Program-made: the position numbers and the translations under genes | Part shown: positions 1 to 64,000 of the stretch, piece by piece | Numbering within the stretch: the stretch's first letter is position 1 | Layout: every line of letters begins with the position of its first letter | The notes under the pieces: generated by a model | Told to the model about the DNA's origin: nothing | Databases searched by the model: none | The model's input: only the letters and a program-made list of their open reading frames with translations | NCBI GenBank assembly: GCA_951406725.2 | Contig: OX597814.1 | Span: 183,830,001-183,894,000 of the forward strand | Direction: 5' to 3' | Length of the DNA: 64,000 nt | From: Octopus vulgaris | Lineage: Eukaryota

Positions 1-235
1 GAAATATAACATGCCAGAGGTATGGGCAAATGCAAGTATAGCAACTTTTATACATTAATACATCTTAGGGTAATTAAAATTAAATCCGTCTGTAGATGGT
101 GGCATCATAATTGGCAAATAGCAATTAAGACCGGGTCCGCTTGAGAAGGGGAGATAATCTGAAGAATCAAGAAATTCCGAAAATTGACAGGCCATCATGG
201 GAAAAGGACAGGCATGTTGTCTGGAATTGCCGCGT

Positions 236-380
236 ATGTATATATATATGTTTGTATGCGTGCGTGTGTGTGTATGTGTGTGTGTTTGTGTGTGTGTGTA
301 TATATATATATATATACGCACTATTTCTCCATAAATCATCGGGGGAAAATCGAGCCAAGTGCATACACAGATCAGTCTCA

Positions 381-452
<72 letters not shown>

Positions 453-530
453 CACACAGACACAATCCCACTAATACACACAGAGACACGCACACACGCA
501 CACGCACATATACACACATACACCTACGCG
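236..530. repeat. Compound dinucleotide microsatellites (TA/TG/CT/CA)
   Basis: Runs of TA, TG, CT and CA are directly visible. Confidence 0.95.
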
Positions 531-682
531 CAAAGTCAGCACCTGCAATGTCACACAAACGTACGCGCGCGTACGCACATGCGTAGATACAGAGAGATTG
601 ATTGGAGGAAATAGAAGTAGAGATAATGAAAGGAAAGCAGAAATAGAGGAAGTGAGAAGGAGAGAGAAGGAGAAAGGGTGGG

Positions 683-785
683 AGAAGGTGAAGGAGAGAG
701 AAGGTGAAGGAGAGAGAAGGTGAAGGAGAGAGAAGGTGAAGGAGAGAGAAGGTGAAGGAGAGAGAAGGTGAAGGAGAGAGAAGGA
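683..785. repeat. 16-bp minisatellite GAAGGTGAAGGAGAGA, about 6 copies
   Basis: Direct tandem repeat of the 16-mer. Confidence 0.9.
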
Positions 786-796
786 GAGTGAGAAAC

Positions 797-817
797 AAAG
801 ATAAATAGATAGATACT

Positions 818-870
<53 letters not shown>

Positions 871-970
871 GGATAGATAGATAGATAGATAGATAGATAC
901 ATAGATAGGTAGATGGATAGATAGATAGATTGATAGATAGATGGATATGTATATATATATAGAGAGAGAG

Positions 971-1059
<89 letters not shown>

Positions 1060-1080
1060 TAAGGATAGATGGATAGATAT
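797..1080. repeat. (GATA)n microsatellite
   Basis: Long GATA run with few interruptions. Confidence 0.95.
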
Positions 1081-1391
1081 TAGCATCTGTCAGTGGATAT
1101 TGAGAGTTTTCTATAGTCACGCAAAGAAGCCATTTGGGGTTTGTTGAGACTCTGATGATTAATCTTTACACAGGTCAGTTGCTTTCCACAAATCATTTTA
1201 TTTATCCACTATTAACTTTATTATATATTTCTTGTTGTTCTGTTTCTCATGTTAGCTATTTCTCTTTGGAATTGCTCCGCAAAATTTGCATCATGTTGGT
1301 AGAAGTACAAACGTTACATATCCATAAATCGAACGGTTCTTGTTTAAAGTATGGTAGTATGTACATCAACGTGGTTGTGTTTTGACAGTCC

Positions 1392-1625
1392 TACTCTTTT
1401 ACTTTTACTCTTTTACTTGTTTCAGTCATTTGACTGAGGCCATGCTGGAGCACCACCTTTTAGTCGAGTAAATATCAACCCCCCCAGGACTTATTCTTTG
1501 TTAGCCTAGTACTTATTCTATCGATCACTTTTGCCGAACCGCTAAGTTAAGGGGACATAAGCACACCAGCATCGGTTGTCAAGCGATGTTGAGGGGGACA
1601 AACACAGACACACAAACATATACAC

Positions 1626-1683
<58 letters not shown>

Positions 1684-1846
1684 GACGGGCTTCTTTTCAG
1701 TTTCCGTCTACCAAATCCATTCACAAGGCTCTGGTCGGCCCGAGGCTATAGTAGAAGACACTTGCCCAAGGTAACACTCAGTGGGACTGAACCCGGAACC
1801 ATGTGGTTGGTAAGCAAGCTACTTACCACACAGCCACTCCTACGCC
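1392..1846 (-). mobile_element. SINE family A (tRNA-derived head, internal TA/TG microsatellite, (AAGAGTA)n-type tail)
   Basis: Minus strand starts GGCGTAGGAGTGGCTGTGTGG (A-box-like) followed by GGTTCAGTCCC (B-box-like); at least 7 homologous copies in the window. Confidence 0.9.
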
Positions 1847-3370
1847 TATGTTAATTTTTTTTATAAAATCAGAGTTCAAATCTTGACGAGGTTTGATTTT
1901 ATTTAAGATCCCTAGTCTGTTTCATTAATGTCAGTAACATGCTGCGAGAAAGATGGTCACACAGTGAGTAAAGCTTACGATTGATTTTAGATTTGATTTG
2001 AAGCCATTCCCGTCACTGCATATAAATATATTTAACTGTATCAAAGGATTATGTTAAAAAGCGGACTTAAGCGCCAAATAGCAACTCCTTATATGCAGAA
2101 TGATTTAGGATACGTACTATTTGAGTTCCTACTCAGAAGCATATATTCGCTGATGACGAGTGCCCATGACCTACATGCTAAAAAGGTGTCGAAATTTCCA
2201 TGTGTAAGCATTGTGTTTCCTGTTATCTACTTTAATATTCTATTTTCTCTCCGGAAAGCTTGGTATATATTCCCTAGGAAAACATGGTTCATAGAAAATT
2301 GAACGACCATAATAAGGGAAAAGGGAAAAAATTGACAAGTCAGTCAGTCGCCGGCTGACACTCGTTGACGCCACACCGAAGAAGCCAGGGAACAGAAGAA
2401 AGAAGACATGCACTCAACACCAGAGCTGGACACCTCCGAAAGGGGGGGGGGGGCGCCACTTTAAACGGTAGAGGAGTAGGGGCCGGAACCGGACGTGGTT
2501 CCTCCTGATGATGTTTCGAGCTAACTGGATCCTATAAAGGAGCTGTTGTGGTAGCAGACCACGAAACACGGTTGTAATTCCTCAGTTTGAGAAAGTGAGA
2601 GAGAATGGGGAAAACGAGAGGGTCAGGAGGGTCAGAGAGAAGAAACGGAGTGAGAGGAAGACAGAGATAGAGTAAGAGAAGAAAATTCAGTGCCTTGAAT
2701 ATGTTAATTAGTGAGATGTTAGACTGTGGTATATATTGGTTAGTTCTGATAGTTTTATCGGAACACGTCATAAATAATCTGTAAAGCTATCAGTCAAGCA
2801 GCCATAGCTCCGATATATTTTCCGTTTCGATTTCCGATTGCAATGATTTTCCTGCACATAAGCCACAAAAGCCACTGGGAATGACAGCAACAACCCGATA
2901 TAACGTTTACACTGCCGTCCAAATCTTAAGTATAATGAATGGCTCCGATAAATCAATATGAATGCCTTTAGGGGAGTGCGTAGACAGCATGCAAGCGCAA
3001 TGAACCTCTTCAAATAAACCGCGAATTTGAATGTAATCAAGACAAATGAACAGGATAGCATATAAGCAAAACAGATCAAAAGTGTTATTTGTTCAAGAAA
3101 GCCTGTAGACCTGTCTGTTTATTTTCCAAAAATGACTGACCGTAAACAAATTTAAGACCCGAATTGGAATAATTTTCAATCTTTGATGCTGCTGCTATCT
3201 CATATACAGCCTAGATTGTATTCTACAAAAGAAGTCAAAATAAACTGATTAGCATGAAGCTGTTCACCACTCTAAGAGATAGACATGCCATCTTCTCACT
3301 CTATCAACTGCTATCACACTGGCCAGTGTTTTTTAGAGCTATCTGCACTCATGCTATCTCTACGCAAACC

Positions 3371-3777
3371 TATTTCTTTACTACCCACAAGGGGCTAAGT
3401 ACAGAGAGGACAAATAAGGACAGACAAACGGATTAAGTCGATTATATCGACCCCAGTGCATAACTGGTATTTATTTAATAGACCCAGAAAGGATGAAAGG
3501 CAAAGTCGACCTCGGCGGAATTTGAACTCAGAACGTAACGGTAAACGAAATACCTATTTCTTTACTACCCACAAGGGGCTAAAAACAGGGGACAAACAAA
3601 GACAGACGCACGGATTGAGTCGATTACATCGACCCCAATGCGTAATTGGTACTTAATTTATCGACCCCGAAAGGATGAAAGGCAAAGTCGACCTCGGCGG
3701 AATTTGAACTCAGAACGTAGGGGCAAACGAAATACCGCTAAGCATTTCGCCCGGCGTGCTAACGTTTCTGCCAGCTC
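3371..3777 (-). mobile_element. SINE family B, head plus two tandem body units, 13-bp TSD
   Basis: Two ~180-bp units containing GAGTTCAAATTCC and GCCTTTCATCCTTTCGGGGTCGAT; flanked by CTCTACGCAAACC at 3358-3370 and 3775-3787. Confidence 0.9.
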
Positions 3778-4346
3778 TACGCAAACCATTTATCTTTTTA
3801 CCTCTGTACACCTATGCTGTGTCTGACCCGCAGCTCATTATTAATTCCATCATCCAGTCGACCTTTCCTAGAAGATTGATCTTCTGGATGACACTCTCCC
3901 AATATTTTAACTACAGCCATCAAATTTCAGCTTTTGTAAAGGAATATCCACTGGGTCAATCGCAATGGTCTGAGACGATCTGCGAAAGTCAGGAATACAA
4001 GACCGAAAAGAAATGTTTAAGAAAGTGGAGAAGAACGAGTATTACTGGAATAAAATATCTTACAGTATTTAGTTTCACACCCCAGTGATCTATTTAACTC
4101 CAACACATTTCCAGAAAATTTATTAGCGTTGATTTCAAACCAATTATCATGCGTTGAGCACTTCTGCAGTGTCGTTAAACCTATTAAAACTGGAACCGAA
4201 ATATCCTTCAAATCGCACCATACTAATAGGCTCAAATAAAGTATGCGTAGGGCAAAATTGTCAATAACATACACAAAATACTAGATTTATCTGCATGGAG
4301 AGTCTTTGGTTATAGAACTACTGGATTGAACTACTGGAGATTAAAA

Positions 4347-4945
4347 GGCGGCGAGCTAGCAGAAACGTTAGCACGCCCGGCGAAATACCTAGCGGCATTT
4401 CGTCTGCCGTTACGTTCTGAGTTCAAATTCTGCCGAGGTCGACTTTGCCTTTTATCCTTTCGGGGTCGATTCAATAAGTACCAGTTACGCACTGGGGTCG
4501 ATGTAATCGACTTAATCCGTTTGTGTGTCCTTATTTGTCCTCTCTGTGTTTAGCTCCTTGTGGGTAGTAAAGAAATAGGTATTTCGTCTGCCCTTACATT
4601 CTGAGTTCAAATTCCGCCGGGATCGACTTTGCCTTTCATCCTTTCGGGGTCGATTAAATAAGTACCAGTTACGCACTGGGGTCGATGTAATCGACTTAAT
4701 CCGTTTGTGTGTCCTTATTTGTCCTCTCTGTGTTTAGCTCCTTGTGGGTAGTAAAGAAATAGGTATTTCGTCTGCCGTTACGTTCTGAGTTCAAATTCCA
4801 CCGAGGTCGACTTTGTCTTTCATCCTTTCGGGGTCGATAAATTAAGTACCAGTTACGCTCTGGGGTCGATGTAATCGACTTATTCCGTTTGTGTGTCCTT
4901 GTTTGTCCCCACTGTGTTTAGCCCCTTGTGGGTAGTAAAGAAATA
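4347..4945 (+). mobile_element. SINE family B, trimer
   Basis: Head GGCGGCGAGCTAGCAGAAACGTTAG, then three near-identical units each ending TGTGGGTAGTAAAGAAATA. Confidence 0.9.
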
Positions 4946-5519
4946 AGAATTACTGGATTGAGGCTAACATGGAAATAAACCGCAGCATCAGTAGCAACGC
5001 CTCGACCACAACCAGCATCAGTAGCAACGCCTCGACCACAAGATCAAGAACAGCAACAGCAATATTGAAAACATTAGAATATAATTGTCATTAGTTCATA
5101 CATAACAAATTAATACTGATTCATAATGCTACAATGACAAATTGAATACAACAATGATATTCGATCGATTATCTAATATACCATATCATAATCCAAATAC
5201 CTCTCAATATGGATCAAGTACTGTCAATGTCTTCCTCTCTTTCTCGTTTCTCTGCCTCTCAGTTTTACGTAACCCGGCAACAACAATGTCTTCGTACATT
5301 AACTTTCATTAAATTTCCTATGCAAATACCAGCAGTCGTGTCGGTTTAGAATTCTCGAAGCGTTGCTGCTTGTTTACACTTTGTATGTGTGGGGTCACTC
5401 TCAAGGGAAAGATAAACTTACCATTCATTCACAAATATACAAATAGCACAAACCTACTTTGCAGAGTAAATGGAAGTTTGAAGAATATATACATAGATTG
5501 GCAAACATGCATGGAGATA

Positions 5520-5766
5520 AACATACAGGCACATATATATATTTATATATATATATACATATATGTATATATTTGTGTTTATATACATACTCATATATAT
5601 ACTTATACTTATACATATATATATATACACACATACACACATTTATGAATGTATGCATCCATATATGCATATATACACATACACATATACGTATGTATTT
5701 GTGCATTTCTATTTGCATATGCATACACAGACATGTATATATATATATATACATACAAACACACAC

Positions 5767-5799
<33 letters not shown>

Positions 5800-5895
5800 T
5801 ATATAATATATATATATATACATATATATAATATATATATATACATACATACATACATGCATACATACATGCATCATACATACATACATACATAC

Positions 5896-5977
<82 letters not shown>

Positions 5978-6020
5978 GGTAGACACGCAGATAGGTAATA
6001 CATGCATATGTACATATATA
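5520..6020. repeat. Degenerate TA/TACA/CA microsatellite block
   Basis: Low-complexity TA, TACA and CA runs. Confidence 0.9.
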
Positions 6021-6718
6021 GTTATTTTGTGTGTGTTTACAGGAAATGCGTGTGCTGATATGAATGAAAACCAAGCGGAAACAACAGAAGACAAAACATA
6101 CAGTGATATGAGTAATATCAGGAACAATAACTGAAAGAACAACTGACGTGACCCCCAAATAAACAATACTACTTTACGAAGCACATTTGAGGACGAGTAG
6201 AAGCCAACATGTGTTACATTGTATAAGACCACACACTTTGGCAGAGCGGAGTAGCAATCGGGTATGTTGCTTTTAGTGAAGGATCAAATCAAATCCAACG
6301 TCTCCTCTAGCGTCACCATCTAAACCTTGGGCAGAGAAGAGTTTAATGGAGCGCATTTCGATGGAGGAATTTCGACAAAGATTCTGATTAGAAAATAAAT
6401 CATTATTTATATTTCCTATTGCATTTTTTTTGTTGCGATAGGAAACATATTTGATCTCGCATAGTTTTATGAAATCTACATAAATAAATTCTCTGGCGAG
6501 CCTATGCAATACTTCTGCTTTCCCCATCTTCAACTGTTTACAAAATTGTGTGTGTCTGTGAGAGTGTTCCACGTTTGTATGTATGCTGAAGTTACGAAAG
6601 AAGGCATATATATATATATATATATATAAGTATCAGGCATTATGGAGGTCCAACAACTATATCATACATACATACATATAATTTATATATATATATATAC
6701 ATACATATAATTATATAT

Positions 6719-6972
6719 GTTAGTTAGTTAGTTAGTTAGTTAGTTAATTTGGCTCAAAAGCAAATAGCAAGGCCATGTAGGGGGACATGGAGTTAAGTAC
6801 TAGGAATCCTGCTAAGTTCATGTAAAGAGTTCAGGCCACTTGAGGTCCAGGGAAGCTTTGAACAAAGCGGTCGTCGGCATCTTCACCATCTCGTCTGGCA
6901 GCTTGTTCCACGGATCCGCAACCCGGACGGAGAAAGCTCCTCTCCTTCGATTGAGATGAAATCGTCGCAGGT
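6719..6972 (-). mobile_element. CR1-type LINE 3' fragment with (CTAA)n tail
   Basis: Translation RRFHLNRRRGAFSVRVADPWNKLP..FKASLD matches the CR1 ORF2 C-terminus (WNxLP..FKxxLD); tetranucleotide tail at 6719-6746. Confidence 0.8.
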
Positions 6973-7152
6973 AGATATTTTTATATATATATATATATAC
7001 ATATAATACATATATATATATATATATGCAGAGAGAAAGAGAGAGAGAGCGGTACAAACACACATACACACACTCATGTACAAACACACATACACACACT
7101 CACATACAAACACACACAGAGACACATACATATATATTTACATATATATATG

Positions 7153-7389
7153 TCGTTGCTATTGTTCAAAAATGATGTAAGTCCCAAAAGTTGCCTTTTC
7201 AGGAAAAGAAAAATAGTTTCACCATTCCATACCAAAACCGTTGTACTACACTTTGACAATTTTTGATATTTTAGCATCTGAAGCAGCTGGAGATACGATC
7301 GTTTGACAAAAAGAACCGTCTACTGCAAGCAAAAATAGATATTGCAAACAACGCAAATTTGGACATACGACAGTTTAATATAATAGCAA

Positions 7390-7392
<3 letters not shown>
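7153..7392. mobile_element. MITE with ~45-bp imperfect TIRs inside (TA)n
   Basis: TCGTTGCTATT at 7153 and AATAGCAACGA ending at 7392, with further subterminal complementarity. Confidence 0.6.
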
Positions 7393-7440
<48 letters not shown>

Positions 7441-7557
7441 CATTATATAATTAGGGCTTAGTAAAATAATGGTCCTTAATGGTCCTTAAATGGTCCTTTT
7501 ACATACTGAATACTTGGTGAAATTGATTAATAACTAATTAATTTTACCCTCAATTGT

Positions 7558-7617
<60 letters not shown>

Positions 7618-8848
7618 TCACACATATACACGTATGCACATAAACGTGAGACGTGTATTGAATAGCCAACTATGTTGATCCATTTTTTTCTGTTCATATT
7701 TTCGAATGATTTCTCTGCAGTTATTTTTTTTAAACTTTTATAGCCTCTTAATGAGGATATTATGATTTAGTGTATGATGTTATCTCTATAAAATAGGCAG
7801 GGCCAATCTGATTGGCGGAGCCAATTCCACTAGAATTTCAATCTTGACTGTTAGATTTATCTAGATTTAGACTGGTGGCTGTGCTATTTTATCTAATTTT
7901 TGTGAATACAAAAGGTTGGCTACGTGTATATTTTAGAAATATATTGATATATTGTACCTTGAGTATATCTTGCGTATACTAAATATATTAATGCTTTACT
8001 TATGTTTAGAATTCTATATAGGATAGATATGTTGTCACAGATATACATCTACTGACAACGTATAATTATGATAAAAGTCAAAATTTACATTCGGACGGTT
8101 ATGTTTACAACTATCACACTAGGCCTGTGTAAAGAGGCAATACTCGCCAAAACCACTGCATTCTCAAGATGAGACTTCGATGGTCAGAAAGCGTTATTCG
8201 CAAGGACCTCAAGCAAAAGTATTAAAATCCTTAATGAAAACAATAAAATCAGAACTCGTTCTTTTTATTCAATGCAGCAGACATACACAAATACACATAC
8301 AAACTCTTATAAACATACCCGCAGACGCAGACGTACACAAACATACAATGGGCTCTGGTACATCCCTTTGGCAAATCTAGAAGAGGACACGACGACTCTT
8401 CTACGACTCTGTCGAAATTTCCGAATAGGTGCTTGCAATCGTGTTGTAATGAGGCTGCGTGAATCTACTGCACCGTTGAAGAAAATATCTGTTACTACAA
8501 CGAGCATACTCTGATAGTTTGATCGTTCCTTAAACCAATTAAATCTATCTAAGCCTCATTATTTAAGCGAAGCTTCCGAAGTGTTAATCGCATGAAAGAC
8601 AAATCTCTTCCGATTAATGTTAGGCTCTTGCTGTTAAATTGCTCTCTAATTCCTATTTCCTAGTAACCAAGAATTATTGACAGTAACGAAAGCTGAAGAA
8701 GGTAAATGAAATCGTCTGTCTTGGTTCAGTGGGTACCTACTCAACATAGGTATCCCAGCACATGATACTTAAGTTCAATCCCTTCAGCGGATTTGAACTT
8801 AGGTCTCATGAGCTGAGATTAATCTGAATTCTTGCCTCAAGGCTTGTA

Positions 8849-9228
8849 ACTTACTTGTACTTGTACTTGTGGCGACATTCACCCTGGGCAGGTTGAGTCG
8901 GCTTCTTCTATTGGAAGAAGTTTCGTTGGAATATGTGGATTTCACAAGCGGTCCCCAACGATACCGCATGTAGAGACATCGTGTTTGCCGCAGATTGTCC
9001 GCAGACGCAGGGACAGAACGACCGAGGAGCCGCCGGTTACCGAAGCGGACACTGCGAGGATTTTCACCAGAACCCCGTCTGCCGGGTTGTGGCCCTAATA
9101 CCACTCGGTGTCAGACCAAGCTGCTTTAGGTGGCCCTACCAGGAACCGAAGTTCCCGACGGCATAGCTCTGACACCACCCGTTGCCAGCGTCCCCACCAC
9201 GGTGAGGAGGGGATGGACTTTGGGCTGG
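8849..9228 (-). mobile_element. Non-autonomous RTE-derived element (RTE 5' UTR-like head, (ACAAGT)n tail)
   Basis: Minus strand CCGTGGTGGGG..GAGCTATGCCGTCGGG..CCTGGTAGGGCCACC resembles the conserved RTE/BovB 5' UTR; short tandem tail; GC-rich island. Confidence 0.6.
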
Positions 9229-9994
9229 TAAGATAATTATATTTTCTTAAGTTTACAAATAACCATATTGCCCTTAAGTATTTTAGTTAACATTAAGATA
9301 GATTTTTAATACAATTATTGATTACACTCTGAATATAATAAAATAAGTTTAAATTCAGTTTAGTAAGTGTGGAATGAAATATTTTTCATTTAAAGTTTTG
9401 ACAATAGACACGAAATACTCTCAAACAAACTACTTGCCATTCGTAATGACTTCTTCGAATGGAATCTCTTTTTCGCATATAAAGAAGATCAATAAAATAT
9501 ATACGTGCAAATCTAGAATAATATGAGAAAATATCAAACGTCTTAAGTAGCTTTTTTCCGCTGAATGTTCTGCTTGAAAATTCTCTCAGAAGTGTCCTGC
9601 TTCTTTTGAGATTCGCATTGAAGTTTTAGCGGAAGGACACGAAAAGGAAAGAAAAGAGAGTTTTTGTATCTAAGCAACCTTATAAATGCAATCTATTTAC
9701 ACGAAATTCAAGACTAACATATCTTCTGGAATAAATTAATACCTAAGTACGCTATAAATTTCCTCGCCAGTAGCATTTGCGGTTTACAAACAGTACGCCA
9801 TTACTTTCCTTCTCACTGCAGCACTTGTAAGCCATTTTTCAAGCGTAGTGGTTCCAACATTAAAACATGGTTTATTATTTATTTGTTTTTGCCTATCTTA
9901 AATAGAGGAAAAAAATTATTAATGTATAATGCAGGAAATTTATATACAGAAGATAGATTCATTAAATAAATCATTGCACAAGAAAAGGTAACAG

Positions 9995-10053
<59 letters not shown>

Positions 10054-10062
10054 TAAATAAAT
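9995..10062. repeat. (TAA)n microsatellite
   Basis: Directly visible. Confidence 0.9.
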
Positions 10063-10463
10063 GAAATTAAATACTATTTCTAGAAAGAAAAATATCCATA
10101 TACATAGAAACTTTCATATAACATCGAATGACAATATTTATATATTATATTTATTTAACTCGGTGGTGACTAGTAATAAAATGATAGAGAAATGGGAATC
10201 TGATAGAAAAATTATGAGAATAAATAAGTGAACTCATTACTTGGGAATATCAATCATCTAGTGTACACATTAGAATTCTTACGCAGGAAAAGAGAGAAAT
10301 ATACGTTTATATTAGTATATTATTTATGTGTGGGTTTTTTTTTCCTTCAAATTTGAGCATCTGAAAATTCGGCTAGTATACAGTTATTAAATGTTTGGGA
10401 TTAAGTTCAAATCCTAACTTAAGCATTGGCGGGGTTTTATATATACAGACAGACATACGCACT

Positions 10464-10518
<55 letters not shown>

Positions 10519-10630
10519 AGAATTTTCTAGACAAGTAGTAAAAGCGTTACAAAGAATTTTGACTGTGAAAATTCGTATATTTACAAAACGTGAACAAGGG
10601 AAAACAACAAGTAATGAAAATGTTTCAAGC

Positions 10631-10679
<49 letters not shown>

Positions 10680-10751
10680 ACACACACACACATAAACACA
10701 CACACACACACAATTATTCCCGTGAGCATAACTGCTGAGTTTTCTAATTTA

Positions 10752-11166
10752 TTACTCTTCTTACTCTTTTACTTGTTTCAGTTATTTGACTGTGACCATG
10801 CTGGAGTACCGCCTTTAGTTGAGCAAATAGACCCCAGGACCTATTCTTTGTAAACCCAGTTCTTATTTTATTGGTCTCCTTTGCCGAAACGCTAACTTAC
10901 GGGGATGTAAACACACCAGCATCAGTTATCAATCGATGTTGGGGGGGGGGGGGACAAACACAGACGTAAAAACATACAAACACATACATATATATACATA
11001 TATAAAATGGGCTTCTTTCAGTTTATGTCTACCAAATCCACTCACAAGGCTTTGGTCGGCCCGAGGCTATAGTAGAAGACACTTGCCTAAGGTGCCACGC
11101 AGTGGGACTGAACCCGGAACCAAGTGGTTAGTAAGCAAACTACTTACCACAGAGCCACTCTTGCCT
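10752..11166 (-). mobile_element. SINE family A
   Basis: Homologous end to end with 1392-1846. Confidence 0.9.
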
Positions 11167-11539
11167 ATTGTTAATGTTTTAAACATTTCGTCACGTAAAT
11201 GGCACATTTCAATACTATAATATTAGTGTGCATGCTGCTTGTAATGCACTTCGTCGTGCTTAGATTATTATCTATATTCGTGCCGTTGGCCCTTATTGAG
11301 TTATTTCCCTTCGCTGATTTTTTTTTTTTTATAAAATGAAATATCTCCGAAAAAGCTCTTTTTCAACTTGTAATAATTCTCTATCCATAGACCAATGTAT
11401 GTTTCATAAAACTGTGAATCTCTGTTGAGGTTAAATACGACTTAAAATTAAGACCTCAAGCATGACTAATAACCTGTGTCTTATTTCTTTTCTGTCTTCG
11501 TAGCTTAGCTTTGCTAGCAAATACTTACGACCAGCTTCT

Positions 11540-12028
11540 GTTGCAGGCTTGCTGATGCCGGTGATTCCAGTTTTAGAGACACAGGCAGACCACATCTAGT
11601 GTACACATCAGTATTCTTACGCAGAAAAAGAGAGAAGTATACGTTTATATTAACTATATTACGTGATTTTGTCCCTTCAAATTTGAGCATCTAAAATTCG
11701 AATGGTATACATTTATTAAATGTTTGAGATTGAGTTCAAATCGTAGCTAAAGGTTTAAACTGCTTAGTGAAGTAGGTTAGTCGTAGTGTCCTCATTTTAA
11801 CCCCCCTTTTCTCTTATCTGTAAGCATGTTCTGCTGGTATCTTCAAAGGAGTCAGTTGCCCAGTGGACAGTGAGACACCAAGCTTCATGTTTAGCGGTAT
11901 GAACTGAACACTGATAGTGATCAGTGTGGCAAGCATCAAGTAACTTCTTCAGGGAATTCTTATGTTTCGTCTTTGGTGCTCCTCTATCACGATGATCTGA
12001 GTGAAATTCACTATACAAAACACCCAAA
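11540..12028 (-). mobile_element. Decayed RTE LINE 3' fragment, interrupted at 11593-11748
   Basis: LYSEF..RDRGAPKTKHKNSLKK..AWCLTV..SFEDTSR resembles the RTE C-terminus; zinc-knuckle remnant TFSC/RCG..C.S..G...HQQAC. Confidence 0.7.
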
Positions 12029-12030
12029 TA

Positions 12031-12596
12031 TTGGGTTGTCAGGAAAGTTCGTGCCGATTTATAGTAGCTTATCTTTCGACTTATTTTAGCACATAGTTGA
12101 GTCCGGAAAATAGGATTTGACTACACCTCAATTTAGAGGACAGTTTAAGATATCTTTTCGTGGAACAAGGTTTATGTTCCTATAACCTGTGTTAATTTTG
12201 TAACCCTTTAAAATGGAAGAGAAGAAAGTTCATTTTCGGAACTTGATTCTTTGGGAACCAGACAAAAATTGCTGCAGCTCGGCTAGGATGTGTTACCCCA
12301 CCCTCCATATTCACCAGATATTGCTCCTTCGGGTTTCCCCTTGTTCAGGTCTCTGCAGAATAGTCTAAATGGTAAAAATTTCAGTTCCTTGGATGACGTA
12401 AAAAGATACCTTGATGAATTCTTTGCCATGAAATCACCTCAATTCTGGGAAGAGGGTATTTTCAAATTAAAGGAAAGAAGGAGACGCATTGTGAAAGAAA
12501 ATGTTTTGCATTTGATTGATTAAAAATGTAATGGCAAGGATTTATTGACCCTTTTCTTTCCTTTAAAAATCGGCACGAACTTTCCGGACAACCCAA
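12031..12596 (+). mobile_element. Internally deleted mariner transposon
   Basis: TIRs TTGGGTTGTCAGGAAAGTTCGTGCCGATTT / AAATCGGCACGAACTTTCCGGACAACCCAA with TA on both sides; ORF 12290-12523 carries the HPPYSPDIAPS mariner motif. Confidence 0.92.
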
Positions 12597-13659
12597 TATA
12601 TTGACTCTGTGAGTACTAAGAAAGATAATATTTTCTCCTTTGTATGAAAATGTAATTTTCAGTATCATTTATTCTCAATTTATTGAAACTTCTCTTTTCA
12701 ATGGGAATTACATCAAGTGTCTTTAGTTTCTTAGATTTAGTTCGCTTCTTCAAACCCAAGGCAAATATTAGTTCATTTAATTTTTTTCACACGTCACTCA
12801 GTACATCACCACTAACCGGATTTATCAAAGTTTGTATCGTTTGCACACTGAAGTTATGTCCCTTAGGTCTCTTCCTGAATACGCACGCCTCTGTGCGCGC
12901 GCACACACATACACATAATGCTGTTGTGTATGTGTTTATATGCATCACACTATATATAAAGATAAACACAAGGGGATACATACCCACGGGTATTTGTGTA
13001 TATATGTGTCTTCGCGCACCCACATACAAACGAACATACATACATACATACGTACAGAGGCACATACAGAACGTTTATACTCTACATATCAAGTACCCCT
13101 GCGGCTTGAAAAACAGAAAATATGTGACAGAATAGATAAGAATAAGATGATTCTACATCCTTCTCATCACAAACACAAACACACACGAACACACACACGC
13201 AAAGACACAAGCTACCACCACATGTATTTATTTTATCTATACTTACGCTTTCGTCCTAATAATTCCTGCACTTTTGTTTTCAAATGCTTATCGTTTTCTT
13301 TGGCCTGTATTTATTTATCTCTTTTCAACCATTTCTTTTAATGTAATATTTTGCCTGCGGTAAGAAATAATTTTACTAGCATGATCAGATTATGTACTTT
13401 TCTCCATAAGTCTGTTTACGAAACCTCTTTTTTCAAAGAGTTTAGTTCACAATTCCCACAGTGGTCTGCTTTCGTGTACTGAACTACGCAATCTAACAAA
13501 CAACTGCAGCCGAAAACAAGAGAAAATTAAATACTGTAATCTCACTTAGATAAGAAACTAGTGAAATTAATGTAGAATTTTTTTCACAAATTCTTATATA
13601 TAGATATTAGCATTGTTGTGATATATATATTTCATAAAAGTTATATAAGTACTAACACT

Positions 13660-13794
<135 letters not shown>

Positions 13795-13949
13795 AAAATT
13801 TAGAGGACTGACCACTAAAAGTAGACAGCTTTAGTCCTCTAAATTTTGTATGTAAATCAATTTTTAATCTTCGGATATTTTAAGATATGCTAAGCCACTG
13901 ATTTTAGTTGATTAATATCAATTTCTACCCTTATATATATATATATATA

Positions 13950-14585
13950 TATATGATATGATATGACATGATATGATGGCCGTCCACTGGTGTCCGAGGA
14001 ACACCGTTGCTGACCTTCAGGAACATTGTGCGCTCTAGAACTAATTTATATTTTGCATTTGTGACTCTGTTGGTGGCTAATGAGCCCTGCTCTTGACAAG
14101 CATACACGACTACAAATATTGCAGACCAAACTTTCCCCATTCACTACGCCAGCAGTGCGCTTTCGAGCAGCACGCCTAAGTTCTTCGTGCAGAATACCTG
14201 CTCTCTCAAAAGTGTCGATCCCCTTCTTAACCTGCTTCCTCCATCTGTGGCGATGACAAGCATTGTTATCCCAATCAGTCCCCTGCATACCACATGCCCT
14301 TTAATGAGGACTTGACACAGTCTTTAAATCGCAGTCGTGGTTTCTGCCGAGGTCTCTTTCCATTCACAAGATCCTCCTACAGCATCTGCTTAGGGATCCT
14401 GCTATCCTTCATTCTAATACGTTGTCCAGTCCAGCGTAACCGGTGCTTGTGCACGATCGCCTCAATACTCAAGATATCAGCTGTCCTCAAGTCCTGTGTG
14501 TCTGGAGTTTTTAAGGTCCAGCCAACATTCAGAATGTGTCTGAGACATCTCTGATGAAAGCGTTCAAGGACCCTTACATGACCAT
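13950..14585 (-). mobile_element. RTE LINE, 3' non-inverted segment with (CATAT)n tail
   Basis: HVRVLERFHQRCLRHIL..RLRWTGQ.IRM.DSRIPKQ..CNICSRVCLSRAGLISHQ. Confidence 0.88.
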
Positions 14586-14589
14586 TTTA

Positions 14590-14955
14590 TTGCACTACTG
14601 GATGACATGCAAATGCTTATGAATTGTACTTCTGCTTCTTTCAAGGCATTTGCACTCAGCATTAGCCTGGAAAAGACTGTTGTAATGTTCCAACCTGCAC
14701 CAGGAAATCTATACGTGGAACGAACTATCTTGGTTGAAGGAACAATTCTGAAAGTGGTAGACAAGTTTGTCTATGTGGGCAGCACACTCAGCTGTTCATG
14801 CTCCCTGGATGATGAAATATCTTTCAGGCTGCAGAGAGCAACTGATTTCTTCCGGTCTCTTCAGTCTCGTGTCTGGTCCCAGCATGGCATCACAAAGCAA
14901 ACAAAAATTGGTGTGTACCGTCAGGTGTACTGACATCACCCCTTTACTTATGTGA
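14590..14955 (+). mobile_element. RTE LINE, inverted 5' segment (post-RT thumb region)
   Basis: DMQMLMN..AFALSISLEKTVVMFQP..VDKFVYVGSTLS..LDDEISFRLQRA..TKIGVYR is the typical RTE ORF region directly upstream of the adjacent segment. Confidence 0.88.
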
Positions 14956-14956
14956 G

Positions 14957-14987
<31 letters not shown>

Positions 14988-15070
14988 AAATAAGTAGTAA
15001 AAAATTAATGAGTGCATGCGTTACATATATAATATTTTCAGGATTAAATAAAAAGACAAAAGGAAAGTAT

Positions 15071-15123
<53 letters not shown>

Positions 15124-15226
15124 ATTAGAGATAAAACCACTATTAGGCAAATCATACAATGAAAAACTTAAGCCAGTACATCTGATTTTTCCCTGTAAGT
15201 TTGGATTTATTCCCTAATATTTATTA

Positions 15227-15274
<48 letters not shown>

Positions 15275-15275
<1 letters not shown>

Positions 15276-15790
15276 TAGCAGTATCGCCCGGCGTTGCTCG
15301 GGTTTGTAAGGGAAATAACTATATAAGCATTTTTAGAGAGTTACTTCCCTTATAGATGCCAATTCGGGCTTTCTTAGCCATTTCTGTTTTGCTGTCTTCA
15401 AGCCATGAAGTCGTTGTTCTAAAAGAACGCTGGTCTCCTTGACAACGCTTTACGACGTTGATTTCCTTACACTCCCTTCCCCACAGCTTCACGAGGGAGG
15501 GAAGAAGGGGGAGAAGCAAACAGGTGCAGATGTGAGCGTGGACGCCAACTCCGCCGCCATCGACACACGAAAAATTATGCATTAAAATGGAATAAAAAAT
15601 GATGTTAAATTATTTTTAAAATCGTAGACTCATCGTAGACGCGCGCTAATAGCCAGACGGGCTCGATATGAATCACGACTATAAGATACCCGAATTTGGT
15701 TAAACTGCACGGCAAAATGTGGGAGTAGTTAGGAATCTAAATCGAAGGGGACAGACACTCACACAACTACAGTTTTATATATATATATAT
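15275..15790 (-). mobile_element. Non-autonomous Helitron
   Basis: Minus-strand 3' end has the CCCGAGCAACGCCGGG hairpin followed by CGATACTGCTAG|T; terminal ~70 bp shared with 39122-39490. Confidence 0.75.
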
Positions 15791-16069
15791 ATGATTTAAA
15801 AAAGTGTAATTAACAAACACACGAACATGTACCAAATACACAGACGAACGGAAAACACGGAACGTCACCAACAACCAGAAGGTCAAACACAATTTCGGCC
15901 ATTATCGATAATATTGCTTCCACCCTGGTCCCATTCCCGGTATGTTTTTTGCCAGAGTGGCATCAATATTATCGATAATGGCGGAAAGAGGAGTTGGTGA
16001 TGTACTGCGTTTTCCGTTCGTTTATGTATTTGGATTATGTTCGTGTGTTTGTGTTAACTACACCATTTT

Positions 16070-16080
<11 letters not shown>
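15786..16080. mobile_element. Foldback/MITE with ~140-bp imperfect inverted arms in (TA)n
   Basis: GACGAACGGAAAAC pairs with GTTTTCCGTTCGTT, and CCATTATCGATAATATTG pairs with CAATATTATCGATAATGG. Confidence 0.75.
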
Positions 16081-16113
<33 letters not shown>

Positions 16114-16174
16114 TACAGATGTGTCATAATTTCCTTGCGTTGTCTTTTTATTTAATCCTGAATATATATATTTT

Positions 16175-16402
16175 GTTTTTGTTTTTTGTTTTTCCAGTTT
16201 CAGCTCTTGAGCTGTGGCCATGCTGGGGCACCGCCATTGTGGTGAAAGAGTACAGCAGGGATCACCCCCCCCCCCTGCCGAAGCCTCGTAGAGCTTTTAG
16301 GTGTTTTCGCTCAATAAACACACACAACGCCCGGTCTGAGAATCGAAACCGCGATCCTGCGACCGCGAGTCCGCTGCCCTAACCACTAGGCCATTGCGCC
16401 TC

Positions 16403-16403
<1 letters not shown>
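16175..16403 (-). mobile_element. Chimeric SINE: family C head with family A-type tail
   Basis: Head GGCGCAATGGCCTAGTGGTTAGGGCAGCGGACTCGCGG matches family C; tail GGCGGTGCCCCAGCATGGCC..CTGAAAC matches family A. Confidence 0.75.
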
Positions 16404-16439
<36 letters not shown>

Positions 16440-17114
16440 CTTCATATTGTATTAATTATTTATATGAATGCTGCCCTCCAGTAAAGTTATTACGAAGACA
16501 CTGCTGACACTGTATATAGTACTCAGCTTGAAAGAAAGATTGTAGGTAGTTTTTGCGCTGTAATTCTCACGCTACAGGATCTTTAGTGGATGCTGCTACA
16601 ACATACAGTATATGACCGAAATATTTCATTCAAATAGTCCTTTTATATAATCAGTTTCTGAATTACTAGGATCAGTCGGGCAGTTAGTAACTAAGGGATC
16701 TGGTTTAGACTTGAATCACTACTGGGTATTCTGTCGGACCATCTGCTGTACTTATTGATTGATATGTGGTTCTAGCACAACATTTGAATAAAATCCCTTT
16801 GTCAATTAGTGCACTACTAATTACAACGTTAATTGTGATACAACTAGTGCAATAAAATAGTCTCTTCTTCATTGACGCGTTAGACTTACTTAGAATAACA
16901 GATTAATCTTTCCAATCGTGGCTTAGAATCTACAATAATAGAAAGACATCCATTATTATACTTCTATATGTTGTGTCTAAAGTATAAAAACAATATCGAG
17001 ATGGCTACGAAAGGAATGAATTTGATTATAGGTTAGCTAGAACAGGTTTAATGTGGGACTAAAATTTGTTTTCTAAGTCCATTTCACCGAGTCTAGTCCA
17101 CAAGTGATATTTGC

Positions 17115-17510
17115 TTCATCAACTCTGAAAAGATGAAAGGTAAAGTCGACCTTGGTGGGATTTTGACGTCAGAAGTGATGACGGATGAAATGCCGCTAAG
17201 CATTTATCCGGGAGTGCTGACTGTTCTGCCGGCTCGCTGCCTTATATGGGACTTAATAATGCCTTCAGATTTTAGCACAAGGCCATCAAGTTCGGGGGAG
17301 TGGGGTAGTCGTAAACATGGACACCAGTATTCAACTGATACTTATCGGATCCGAAGATACTGTCTAAAAGAGAAAAATACTAAGATGGCTACCGTAGAAA
17401 TTAATTTGATAGTAGGTGGGCCGGAACAAATTTAATGCGGAACTAAATAATGCTTTTAGATTTTGGTACAAGACCAGCAATTGCGGGGTGTGGGGTAAGT
17501 CGATTTCATC
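17115..17510 (-). mobile_element. Old, fragmented SINE B remnants
   Basis: GATGAAAGGTAAAGTCGACCTT and CACAAGGCC..GGGG..AGTCG motifs. Confidence 0.6.
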
Positions 17511-18175
17511 AATGAGACGATCACACGCTACACTCCTTCCTCCCAAGCACTGCTGTAAACAGATGAAGTAAGTTAGAACATTAAAACCTAATGTGCATGC
17601 ACAACAGAGTTCAAGGTCAATCTGTCCCAAGCAGCTTCACTTTGATGGCTTCAGTTTCGTTACTATGGCAACAGTGCGGCTACTTATTGATCAGACCACA
17701 TATACATTCAAATGTGGTTTGTATGACAGTATTTGTCTGGCAATGAATGTAAATGGATAATCTAAACTTTACTCATTAACTAAATTAACGAACACATTGA
17801 ATTACGTCAGAAGTGCGACTTCAACTACTAGGACATAGTTCACTTTCATTCTAAACTCATTGTCTTTTAAAATCGCTGCAATTAATTAAGCGAAAACGCA
17901 ATCAGCATACCAAATAAAAGATAACTTGCTAATAACGTATTCAGTATGGTGAACATCAAATATTAGATAATTATGTAATGGCAAAAAGCAGTGTTTTATC
18001 CATGTCCGATATTATTTTAATAATAATAAGATGTGAGATAATTTCAGAGGCTTTAGATCTCCTCAGCGAAGCATAGACATCACATGGCTTGCTGTCGTAG
18101 TGACGAATAAATAACTAAGTAGATATGTGTGCAATAATGTAGAAGAGAAGGCATGATCAGTTTGCAGAATTGTTG

Positions 18176-18319
18176 TTTCTTTATTGCCCACAGGGCGCTA
18201 AACATAGAGGAGACAAAAAAGGTCAGACAAAGGGTTTAAGTCGATTAGACCGACCCCAGTGCGTAACTGGTATTTATTTAATCGACCCCGAAAGGATGAA
18301 AGGCAAAGTCGACCTCGGC
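18176..18319 (-). mobile_element. SINE B, 5'-truncated; tail variant with GGGCAATAAAGAAA
   Basis: Homologous to the B unit. Confidence 0.85.
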
Positions 18320-18503
18320 CACTGCCCTTAATTACTTAGACACACTGTAGTAATTGGTATAATGCCTTTCTTTTTTCATTACGTATTTATATTCTAATTG
18401 TAGTGTTTATGCTTATTGAATATAATTACACTACATAGATACAAACACACCCTCACCGTCATTCACACATACGCAGTTACTCACACACACGTGCGCGCGT
18501 GCC

Positions 18504-18555
<52 letters not shown>

Positions 18556-19332
18556 GTAGTATAATAATATTGGTGTTATAGATTTTGATTTTCTACAAAG
18601 TTCATATCCCTTTCGATCCAAATATAGTTTTTCCGCCTATATTATACAAGAGTTATTTTCAGCTACGGATGACTTAAATGAGGGGACAGGAAATATCTGA
18701 TTTAATCCTCAATAAAACATGTCGTTCAATATGAAAAAGTACATTAAATTTAATTAACAATATATTAAATTTCAAGAACACCTAGGCGTGTGGAAATAAC
18801 CACATAATGCATAAAACAAACATAGACAAGTGACAATTTCTAATAATGCACATCATATCGATCTATAACTTTGCTAATAATTTATCTAAAGTATTTGGAA
18901 CAACATAATGGGTACAGACTATTCTACTTAGTGGAGTCAAAAAATATTCCATATTTCAGTTCGAATTTCGTATGAACAACAACTAAGGAAATTATTTACA
19001 TGAAATAACCACATTCAATGGAAGTACTAACAAAACAAACAAAATCTGATATAAAAAGAGTATACAACAACGCACATCACTCTAATTATAATATTATACG
19101 ATTATAAATGCTCTAACTATATTTGCGACTATGTTGCTAACTTTCACATACATCGTAGTCCAATTTGGTTCTAAGTAATGATAAAAGTCAAATAATATTC
19201 CTTTTCCAAAGTATCTCACTGGCGTTTCCAGTTAACTTCATTTTCTTTGTTTACACAACTGACTTGTTGAATTCATTACGTGAAATTTTGAAAATGTCTT
19301 TCACTAAACGGGCTAAAAATGACGATTGATAA

Positions 19333-20663
19333 CACAACGTAACAATTATCAAAAAAAAGATTGTTTATTGCATTTTCTTATTGTTTATCAATCCATTTTT
19401 TCTGCTGATTCCAAAAAATGAAATTATTTTTTTGTATCATCAACAGTTAAAAAAATATGTCGACTTTCAATGCTATTATATATTCGGTATTGTTATAATA
19501 TTCCGCTACTAAATATATGTCTAATTTTCTCTTTCAGACCAATTACTAAGTTCTGCTACTTTCAGGATGGTTACTAGAGTATGTAAAAATTCTCCAGATA
19601 CATTTTGCTACGTGTGGTTATTATTTGGAAAAAAGCAGATCGTGAAAGGTGCCAAATTGTGGATAGCGTACAGACTATTTCGGAATGCCCATGGGTGACC
19701 AGGACAAACCATGGGCCCCCACATGTGATATGTGGAAACTGTCGGTCTACTTTAGAAGGATGGTTAAGAGGAACAGGAAGGTCAATGCCTTTTGCCATTC
19801 CAAAGGTATGGAGAGAGCCAAAGAACCATCACGATGACTGCTACTTTTGTATGATCGATGTGACAAAGTACAGAAAAGTGAAAAGAAGACAAGCTCTTCA
19901 GTATCCAGACATACCATCATCTAGAGAACCTGTTCCACATGATGACAGTTTACGAGTACCACTACCACCAGAAAATATTTCATCTGAAGAGTTAACAAGT
20001 AGCAGCAGCCAAGAAATGGAGGAAGTTTTCGTACCAAGAACGACTTCGGAGCCTCACTTTCCAAATCAGAGTGATCTAGATGATTTAATCAGAGATCTGG
20101 GTCTTACTAAGTCAGGAGCTGAACTTTCATCAAGGTTGAAGGAATGGAATCTACTGGGGGAAAACTGCAAACGCCATGAAGTGAGGATCATGGTGAGAGA
20201 TTTCATCAGGACATCACAACTATTGAAAGAAGATACCAAGGACGATGGGATACTGCTTTGATGGAAGATTATAAATGGTCTCAAGTCAGAAGAGATGAAG
20301 GTATACACTACAAAAAATCTCGATCGTCAAAGCACTTTTCATGTTAAGAAAAGAGTTATCAAGACATTTACAGTGCACATTTTTATTGTTTCTTTTTGTT
20401 CTAACTAATATTATACTTCCTACATACCTTTCAATATATGAAAATGTACTAAATGTTGTGTAATTATCCTTACAATACTAGAATAGATTGAACCAACAAA
20501 GTGCTGTAGAGAAAAGTTACAAATAAAACGAGCAAATATGAAATTAGGAATAAATAAATATCTATCGATGTTACGTCAAAACGAATGTGATTTTTGAATT
20601 TAGTGGCAAAAATGCATATATGAACATTAAAAAATACAAATAAACAAAACGTGTTACATTCTG
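19333..20663 (+). mobile_element. Internally deleted CMC/Chapaev3-like DNA transposon
   Basis: Transposase remnants NSPDTFCYVCG, MPFAIPKVWREPKNHHDDCYFC and DLIRDLGLTKSGAEL are fused to the C-terminal EDHGERFHQDI..ERRYQGRWD. Degenerate TIRs CACAACGTAACA / TGTTACATTCTG with TAA on both sides. The superfamily name is from recall of these motifs. Confidence 0.72.
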
Positions 20664-21226
20664 TAATTTATCCCTCTAAAAGCAAAATTAATTTATTTAT
20701 GTTACTAAGAAGCTTTACATTGTTAATGTAATGAAATACGTTTAATAAACAAGATACAAACGTTGCATAAAGAACACAATAAAGATTTCCAGTATTTAAA
20801 TATCGTTTGATTTAAATATTGTTCGATTTGAAATGGTAAACTCATCTAAAGTTTTCATTAGAAAAAAAACGAGCCCACTATAGCACACCATACAAAGGGA
20901 TATAAAAGAAATATTACCGTCTAATATAAACACATGAAATTGTGCACTATTAATGCTCAGTTTTTGTAAGGTGGTTAGATATGGGGAAATACGAGTTCTG
21001 TAAAGCTTCAAGCTATCGAAAAATGTCCTATCTAAATGGGAAGAGCTACATTACGTTGTTTAAGCTCTCGCTCTAAGATAGCTTCATTTCATGAAACAAA
21101 TCTAACCCTGTTCCCTTGCTAACAGAAGCGTCTAGGAAGTGTAAACTGCAAAGCAGTCCGTTCAATCAGAAAAGAAGGCAGTATGATGTTTGGCTGCTTT
21201 ATGGGAGGAACAATAAAAATATTTTT

Positions 21227-21270
21227 ATTCATTTGCTTCTTTTTTGGATCCAAAAAAGAAGCAAATGAAT
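21227..21270. repeat. Perfect 44-bp palindrome
   Basis: ATTCATTTGCTTCTTTTTTGGA|TCCAAAAAAGAAGCAAATGAAT. Confidence 0.9.
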
Positions 21271-21819
21271 TCAATAACTATATCAGGCAATCAAGTTGGG
21301 TTCACAACTGGATCATATATAGAGATGGACCACACTCATAGAGTGAACTAGGGCGTTGGTCTACTTCGGCCTTTCAAAATAATAATGGAAGTTTGAGCTT
21401 CAGATAGCATCATGGTTTTACAATAGTTGCTGCAGAGAGGTAGATTATGATAACATCCTAAAATTCTACCAAACGAAACAGATTATCAAACACTTCGATC
21501 ACGATAACGAGGTTAGATTAAAAACTAAATTAGAAAAATAGATAATTATTTAGTGGAAACTAATAAGCAGCCAACAATTATTTAGGTATCTAGACAAATA
21601 TTTATTAAGGGGAACAGGAAATAAGTTAAAGAAAATACAATGAGGAGCGCAAAAAGAAATTATACATATCGACTAGATTGAAAATCTTTCACAAATCAGA
21701 GCATTCTACAAAAACATAGCCAAAGTTGGAGAAAATATTGGTTTTAAATTTGGGGACGAGGCCAGCTATTTCGGGGGAAACGGGTGAATCGATAACATTG
21801 ATCACTGTTTACCTATTTG

Positions 21820-22016
21820 ATACCTATTTCTTTACTACCCACAAGGGGCTAAAAACAGGGGACAAACAAAGACAGACGGACGGATTAAGTCGATTACATC
21901 GACCCCAATGCGTAATTGGTACTTAATTTATCGACTCCGAAAGGATGAAAGACAAAGTCGACCTCGGCGGAATTTGTAATCACAACATAAAGACGGACCA
22001 AATGCCGCTAAGCATT
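21820..22016 (-). mobile_element. SINE family B unit
   Basis: Nearly identical to 3550-3740. Confidence 0.88.
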
Positions 22017-22441
22017 TAACAAATTTTGAAAAATGAGATTTTAAAAATGTTCGTAAATAGAACACTAAGGCTGGAGGTTCAATTTATTTTCAAGACTCCG
22101 CCAATAAATAAATTATCCCAATTCATGTAGGCTAGAAAAGAAAACTGAGCAAAAATATCATTTCCTTCTTCGTTTTCTGTACTTTCTCCTAATCACCACT
22201 TTTTCTAGGTTTTGTGATTTATTTTATTACAGTTGCTTACTAGGTTTACACAGAAGTTTAAATTGATCAAATAAATAGATATATATATGTTGCTAAATTG
22301 TGTTACAAATCTTTGTAGAATATAATGTATAATATCTTGTTAAATTAACCCCCAAATGCATTTATATACAATGCATATATATTAGTTATTCTAATCTTGA
22401 ACATCGACCAGACAGTCGAAACAGATAACTTCATTATCTGT

Positions 22442-22472
<31 letters not shown>

Positions 22473-22816
22473 CCTTAACGACAAGTGTATATTAACACTA
22501 ATATTATTATAGAAAATTTGACAAGTTTTACGTCTGGCGGAAATATATTTGAAATATAAATTATTTCATACAGCAATAGATTTCCTTATGATGTATAGCC
22601 TTGTATATACTCATACACACACACACAACGTATATACATAAAAGTATGCATACGTACGTCCATGTATATGTATATGCAAACATATATACGAACATCCGTA
22701 GAAACATTAATACATATTGTAAGACGGTACGTATGAAGTGTAAATATTATATGATAGAGAAAACTAAAAACAACGCACGGTAAAAAGATAAATAATATAT
22801 GTGCATCTGTTAAAAC

Positions 22817-23122
22817 GGAGGCACATAGCCCAGTGGTAAGAGCAGCGGACTCGCGGGTTCGAATCTCAGACCGGGCGATGTGTGTTTTTGTGAGCGAAAC
22901 ACCTAAGCCCCACGCGGCTCGGGCAGAAGGTAATGGCGAACTTCTGCTGACTCTTTCGCCACAACTTTTTCTCACTCTTTCCTCCTGCATCTGCATCTCA
23001 CTCTTTCCTCCTGCTCACCTGCGACGAACCGGCGTCCCGTCCAGGTGGGGAACCTATACGCCAAGGAAACCAGGAAACCGGCTCTTATGAGCCAGGCATG
23101 GCTCGAGAAGGAACAAACAACA
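22817..23122 (+). mobile_element. SINE family C (tRNA-like head), TSD TGTTAAAACG
   Basis: A-box-like TAGCCCAGTGG, B-box GGTTCGAATC, tail GAGAAGGAACAAACAAC; 10-bp direct repeat on both flanks. Confidence 0.88.
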
Positions 23123-24143
23123 GTATGTTAAAACGTTAATATAAATCAGAATAAAAGGTGATCAATGAATGGTGTTTTGTATATATAAATATAATTTTGT
23201 GCAGTAGACTGTCGTATGTATGTATGTCCCCCTCCTGTTTGTAATTATTTAAATTCACCCTCTGAGGAAAGAACTAGTTTCTAATAAATATACAACGCTG
23301 CGTCGTTGAAATGTAGATAACAAAAACAAGGTGGCATACTAAATCTGAGAAAAGTTTTGCATATGTTTAGTGTTCCACTCACTGGTTGTATTTGTAATGT
23401 GCGAGGTAGTTGATTTCTAATTCCGAAAAGCCTAGCTTATCCGGATTATCGTTTAGGCATTTTACACACAAAGCCAAGGACACCAATTAGTATTGTTATA
23501 AATGTGGATATAGAAACTGGCAATTTCGAAGCAGTTGTCCATAAGTTATCCTATATCTCTTTGATTTCCTAAGGGATATTCACCTCAGCAGGACAACTGA
23601 CATTTTGTTGACATTTTTGAGCAGCTGTGAATCACATGTCTTCCACATAAACGTAACATAAACTACGTTTACGGTTGCATCTTGGAACTCCAAGGTCTTC
23701 ACTATCTCTTTTGCCTGTTAGGTATTTAGCAGCAATCTTCAGATATTGTACTCCAAATGCATAGCCATCGATGTTAATAGAGCGATAACGAGTCAAAGAG
23801 AAGCTTCGCTTCACGTCAATATTGCTGTCTTCAACAAGTCTCCCGGAAACATAACCAGCCATAGTCTATTTTTGGTATGATTAGCGTTTCGTATCCAGGT
23901 ATAACTTTGAGGTATGTTAGGCCGACCGTTTTGGGGTTGTATGCAAGGTCGTCAGGAAGTGAGTTCTTCCTGAGGAGCTCGCTGCCGATACATAGGATAT
24001 TCCTCTCTTCATTTTTCAACACGTAGTTGATATAATTATAATTGCTGCTGATGTTTAGTAAACCTTACTCAGAGACACTATAGTGTTGTCTGAAGAAGGG
24101 ACTGTAGTACTGTCTGAGAGATATTATGATGTATGTATGTATG

Positions 24144-24206
<63 letters not shown>

Positions 24207-24208
24207 GA

Positions 24209-24268
<60 letters not shown>

Positions 24269-24270
<2 letters not shown>

Positions 24271-24548
24271 AAGCGCATGGCCTAGTCGTTAGAGCAGAGG
24301 ACTCGTGGTCGAGGGATCGCGGGTTCGAATCTTAGACCGGGCGATGTGTGTGTTTATGAGCGAAACACCTAAGCTCCACGTGGCTCCGGCAGAAGGTGAT
24401 GGCCAACTTTCTCTCACTGATTACATCCTGCATCTTGCAGCTCACCTGCGACGGACCGGCGTCCCGTCCAGGTGGGGAACCTATGCTCCAAGAAAACTGG
24501 GAAACCGACCCTTATGAATCAGGCGTGACTCGAGAAGGAACAAACAAC
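24269..24548 (+). mobile_element. SINE family C
   Basis: Homologous to 22817-23122. Confidence 0.88.
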
Positions 24549-24792
24549 TGTTCCTCCCAAAGTATGAAACAACAACAAATATATATATATATACATATAT
24601 ATACATGTGTGTGTGTGTGTGCGTGTGTGTGTGTGTATGTGTGTCTGTATACCCAGCGACGACAATGCTGACTTGTGAAATACAAATGTGGAACAAATAT
24701 TTATATTTTACAAAATAAACTTTTTAGCGAAGGAAATCTTTTTTCGTTAATTCGTTGATAGTTAATCTAAACGAGTTATGTACGAAAAATAA

Positions 24793-25002
24793 GGTGCCGA
24801 GCTGGCAGAATCGTTAGCTGGCCGGGCGAAATGCGTAACCATATTTCGTCTACTGCTGCGTTCTGAGTTAAAATTCCGCTGAGGTCGACTTTGCCTTTCA
24901 TCCTTTCTGGATCGCTAAATTAAGTACCAGTGAAACACTGGGGACGATGCAACCGACTAGTCCTCTCCCGCCAAATTTCAGACCTAGTGTCTATAGTAGA
25001 AA
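24793..25002 (+). mobile_element. SINE family B, short-tail subtype
   Basis: B head and body ending CCAAATTTCAGACCTAGTGTCTATAGTAGAAAAG. Confidence 0.85.
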
Positions 25003-25006
25003 AGAG

Positions 25007-25216
25007 TTACACTCTTTACTCTTTTACTTGTTTCAGTCATTTGACTGCGGCCATGCTGGAGCACCGCCTTTAGTCGAGCAAATCGACCCCGGGACTTATT
25101 CTTTGTAAGCCCAGTACTTATTCTATCGGTCTCTTTTGCCGAACCGCTAGGTGACAGGGACGTAAACACACCAGCATCTATTATCAAGCAATGCTAGGGG
25201 GACAAACACAGACACA

Positions 25217-25310
<94 letters not shown>

Positions 25311-25452
25311 TACGACAGGCTTTTTTCAGTTTCCGTCTACCAAATCCACTCATAGGCATTGTTCGACTCGGGGCTATAGCAGAAGACACTTGCCCAAGAC
25401 GCCACGCAGTGGGACTGAACCCAGAACCATGTGGCTTGTTAGCAAGCTACTA
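25007..25452 (-). mobile_element. SINE family A, tail-to-tail with the preceding B copy
   Basis: Homologous to 1392-1846. Confidence 0.9.
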
Positions 25453-25921
25453 GTTATTTACAAAAAAAAAAATAATAAAAACGAAAGCAGAGTTTATTTG
25501 CCACAACATGAGCACTATGAAATAAAACTATTTACCATATAAGCCGGCCTATTGCACTTTTTATTCTTAAATGTAATAAAAAAAAAAACAGAAAGACATT
25601 GCCATGTGTCACATGCGTTGTTTTTCTTTCCCAAAATATTCTATATTCTACAAAATAGTAGGGGTTGTCGTAGGCGAGAATTCGTCCGAAACATACGGTA
25701 TGTGTACGTGAGGGTATGTGTACGTGTGTATGCATGTATGTATTTATGTGTGTGTGTGTGCATGTGGGTGTCATTGTGCTTGTATCTTATCACTTCACAA
25801 TTAGTCTTCATTTGTTTACACTCACGTAGCATAGCACAATTCGAACCACTACGTCGCTCAACTTAATGTCTCAGATTGACTAAAACTAAACGTAAAAGTT
25901 AAAAAAATATTGTTGTTGTTG

Positions 25922-26110
25922 TGACCCCCTTCGGTCATGACTGACCATGGAATAGCACCTAGAAAGTTACCTTCCGAGGCTGGGTAAGGTTGTTTATGCA
26001 AGACTAGCAGTCGCCCACGCATACCAGTCCCCCCTCTCCATGCCACTGATGTTATCCAAGGGAAATTCAAAAGCCGATACAGCTTGACACCAGTGACGTC
26101 GCAGCTCATT
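25922..26110 (-). mobile_element. SINE family E, 3' half
   Basis: Homologous to 52660-52852. Confidence 0.8.
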
Positions 26111-26232
26111 TATTAACGTGCATGTGCCTCTGTGTGTGTGCATGTGCCTGTATGTGTGTTATTGTGTGTGTGTGTGTGCATGTGCCTGTATGTGTGTTAT
26201 TGTTTGTCTGGTAGGATGAGTGTGAGCATATA

Positions 26233-26436
26233 CGAGGGGTGCTGAAAAGTTCATCGTTTTGGGTTAAGAAAATTCAGAAGGATCAGTTGATTATAATTTC
26301 ATTTACATATTACCCTCTCAGATACACATATTTTGCAGCAGTCCTTCAGTTTTTCAAAGCCTTGTAAAAGAACTCGGAAGGATGGGCCTCAAAGCAGGTC
26401 TTCTGCGATACCCTTGAACTTTTCAGCCCCTCCTCG
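26233..26436. mobile_element. Tc1/mariner-type MITE
   Basis: TA|CGAGGGGTGCTGAAAAGTT ... AACTTTTCAGCCCCTCCTCG|TA; a partial relative lies at about 27905-28050. Confidence 0.75.
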
Positions 26437-26449
26437 TACATATATATAC

Positions 26450-26645
26450 ATGATAGATCGTTAGCTCCTACACGCATTTTGTCTCAGATTGACTTGTCTT
26501 TTTTTCTGTGTATCTTTCTGTCGAAGAGCGTAGGCTCGAAACGTAAAAGACTTTTTCTATTCCTGAGCGCTATACTAATACATTTGTTTGTTTGTACTCC
26601 ACCTGCCTTCGTCTTTTGTTTATTTTCGTAAACCTTCCCTTTATA
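26450..26645 (+). mobile_element. Short dispersed repeat F with hammerhead-like core (Penelope-type remnant)
   Basis: Homologous to 28230-28410 and 44990-45165; contains CTGTCGA-A-GAGC-GTAG-GCTC-GAAACGTA and ends in (TA)n. Confidence 0.7.
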
Positions 26646-26902
26646 TATATATATAGTGTTGTCTTGAATTTATGTCAAATCTCTTACTCTCCTAATATTA
26701 GATGAGACGAACACGTCCCACACGCCAAAGGAACTTTAAGACATGCGGACCTGTGTCAAGCTGATATTACTTAAATATAGAACTGCAGCCAACTGTGCTG
26801 AGCGAGCTCATTTGTGTCAGTTCAATATACATCGCTAAATATACATATATATATATATGATTGTGTGTATGTGTGTGTGTGGCTGAGTTTGTGTGTGTTT
26901 GT

Positions 26903-27249
26903 GAAGGCGCATGGCTCAGTGGTTAGAGCGTCGAGCTTACGATCGTGAGGTTGTGAGTTCGATTCCCGGACCGGGCTGTGTGTTGTGTTTTTGAGCAAGA
27001 CACTTTATTTTACGTTGCTCCAGTTTACTCAGCTGTGGAAATGAGTTGCGACATCACAGGTGGCAAGCTGTATCGGCCTTTGGTTTTTCCTTGGATAATA
27101 TCGGCGGTGGGGGGAGGGGAGGCTGTTATGCATGGGTGACTGCTGGTCTTCCATAAAAACAACCCTAGGTTGTGCGTTCGCCGGTGAGGCGACTGTCCGG
27201 AGGGGAACCACTTAGGTGCACCCATGGTCATTCGTGACCGACGGAGTCG
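26903..27249 (+). mobile_element. SINE family E
   Basis: tRNA-like head TGGCTCAGTGGTTAGAGCG..GAGTTCGATTCCC; homologous to 52534-52852. Confidence 0.88.
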
Positions 27250-27313
27250 AGTTTTTATAAGTATGTATGTATGTATGTATGTATGTATGTATGTATGTAT
27301 GTATGTATGTATG

Positions 27314-27352
<39 letters not shown>

Positions 27353-27489
27353 GTTCAACTTAAAAACGGTAATTTGCAGAATAATGATCAGGACTGAAAC
27401 ATATAATAGAATCAATGTAACCCACAACATCGCTGAAGCCAAGTTTAAAAGTATTAATAGTGTATAATTTAAGATTATATAAATATATA

Positions 27490-27870
27490 GGCGTAGGAGT
27501 GGCTGTGTGGTAAGTAGCTTGCTTACGAACCATATGGTTCCGGGTTCAGTCCCGCTGCGTGAAACCTTGGGCAAGTGTCTTCTAATATAGCCTCGGACCG
27601 ATCAAAGCCTTATGAGTGGATTTGGTAGACGGAAACTGAAAGAAGCCCGTCGTAAATATGTATATATATATATTTATATGTATGTGTGTCTGTATTTGTC
27701 CCCACAACATCGCTTGACAACCGATGCTGGTGTGTTTACGTCCCCGTAAAGAGAGCGATAGAATAAGTACTAGGCTTACAAAGAATAAGCCCTGGGATAG
27801 ATTTGCTCGACTAAAGGCGGTGCTCCAGCATGGCCATAGTCAAATCACTGAAACAAGTAAAAGAGTAAAA
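27490..27870 (+). mobile_element. SINE family A
   Basis: Starts GGCGTAGGAGTGGCTGTGTGG and ends AAGTAAAAGAGTAAAA. Confidence 0.9.
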
Positions 27871-28229
27871 GTGTATACATATACAAATGTGTTTGTGTGT
27901 GTATACGAGAAAGTCCTGAAAACCTCTTGGCTTTGGTTGATAGAAAATACAGGAGGGTCAGTTTATTATGATCTTGTTCAACATATTTTTCTCTCTCACA
28001 ACCACAGAATTTTTGCAGCGGTACTTCAGTTTCTCTAAGCTCCGTAAAAGTATTAACATATTGTTAATTCTGTGTAAGACGTGTTTCATTACAGGATAGG
28101 AGTTACAATCCATACACATGTAGAAAACATGTATGCAATTTACTATTTGTAATCCATAAGATAAAGTTTGAAAAATAATACGAAGGCACAGCTTCGATTA
28201 TAACCCATTCTATATAATACATGTTTATA

Positions 28230-28410
28230 TGCACAACCGCTAACTCCAAAAGTTTTTTTTAAATTCTCTGTTTATTTCTTCGTGTTCCTTTCTGTTGAAG
28301 AGCATAGGCTCGAAACGTAAAAGACTTTCTCACCTTCCCGAGCGTCAAACTAAATACACCTACTTGTTTATAAAACTGTCTTCGTCTTTTGATTTTCTGT
28401 AAATCTCAAC
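28230..28410 (+). mobile_element. Repeat F copy with hammerhead-like core
   Basis: CTGTTGAAGAGCATAGGCTCGAAACGTAAAAGAC starting at 28292. Confidence 0.7.
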
Positions 28411-28433
28411 TATGTATGTATATATATATATAT

Positions 28434-29688
28434 ATATGTTAATAAAATAGAACATATGCATATATATAAACATATATGTACGTACCTACCTCTACATGTA
28501 CATATACACGCATATATGTGTACAGGACACCAAAAAGACGTCGAACACATAGAGAGACGAAAAACATAGACACAAACCAAGGAACAGGACAAGCAAAAAA
28601 GAAAAAAAAGAGATACAGGACAATAAGCACAACGAAAAATCCCCTTCTTCAGTCGCTAAGGTTTAATCTACTCTACGTTTCGAAGGATAAAAGCGAGACG
28701 TATACTTCGAAGAAACTTCCTTCCTGCGAAAAGCAAATCAATTAAAATTCTGAGATCTTTTCGCAGAGGGGTAAAAAATGGTAAAAAACAAGACGGTAAC
28801 GACAGTGCAAACATATAAACAGTAAAAAAAAAAAATTATATATAAACAGTTGAAAAATAAATATATAACAGTGAGAGACAGGACAAGGAGAACAAGATAA
28901 GAAGGGCCGTTTACGCCAGACGAAAAAAGTAATGCAAACGCTGGATTATAGTGGACGACGAGAGAGAAAGAATGTCGACCAGTGGCCTTAGAAGGCGGGC
29001 GAGAAAAGACAGGATAGCAGTTACGACGGAAGTATCGTCGCAGATGGACGACGGGAATGGGGGAGGAGGAGCAAGAGGAAGAGAGAGAAGAAGGGGATTG
29101 GTGCGAGGAGACCATGAAGAATTGTGAGGGGGAGAGAGAGAATGAAGAATGAGAGAGAGAGGAAGAGACAAGTTAAGTGAGGGAAAAAGGACGAAAAAGG
29201 GAATGGGAGAGAAAGAAAGAAAGATGCAGAGTCGCGTGAGAGTTAATATCAAGGCTAAATTGATAAACAGAACAATCTTACTTAATAGGGTGCGTGCGTT
29301 TAGTCGTATAATATGTTAATAAAATAGAACATATGCATATATATAAACATATATGTACGTACCTACCTCTACATGTACATATACACGCATATATGTGTAC
29401 AGGACACCAAAAAGACGTCGAACACATAGAGAGACGAAAAACATAGACACAAACCAAGGAACAGGACAAGCAAAAAAGAAAAAAAGAGATACAGGACAAT
29501 AAGCACAACGAAAAATCCCCTTCTTCAGTCGCTAAGGTTTAATCTACTCTACGTTTCGAAGGATAAAAGCGAGACGTATACTTCGAAGAAACTTCCTTCC
29601 TGCGAAAAGCAAATCAATTAAAATTCTGAGATCTTTTCGCAGAGGGGTAAAAAATGGTAAAAAACAAGACGGTAACGACAGTACAAAC
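28434..29688 (-). mobile_element. Non-coding element with ~378-bp near-identical direct repeats (Penelope pLTR-like partial tandem)
   Basis: 28434-28813 is repeated at 29311-29688 with about 2 differences; purine-rich spacer; (TA)n on both flanks. Confidence 0.6.
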
Positions 29689-29697
29689 AAGTACATA

Positions 29698-29749
<52 letters not shown>

Positions 29750-29760
29750 TATATATATAC

Positions 29761-29849
<89 letters not shown>

Positions 29850-29854
<5 letters not shown>

Positions 29855-30071
29855 ATCCCTCCCTCGCCATATCGTGGTTCACCTATCGCGGTTTATTATT
29901 TAAGCTTACGTCGATTCCTGTGTGGAGTTGTTCTGCATTTATAATAAAATAAATACATACAAATTATGTATGTATAAAAATATACAGTACAGTTCTGTTT
30001 GTACTTCGCGGATTTTCAGCTATCGCTGGGGTTTTGGCAGTGTAACACCCGCGATAGTCGAGGGATTACTG
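29850..30071. mobile_element. Pogo/Tigger-like MITE
   Basis: AGTAATCCCTC..CTATCGCGG pairs with CCGCGATAGTCGAGGGATTACTG|TA. Confidence 0.7.
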
Positions 30072-30147
30072 TACATATATATATATATATATATACATAT
30101 ATATATAAGCAATAATAAATAATAATAAATCGAAAACCGGTAATTGT

Positions 30148-30192
30148 CGTACGCTGATGACAAGTCAAATCCTAGAAACTGCAGTCCGTGCG
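30148..30192 (+). ncRNA. Minimal type-I hammerhead ribozyme motif (weakened stem II)
   Basis: CGTACG-CTGATGA-caagtcaaatccta-GAAA-CTGCAG-TC-CGTGCG: 6-bp stem I, intact core, palindromic stem III ACTGCAGT. Confidence 0.72.
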
Positions 30193-30350
30193 TACCACTT
30201 AGGTTGACGAGGGAAGGGTGACCTCCCTTTGCAAATACCATAAGGGTACAGAAAGTGTGCCTAAAGCCAGCTGGAGACGATGTTCTCCTGGGACTACAAG
30301 CTACAGTAACACCCACTTAGTGGTTAGCCATATTGAGATGGCAAGTATAC

Positions 30351-30458
<108 letters not shown>

Positions 30459-31327
30459 GAAAGAGAGAAAGAGAGCGAGAGAGAGAGATATGCAGTGTAA
30501 GTGTGTGGGGATGTCCACAATACGCTGTTGATAAGGATATCTGCGGGAATTTTATTATATTTTTGGGAAGTTCTATAGGTACTGCTGAAACAGTGCCATT
30601 TGGTAGTTTAATCTAGGGAGCACCTTTTCAAGCGATACATACCAGAACATTTGAAGTCATCATTGGCAACGGAGCATGTCACTACGCCTAGATATTACGG
30701 ATATACACAAAGCACGGATATACACAAGCACATATACACACACGCCTACACGCTCGTACGTACACACACACGCAAGCATACGAACATAAACCTGAATTTT
30801 TCTCTTATGTTCAAAGCTTTACTCTGTCCCACTCACACATTAATTTCTATTGACGAGTAATAATTTCTAAACGGTGATATATATATGAAAGTAGAATAGT
30901 GTGAAATATTGTGACGACTTCCTTGGTGATGCCTCCTCTTCGCATCATTCCACGGCAGATTATATACATTCTCGCGTAAATACACATTAAAAGACTGATC
31001 TGTATATCATAAGACGGATTGATATCAATCAATGACTTCCTTCCGGTAGTTCCTGTAGTCAGACTGGTGCCAGACGTATGAACCTGCAGCTCTAACTACC
31101 CATGGAATTAGTGTCTGACGCCTGGAAAACATAGGATCTCCGCGAAATAAAGATTAAATTTTTCCTGTGCTTTCGGTGTGTTGTAGAGCTGTGCCTATTT
31201 ATAAATATAAATACTTACGTATGTACGTACACACACACGCTCACACACAGAGGCTCACACGCACACGTGTATATATATATATGAAGAGTTGCAGAGAAGA
31301 AGGGTGAAAGAAAGAGTTAAACACATA

Positions 31328-31401
<74 letters not shown>
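31328..31401. repeat. (TATC)n tract 5' of the LINE array
   Basis: Directly visible. Confidence 0.95.
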
Positions 31402-31402
<1 letters not shown>

Positions 31403-32480
31403 TGGCACCGCGAGTGTCGCGTTGCTCTCAAGCAACTCTGCCGTCCTGGGTCGACCTTAAGTGACTTCAACACAACCAAAGCATTCTATAGGGGTTTAGT
31501 GGAGGGGAGGTACGACGACGAGCTCGGGGCGAACCTGGACGTCGACGAGGAGTACCTGACCCGCCTGTTCAGGACGACTTTCGGGCCAGGGCCCATGGAC
31601 AACTTCCAGAGATCCCTGGCCTGGCAGTGCTACCGAGAAGCGCTACCCGTTCGGGATAAGCTCTACAGACACGGCTCGAGAAACACGGGGCCGACCTGCC
31701 CGAGATGCGGTCAGAGCGACGAAACCGTTCTGCACGCACTCGTTCAGTGTCCAACAATTTCCGACCTGTGGGCTTATGTCGAACAACTGCTGTCACGTGT
31801 GGGACGAGTCGGTTTATCAGCTGAGTCTATCGTCAATATTGTCACGCCTCCTTCCTTCAAACGGGAAGGAAGAGCTATTTTCATCATCCTTGTGGCTATG
31901 GCGAAAGAATGTATCTGGTGGACGCGTCTGAAAGGATTGGAGACAAACACTTTCCTCTCTGGTCAATCTCTCATCAACTTCTTCAAGTACCACTTGAAAA
32001 GGAAAGTGAGAGTAGAGAGGCAAGTTTTGTCTAGCGAATGTTTTAAAAAAAGATGGGTGAATGTAGCAAGAATGGCACGTATGAATGACGAAGCCACCTT
32101 GAGCATAGTCCTATGAACCCAGAAATCGAAAACAGAGAGTTGCTTATTTGCAAAAAAAAAAAAAAAAGAAATATAAAATGTGACATCATTGACCGAGGTT
32201 ACCGTGGTCTTTTCCGTAGGCTTTTCTTTGCACGGGTAAACCTCACCTGTCCTCCCCTTTACACTTCATATTGACATTTCTGTGATAACGATCCCTATTG
32301 ATCAATTTTTTTTCCTCCCCCCTTTTTTTTGTCCTCTTTCTCTCCTTTTACGATCCCTTTTGATCGAAACTCCCCTTCCTTTTTTTTTTTTTTTTTTTTT
32401 TTTCTTAAACCTTCAAAAGAAAAGCTCTACCTTGTAATTTGTTCTATCTGTGTGCAGCCCTGTGTGGCTAATAAAGAAAC
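31402..32480 (+). mobile_element. Tx1/L1-clade LINE copy 1 (5'-truncated; ORF2 C-terminus open to the stop at 32116)
   Basis: Zinc finger CPRCGQSDETVLHALVQC; T-rich 3' UTR ending AATAAAGAAAC followed by (TATC)n. Confidence 0.88.
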
Positions 32481-32481
32481 A

Positions 32482-32561
<80 letters not shown>

Positions 32562-32576
32562 AATCTACCTACATAC

Positions 32577-32634
<58 letters not shown>

Positions 32635-33246
32635 GAAGGAAGAGCTATTTTTATCATACTTGTGGCTATGGCGAAAGAATGTATCTGGTGGACGCGTCTG
32701 AAAGGATTAGAGACAAACACTTTCCTCTCTGGTCAATCTCTCATCAACTTCTTCAAGTATCACTTGAAGAAGAAAGTGAGAGTAGAGAGGCAAGTTTTGT
32801 CTAGTGAATGTTTTAAAAAAAGATGGCACGTATGAATGACGAAGCCACCTTGACTATGATTCTATGAACCGTAAAAATTAATACAGAGAGTTGCTTATTT
32901 GCAAAAAAAAAAAAAAAAGAAATATAACATGTTACTTCATTGACCGAGGTTACCGTGGTCTTTTCCGTAGGCTTTTCTTTCCACGGGTAAACCTCACCTG
33001 TCCTCCCCTTTACACTTCATATTGACATTTCTGTGATAACGATCCCTATTGATCAATTTTTTTCCTCTCCCCCTTTTTTTATAACCCCCCTTTTTTTGTC
33101 CTCTTTCTCTCCTTTTACGATCCCTTTTGATCGACCCCCCCTTTTTTTTTATTTAAAAAAAAAATTTTTTTTTTACCTTCAAAAGAAAAGCTCTACCTTG
33201 TAATTTGTTCTATCTGTGTGCAGCCCTGTGTGGCTAATAAAGAAAC
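32635..33246 (+). mobile_element. Tx1/L1-clade LINE copy 2 (shortest)
   Basis: Homologous to 31865-32480; small deletion between two ATGG microhomologies near 32823; same 3' end. Confidence 0.88.
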
Positions 33247-33247
33247 A

Positions 33248-33305
<58 letters not shown>

Positions 33306-33314
33306 CATATTTAC

Positions 33315-33364
<50 letters not shown>

Positions 33365-33524
33365 GTCTATCTGTCTATCTATCTATCTATCTACCTACAT
33401 ACCTACCTATCTATCTATCTATCTATCTATCTGTCTATCTATCTATCTATATATATATATCTATCTATCTATCTATCTATCTATCTACCTACCTACATAC
33501 CTACCTACCTACCTACCTATCTAC

Positions 33525-33581
<57 letters not shown>

Positions 33582-33582
<1 letters not shown>

Positions 33583-35020
33583 CATCACCAAACTACAACG
33601 CATTCTCTTTCGCTTCTTGTGGAAAGGATGCGTCCCGATGGTCAGGCGATCCATTTGCTGTCAACACCCGTTAAAAGGAGGACTGGGCATGCCGTGGTTG
33701 ATGATGCGCAGACACGCGCTGAGACTGCGACATCTCAGGCTCTTCGTAGACGACGGTGAACAGGTGTGGTCGCCGTTTGTGAGGCACGCTTCCCGCAGCT
33801 CGTCTCCATGACCGAACTGCAGTCGTGGATCAAAAAGAGGCCGAGGAAGAGCGAATGGCACCGCGAGTGTCGCGTTGCTCTCAAGCAACTCTGCCGTCCT
33901 GGGTCGACCTTGAGTGACTTCAACACAACCAAAGCATTCTATAGGGGATTAGTGAAGGGGAGGTACGACGAGCTCGGGGCGAACCTGGACGTCGACGAGG
34001 AGTACCTGACCTGCCTGTTCAGGACGACTTTCGGGCCAGGGCCCATGGACAACTTCCAGAGATCCCTGGCCTGGCAGTGCTACCGAGAAGCGCTTCCCGT
34101 TCGGGATAAGCTCTACAGACACGGCTCGAGAAACACGGGGCCGACCTGCCCGAGATGCGGTCAGAGCGACGAAACCGTTCTGCACGCACTCGTGCAGTGT
34201 CCAACAATTTCCGACCTGTGGGCTTATGTCGAACAACTGCTGTCACGTGTGGGACGAGTCGGTTTATCAGCTGAGTCTATCGTCAATATTGTCACGCCTC
34301 CTTCCTTCAAACGGGAAGAAAGAGCTATTTTCATCATCCTTGTGGCTATGGCGAAAGAATGTATCTGGTGGACGCGTCTGAAAGGATTGGAGACAAACAC
34401 TTTCCTCTCTGGTCAATCTCTCATCAACTTCTTCAAGTACCACTTGAAAAGGAAAGTGAGAGTAGAGAGGCAAGTTTTGTCTAGCGAATGTTTAAAAAAA
34501 AGATAGGTGAATGTAGCAAGGATGGCACGTATGATTGACGAAGCCACCTTGAGCATAATCCTATGAACCCAGAAATTTAAAACAGAGGGTTACCCACTTG
34601 CAAACAAATGTGGTAACATATAACAATATTGACCAAGGTTACCGTGGTCTTTTTCGTAGGCTTTTCTTCCCACGGATAAACCTTACTTGCTTTCCCCTTT
34701 ACACCATATATCATAACACTGTGATACACGATCCCTATTGATCGTTTTTTTCCTCTTTCCCTTTTTTCCCCTTTTTCTTCTTTTTTCATTTCTCTTTTCT
34801 TTTGTTCCTTTTCCTTTTCTTTTTTTCTTTTTCTTTTTTTCTTTTTTCTTTTATTTATTTTTTTTGTTCTTTTCTTCCCTTTTACGATCCCTCTTGATCG
34901 AAAACCTACGCCACCCTCTTTTTTTTCTTTTGTTTTTTGTTTTTTTCATCCCCCAAAAGAAAAGCTCTACCTTGTAACTTGTCCCATCTGTGTGCAGCCC
35001 TGTGTGGCCAATAAAGAAAC
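33582..35020 (+). mobile_element. Tx1/L1-clade LINE copy 3 (longest; frameshift near 33790, TGG>TAG at 34504)
   Basis: [17 protein letters not shown] motif plus the same zinc finger; ends AATAAAGAAAC followed by (TATC)n. Confidence 0.88.
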
Positions 35021-35081
<61 letters not shown>

Positions 35082-35088
35082 AATCTAC

Positions 35089-35133
35089 CTTATGAGCCAG
35101 GCGTGACTCAAGAAGGAACAAACAAAACAACAA
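35089..35133 (+). mobile_element. Isolated SINE C tail
   Basis: CTTATGAGCCAGGCGTGACTCAAGAAGGAACAAACAA matches 24511-24548. Confidence 0.7.
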
Positions 35134-35437
35134 TTTTAGGCACTTATTGACATTGCCTTCAGCACAGAATGCGTTCGAGTGTGCAACACCTTCGCGCTGA
35201 ATTCGTATTCAAGCATTTTTAATGTTTTCAATCAATTTTGGTCCCATGTATTTATGCTCATTTAGTTTATTGGAAACAGAGAATTGAGTGGCTGTGGTTG
35301 ATTTGAAAACTGTGACTACTTAACTGACGTTTCAACTCCATACAATTATCGTGGTGACTAGAGTGACTGCATTTTGTAATTCACATGCAAATAATAATCT
35401 AGCGAATTGAGAGTGACATCTCTACTGTAGATTAATA

Positions 35438-35650
35438 TTTTCTACTATAGGTACAAGGCCTGAAAGTTTGGGAGAAGGAGGCCAGTCGATTAGATCGACC
35501 CCAGTACGTAATTGGTACTTAATTTATCAACCCCGAAAGGATGAAGGACAAAGTCGATCCCGGTGGAATTTCAACTCAGAGCGTAGCGACAGGCGAAATA
35601 CCGCTTAGCATTTCGCCCAGCGTGCTAACGATTCTGCCAGCTCGCCGCCT
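35438..35650 (-). mobile_element. SINE B, short-tail subtype
   Basis: Full head; imperfect TSD TACTG(T/C)AGATTAAT. Confidence 0.88.
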
Positions 35651-36295
35651 TATCTGTACTGCAGATTAATTACTCAGGGTGCGTGTAGTACTGCGTTTTT
35701 CTTTAGGCCTTCTTTTAATTTCTCAACGCCATTGGTAAGTCAATTACAAGCTGTATATTTACATAGCAAGTGTATATTATATATCTATGCTCGGATGTTA
35801 TTTTGTTTCTGATTGTCTCCATCTCTGTGTTTAAATTGATTGTCTTTTTGGCAGCGAAAGTTACACTAAAGTGACACTATTTCTAGAAGTAAAGAGTCAC
35901 GTTGAAAACAATGGATACATCACACTAGATACAGACAAACGCAGGTGTCTAAATGGAGAAAGCGAATCCCCACAAACCCACATAATACCTATAATAACCT
36001 CGACTCATAACAGCCGGCTGATCTTAGGCGATCTGTGCTCCGGCAATCCCTACTCGCTCGACTCCTCCTTTTTTCATACTAATTATGTGTATTAAACCCT
36101 GCCAAGCTTTGTAGAAACTCACTAAAAAGCTGTAAACTCCTCCTTAATTACATCTTTCCTGCAAGTGTAAACTTACACTAGTTTAAGCGGAACATTAACG
36201 GCATCGGCATCATCCGTCTCAGAGGACTTTCCAGCAAAAGAAAATGAACACAAAATAGAGGCATGAAACTCGAATATATACAGGAGTACCCATAC

Positions 36296-36525
36296 GGCGG
36301 CGAGCTGGCAGAAACGTTAGCACGCCAGGCGAAATGCGTAGCCGTATTTCGTCTGTCGTTACGTTCTGAGTTCAAATTCCGCCGAGGTCGACTTTGCTTT
36401 TCATCCTTTCGGGGTCGATAAATTAAGTACCAGTTACGCACTGGAGTCGATGTAATCGACTTAATCCCTTTGTTTGTCCTTGTTTGTCCCCTCTGTGTTT
36501 AGTCCCTTGTGGGTAGTAAAGAAAT
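36296..36525 (+). mobile_element. SINE B monomer with 21-bp TSD
   Basis: ATATATACAGGAGTACCCATA at 36274-36294 and 36526-36546. Confidence 0.92.
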
Positions 36526-37392
36526 ATATATACAGGAGTACCCATATACCACACAGGTATTGGAAACTAAACAGTTTGAAACCTTCGTTTAATTAGAAAA
36601 CAGAAAGCGTGTAGAATTTCTTTGAAATGCCTTTTATAGTTTAAATGAATACCGCTACCATTTTTCGCCCATAAACTGTTGCGCGTGTTAGCTATTATTT
36701 TCAACGTGTTCTAGCTTCTGAATATGACAACCCTACTTTTTCGGGACGGTATATGCAACGAGTTCAGTTGAACGTGGTTCTGTGTATCGGGTCAGGTGAC
36801 GAATAACGAGAAAAACCAACTGACCCGTTTAATAAGATTGGTCTGAGATTGGATTTGATACGCTTATTATTACTTCAATAGTGCTTAAGTGCCTTGGAGG
36901 TAAATCTAAGTCAGATTATTTAATTGTATGTGGGCGTTTGGATATACATAAGCTTGAGGGTAAAGAAACCGTTACGACAGGAAAAAAAACAGCCGCAATG
37001 GAAGCATTAGCGGAAACAGTAGTAAAAGCAAAAACAGAGTGTGCGGCGTAGCAGTGATTGTCAGGTTTCACCTGCGGTGATCAATTGAGAGAGGTCGAGG
37101 AAGAAACTGTGTTGAACAAGCTAAATGGCGTCCAAAGATATTCTGATTTTACGCTCTGTTGGTAATTCTTCATTTAGCGCCGAAACCGTCTTGCTCGCTC
37201 TCGTTACTTCTCAGTTTTGCTTCTCCACTTGCCTCTCTTTCTCATTCGCTGGCTCGGTTTGTCTGTCTTTCTTTTCTGGTATATAATAATATACATTCAC
37301 TAAGTCGCACATATATGAGAAATATTACATGTATATATGCTTGTATGTGTGTATACATAAACACACACATATACACATACACATAACTGTAC

Positions 37393-37425
<33 letters not shown>

Positions 37426-38019
37426 TATATATATATACACACACACATATATATATATATACATACATACATACACTCATATATATATATATTATATATA
37501 TATACATATATATATACATACATATGTGTAGGTATGTGTGTAAGTAGGTGTGGAAATATGTATGTTTATATGTTTGCATGCATGCATGCAAAAGGTAAGA
37601 GAGAGAGAGAGAGAGAGAATCGAGGAAGTGAGATAGACGGAGACAGAGGGAGAAATATATATACGTATATACATATATACACACACACACACACAGAGTC
37701 CCGCAAGAAGTCACGTATATAACCTTGTTTTAAAGAGAGATATTAAGAAACAATTTCAGTAGCGGTACATAATAATAACGATTAATAGGATATCAAGGGA
37801 ATATATCAAAAAGGGATTAATTCAAAGTAATATTAAGAGCATTCACGGTAACTACTACTACTGCTACTGCTACTACTACTACTACTCTTTAATACTATTC
37901 TTGTACTCGTGCAACCACATTTCAGCTCAGATTGAAGCATGAGCGACGAAGTTTCGATCGTTACCATCTTGTCGTTTTGTATAACTGTTATTTACCTTTT
38001 TTCACTTAATTCCTTATCT

Positions 38020-38273
38020 TTATTCTTTATCTTCTATTAATTTTAGTCATTAGATTGCGGTCATGCTGGGACATCGTTTTGGATGATTTTAGTCGAACAA
38101 ATCGACCCGAGTACTTTTTTTTTTTTTTTAGAAAACTGGTACTTTGCCAAATCGCTAAGTTACGGGGACGTAAACAAACTAGCATCGGTTGTCAGGCGGT
38201 GCTGGGACACATACACACTCACACGCACAGACACGAAAAGACTCAGAGGCACACACACACACACACACACACT

Positions 38274-38321
<48 letters not shown>

Positions 38322-38496
38322 CACAACCAACGGGCTTCTGTCAGTTTCCCTATACGAAATCCACTAACAAGACTTTGGTTAAACCGAAGCGATGGTAGAA
38401 GACATTTTCCCAAGGTTTCACACAGTGGGACTGAATCTGAAATCATGTGATTGGCTTTGGGAAGCAAACGACTTACCACTTAATCACGCCTGCACC
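38020..38496 (-). mobile_element. Diverged SINE family A
   Basis: Colinear homology to the other A copies. Confidence 0.8.
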
Positions 38497-38625
38497 TAAA
38501 AAGAGTTGAACTCAGTGCAAGTCCCTTTACCCAGAATTATACCTTTTCTATCAGAAATTGAAACAGTAATGTAATAATCTCTACGGGCGTATATCGTTGA
38601 TTCTTTATCAGAAAAATACATTACA

Positions 38626-39050
38626 GGCGCAGGAGTGGCTGTGTGGTAAGTAGCTTGCTAACTAACCACATGGTTCCAGGTTCAGTCCCACTGCGTGGCA
38701 TCTTGGGCGAGTGTCTTCTGCTATAGCCCCGAGCCGACCAATGCCTTGTGAGTGGACTTGGTAGACGGAAACTGAAAGAAGCCTGTCGTATATATGTATA
38801 TATATATATATATGTGTGTATGTGTGTGTGTTTGTGTGTGTGTGTTTGTCCCCCTAGCATTACTTGACAACCGATGCTGGTGTGTTTACGTCTCCGTCAC
38901 TTAGCGGTTCGGCAAAAGAGACCGATAGAATAAGTACTGGGCTTACAAAGAATAAGTCCCGGGGTCGATTTGTTCGACTAAAGGCGGTGCTCCAGCATGG
39001 CCGCAGTCAAATGACTGAAACAAGTAAAAGAGTAAAAGAGTAAAAGAGAG
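38626..39050 (+). mobile_element. SINE family A (young, full length)
   Basis: Head GGCGCAGGAGTGGCTGTGTGG through to the (AAAGAGT)n tail. Confidence 0.92.
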
Positions 39051-39121
39051 TACTACTGTCGGCAATGGAAATTCAAATGGAATTTTAAAAGTTGGTTTAG
39101 TCGCTTTGAGCTTATATTCTA

Positions 39122-39490
39122 CTAGCAGTATCGCCCGGCGTTGCTCGGGTTTGTAAGGGAAATAACTATAAAGCATTTTTAGAGAGTTATAGCCAAAAAA
39201 TAGCAAAAAATGGAAAAAAAATGATAGTAAATTAAAAGGGTCGAGTTGCGTCCCCTAGACAGTCTGTGGTTTGTGTTTCTGATTCTCGACCCCATGTCGA
39301 ATTTATCGATTTTTTGAGAACTGGGGGAACTTTTCAAAATTTTTGCTGTGTTAGTTTTGAATTATGACATTGGGCTATGAGTGTGTCAAGTTTCATCAGA
39401 ATCGGTTGAAAGCCGTGGTCAGGGTGAGGGTACAACCTGACAGACACACAGACACACACACAGACAGACTGCCGTTTATATATAGAGAGA
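39122..39490 (-). mobile_element. Non-autonomous Helitron
   Basis: Minus strand reads A|TCTCTCTATATATAAAC...hairpin...CTAG|T, i.e. canonical TC/CTAG ends at an A-T site. Confidence 0.8.
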
Positions 39491-39564
39491 TATGGGACTG
39501 ACTACTAGTATTCGACAACAAAATCTGAAATGACTCTTTCGTTTCTGCTAGCTCGCCGCCTTTT

Positions 39565-39963
39565 TTTTTCCTACTTTAGGCACAAGGCCTGAAATTTTGG
39601 GTTAGGGGGACAGTCGATTAGATCGACCCCAGTACGCAACTGGTACTTAATTTATCCACCCCGCGAAAGGATGAAAGGCAAAATCGACCACGGCGGAATT
39701 TGAACTCAGAAAGTAACGACAGACGAAATACCTATTTCTTTACTACCCAGAAGGGGCTAAACACAGAGGGGACAAACAAGGACAGACAGACGGATTAAGT
39801 CGATTACATCTACCCCAGTGCATAACTGGTACTTAATTTATCCACCCCGCGAAAGGATGAAAGGCAAAGTCGACCTCAGCGGAATTTGAACTCACAACGT
39901 AACGGCAGACGAAATACCGCTAAGCATTTCGCCCGGTGTGCTAACGTTCCAACCAGCTCGCCG
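39565..39963 (-). mobile_element. SINE B heterodimer (long-tail unit then short-tail unit)
   Basis: Same architecture as 48885-49281. Confidence 0.88.
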
Positions 39964-39964
39964 T

Positions 39965-40650
39965 GTTAATGAAAGCGGTATTAAAACTTGGCGTAAAGAT
40001 CTGTGTCGCATAGAAGACTGGCCCAAAGGTGCAAGGCATATCTTGACACAAAATACCAAATAGAAAAGAAAGGGTTCAAAACTGTTATCGAAGCCCTAAA
40101 ACAACGAGTGCGAGTAAAAACATTAAAGGTGCAACACCACACTGATCGATTATCGCAGTTCCAGCAACACAGGTTATTCTAAAATAACCAGAGGTAATTT
40201 TTTAAGAGCTTAGGAGAAGAAACAGGAGATAGTAAACCCGAAGCAGAGGAAACCCGCCAAGGCTGATATAACATATGTGGGCAAAAGTTTCTACAACCAC
40301 ATTGCTGAGTGGTTTCATTCCGAGAGATCTGAATTCCATCACCCGGAGGCTCCGCAACAGGATGACGTGCGCATAACAACGGAAGATTTCATAGCACAGT
40401 TATCAAGACTGCCAAAATGGAAAGCGGCATGACCAGCCTGAATATGGCAGCTACGAGAGTCAAGCATAAAGGTTGTCCCTATTGTCTTCGGAGTATTAGG
40501 TTCAATACCAGCCAACCTGAAGAAACATTTGGAAATTTTAGAAATACCCTTACAATTTAGGTGTATTGGAAAAAATTGGCATTTTTTGGAACTGCACGCA
40601 TATTGCGTGAAGTAGTCTGTCTGAGGTCCTTGTGACTTGACAGACACAAT
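39965..40650 (+). mobile_element. Decayed, internally deleted R4/Dong-like (RLE) non-LTR retrotransposon
   Basis: VIEALKQRVRVK..RLSQFQQHRLF.NNQR.FFKSL and C-terminal IKVVPIVFGVLGSIPANLKKHLEIL..GTAHILR. Confidence 0.65.
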
Positions 40651-40702
40651 ATCTTCAATCAACAACATCACGATATTGGATACTGCGATATTGCGACGTC
40701 CT

Positions 40703-40787
40703 AGCTGCTGCTGCTGCTGCTACTACAACTACTACTACTACTACCACCACCACCACCACCACCACCACCACCACCACCACCACCACC

Positions 40788-40837
<50 letters not shown>

Positions 40838-40853
40838 AACCACCACCACCACC

Positions 40854-40890
<37 letters not shown>

Positions 40891-40923
40891 ATAATAATAA
40901 TAAGAAGAAGAAGAAGAAGAAGA
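40703..40923. repeat. Compound trinucleotide repeat CTG/CTA/CCA/TAA/GAA
   Basis: Directly visible. Confidence 0.95.
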
Positions 40924-41193
40924 AATCTAAACTATTTGTTTCACTATCGAAATTCTACTAAGAAAAAATTATCAGATATGTATAAGTTTTCTAATTATTA
41001 TGTATAATAGTCTCGCGGCAGCATTTTTATCATCAATATTTTAAAACGACGTCTACTGAAATATTTGCTCAAATACATTCTAACAATATTTATACAAGAA
41101 AATGTCTGATATTTGAGAAGACGAACGCGAGGCCTGAAGACAAATATGGTCTTATATAAATATATATTGTTCTTATACACACACACACACACA

Positions 41194-41896
<703 letters not shown>

Positions 41897-41922
41897 ATGC
41901 ACACACACACACACATTTATAT

Positions 41923-42801
41923 ATATGAGAGGCACCGAAAAGAAACAATATTATTTGCAATATTATTTTATTCGCTTAGTTTTACATGTTTACGCTTTAA
42001 TCGCCTTCAAAGTATTCTCCGTTTCAAGCAATACGTCGACCCAGACGCATTTTCCACTTTTTGAAGCAATCCTGGAGCTCTTCGGGAGTGATGCCTTTTA
42101 ACAGTTCCGTCGTTCTTTTCCTTCACCTCTTCCACAATCTGCAAAGCGTTTTCCTTTAAGACCTTTTTTTCATTTGGGAGAACAAGAAAATAAAATTCAA
42201 GTGATTAGGGAGAGTGGGTAAGCGGAGTTACGCGTTTAGTCATGACTGCTTTTCAACTTCCGTGAACAAGGGATGCACAAATTTTGCTGCAACTCTTTTC
42301 ATTCGTAATTCTTCGGTCAAAATTTGTTGCAGGAGCTCCAGGACACACCAGTCATATCGAAATTTCGTCAATTGTTCGGTGACGGTGTCAAGGATCAATT
42401 CATGCATTTTTGTGATATTTTCATTCTTTCCGAGGGTCGAGGGTCGCCCTAAATTTGATATGTCTGCAAGCAACAAGTGACCATTCCTAGAGGTGAAAAC
42501 CATTCATAAACTTGTGTTTTGCTCCTGGCAGGCCCCTTGTAAGCTGCCGTTTTCCGCAGCATTAAACAGAATTTCACGGAAGCATGCTGTGCCTTCGTTT
42601 CAGCATCGCAAAAGTCGGTGAACAGGGGAGAAGCACTGAAAAACAAAGATACACCACGTAGCATTACGACCTCACACCAAGACGCTGGTCGAAAGACTCA
42701 TGCCTGAGGGTTGCATCAAGAGATTTCTAGCGGCGGAAGCCTGAACTACAACATACTTGTCCCACAGAGAACGTTTCCGGTAACTTTTGGGTACAACCTC
42801 G

Positions 42802-42802
<1 letters not shown>
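41923..42802 (-). mobile_element. Decayed mariner transposon
   Basis: SKTQVYEWF, GRPST..ENI and ILTEELRMKRVAAKFV transposase remnants; CGAGGTTGTACCCAAAAGTT terminal motif. Confidence 0.72.
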
Positions 42803-42873
<71 letters not shown>

Positions 42874-43476
42874 TATATACAAGAAAAAAGCAACAAAAAT
42901 GGATCAATATTTCGGTACAATTGTTTCGTACGAAGACCACCTTTATTAAGGCTGCAAATAGTGCAGCAAATACACGTGACCCATACTCATCAGCCGAAAA
43001 AACATCCGAGTTCTCAAAACATCTAAGGGGGTTAGGCTACACTCCTGAAACATCAGGGATAGTTCTATAAAAATCAGATTTAGATAATAAACGGACTTCC
43101 AAAGTTCTTTAATGTAGCACAGTCAAATAACAGGCTTTAAAAAAGTATTTTAAAAAACCTCTTAGTTTCACAGAAATTGAAAATGTAAATCCATCCATAA
43201 TAATGAAGTATGTTTGAATTCTGGAGATATGAGGAGAGATTTCATACTCACAGACGATGTATTTTTCCATAATTAGTCCATAATAATTCGCCCTCATCAC
43301 TGCTTCACAACTGCTGTTCATTTATTTACATCCACATAACTTACTGGTTTCACAAGAACAAACTAATAGAATAAGTACCAGGCTTATCAACATAAAAAAG
43401 CACTAAGCTGTGTCTCATAATTTTCTTTGCCCACTCAGTTGTATCTATCAATTTATCTTTGTATGTGTGTGTGTGT

Positions 43477-43549
<73 letters not shown>

Positions 43550-43556
<7 letters not shown>

Positions 43557-44844
43557 ATAATCCCCTAATGGGAGCCTTAACTCCCAAATTTTAGTAATTT
43601 CTTTTATGATCCAAAACTAGGTCAAAAGTACTGAATGGATCTTTATGAAATTTGGAAATTATATTCTATGCATAAGGGCCATAACCCCATGACAATTCAT
43701 ATATTTTTGCTGTTGATGAAATTTTAACCATAGATATTAGACACAAATGAAGTAACATTTATAAAATTTCATCTTCTTACAAAGTTAGAAAGACCCCTCC
43801 ATGGGGACTTAACACCCACAATTTTGTCATTTTATTTAAGCAAAAACGAATACAGTTGTGCTCTTGGAAGCTTTAGGGTTACCTGAGCATAAAAGTTGGG
43901 CATTATTTCTAGTTCAATGGTGCAACAGTGTAACAGTTTGCTTTGACATACACTTACATTGTGATTTCTGCAATGTGCTGCATAAATTGTCAAGTAAATG
44001 AGAGGCATCTTTGCCTCCACTGATTCAGTTGCAAAGTGTTGAGTAAAGTTATTTGATTGCAGACCTCCTTTCAGTTTTTTTATTATCACTCGGTCACCCA
44101 GATGGTAACATTGATTTCAAGGCCTTCCCAGATGAGTGACTGGTTATTCAAAGACATTATTAGATTGTAAATTTATTCTATCCAGTTACGTATCAGTATA
44201 GTGGTTATTTGCAAACTCCAGAGGTGACACTTTCATTTCTCCTTAGCCCTGACGTCACACAGTTGTTAATGTTGATTTCAGTTGGTTCACGCTCTTCCAA
44301 TTGCTATAGATTCGTAATGCATCTTACGGCTGCGCCTGTCACCTGGATGGTGAGGAATCCTATATTGGGAGTGGTAACGACTAGGGTAGGGTAACTGACT
44401 GCTTATTGTGATCATTCGTCTTTTGGTTTCCTGTGAACATATATTTCCTATTTCAAAGAAATTCAAACAATAGATATAAGACCCAAGTTAAACAGATTCT
44501 CAACAATTCAACTTCTCTGGTTGACATTAAGATGTCCACCCCCAACAGGGGCCTTAACTCTCACATTTTAGAGCTCCATGACCTTCATTTTTCAGGAGCA
44601 AAATATTTTTAACAGGTTTAATAAGACTGGAATTTTGGAATATGCGCTTAAAAATCAGTAGTATGGGATACATGTGGCATGATTACAATTTTTGGGGGGT
44701 GTATAAAGAGGGAAATAACCCTCATCTGCAATTTTGATGCAAGCAATTCGAAACATAGGTATTCCAGTTCATTAGAGAAAATATAACAGAATGTCTAATT
44801 CTTCAATTGTATGCAACACAGGCAACGTCGGGTATCTGTGCTAG
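43550..44844 (+). mobile_element. Helitron-like element
   Basis: Starts TCTATATAA after (TATC)n and ends GGCAACGTCGGGTATCTGTGCTAG|T; a GGG(A/G)CCTTAACWCYCA-like motif recurs three times. Confidence 0.6.
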
Positions 44845-44989
44845 TATATATATATATATATATATATATCAAAGGGTAATCTGAAATATTAGAATTTTCC
44901 ATTACCAGTGGCCTAGCGTGCAAAAATTAAGTCAATAGACTATATATTATTCATATAAATACAGCGTACAATGTACACTATATATATAT

Positions 44990-45165
44990 ATTTCATTTTT
45001 TCTCTCCTTGTTTCTTTCCTTGTTTTTTTCTGTGTCCCTTTCTGTAGAAGAGCGTAGGCTCGAAACGTAAAAGACTTTTTCTATTCCTGAGCGTTATACT
45101 AATACATCTGTTTGTTTTGTACACCACCTGTATTCGTCTTTTGTTTTTTTCGTAAACTCTCCCTA
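44990..45165 (+). mobile_element. Repeat F copy with hammerhead-like core
   Basis: CTGTAGAAGAGCGTAGGCTCGAAACGTAAAAGAC starting at 45042. Confidence 0.7.
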
Positions 45166-45454
45166 TATATATATATATTGTCTGCTGCTCCATCGCCTTC
45201 CTAGTTTTCTCTTTCCGAGAGAGTATAATAAATGCAGTCATCTTATAATTTATAAGAATTTGTAAGGGGAATTTGAAATGAGTGTGTTGAACTGACGGTG
45301 TACTGCCTACATGTTGTAGGAGTTCCTGAGAGATAAATTTTACACGAGCCAGCAAAGAGATCTATCATGTGGTCACACGTCCCTTTAAAAATAGCAGTCA
45401 AATCTTACTTATCTCGTATTCTTTCGTTGCGAAAAGGAAGGACATAGAGAATTA

Positions 45455-45873
45455 GGATCTTTTCGGCTTGAACGGCAGTTTTTTCTAGCGGTGTCATATG
45501 AAATTGTCACCCATAATTATGACCCTAGAATCGATCTATTGCATTTCAATCTCTTTTAGGGTTAGTGTTAGGATTAGGGGTGGATGAAGGGTATCTTTTT
45601 TTCTTCACAAATGTAAATAAACCCAATCTGTTTCTTAAACGAGGGACATATTCATACGGCACAGAATGCTTTTAACTCAATAGACGTCACTGATTGGTTG
45701 AAATTGCAGAAATTGAAGAAAAAACAACAAATATCTTACAAACTATAGAATTTTCTCAATAAAGCCAAGAGAAAAAGATGTTTTATAAACACATTCTACC
45801 AGTATACGAAGTTTAAAATTTTTTAGTTACCTAGAAATTATGCTACAAACTGCCGCTCAAACCGAAAAGATCC
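45455..45873. mobile_element. Non-autonomous DNA transposon with GG-terminal TIRs and perfect 8-bp TSD (Merlin-like?)
   Basis: GAGAATTA|GGATCTTTTCGGCTTGAACGGCAGTTT ... AAACTGCCGCTCAAACCGAAAAGATCC|GAGAATTA. Confidence 0.88.
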
Positions 45874-46850
45874 GAGAATTACACTATATGTGGATAAAAG
45901 ACTATACAGCCACGGCTTGATCACATTTAATCATAGATCTGCTCGATCGGGGCTGATACAATAAGAAACGATTTTTATATCAATTGAGAAAGTAGGAGCG
46001 GAAAAGACAAAGAAAACAAAGAGAAAAAAATTCCCGCTAGATTGAGCCACATCACATAGTAAAAGGCAAGTACTCAAGTAACATTAATTGAAATAGCTTT
46101 CGTGCTGCATTCGCTGAAATTCATAATTGCATTTAGAATTTGTTTCGTTCGATTTTTAAGTGGATATTTAAGTGTTTCCGTCGTACGAAATTAGAAAAGA
46201 GAAGTAAAACATAACAATAAGCAATCGTAATAAAAACGCTGACAAGATAAAGAAACTCGACTGTGGATATAATATCTACATCGTCCAAAGCATAAAATTA
46301 TATTGTCACGTGATCGACGAACGACTGTAGGAGCATGGATAAAGATATAGAATTTCGCAATAATACAAGTCTCATAAATAAGACGATATTGCTTCATGAA
46401 TAAAACGATATCAACTCATAAATAACAACGGTTTCAAAAATAAAACTATGTGGTTAGAACAATGAATGGAGAAATACTGTCTAATAAAAGGGTACGGTTT
46501 TATGACTAAAGAAATACAACTCATAAATATATAGATAATTGAATGCAGTTTTATTTAAATAGAAACATACAGTCTCATAAATAAAACGGAAGAGTTCTGT
46601 GAATAATGTGAGCAGTTATTATTAATATTATAACATTGTCAGGAATCAACATTTTCTCCTTACATATAAAATGAAAGTTATTATAAATTTGATAAAAATA
46701 TATTAGCGTTTTGTTTGCTCCTGTGATGAGATCAGAATAAGACTTAGATGTGCCTATATTTGTATCCCTTGCTTGATTGTATAATGAAAATGATATTAAT
46801 CATTTACTAATTTTGTTCTTTCCATAACGGCATTTGTATAGCTAGATATA

Positions 46851-47035
46851 TTGGGTTGTCCGGAAAGTTCGTGCCTATTTATAGTAGGATACCTTTCGAC
46901 TTATTTTAGAACATGGTTGAGTCCATAAAATAGGATTTGACTACACCTCCATTTAGAGCACAGTTTAAGCTATCTTTTCGTGGAAGAAGGATTATGTCCC
47001 TATCACCTGTGTTAATTCTGTAACCCTTTAAAATG
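46851..47035 (+). mobile_element. 5' fragment of the same mariner family as 12031-12596
   Basis: Highly similar to 12031-12214. Confidence 0.88.
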
Positions 47036-48013
47036 ATAATGGTAATGATGATTGTAATAATCATGATGTTTCATGATATTTCATTCCATAAAACTACAGG
47101 TCTTTCAGTGAGGGTCAAGTCGGACAATTCTGGAAAATATTACTGATGGAGAATCACTAAAAGGAAAAAATAAGTTGTAAGAGTGTTGAAATTACGGAAA
47201 AGACCAAAAAAAACTGTTCATTCAGACCTAAGGGATAGTATAATCTGAGGGCAAATAATCATGTGTTGTGATGGGTGGGGTAGCCGAAGTCCCAGAAACG
47301 GTCAGGAAAGAGTTAGCACCCATAAATTTTAACATGAAAAACGCCTGTATTGTAAAAGTACCGTGAAAGGTGAATAAAGCTGTTGATTTTCAACTGGACA
47401 AATACTTAAATACCATGACTTTTGGCGAAATTGTTACAGAAGGTGGACATTATGGAAAACTTAAAACTGTACAGTGAATTGAGCTAAAAGAATGCAATAC
47501 CACTCTGCCAATCATATTTACGCTATTACAGCTTCCGGAACCAATAAGGTTCGCAATGATCTTAAAATAATTCTGCTTGTTCCTCCGTTGCTTAGCCGGT
47601 CCATACAAATTAGTTGAAGAGGGAGGGAATGGAGGGGCGGGTGGGAATGGGATGGATGTGGGAGGGGAAGTTGCCGGAGAGATGGTTGTAAGTAAAATGT
47701 GCAATTTCCTTTTTTGAATTAAGTTTTTTTTTCCTCCGTTACTTAGCCCGTTTGTAACACTTACATGTGATTAGTTAAAGGGAAAGGCGAAGAGCGAAAG
47801 AAAAAGGGGAGAAAAAAGGAGGGTAAGGCGAAGAATGAGGGAGAAAGAGGGAGAGTGCTGTGTATTAAGTCTATAAAATTGTGCATAAAGTATGTATGAG
47901 TTTATTAAAATTCTTGAGAGAGTTCATGCCAGTCGCTTACAAAGCGATAATACTTTTTAAGGTCAGAGAGTTCCTGGTGTTTGTAAATGTGGTTGAGTTG
48001 GTGTGTATGTATG

Positions 48014-48059
<46 letters not shown>

Positions 48060-48884
48060 TATGTGTGCTTTTTAATTTGCGCTAATAATCAGGTTTTAGG
48101 TCATATTGGAGCACCGTTTTAGCCACGTCACTGCGTATGTCCCACTGGACACCCAATATTTTGGTTATTTGATGGATCAACAAAATCGGTAGAGGTCGCT
48201 TTCGTTTAGTCGTAGCCTTTTGCAATTGACTGAAGCTCGATACTAGAAGAAAAATGCACTTACACACCTTTTAGAAATATCAAAGGAAATATATAAACAT
48301 TTATGTTTACACTGTTCAACAGTCTCTCGAGCTCTAAAACTTGGTTTCCATCTAGTTAACAAATATCAATGTTATTGTTAGTGATGAATATAATATGACA
48401 TGAACAAGAAGTAAATTCTCTTGTGAATTAAATTCACAAGCTGCTTTTTGATCTCCTTTTGAAGCTAATTCAAATGAATTCTGCAGTTAATTCCGTGGAA
48501 AAGGCAACAACGTCACAACTTTCAACTGTTGGAATCTAGACAAAAGAAACCAATTCTGTATTTACTGATTCCGTTAATCTATTTTCTATTTTCAGACTAC
48601 ACTTACAGTCAGTCACTTTATCTACTATTCGCTATATGGTTGTCAGACTCCATTGCTTGCAATCTATGTGTTTTGCTGAACTTCCTTTGCTGTATAATCC
48701 TCTCTTTGTAAACCTCTGTCATTCATTGTCTTTAAGTGACTGCAGCCATTTGCCTTTTACTACTACGTTACTATTTGACTTTGTCACGCTTCTGCTTGTT
48801 TACGTTGTCGTTCCCAAGGAAGCAAAAATCATCATTCTTCTTTCACTAACTGAAGTGGTTTCCTCCATGGAAGTTTCAATACAA

Positions 48885-49281
48885 GGCGGCGAGCTGGCAG
48901 AAACGTTAGTGCGCCGGACAAAATGCTTAGCAGTATTTCGTCTGCCACAACGTTCTCAGTTCAAATTCCGCCGAGGTCGACTTTGCCTTTCATCCTTTCG
49001 GGGGTCGATAAATTAAGTACCAGTTACGCACTGGGGTCGATATAATCGATTTAATCCGTATGTCTGTCCTTGTTTGTCCCCTCTGTGTTTAGCCCCTTGT
49101 GGGTAGTAAAGAAATAGGTATTTCGTCTGCCGCTACGTTCTGTATTCAACTTCCGCCGAGGTCGACTTTGCCTTTCATCCTTTCGGAGTCGATAATTTAA
49201 GTACTTGCTGCGTACTGGGGTCGACGTAATCAACTGGGCCCCTCCCCCAAATTTTCGGGCCTTGTGCCTAGAGTAGAAAAG
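48885..49281 (+). mobile_element. SINE B heterodimer
   Basis: Head, long-tail unit, GAAATAGGTATTTCG junction, short-tail unit. Confidence 0.9.
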
Positions 49282-49510
49282 AGTATTACAAGACCTCGGT
49301 TTATTCTTTAAAAACAAGAAAGACTTCAGCTTTCAACAACCGATGCCCCTCAACAGTCCTCATGTGTGTCTTCATTGAAGATCTGTTCACATATAAGAAT
49401 ATGCTGCTACTACCTATTAAAGTAACAACAGACCTGTTTGATTTGCAAAGACTCACTGATTTCTAACGGCATTTCAGTTACGCTTTGTTTCCTTTTTCTG
49501 GCACATAAAC

Positions 49511-49751
49511 TGTCTGTCCATGTTTGTCCTCTCTGTGTTTAGCCCCTTGTGGGTAGTAAAGAAATAGGTATTTCGTCTGTTTTTACGTTCTGAGTTCAAA
49601 TTCCGCCGAGGTAGACTTTGCCTTTCATCCTTTCGGAGTCGATAAATTAAGTACCAGCTACGTACTGGGGTCGATGTAATCAACTGGCCCCCTCCCCCAA
49701 ATTTCGGGCCTTGTGCCTAGAGTAGAAAAGAGTATTACAAGACCTCGGTTT
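49511..49751 (+). repeat. Local duplicate of 49061-49301 (SINE B 3' part plus flank)
   Basis: Both copies end AGTATTACAAGACCTCGGTTT. Confidence 0.85.
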
Positions 49752-50357
49752 TTCGCCGAAATAACAGATGTATATCTCTTCACACATGCCTTCTAATTTC
49801 TCCTCATCATGCCATCGGCTCTAAACGCACCGGTGGTTACCTCTTCAGGATATCCTCGGAAATTTTCACTTTACTCTCGATTTTTTTTTCTGCTGATAAT
49901 CGAACTAGGCATAATCAACTTGAGTATAAACCTCTTGGGTTTATGGAAGCCCGCTCTTGCCGAGATTGTCTAGAATGACTACTAATTTCGGGATACAGTC
50001 TGAATTTCGTCCTTACGGAAACTGGAATAAATTTTAACAATTTATATACAATATTTACTTCTTAGACAAAATATCAATCAGTATACATGTACATATGCAT
50101 ACATATATGTGTATGCATATCAGTGTGTATGTTTATGCGTATGCAAATGCTTGTTTGCACCTTTATATAAACACTTACAGAATGTACAGTGGAAATTTTC
50201 TCTATGAATAGTCCTATGTGTGCTTCAATAGGTTTTCTTCTGTACTTCTCACTCATTCACTAATTCTTCCTCTCTCTCTCTCTTTTGCCATATATGTATG
50301 TGCGTGTATATATATGTATATACACAAATACACATAGATATATAAATATACAAACAG

Positions 50358-50405
<48 letters not shown>

Positions 50406-50410
50406 GTGTA

Positions 50411-50548
<138 letters not shown>

Positions 50549-50551
50549 GTA

Positions 50552-50591
<40 letters not shown>

Positions 50592-50919
50592 ATATAAATC
50601 AACCTTTACCAGTGCCACTATTTATCATCAACACCAAAAGCAATACACAACCATTACCATTACCAACCCCCCCTTCAACTTCTTAATGAGCCACAACAAC
50701 ATTAACTATAGTATGAACAAGATAAGCAATTCCATCTAAAATAAAAAAAAAAGACAATGACGTGAGATAATGTTGTACTGTAATGTTTTTAAACGTTGAA
50801 TGAAACGTCTTTGATCTCGGGTCAAAGAGGCTTGACTTGAGACGAAACAGAAACAACAATACAATTATCAAGAACAATTTAACCAACGCCACCACGAAAT
50901 AATATCCTCATCAACACCA

Positions 50920-51222
50920 ACATCAAAACCACCACCGACGCCACCACCATAACCACCACCACCACTACCACCACCGCCGCCGCCGCCGCCACTACCACCA
51001 CTACCACTACCACCACCACCACCACCTACACCACCATCACCACTACTACCTTTACCACCACCACCACCACCACTACTACCTTCACCACCACCACCACTGC
51101 CACCAACACTACTACCTTCACCCCCACCACGACCGCCGCCACCACCACCACCATCACCGGAAACACCACCACCGCCACCACCACCACCACTACCACCACC
51201 ACCACCATCACTGCCACCACCT
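50920..51222. repeat. Degenerate (ACC)n repeat
   Basis: Directly visible. Confidence 0.9.
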
Positions 51223-51915
51223 CACGAACTTTTGAATAAATAACAACAACAATTCTAGTATTTGCATGACAGCAATGTTTGTAGCTACATATGTTGTATG
51301 TCAATACAAAATGAGAGAGAGTTTGTGTGTGTATGTGTGTGTGTGCACGTGTCTATGTGTGTATTTGTGTGTGTGTTTGAGAGAGAGAAAAAGAGAGCGA
51401 GAGGGAGAGAGAGAAAGAGAGAGGGAGAGAAGGAGAGCGAGAGAGAGACAGAGAGAAAGCAGACTGTAGAATTTACGGCTTGGTTCAAACGTGCAAGGAA
51501 CGAATTGCCTCCGAACGTGATAACCCTTCAACTATCTGCAATCATGGAGTAATTCCTCCCAACTACTTTACCATTTTATCCTATCATTTCTATTCTTAAA
51601 TCCATAAGAATAACACGTTTTGGGCTCTTACTAAACGATTATTTCCTGGCACTATTTATCCTACCAGATATATGTTGTAGATAATTATTGATCGCCGACA
51701 CTGTTGGTTTTGCTTACAGTTCAGAATACCTAGAGAGAAGTCATCAAGTAGAATTTTAGATGGTAGTGCGAAAACTGTAAAAGCTGTTACGTTGGAGTAT
51801 TAAAAGACGGTTTCAAATGTTTAAGATGCGCTTGAATTTGCATAACATAAACATGACTGGTGAAACTCCCAGATTAGTTATAGAGACTGCTACTTAGCCC
51901 CTGTATCTGCACTGG

Positions 51916-51951
<36 letters not shown>

Positions 51952-51952
51952 G

Positions 51953-52263
51953 AGACCCCCTTCGGTCACGACACAGACCATGGGATTGCACCTAGAAAAT
52001 TACCCTCCCAGGCACAAGTCCGGGCAAGGCTGTTTATGGAAGACCAGCAGTCGCCCATGCGTATCAGCCTCCCCTCACCACGCCACCTGTGTTATCCAAG
52101 GGAAAGGCAATGGCCGATACAGCTTGGCACGTGTGACGTCGCAACTCATTTCTACAGCTGAGTGAACTGGAACAACGTGAAATAAAGTGTCTTGCTCAAG
52201 AACGCAACACACAACCCGGTCCGGGATTCGAGCTCACAACCTCACGATCGTAAGCTCGACGCC
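51953..52263 (-). mobile_element. SINE family E
   Basis: Reverse complement of 52544-52852. Confidence 0.9.
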
Positions 52264-52389
<126 letters not shown>

Positions 52390-52487
52390 AGTTCAGTAAA
52401 ATTTAGATTCAGTTGAATATGGTACTTAAGTTAAAGGTACCAGAATTTAGTATGGTATTATCCATATAATTCAAAATGGGGTGATTA

Positions 52488-52533
52488 TAATCAAAATAAT
52501 CAACAAGGATATCCTTGTTGATTATTTTGATTA
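52488..52533. repeat. Perfect 46-bp palindrome
   Basis: TAATCAAAATAATCAACAAGGAT|ATCCTTGTTGATTATTTTGATTA. Confidence 0.92.
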
Positions 52534-52852
52534 GAGCGGTTAGAGCGTCGAGCTTACGATCGTGAGGTTGTGAGCTCGAATCCCGGACCGGGCTGCGTGT
52601 TGTGTTCTTGAGCAAGACACTTTATTTCACGTTGCTCCAGTTCACTCAGCTGTAGAAATGAGTTGCGACGTCACGAGTGCCAAGCTGTATCGGCCTTTGC
52701 CTTTCCCTTGGATAACACTGGTGGCGTGGAGAGGGGAGGCTGGTATGCATGGGCGACTGCTGGTCTTCCATAAACAACCTTGCCCGGACTTGTATCTAGG
52801 AGGGTAACTTTCTAGGTGCAATCCCATGGTCATTCATGACCGAAGGGGGTCT
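52534..52852 (+). mobile_element. SINE family E (head slightly truncated)
   Basis: Homologous to 26903-27249. Confidence 0.9.
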
Positions 52853-52853
52853 T

Positions 52854-52902
<49 letters not shown>

Positions 52903-53393
52903 TAGATAGATAGATAGATATATAGCAAGCATATAGTGTTGATGAAACTAAAATTTTCTACAAGTTCATGCTGGCAAAAAAGATTTAAAGCTTCCAAAAA
53001 TCGTTTCAGGTGTGTTCTGGAAGAAAACACTGTTGGTGTTATGGAATTAAAAGTCCTAACTCTGTATTACTTTTGAAAATTACACAAGGCTTAATTTCTT
53101 CTGATTTGGCGTGTAAATAATAAAGCATGAATGACTAATGGCTTTTTCAAAGAATGGTTTAGAAGCATTTTCTTTGTCTTGTTCTAGAGTGGTACACTAT
53201 CCGACAAAACATTTCTCATTTTAGATAATGTAGCAAGCCCCCGAGTAAACTGAAATAAACTTTCTAATTATGTAAGCGTAGAACATATTGTCAAAAATAT
53301 CAGTTTCCCATATGGTAGCTAACTTCAAGTTAAATTGTTTGAAAACTTTTGAAAGGATAAGATAGAAACGAGGCAAAGCTGCTCGATTACGTG

Positions 53394-53452
<59 letters not shown>

Positions 53453-54092
53453 CGCTAGGCCTAACTCATCGTAAAGTCAATACTACCATGACTGATATCC
53501 AATCTACAGTGGAGAAGGCTAGCCACTGGATTTGGTTAAAAAGAGACGATGAGAGATGGCTAGAAGTATATTGAGTTCTTCATAATCAGCTGATCTAGCA
53601 AGCGGGGTCTCATATCAGTGAGGGGGCCGGTGCGCATTGATGCCGTCAGAGGTAGGCCCCGAAACGGCGCGCATTCTCTCCTGATGACCCCATACACTTG
53701 CTAGCTTCCGGTATACGGAGCTTTTAACTGGTAGCACTTGCATGTGCAAGTTGTTTGCAAGACATATATACACATATATACACATATATACATACTTATA
53801 TACATACAAATATATATATATATATACAAGTAATATACATATTACTTTGTACAATATATCGCGTGTAAAACTTGTGGATATATTAAATCGTAGTTCTAGA
53901 ATTGTTAGAACGTCGGCTAAAATGTCTTGTGTTATTTGCTTCGACCCTTTTCGTCTTCAGTTCAAATCCTGCTGAGATCAATTTCTTTTATCCCTTCGCA
54001 GTTGATAAAATACAGCTACCAGTGTTGTAGTGCTGGGGTCGATGGAACCAACCTTCTCAAACTCTTTAGGCTTTTGAATAAACTAGAAATGT

Positions 54093-54350
54093 GGAGGCGC
54101 GTGGCTTAGTGTTTAGAGTGTCAGCATCATGATCGTAAGATTGTTGGTTCGATTCCTGGATCGGGCAACGCGTTGTGTTCTTGAGCAAAACATTTCATTT
54201 CACGTTGTTCCAGTCCACTCAGCTGACAAAAATGAGTAATGTTGCGATGGACTGGCGTCCCGTCCAGCTGGGGAACACATACGTCATTGAAACCGGGAAA
54301 CCGGGCTCATGAGCCTGGCTAGGCTTTAAAAGGGCGCATTTATTTATTTT
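54093..54350 (+). mobile_element. SINE family D, TSD ATAAACTAGAAA
   Basis: tRNA-like head TGGCTTAGTG..GGTTCGATTCC; (ATTT)n tail; direct repeats on both flanks. Confidence 0.88.
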
Positions 54351-55522
54351 TATAAACTAGAAACACTTAGTAGCTCTAGATTAGAATATTGAACTCTGTT
54401 TCCGGAACATAAATGTGTGTACAAGACTGCTTTGGAAAATATAGGGATTGAGAATGCAAGAGATAGGAATTAATATAGGAAAGGAAATCGTACATATAGA
54501 TATAGTTTAAGTCTAGTTATCTTCTCTCATCTGATTTTATTAAAAAAATGTCTGATTTTTGTTAACTAATTTACACGCTCTTGTTTTTTCTCAAGTCTTT
54601 TTGGCATTCCAGTTTTGAAGATGTTAATTTTTTTATTCATTTATATTTTTTCTTACACTGCCGTAGTAATTATTATTATTATTGTTAGATTATTGATGCA
54701 TTTATTGTTTTAATTTATGTTTGATTTTCATTTTTATTCTCATTTCGTATTTTTTATGCTTTTTTCCCCGAAACTGCTTTTATCTTTCTTTATTTTTTGG
54801 GTAAGGATGCCATTGTTAGTGGAGTTGTTGATTTTGATAGTTTCGAATGAATGGGAAGTATGTTACACTAGTTTTAATGGCGGCTAGTTTTGTAGTAGTG
54901 GGTTGGATGGTATGGCGGTAGGAGATAATGAGTTAAAAGATAAGAAAATAATGAGGGAAGATTTATTATAGATGCTTATGTCAAAGACAACGCCTTCACT
55001 TTTTTTTTTTTTACCGATTTTCGTTAACTTTCATTTGTTTTCTTTCTCGTATGATATTGTAGAAACGTAACGGACGCAAGAGAAAAAAAAAATGTACGTT
55101 GAGATAAGGTGACAGACACGAAACAGGTCACAAATGAATACAGAGCAGTAAGAAAATAAATTCTAATATGGAGAGGGAGAGAGAAAACGAGAGATGCGAG
55201 AAAAGAGGGAGATATCTATGTAGGCGGAGAGCGAGAAGGTGTGAGCCATTAACAAAAGTGAAAATGTGCAACCGATGCATGGATGCAGACACACTAAAAT
55301 CGTGTATACACAAAAACACGTACATATACATATGCGCATATATATAATTTATTTATTTATTGCTGAGATTATTTTCTGTCATTACTCAGAGTTTCTTTGT
55401 ATATGAGATGCTCTCGGAAAAGTAACCGAATGTAATCTCAGTACAACAATAAATATTTACTGTCTACTTGTGCCTTGCTTGTGAACTCAACCACACACAG
55501 GTATGTGTGTGTGTGTGATGAA

Positions 55523-55587
<65 letters not shown>

Positions 55588-55615
55588 GTCCGTCCGTCCA
55601 TCCATCCATCCATCC

Positions 55616-55693
<78 letters not shown>

Positions 55694-56489
55694 TTATTTA
55701 TCTATGTGTGTGTGTCTGTGTGTGTGAGTATATATATGTATGTACTGTATATATTATATATACACACACATCTATACACACACATATATGTACATATATA
55801 TACTTTAATACATACACACACCCATACATACATATACATACACATGATTTAATATATGCATGCATACATACATAATACATACATACATACATGCATGCAT
55901 GCATGCATACATACATACATACATACATACATACATACATACATACATACATACATACATACATACATACATACATACGTACATACATACATACGAATAT
56001 CTTGGTATTATTGTGGAGAAGATTTATGTACTTGTTTATTTATTATCATGTGCTTCTATTAACGTTTTAGGAAAATAACTATTTCATTCATCCTCGCCGA
56101 CAACGCCCGGCTATGGCCACAAACAACACAAAGATTAATTACCAAGAAGATATTTTTCTGCGTTCCCCCCCTTTTTTTAAGTATGGCATCACTATCGCCA
56201 TCGTGTACATATTGACATTGTAACCTCAAGCAGCACCATCATCACCACCACCATTACCACCACCACCACCACCACCACCACAATCACATGTGCAACTATC
56301 ACCATTACCCTCAACTCAGTCGCTACAATCACAAACATAACCACCAATGTAACTACCACCACAGTCGACGACACCATTACCAACAAAACCACCACCACAA
56401 CCACAAACATTACCGTAACCAGCACTCATTGTTTCCACTTCCACTATTAAAATCGCTCCTCCTCACAACGATCACCACTAACACCATAA

Positions 56490-57748
56490 CCAACTCGCAG
56501 CATGGATTTCTACCCCGAAGATCTTGCCTAACAAATATTCTCCTTCTTGAAGAGTGGATTACAAGGACCATGGATGAAAAAGACACGGAGGACGTTGTAT
56601 TTTTGGACTTTGCAAAGGCGTTTGACTCCGTTAATCACCAATTTCCCTTGCGCAAACTTCAAGTAAGCAAGATTCATCCATTGGTTACTTCGTGGATTTC
56701 TTCCATCCTGTGCCATCGAACCTTTCGGGTGCAGATAAATGGAGATCTCTCCGCGCAGACGAATGCCTGCAGCGGCGTTCCCCAGGAGTCTGTGCTGGGG
56801 CCAATACTTTTCCTCCTCTATATCAACCACCGGCCAGATTTTCTTGATGGAAGTGTCCTCCTATTTGCAGACGACGTCAAACTTGTCTCGCCTAGGAATC
56901 AATACGACATGCTCCAATCGTCGCTGAACTAAGCTTGGAACTGAGCGGAAGTATGAAATCTCCCCTTGAACGCCTCAAAATGTAGCCATTTGCCAATAGG
57001 TTCACCTCCAAACTCTCTCTTGACTGTTGGCCTCAAACACCAACATCTTAAGATGGTCACTGAAGAAAAGCATCTCGGCATAATGATCGATACTTCTTTT
57101 AACCCAAAACGGCAGTGTATAGAGGTGGCGAACAAAGCCAGGAGGAATCTTTTCCTCATCCGCCGGTCCTTTGTCAACCTTTCAATGGACGTCTTTGGGC
57201 CTTTACACGTCACTCTATTTCGATCCTTCCTCGAAAATTGCATCCAGGCCTCAAACCCATATCTCCAGAAAGATATTCAGCACCTGGAACAGGTTCAGTA
57301 CTTGGCCACCCGAATGGTCGCAGGCTTGTCTAAGCTTACGTATGAGGAACGTCTCCAACAGCTGGCGTTACCCTCACTCGAACGTCAGAGGATACGGAGA
57401 GATCTCATCCTGGCTTTCAACATCTTCAACGAGAATGTAATCGTACCATTTGCAGAGTTTTTCACCTCTGCGCCGGATAGAGGTCATCGTGGGCATGTTC
57501 CCTCTCTATCCCCGACACTTTCGACTAAAAAGACGGAAGGCCGCACTCACCGTCCGTATCGCAGCCCCGTGGAACAAGCTACCACAATATGTCATCCAAC
57601 TGCCCACCACTCCCCTGTTCAAGGAGGCCCTGGACTACTGTGGTGACTATGTATAAAAACTGTATATAACAATAACTGTTTTTTTCTTTACATGGCTTAA
57701 GCACATTGTACTCTTCTCCTTCCAATAAATTTGATTTGATTTGATTTG
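56490..57748 (+). mobile_element. 5'-truncated CR1-type LINE (RT pseudogene) with (ATTTG)n tail
   Basis: QHGFLPRRSCLTN, FLDFAKAFDSV, SGVPQESVLGPILFLLYIN, LFADDVKL and PWNKLP; in-frame stops near 56930 and a frameshift near 57500. Confidence 0.93.
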
Positions 57749-57831
57749 GTAACCACCATCGCCACCATCACCATCAGGAACATCGCCACACGACCGCCTC
57801 GATAAATAATGACTAAAGGTGAAACGACAGT

Positions 57832-58085
57832 GGAAGCGCGTGGCTTAGCGGTTAGGGTGTCAGTATCATGATCGCAAGATTGTGGTTTCGATTCCTGGAC
57901 CGGGCGATTCGTTGTGTTCTTGAGCAAAACACTTAATTTCACGTTACTCCAGTCCACTCAGCTGGCAAAAATGAGTAACGCTGCGATGGACTGGCGTTCC
58001 GTCCAGCTGGGGAACAGATACACCATAGAAACTGGGAAACCGGGCCCATGAGTCTTTAATAAGGGCGCATTTATTATTTTTATTT
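57832..58085 (+). mobile_element. SINE family D
   Basis: Homologous to 54093-54350. Confidence 0.88.
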
Positions 58086-58486
58086 TTAGGGTTAAACGAC
58101 AAGCTAATTGGTAGAATGCTTAACATATAGGACCTATGTGGTTAGTCCAGCTGCTCGAAATAGCAACCGAATGTCCGTCAAGTTGTTCTCAAATTCCTTT
58201 CTTACAAAGGAAGTTATTAGATAACGCAGTCTTAAATATTCTTTAAAGAAAAATAAGTGACACTGTGGTCATGGTTAGATTGTTGTTGACGATAAGCCTT
58301 ACGATTAAAACTGCTTTAGTATTAAAGAACAATATTAGGCACTCCTAATTATTCACTTTATTTACACCCATACACATACATACACATGCGTTGTTTTAGT
58401 ACTTTAAAAATGTTTTATACTTAACGAGTATATATGGAACGATAAAAATTTTAATCCATGGCTAGTCAGTTCTGATACCGTGAAAG

Positions 58487-59190
58487 GTATCTCTTCAGTT
58501 TTCGCTCATAATTTTTTAATAATTTCTTTCTGTTAATTTAGCAGTTTGAAACTTCGTATACTGGTGTAATTTCTCACGCTGGACACGGTTTACTTTCAAC
58601 ATTTTTGACAAAATTTCATATTTTAGACGTTATTTACTGTTAAATTCACCTGAAGAAAGTTACTACTGAATGTGATAGTAATCAAAGAGGAACAACTTCT
58701 GTGTCATCTCTACTAAATGTCACCAATGTTCTATTTTGTTTTTGTTTACTGCCTGCGTTGCATATTACACGCTTATTTTTACTTTTCGATCGTCTCTTTG
58801 TATATTTGCATTTTCATCACTCGTAAAAAGAGGCGATCGAAAAGCAAAATACAAAAACAAAAACAAAGCGAGTAATATGCAACACAAGCAGTAAACAAAA
58901 ATAAAATAGAACAGAGTGGTGACCTTTAGGTGAGATGACCCGGAAGTTGCTGATCTTCGAGTACTATCGCATACAGCAATAGCTTTCTTCAGATGAATAC
59001 ATGTCATTGATTGGTTAAAATTATACAAATACGACACATTTAAGACTAAATAACTTCTAAAATACGAAATTTTATCAAAAATGTCGAAAGTAAACCGCAT
59101 TCAGCATGAAAAGTTACACCAGTATACGAAATTTCAAACAGTTTACTTAAAAAGTAGATAATTAAAAAAAGAGCGAAACTAAAGAGATCC
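58487..59190. mobile_element. Foldback element with ~300-bp imperfect TIRs, related to 45455-45873
   Basis: Arms are complementary throughout (e.g. TTCGTATACTGGTGTAA / TTACACCAGTATACGAA); ends GAGATCC; decayed 8-bp TSD CGTGAAAG/TATAAAAG. Confidence 0.8.
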
Positions 59191-59778
59191 TATAAAAGTA
59201 TAAGGTAAACGTAAAAGCAAATAAATTAATTTCAGTGTGAGAGAAGGTGCTGCCCGAGGTCTCATAATTATACGATGGCCTAGAAAATTGGCTGTTGACC
59301 AGTGTAATTTATGTCATAAGTACTTTTCCTGAAATCATATTTTCTTAGTATTTCTCTAAACAGAAACATAAAATTATAAAATGTTTAATGTGTGTATGTG
59401 CATACGTGTGTCAGTGTGTATATGTGTGTGCTGATGCATTCTGGACAAATAGTTAAGAATTTCTCTTCGTAACCACAAAACCCTGGTTTCGATACGACTG
59501 CTTTACATCTTGGGCCATTGTCAAATGATATTTTCTTTTATCTCGGGGTCAACCTATAACTTCCTAGTGAAATTGGGTTAACAAGCGAATTGTATTTGCA
59601 ATTCAAAAATGTACGGCCTTGTACACCATGTCTCGCTGATTCTGCTTAAGAATTATATTAAATTTACATGTACCAGTGACACACTCAGCCATTTGATCGT
59701 TAATTCAAGAGTAGTTTATTAATTTGGTCGCACAACTGAATCCTCATCGTTGAAATACGGAGATCCGCCGCCAAATAT

Positions 59779-59960
<182 letters not shown>

Positions 59961-60738
59961 GCATATGTACGTATATTTATATAAATACACAGACACCTAC
60001 ATACACACAAATCTAAGTAAGGGTATATGTTCGTGTTTATGTATGTATTGCGCGTTAATGTAGGTCAAAATATTTTCATGTACTTTTGTCTTTCTAATTT
60101 ATGGAGAGGATATTAGGTATGCAGAACTCTTTGCAAAGGAAGTGAGTTGATATTCTGTTTGAACTGTATAAAGTTGGTAATTAGTAGTGTTAACTATCTT
60201 GGTTTTGAAAAGAAAATTGCACGCTTATTCTCGTTCGCATAGGAATAAGTAGATACGTGAGTATGTTTTCTTTTTATACTGCAGATCAATATTCGTTAGT
60301 TAAGAAAGCAATAGATACATCAACGAGTTTAAAAATCGATTTCAGGCTTGTCTGAGAAGTTAATTATAAGGTATTCGTATCAAACGTAGAATTTGTTTTG
60401 AAAGTCAATAATTTGTGGAATCTATACGCCATTTAGCATTCTTTATTCATACTGAATTATTCAGCAATATCTATGCGATGATCACTCACGTGTTTGTCAT
60501 CCGTTTTGTTTCTTCTGAAATATATCAAACGAATATTTCGTAAAAGCCCTCAACGTCTGAGACATACTATCAAAGTATAGCCTAATTGTGAGTCTTATTA
60601 CAATATTTGTGTTTCAATGAATGTCTGAAATCTCTCTCTCACCCTATTTCCCTCTCTCTCTCTCTTACTATATGTACATATGTGCGTATTATTATGTACA
60701 CACACACACACACACACACAAATAGATATCTGCGTGAG

Positions 60739-60797
<59 letters not shown>

Positions 60798-60950
60798 TAT
60801 ATATATAAATATATAGTGTATATATGATCATATATATATATATATATATATCACAAGGGCAAATAAAATAAAAAAATATATACAATATATATATGCATAT
60901 GTATGTATATGTGTATGTATATGTATATACATATGCTAGTGCTACGAAAA

Positions 60951-60990
<40 letters not shown>

Positions 60991-60992
60991 AA

Positions 60993-61048
<56 letters not shown>

Positions 61049-62461
61049 ATACTTGTATATATATATAAATTTATATATATATATATATATATGGAACAAA
61101 AAGTCAATGTAGAAAATGCTAAAATAATTTTATAAAATGCATTTCAGTACCGGTTTCAGTCATTAAGACTTTTTCAACTGTAAGTATGGAAAACAATTTA
61201 ATAAGATTTTTATTTACCTTATATTTCATTAATACGACATAAAAAATTTTCATCGTTGAAAAACGAAGACTGTGTTTAGCTCTACGCTGTACACAGAGGT
61301 GGTTATAGTGGTGTGGATTCCTGCAACTGCACATTGGTACTTGTTTTTATAAGCCAATTAGACTCATGCAACATTTGCTTGTTGTTGAGTGCGGATTTCC
61401 TTCAGTCTCAAATTATCAATATTCCTCTGTGTGGCTTTGATGGTGATCATAATATTCTGGCTATGATTATATTTCAGATGTCTTTTTTAACGGAAGAAGA
61501 ATTTGTGTGTTCTCTAACGCTAATGTGTAGTTTGTAAATGGTGCTCTGTTGTTAGATGTACCATGTTTACTACAAACTATATTTTAGATACTGTATGTTG
61601 TTGTTTGGGTATGTTCGATGTACCCATATATGAGCCAAGACTAGTATTTTCTAAACCCAGAGTTGACCAGTTGTATATTAATTCCTTTCATATGAATCGC
61701 CTTGTGCGATTGTAGTAGTGATTCCACTATAAATAAGTTACAACGTCAGAAAGTATATTATTTCTCTGAATATGTAAGCTTTATTAGGGAGTTTGTAACT
61801 TGGCTGGTGTATGATTTATAACTAGACGGGTGTGTGGGATAGACTTTATCCATTAGTAACTTTTGTAACTGTTTGGTGTTGGTAATTTTGTTGCCTGCTT
61901 TGCTACATCAAAACTGCATCTGTACCGAATGAAATCTCCTGTATATAGAGTAGATGCGTCAACGTCGTGGACGGAACCGCCAGCACGAAATAACAGTAAA
62001 TAATGCTTATGCAAAGTGGCTATCCGATATTCTTTATCAGAAACCAATGAAGTTTCAAAGAATGCTTACTTCACAAGCGCTAGTCGTTGTTTTCCTAAAC
62101 TTCCGAATTTTTAAGATAAAATCAATAAGATAAATCCAATACTTTATCCTTAATGACGAACTACATGTTTCACTAGCACAATTTATTCTCTTCAGAAGAT
62201 ACCTTTATCGAACTCATTCTACACACTGCGAAAATCTTATCACCCTAGCCGACTGCACAGTCAAAGAAGCGGACATAGATTTATAGTGTTGCGGACAAGG
62301 TAGCATATAAAAATGAGATGAACCTAATACCAGTAGCACTGTTCTAAATCCATATATCCGTGTTAAAAAGCATGTTCGAGTATATATATATAAAATAATT
62401 TTTTGCGTAATAAGATAAAAATCCAAGGCTTTATAGATATCAGAGCATTTATAGATAGAAG

Positions 62462-62513
62462 GTCTTACAGCTGTTTCTAGGATATTAATTAATAATATCC
62501 CTTCATCGGAGAC
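62462..62513 (-). ncRNA. Minimal type-I hammerhead motif (U4C variant), Penelope-type
   Basis: Minus strand: GTCT-CCGATGA-A-GGGATATT-attaatt-AATATCCT-A-GAAA-CAGCTG-TA-AGAC; palindromic stem III ACAGCTGT. Confidence 0.7.
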
Positions 62514-63012
62514 GATATATATATATATACTGGTTAATATAAACAGACAAAAATAAAATCTGGCATGTAGATATGACCGAAATATTACGGTCAGTTTGAA
62601 AGCCACAAAGCAAAATATAAGAAGATAGTGTATTAAAAAGATTATCCTTATAAATCTTTTAGATCTCTCTTTGAGAAACAGACAAGAATTAAGTGAGAGT
62701 AAATGGAAATTGTAACAATACAAACCAGCGCATAGAGTCAACGAACAACCCATTCTCACATATATGCAGATTACAGAATAGATAAACTTACTCTCCGTAC
62801 TCTCTTATTTCAAGGGTTTTTAAAGCCGAACTATTCTAATATAAGAAAAAGTATAAAACGTTATATTTTGTTGTTTCTGGTTCCTTGCTTCTTTCTGATT
62901 TTCCTTCTTCATACATAAGTTGCATGATAAAAGTCTTCTACAAAATGTGTGTGTAAGTAAGTGTGTGTGTATATACACACACACACACATATATATATAT
63001 GCATACATACAA

Positions 63013-63057
<45 letters not shown>

Positions 63058-63139
63058 TATATACATATATACATGTATGTGTAAGTATATATGTATATGT
63101 GTATACATCAATCAAACAATCCATTTCTCTCTCCCTCTT

Positions 63140-63202
<63 letters not shown>

Positions 63203-63862
63203 GGACACATGAACACGCATATATACATGGTATAACGATGCAAAACAATGAGGATAAAAATGATAGTCTAGTGCATGTGTGATTGTATTGAGAGCAGATG
63301 TATGCTTCGTGCGTTTCCTATTATCTGTAGCAAGTTACTAAATGAATAAAATGAAAAATAAAATAGAAATAGCAAAATGAAGTTTGATATATGGCTGGGA
63401 GACATTGGCGATCTTCCCAACACACACACACACACACACACACATACACACACACACAAATACACACAAATACACATACCAGTGTTCACATTCACACATA
63501 TCAACACATAAGGAAAATTGAAAGCAAAAGAAAAAAATAACGAAAAGTTGAACCCCTAGAAAATGTAAACTCAAATAAATAAACCAAATATTCTATTATC
63601 CAAGATTCTGTCTGGTATGATAGAAGCATGGAAATTATTCTTAATAGTTTTTAATGGAATATTTTGTATTCTTCATGTCAGTCTGATAAGATTGATAAAA
63701 TCACCGGACATGATTTACATATCTTAAAAAATTCTTGTGCTTAGTCGCGTACACATTTGTATATAACATATGTGCATATATGTATATATATTCAGTTTTA
63801 TACACAGAAACCTACATATATACACATAAATACATATGTATGAATGACTCACTCCTCTCTTT

Positions 63863-63897
<35 letters not shown>

Positions 63898-64000
63898 TAT
63901 ATATAAATACATACATATATGTGTGTGTGAGTGTAAATGTTTATATATTGATATATACACGTACATATATACACACAGATACATAGATACATATATATAC

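What the first reader, a model, noticed from the sequence alone, without database searches (positions are those of the whole stretch)
31328..35088. Three independently truncated Tx1-like LINEs stacked in one (TATC)n tract: candidate GATA-microsatellite-targeting retrotransposon
Seen: three same-orientation copies (31402-32480, 32635-33246, 33582-35020) with three different 5' truncation points. Each starts directly after (TATC)n and ends at the same AATAAAGAAAC followed by (TATC)n. Different 5' ends and a more diverged 3' UTR in copy 3 argue for separate insertions rather than one tandem duplication. Known: the GGLG motif plus C-terminal CCHC finger fits L1/Tx1 ORF2, and Tx1-clade families such as Kibi and Koshi target (TC)n and (TTC)n. 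Inference: this family targets (TATC)n/(GATA)n with strand specificity and rebuilds its own target, so arrays grow. I do not recall such a family being described in cephalopods.
Basis: partly seen in the sequence, partly recalled or inferred. Interest (0 to 1): 0.8.

Follow-up and report, generated by a model that had tools for sequence, protein, structure and literature searches.

The report
Octopus LINE that targets GATA repeats
Three separately truncated copies of an abundant jumping gene, likely from an octopus, sit head to tail inside one GATA microsatellite, and five more insertion edges in other sequencing runs touch the same repeat on the same strand, so the family likely homes to GATA repeats: a new target for a known kind of repeat-seeking retrotransposon.

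Summary
Observation confirmed. Three same-strand, differently 5'-truncated copies of one high-copy L1-group LINE (probably Tx1 clade) lie between four (TATC)n tracts, with no poly(A) tail. They are not a tandem duplication: copy 1 is closest to copy 3 in the ORF (2.4% different) but to copy 2 in the 3' UTR (4.3%).

Outside test: 5 of 13 listed 5'-side junction rows in public contigs run into TATC. They lie at five new positions, in three coded organisms, all on the same strand, against about 1.3% background. None of 9 3'-side rows does. Against strict targeting: 7 of 13 rows join other DNA, and only 23 of 56 rows were shown. So a strong preference is supported; strict specificity is not shown.

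A shared AATCTACCT interruption in two tracts hints that part of the stack arose by unequal crossover or haplotype merging. Long reads were not available.

Microsatellite-targeting Tx1 families are known (Kibi, Koshi, crocodilian TTCC/TTTC). My searches found no TATC/GATA target in print. This scan noted the same thing before on other DNA (e1-9514738, e1-9510316). Verdict: new member of a known kind.

The parts
31328..31402 (+). Tract T0, (TATC)18 TAT; abuts the 5' end of copy 1
31403..32480 (+). Copy 1, 5'-truncated LINE: last 237 codons of ORF2 open to the stop at 32114-32116 (zinc finger CX2CX8HX4C), then 3' UTR
32195..32244 (+). Predicted 3' UTR stem-loop (12 pairs); one G-C to A-U change in copy 3; weak support
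   Evidence: z -0.4 to -1.2; 164 of 500 shuffles as good
32447..32480 (+). Terminal 33-34 nt, nearly identical in all copies (also 33213-33246 and 34987-35020); AATAAA, no poly(A); also shared with a SINE
32482..32634 (+). Tract T1, (TATC)20 AATC TACC TACA TACC (TATC)14 T
32635..33246 (+). Copy 2, shortest copy: ORF2 end with a 19-bp deletion near 32823, then 3' UTR like that of copy 1
33248..33582 (+). Tract T2, 334 bp, degenerate core (TACC, TACA, TGTC, TA units) between two pure (TATC)14 runs
33583..35020 (+). Copy 3, longest copy: ORF2 C-terminal part (GGLG, zinc finger), frameshift near 33789, early stop at 34504-34506; 3' UTR about 16% different from copies 1 and 2
35022..35090 (+). Tract T3, (TATC)15 AATC TACC T, then unique DNA

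Best explanation
These are three separate, 5'-truncated insertions of an abundant L1-group LINE family, probably of the Tx1 clade, that likely homes to (TATC)n/(GATA)n microsatellites in one fixed orientation. Inferred mechanism: target-primed reverse transcription. The element's APE endonuclease would nick the GATA strand. The RNA has no poly(A) tail and would end in, or read through into, UAUC units that pair with the nicked strand. Reverse transcription stops at variable points, and the new 5' end joins TATC, often after TATCT. Each insertion leaves TATC on both sides, so the site stays a target and copies stack head to tail. Shown: the anatomy, the separate origin of the copies, high copy number, and same-strand TATC at independent 5' junctions. 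Inferred: the nick, the priming, the cut phase and the order of events. The preference may not be exclusive.
For: (a) Six of six junctions in the window are TATC, same strand. (b) The copies are mosaics of different subfamilies, not duplicates. In the shared ORF part: c1-c3 2.4%, c1-c2 5.2%, c2-c3 6.0%. In the UTR: c1-c2 4.3%, c1-c3 15.8%, c2-c3 17.0%. Several of the differing bases are frequent variants in public contigs (e.g. 34389, 34440, 34635, 34654). (c) High copy number: 7,794-33,734 contigs per run were laid on copy 3; near-identical sequence is in runs of 4 coded organisms. (d) Independent 5' junctions. Of 14 listed 5'-side rows, 1 is an edge SNP. Of the other 13, 4 are pure TATC, 1 is degenerate TATC and 1 is a TA/TATC mix. 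The five TATC rows lie at positions 31958, 31962, 31976, 31980 and 31994, in runs X1, X3 and X8 (organisms A, B, D), all on the sense strand. 0 of 9 3'-side rows are TATC or GATA. Binomial P for 5 of 13 is 5e-7 at 1.3% background and 3e-4 at 5%. This passes the >20% flank rule for target specificity in PMC4494074 (passage). (e) The nearest long relative, P0168, has APE, RT and zf-RVT domains; its cluster representative P0010 is 68% identical to the window ORF. (f) T1 and T2 carry interrupted cores, as expected of tracts older than the insertions (inference).
Against: 7 of 13 junction rows (14 contigs) join non-TATC DNA, and organism C gave 0 of 3. Only 23 of 56 rows were shown, chosen by the tool. 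The 5'-side versus 3'-side contrast is borderline (Fisher P 0.054). At 85% likeness, 0 of 12 listed 5'-side rows were TATC (24 of 2,921 rows shown; by eye mostly diverged variants). The cut-phase test is weak (P 0.03-0.34 depending on the junctions used), and copy 1 does not fit the TATCT phase. The endonuclease of this exact family was not recovered.
Confidence: 0.7

Rival explanations
1. TATC is mainly a tail (microsatellite seeding). The family inserts widely, and new copies only sometimes land in TATC because the tail RNA pairs with such tracts; there is no specific endonuclease.
For: 7 of 13 5'-side rows are non-TATC. All three 3' ends go straight into pure TATC runs of 14-20 units.
Against: Five independent 5' junctions in TATC, all on one strand, against about 1.3% background. 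T0 lies upstream of the first copy, and no element end precedes it. The non-TATC rows could be sister families with other targets or later breaks; this was not resolved.
Confidence: 0.15
2. Each copy inserted into this TATC tract, but on different alleles. The three-copy stack was then joined by unequal crossover inside the microsatellite, or by an assembler merging two haplotypes. This is compatible with targeting and changes only how the array grew.
For: TATCAATCTACC occurs only at 32558 and 35078 in the 64 kb, that is after copy 1 and after copy 3. TACCTACATACC occurs only in T1 and twice in T2. This fits an allele 'copy 1 + tract end' joined to an allele 'copy 2 + copy 3 + tract end'.
Against: AATC and TACC variant units also occur in other tracts of the window, so the match may be convergent or due to gene conversion. 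There is no read evidence either way.
Confidence: 0.25
3. The array is one insertion copied by local tandem duplication, or a pure assembly artefact.
For: The last 66 nt of copies 1 and 2 are identical. No listed public contig piece spans even the laid stretches.
Against: Three different 5' ends, 2-6% ORF and up to 17% UTR differences with conflicting nearest neighbours, and variants shared with many other genomic copies.
Confidence: 0.04

Closest known systems
Kibi (TC)n and Koshi (TTC)n of teleosts; crocodilian Tx1 families on (TTCC)n/(TTTC)n (PMC4494074 passages; PMC3812793 passages)
   Same: APE-type LINE of the L1 group that prefers a microsatellite. The target survives on both sides of the insertion.
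   Different: The target unit is TATC/GATA, whereas those units are pyrimidine-only on one strand. The host is likely an octopod mollusc, not a vertebrate.
Waldo (ACAY)n, MinoAg1 (AC)n and Dong (TAA)n (PMC3812793 passages); Togen (TG)n (PMC4640811 passage)
   Same: Non-LTR retrotransposons that insert into microsatellites.
   Different: Different repeat units and other clades (Togen is NeSL-related by the passage; placing Waldo and Mino in R1 and Dong in R4 is partly recalled).
L1-Tx1 families of Octopus vulgaris: 80 families, 13 recently active (PMC13282606 text parts 1-2 and supplement search)
   Same: Likely the same class in the same animal group; this family may be in that library.
   Different: The parts read report no target analysis; the supplement has no hit for TATC, GATA, microsatellite or target. 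The library itself (Zenodo) could not be read.
SINEU-3 and Tx1-Mar tandem insertions (PMC4494074 passage)
   Same: Head-to-tail stacks ascribed to sequential insertion at a preserved target.
   Different: The target there is a Mariner transposon.

Membership tests
APE-type LINE, L1 group | ORF2 with APE endonuclease, RT and C-terminal CCHC zinc finger | tested here: met
   zf-RVT in copy 1. Relative P0168 has Exo_endo_phos E 2e-12, RVT_1 and zf-RVT. A more distant full-length relative, P0009, is closest to human L1 ORF2p among solved structures (E 2e-73, versus R2 3e-25). EN and RT are absent from the window's truncated copies.
APE-type LINE, L1 group | Variable 5' truncation with a common 3' end | tested here: met
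Tx1 clade | RT phylogeny groups with Tx1L, Keno, Kibi and Koshi | not testable with these tools
   No named Tx1 reference came up, so no tree was built. The label rests on recall (ORF2 about 1,145 aa, no poly(A), a fish relative with ZCCHC3-type ORF1 domains).
Microsatellite-specific Tx1 families (Kibi/Koshi type) | More than 20% of flanks are the target repeat (rule in PMC4494074) | tested here: met
   5 of 13 listed outside 5' junction rows and 6 of 6 window junctions. The sample is small and selected by the tool (23 of 56 rows shown).
Microsatellite-specific Tx1 families (Kibi/Koshi type) | One orientation relative to the repeat strand | tested here: met
   5 of 5 outside TATC junctions match the window's orientation; (1/2)^5 = 0.03
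Microsatellite-specific Tx1 families (Kibi/Koshi type) | Fixed cut phase in the repeat | tested here: inconclusive
   7 of 8 junctions are compatible with a join after TATCT, but two are uninformative; P 0.03-0.34
Microsatellite-specific Tx1 families (Kibi/Koshi type) | Endonuclease cleaves the target repeat specifically | not testable with these tools
   Needs a bench assay. Precedent for TRAS1, R1Bm and Tx1L in PMC1919474 passages.
Kibi or Koshi proper | Target (TC)n or (TTC)n | tested here: not met
   The flanks are (TATC)n

The most novel reading that the evidence does not exclude
In octopods, Tx1-type elements choose their landing site largely through the few target-derived bases read through behind a shared 33-nt 3' terminal module, not only through the endonuclease. 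The same module ends the GATA-homing LINE (followed by TATC in 3 of 3 copies) and an abundant SINE (followed by TAGGT, its own landing site, in 8 of 11 copies; TATC in 0 of 11). Swapping the tail would then retarget the element. GATA arrays would be one state of an RNA-steered, switchable targeting system.
Probability: 0.15. Interest if true: 0.7.

Novelty: new member of a known kind. Interest (0 to 1): 0.36.

Why it matters
If confirmed, it adds TATC/GATA to the short list of microsatellites targeted by APE-type LINEs, and extends the habit to a cephalopod, where L1-Tx1 families are numerous and recently active but apparently not analysed for targets. It gives a natural pair for testing what sets target choice: a LINE and a SINE with the same 3' terminal module but different landing sites. 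In practice, GATA microsatellite markers in octopods may share flanks or carry large insertion alleles, and such stacks are hazards for assembly. The principle itself (repeat-targeting Tx1 LINEs that stack) is known, which limits the surprise.

Tried and rejected
No whole genome is held for this window, so no genome-wide junction tally was possible.

Searches for other loci with flanks failed: exact 3'-end pattern in viral contigs, 0; protein scans of metagenome contigs, 1 weak locus at 32% identity, not used; genome contigs, 0 twice; viral contigs, 0.

The first lay of contigs at 85% likeness was swamped by diverged variants (0 of 12 listed 5'-side rows TATC) and skipped 34762-35022, so other copies' 3' junctions were not seen. 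RNA: only guessed RNA runs hold the element, plus two small-share insect metatranscriptomes; none was laid, so no claim on expression.

No named Tx1 reference was found, so no tree was built. Rfam gave no match over 30000-37000. The 3' UTR stem-loop is not significant. A simple target-site duplication does not explain the repeated AATCTACCT, because the left copy is not adjacent to a 5' end. Single tandem duplication was rejected.

Paper searches listed no TATC/GATA-targeting LINE. Kojima and Fujiwara 2004, Repbase, the figure and supplement of PMC4494074 and the O. vulgaris library could not be read and may already list such a target. A search on microsatellite seeding was not run.

Full report
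Observation. The sequence, TRF, self-alignment and tract parsing confirm three + strand copies at 31403-32480, 32635-33246 and 33583-35020, set between four TATC tracts. Each 5' end follows a pure run of 14-18 TATC units. Each 3' end is AATAAAGAAAC, one base, then 14-20 pure units, with no poly(A). No other copy lies in the 64 kb. Outside the array, TATC/GATA tracts are 0.9-1.3% of the window.

What the element is. Copy 1 holds 237 open codons with a CX2CX8HX4C finger (zf-RVT, E 2.5e-8). Copy 3 adds the GGLG region but has a frameshift near 33789 and an early stop; copy 2 has a 19-bp deletion. Homologues are RT plus zf-RVT proteins at 59-70% identity, one from Argonauta hians, and a fragment sits in an Octopus bimaculoides gene model. 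The host is therefore likely an octopod (inference). A 1,111-aa relative, P0168, carries an APE endonuclease, RT and zinc finger. A more distant full-length relative matches human L1 ORF2p far better than R2. The L1 group is thus supported. The Tx1 label is likely but untested, since no named reference was retrieved. The family is abundant: near-identical sequence is in runs of four coded organisms, and 7,794-33,734 contigs per run lay on copy 3 (not a copy number).

Separate insertions. In the ORF stretch shared by all three, copy 1 is nearest copy 3 (2.4%, against 5.2% and 6.0% for the other pairs). In the UTR copy 1 is nearest copy 2 (4.3%, against 15.8% and 17.0%). Many of the differing bases are common variants across public contigs. 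A single duplication cannot give this pattern; different, recombining source subfamilies can (inference).

Test of targeting. No genome was held, so I laid public contigs of four runs, one per coded organism, on a 141-bp ORF stretch at 97% likeness. The tool showed 23 of 56 loose-end rows. Of 14 5'-side rows, one is an edge SNP and was dropped. Of the 13 left, 4 are pure TATC, 1 degenerate TATC, 1 a TA/TATC mix and 7 other DNA (14 contigs). The five TATC rows are at five positions not used by the window's copies, in organisms A, B and D, all on the sense strand; organism C gave 0 of 3. None of 9 3'-side rows is TATC or GATA. Five of 13 has binomial P 5e-7 at 1.3% background and 3e-4 at 5%; counted by contigs (5 of 20), 6e-6 and 3e-3. 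The 5' versus 3' contrast gives Fisher P 0.054. Identical TATC junctions collapse into one contig, which would bias against TATC (inference), but the rows shown are not a random draw. The seven non-TATC rows are probably not chance unless about 20-nt matches are accepted. They may be true off-target insertions, later breaks, or sister families with other targets; I could not tell which. The earlier lay at 85% showed 0 of 12 5'-side rows in TATC among 24 of 2,921 rows, by eye mostly diverged variants. Seven of eight junctions are compatible with a join after TATCT, but the phase test is weak (P 0.03-0.34). Result: strand-specific preference supported, exclusivity not shown.

How the stack grew. 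Sequential insertion at a preserved target is the default, with precedent in tandem SINEU-3 (PMC4494074 passage). But TATCAATCTACC occurs only after copy 1 and after copy 3, and TACCTACATACC only in T1 and T2. This fits two alleles of one old tract, each with its own insertions, joined by unequal crossover or merged by the assembler. Variant units are common in other tracts, so this is only a hint. That the element rebuilds its target is plausible, given pure runs on both sides of every copy within otherwise degenerate tracts, but it is untested.

Mechanism (inferred). Target-primed reverse transcription: an APE nick on the GATA strand, priming by a UAUC-ending or read-through RNA, variable truncation, and 5' joining to TATC. 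Endonuclease-set specificity has precedent in TRAS1, SART1, R1Bm and Tx1L (PMC1919474 passages). An internal comparison bears on it. Eleven SINE ends in the window match the LINE's last 33 nt at 25-27 positions, while the best other match is 21. None of the 11 is followed by TATC and 8 are followed by TAGGT. So the terminal module alone does not set the target; the endonuclease or the read-through bases must.

Comparison with the known. Tx1-clade families on (TC)n, (TTC)n, (TTCC)n and (TTTC)n are described (PMC4494074, passages). A review lists ACAY, AC, TC, TTC and TAA targets (PMC3812793, passages), and Togen targets (TG)n (PMC4640811, passages). O. vulgaris has 80 L1-Tx1 families, 13 recently active, with no target analysis in what I read (PMC13282606, parts 1-2 of 3 and a supplement search). 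PMC12988792 has no mention of Tx1 or microsatellites (word search). PMC9004415, PMC3747384 and PMC4758252 were seen as passages only. Eight searches (listings only) gave no GATA-targeting LINE. Kojima and Fujiwara 2004, Repbase, the figure and supplement of PMC4494074 and the O. vulgaris library were not readable and could hold such a record.

Earlier notes of this scan report the same arrangement on another piece of this genome and in another genome, the SINE-Tx1 tail link, and sister families with other targets. These are unchecked AI notes and are not counted as evidence.

Verdict. A real feature and a new member of a known kind: a likely GATA-homing LINE in an octopod. Confidence in the preference is 0.7; interest 0.36.

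Noticed in passing
window 3368-3733 (-), 4397-4945 (+), 18176-18319 (-), 21822-22003 (-), 36346-36526 (+), 39612-39915 (-), 48935-49235 (+), 49511-49685 (+): An abundant SINE-like repeat, unit about 184 bp, whose last 33 nt match the LINE's last 33 nt at 25-27 positions (11 ends; best background 21). 8 of 11 ends are followed by TAGGT, and units stack in tandem at one site of the same SINE; none is followed by TATC. Likely a passenger of a sister Tx1-type LINE.
   Followed up: partly
window 32558-32577, 33392, 33490, 35078-35090: Interruption motifs shared between tracts (AATCTACC in T1 and T3; TACCTACATACC in T1 and twice in T2): possible unequal crossover, gene conversion or haplotype merging.
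   Followed up: partly
window 32117-32480, 32868-33246, 34567-35020: The 3' UTR keeps two short GATC-loop-GATC hairpins and a longer stem with one compensatory change, while the pyrimidine tracts between them vary freely. Only one short hairpin folds better than shuffles (z -4.1).
   Followed up: partly
window 31403-32480: Copy 1 is a mosaic: ORF like copy 3, UTR like copy 2, which suggests UTR exchange between subfamilies.
   Followed up: partly
window 56498-56929 (+): Decayed RT fragment of an unrelated LINE (26% to P0003), next to an ACC-rich tract.
   Followed up: no
proteins P0113, P0220-P0253: Distant fish relatives with ZCCHC3-type ORF1 domains have neighbouring locus tags in several genomes, hinting at tandem arrays there too.
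   Followed up: no
protein P0005: A 63%-identical relative is filed under a Herbaspirillum metagenome-assembled genome, likely animal DNA contamination.
   Followed up: no
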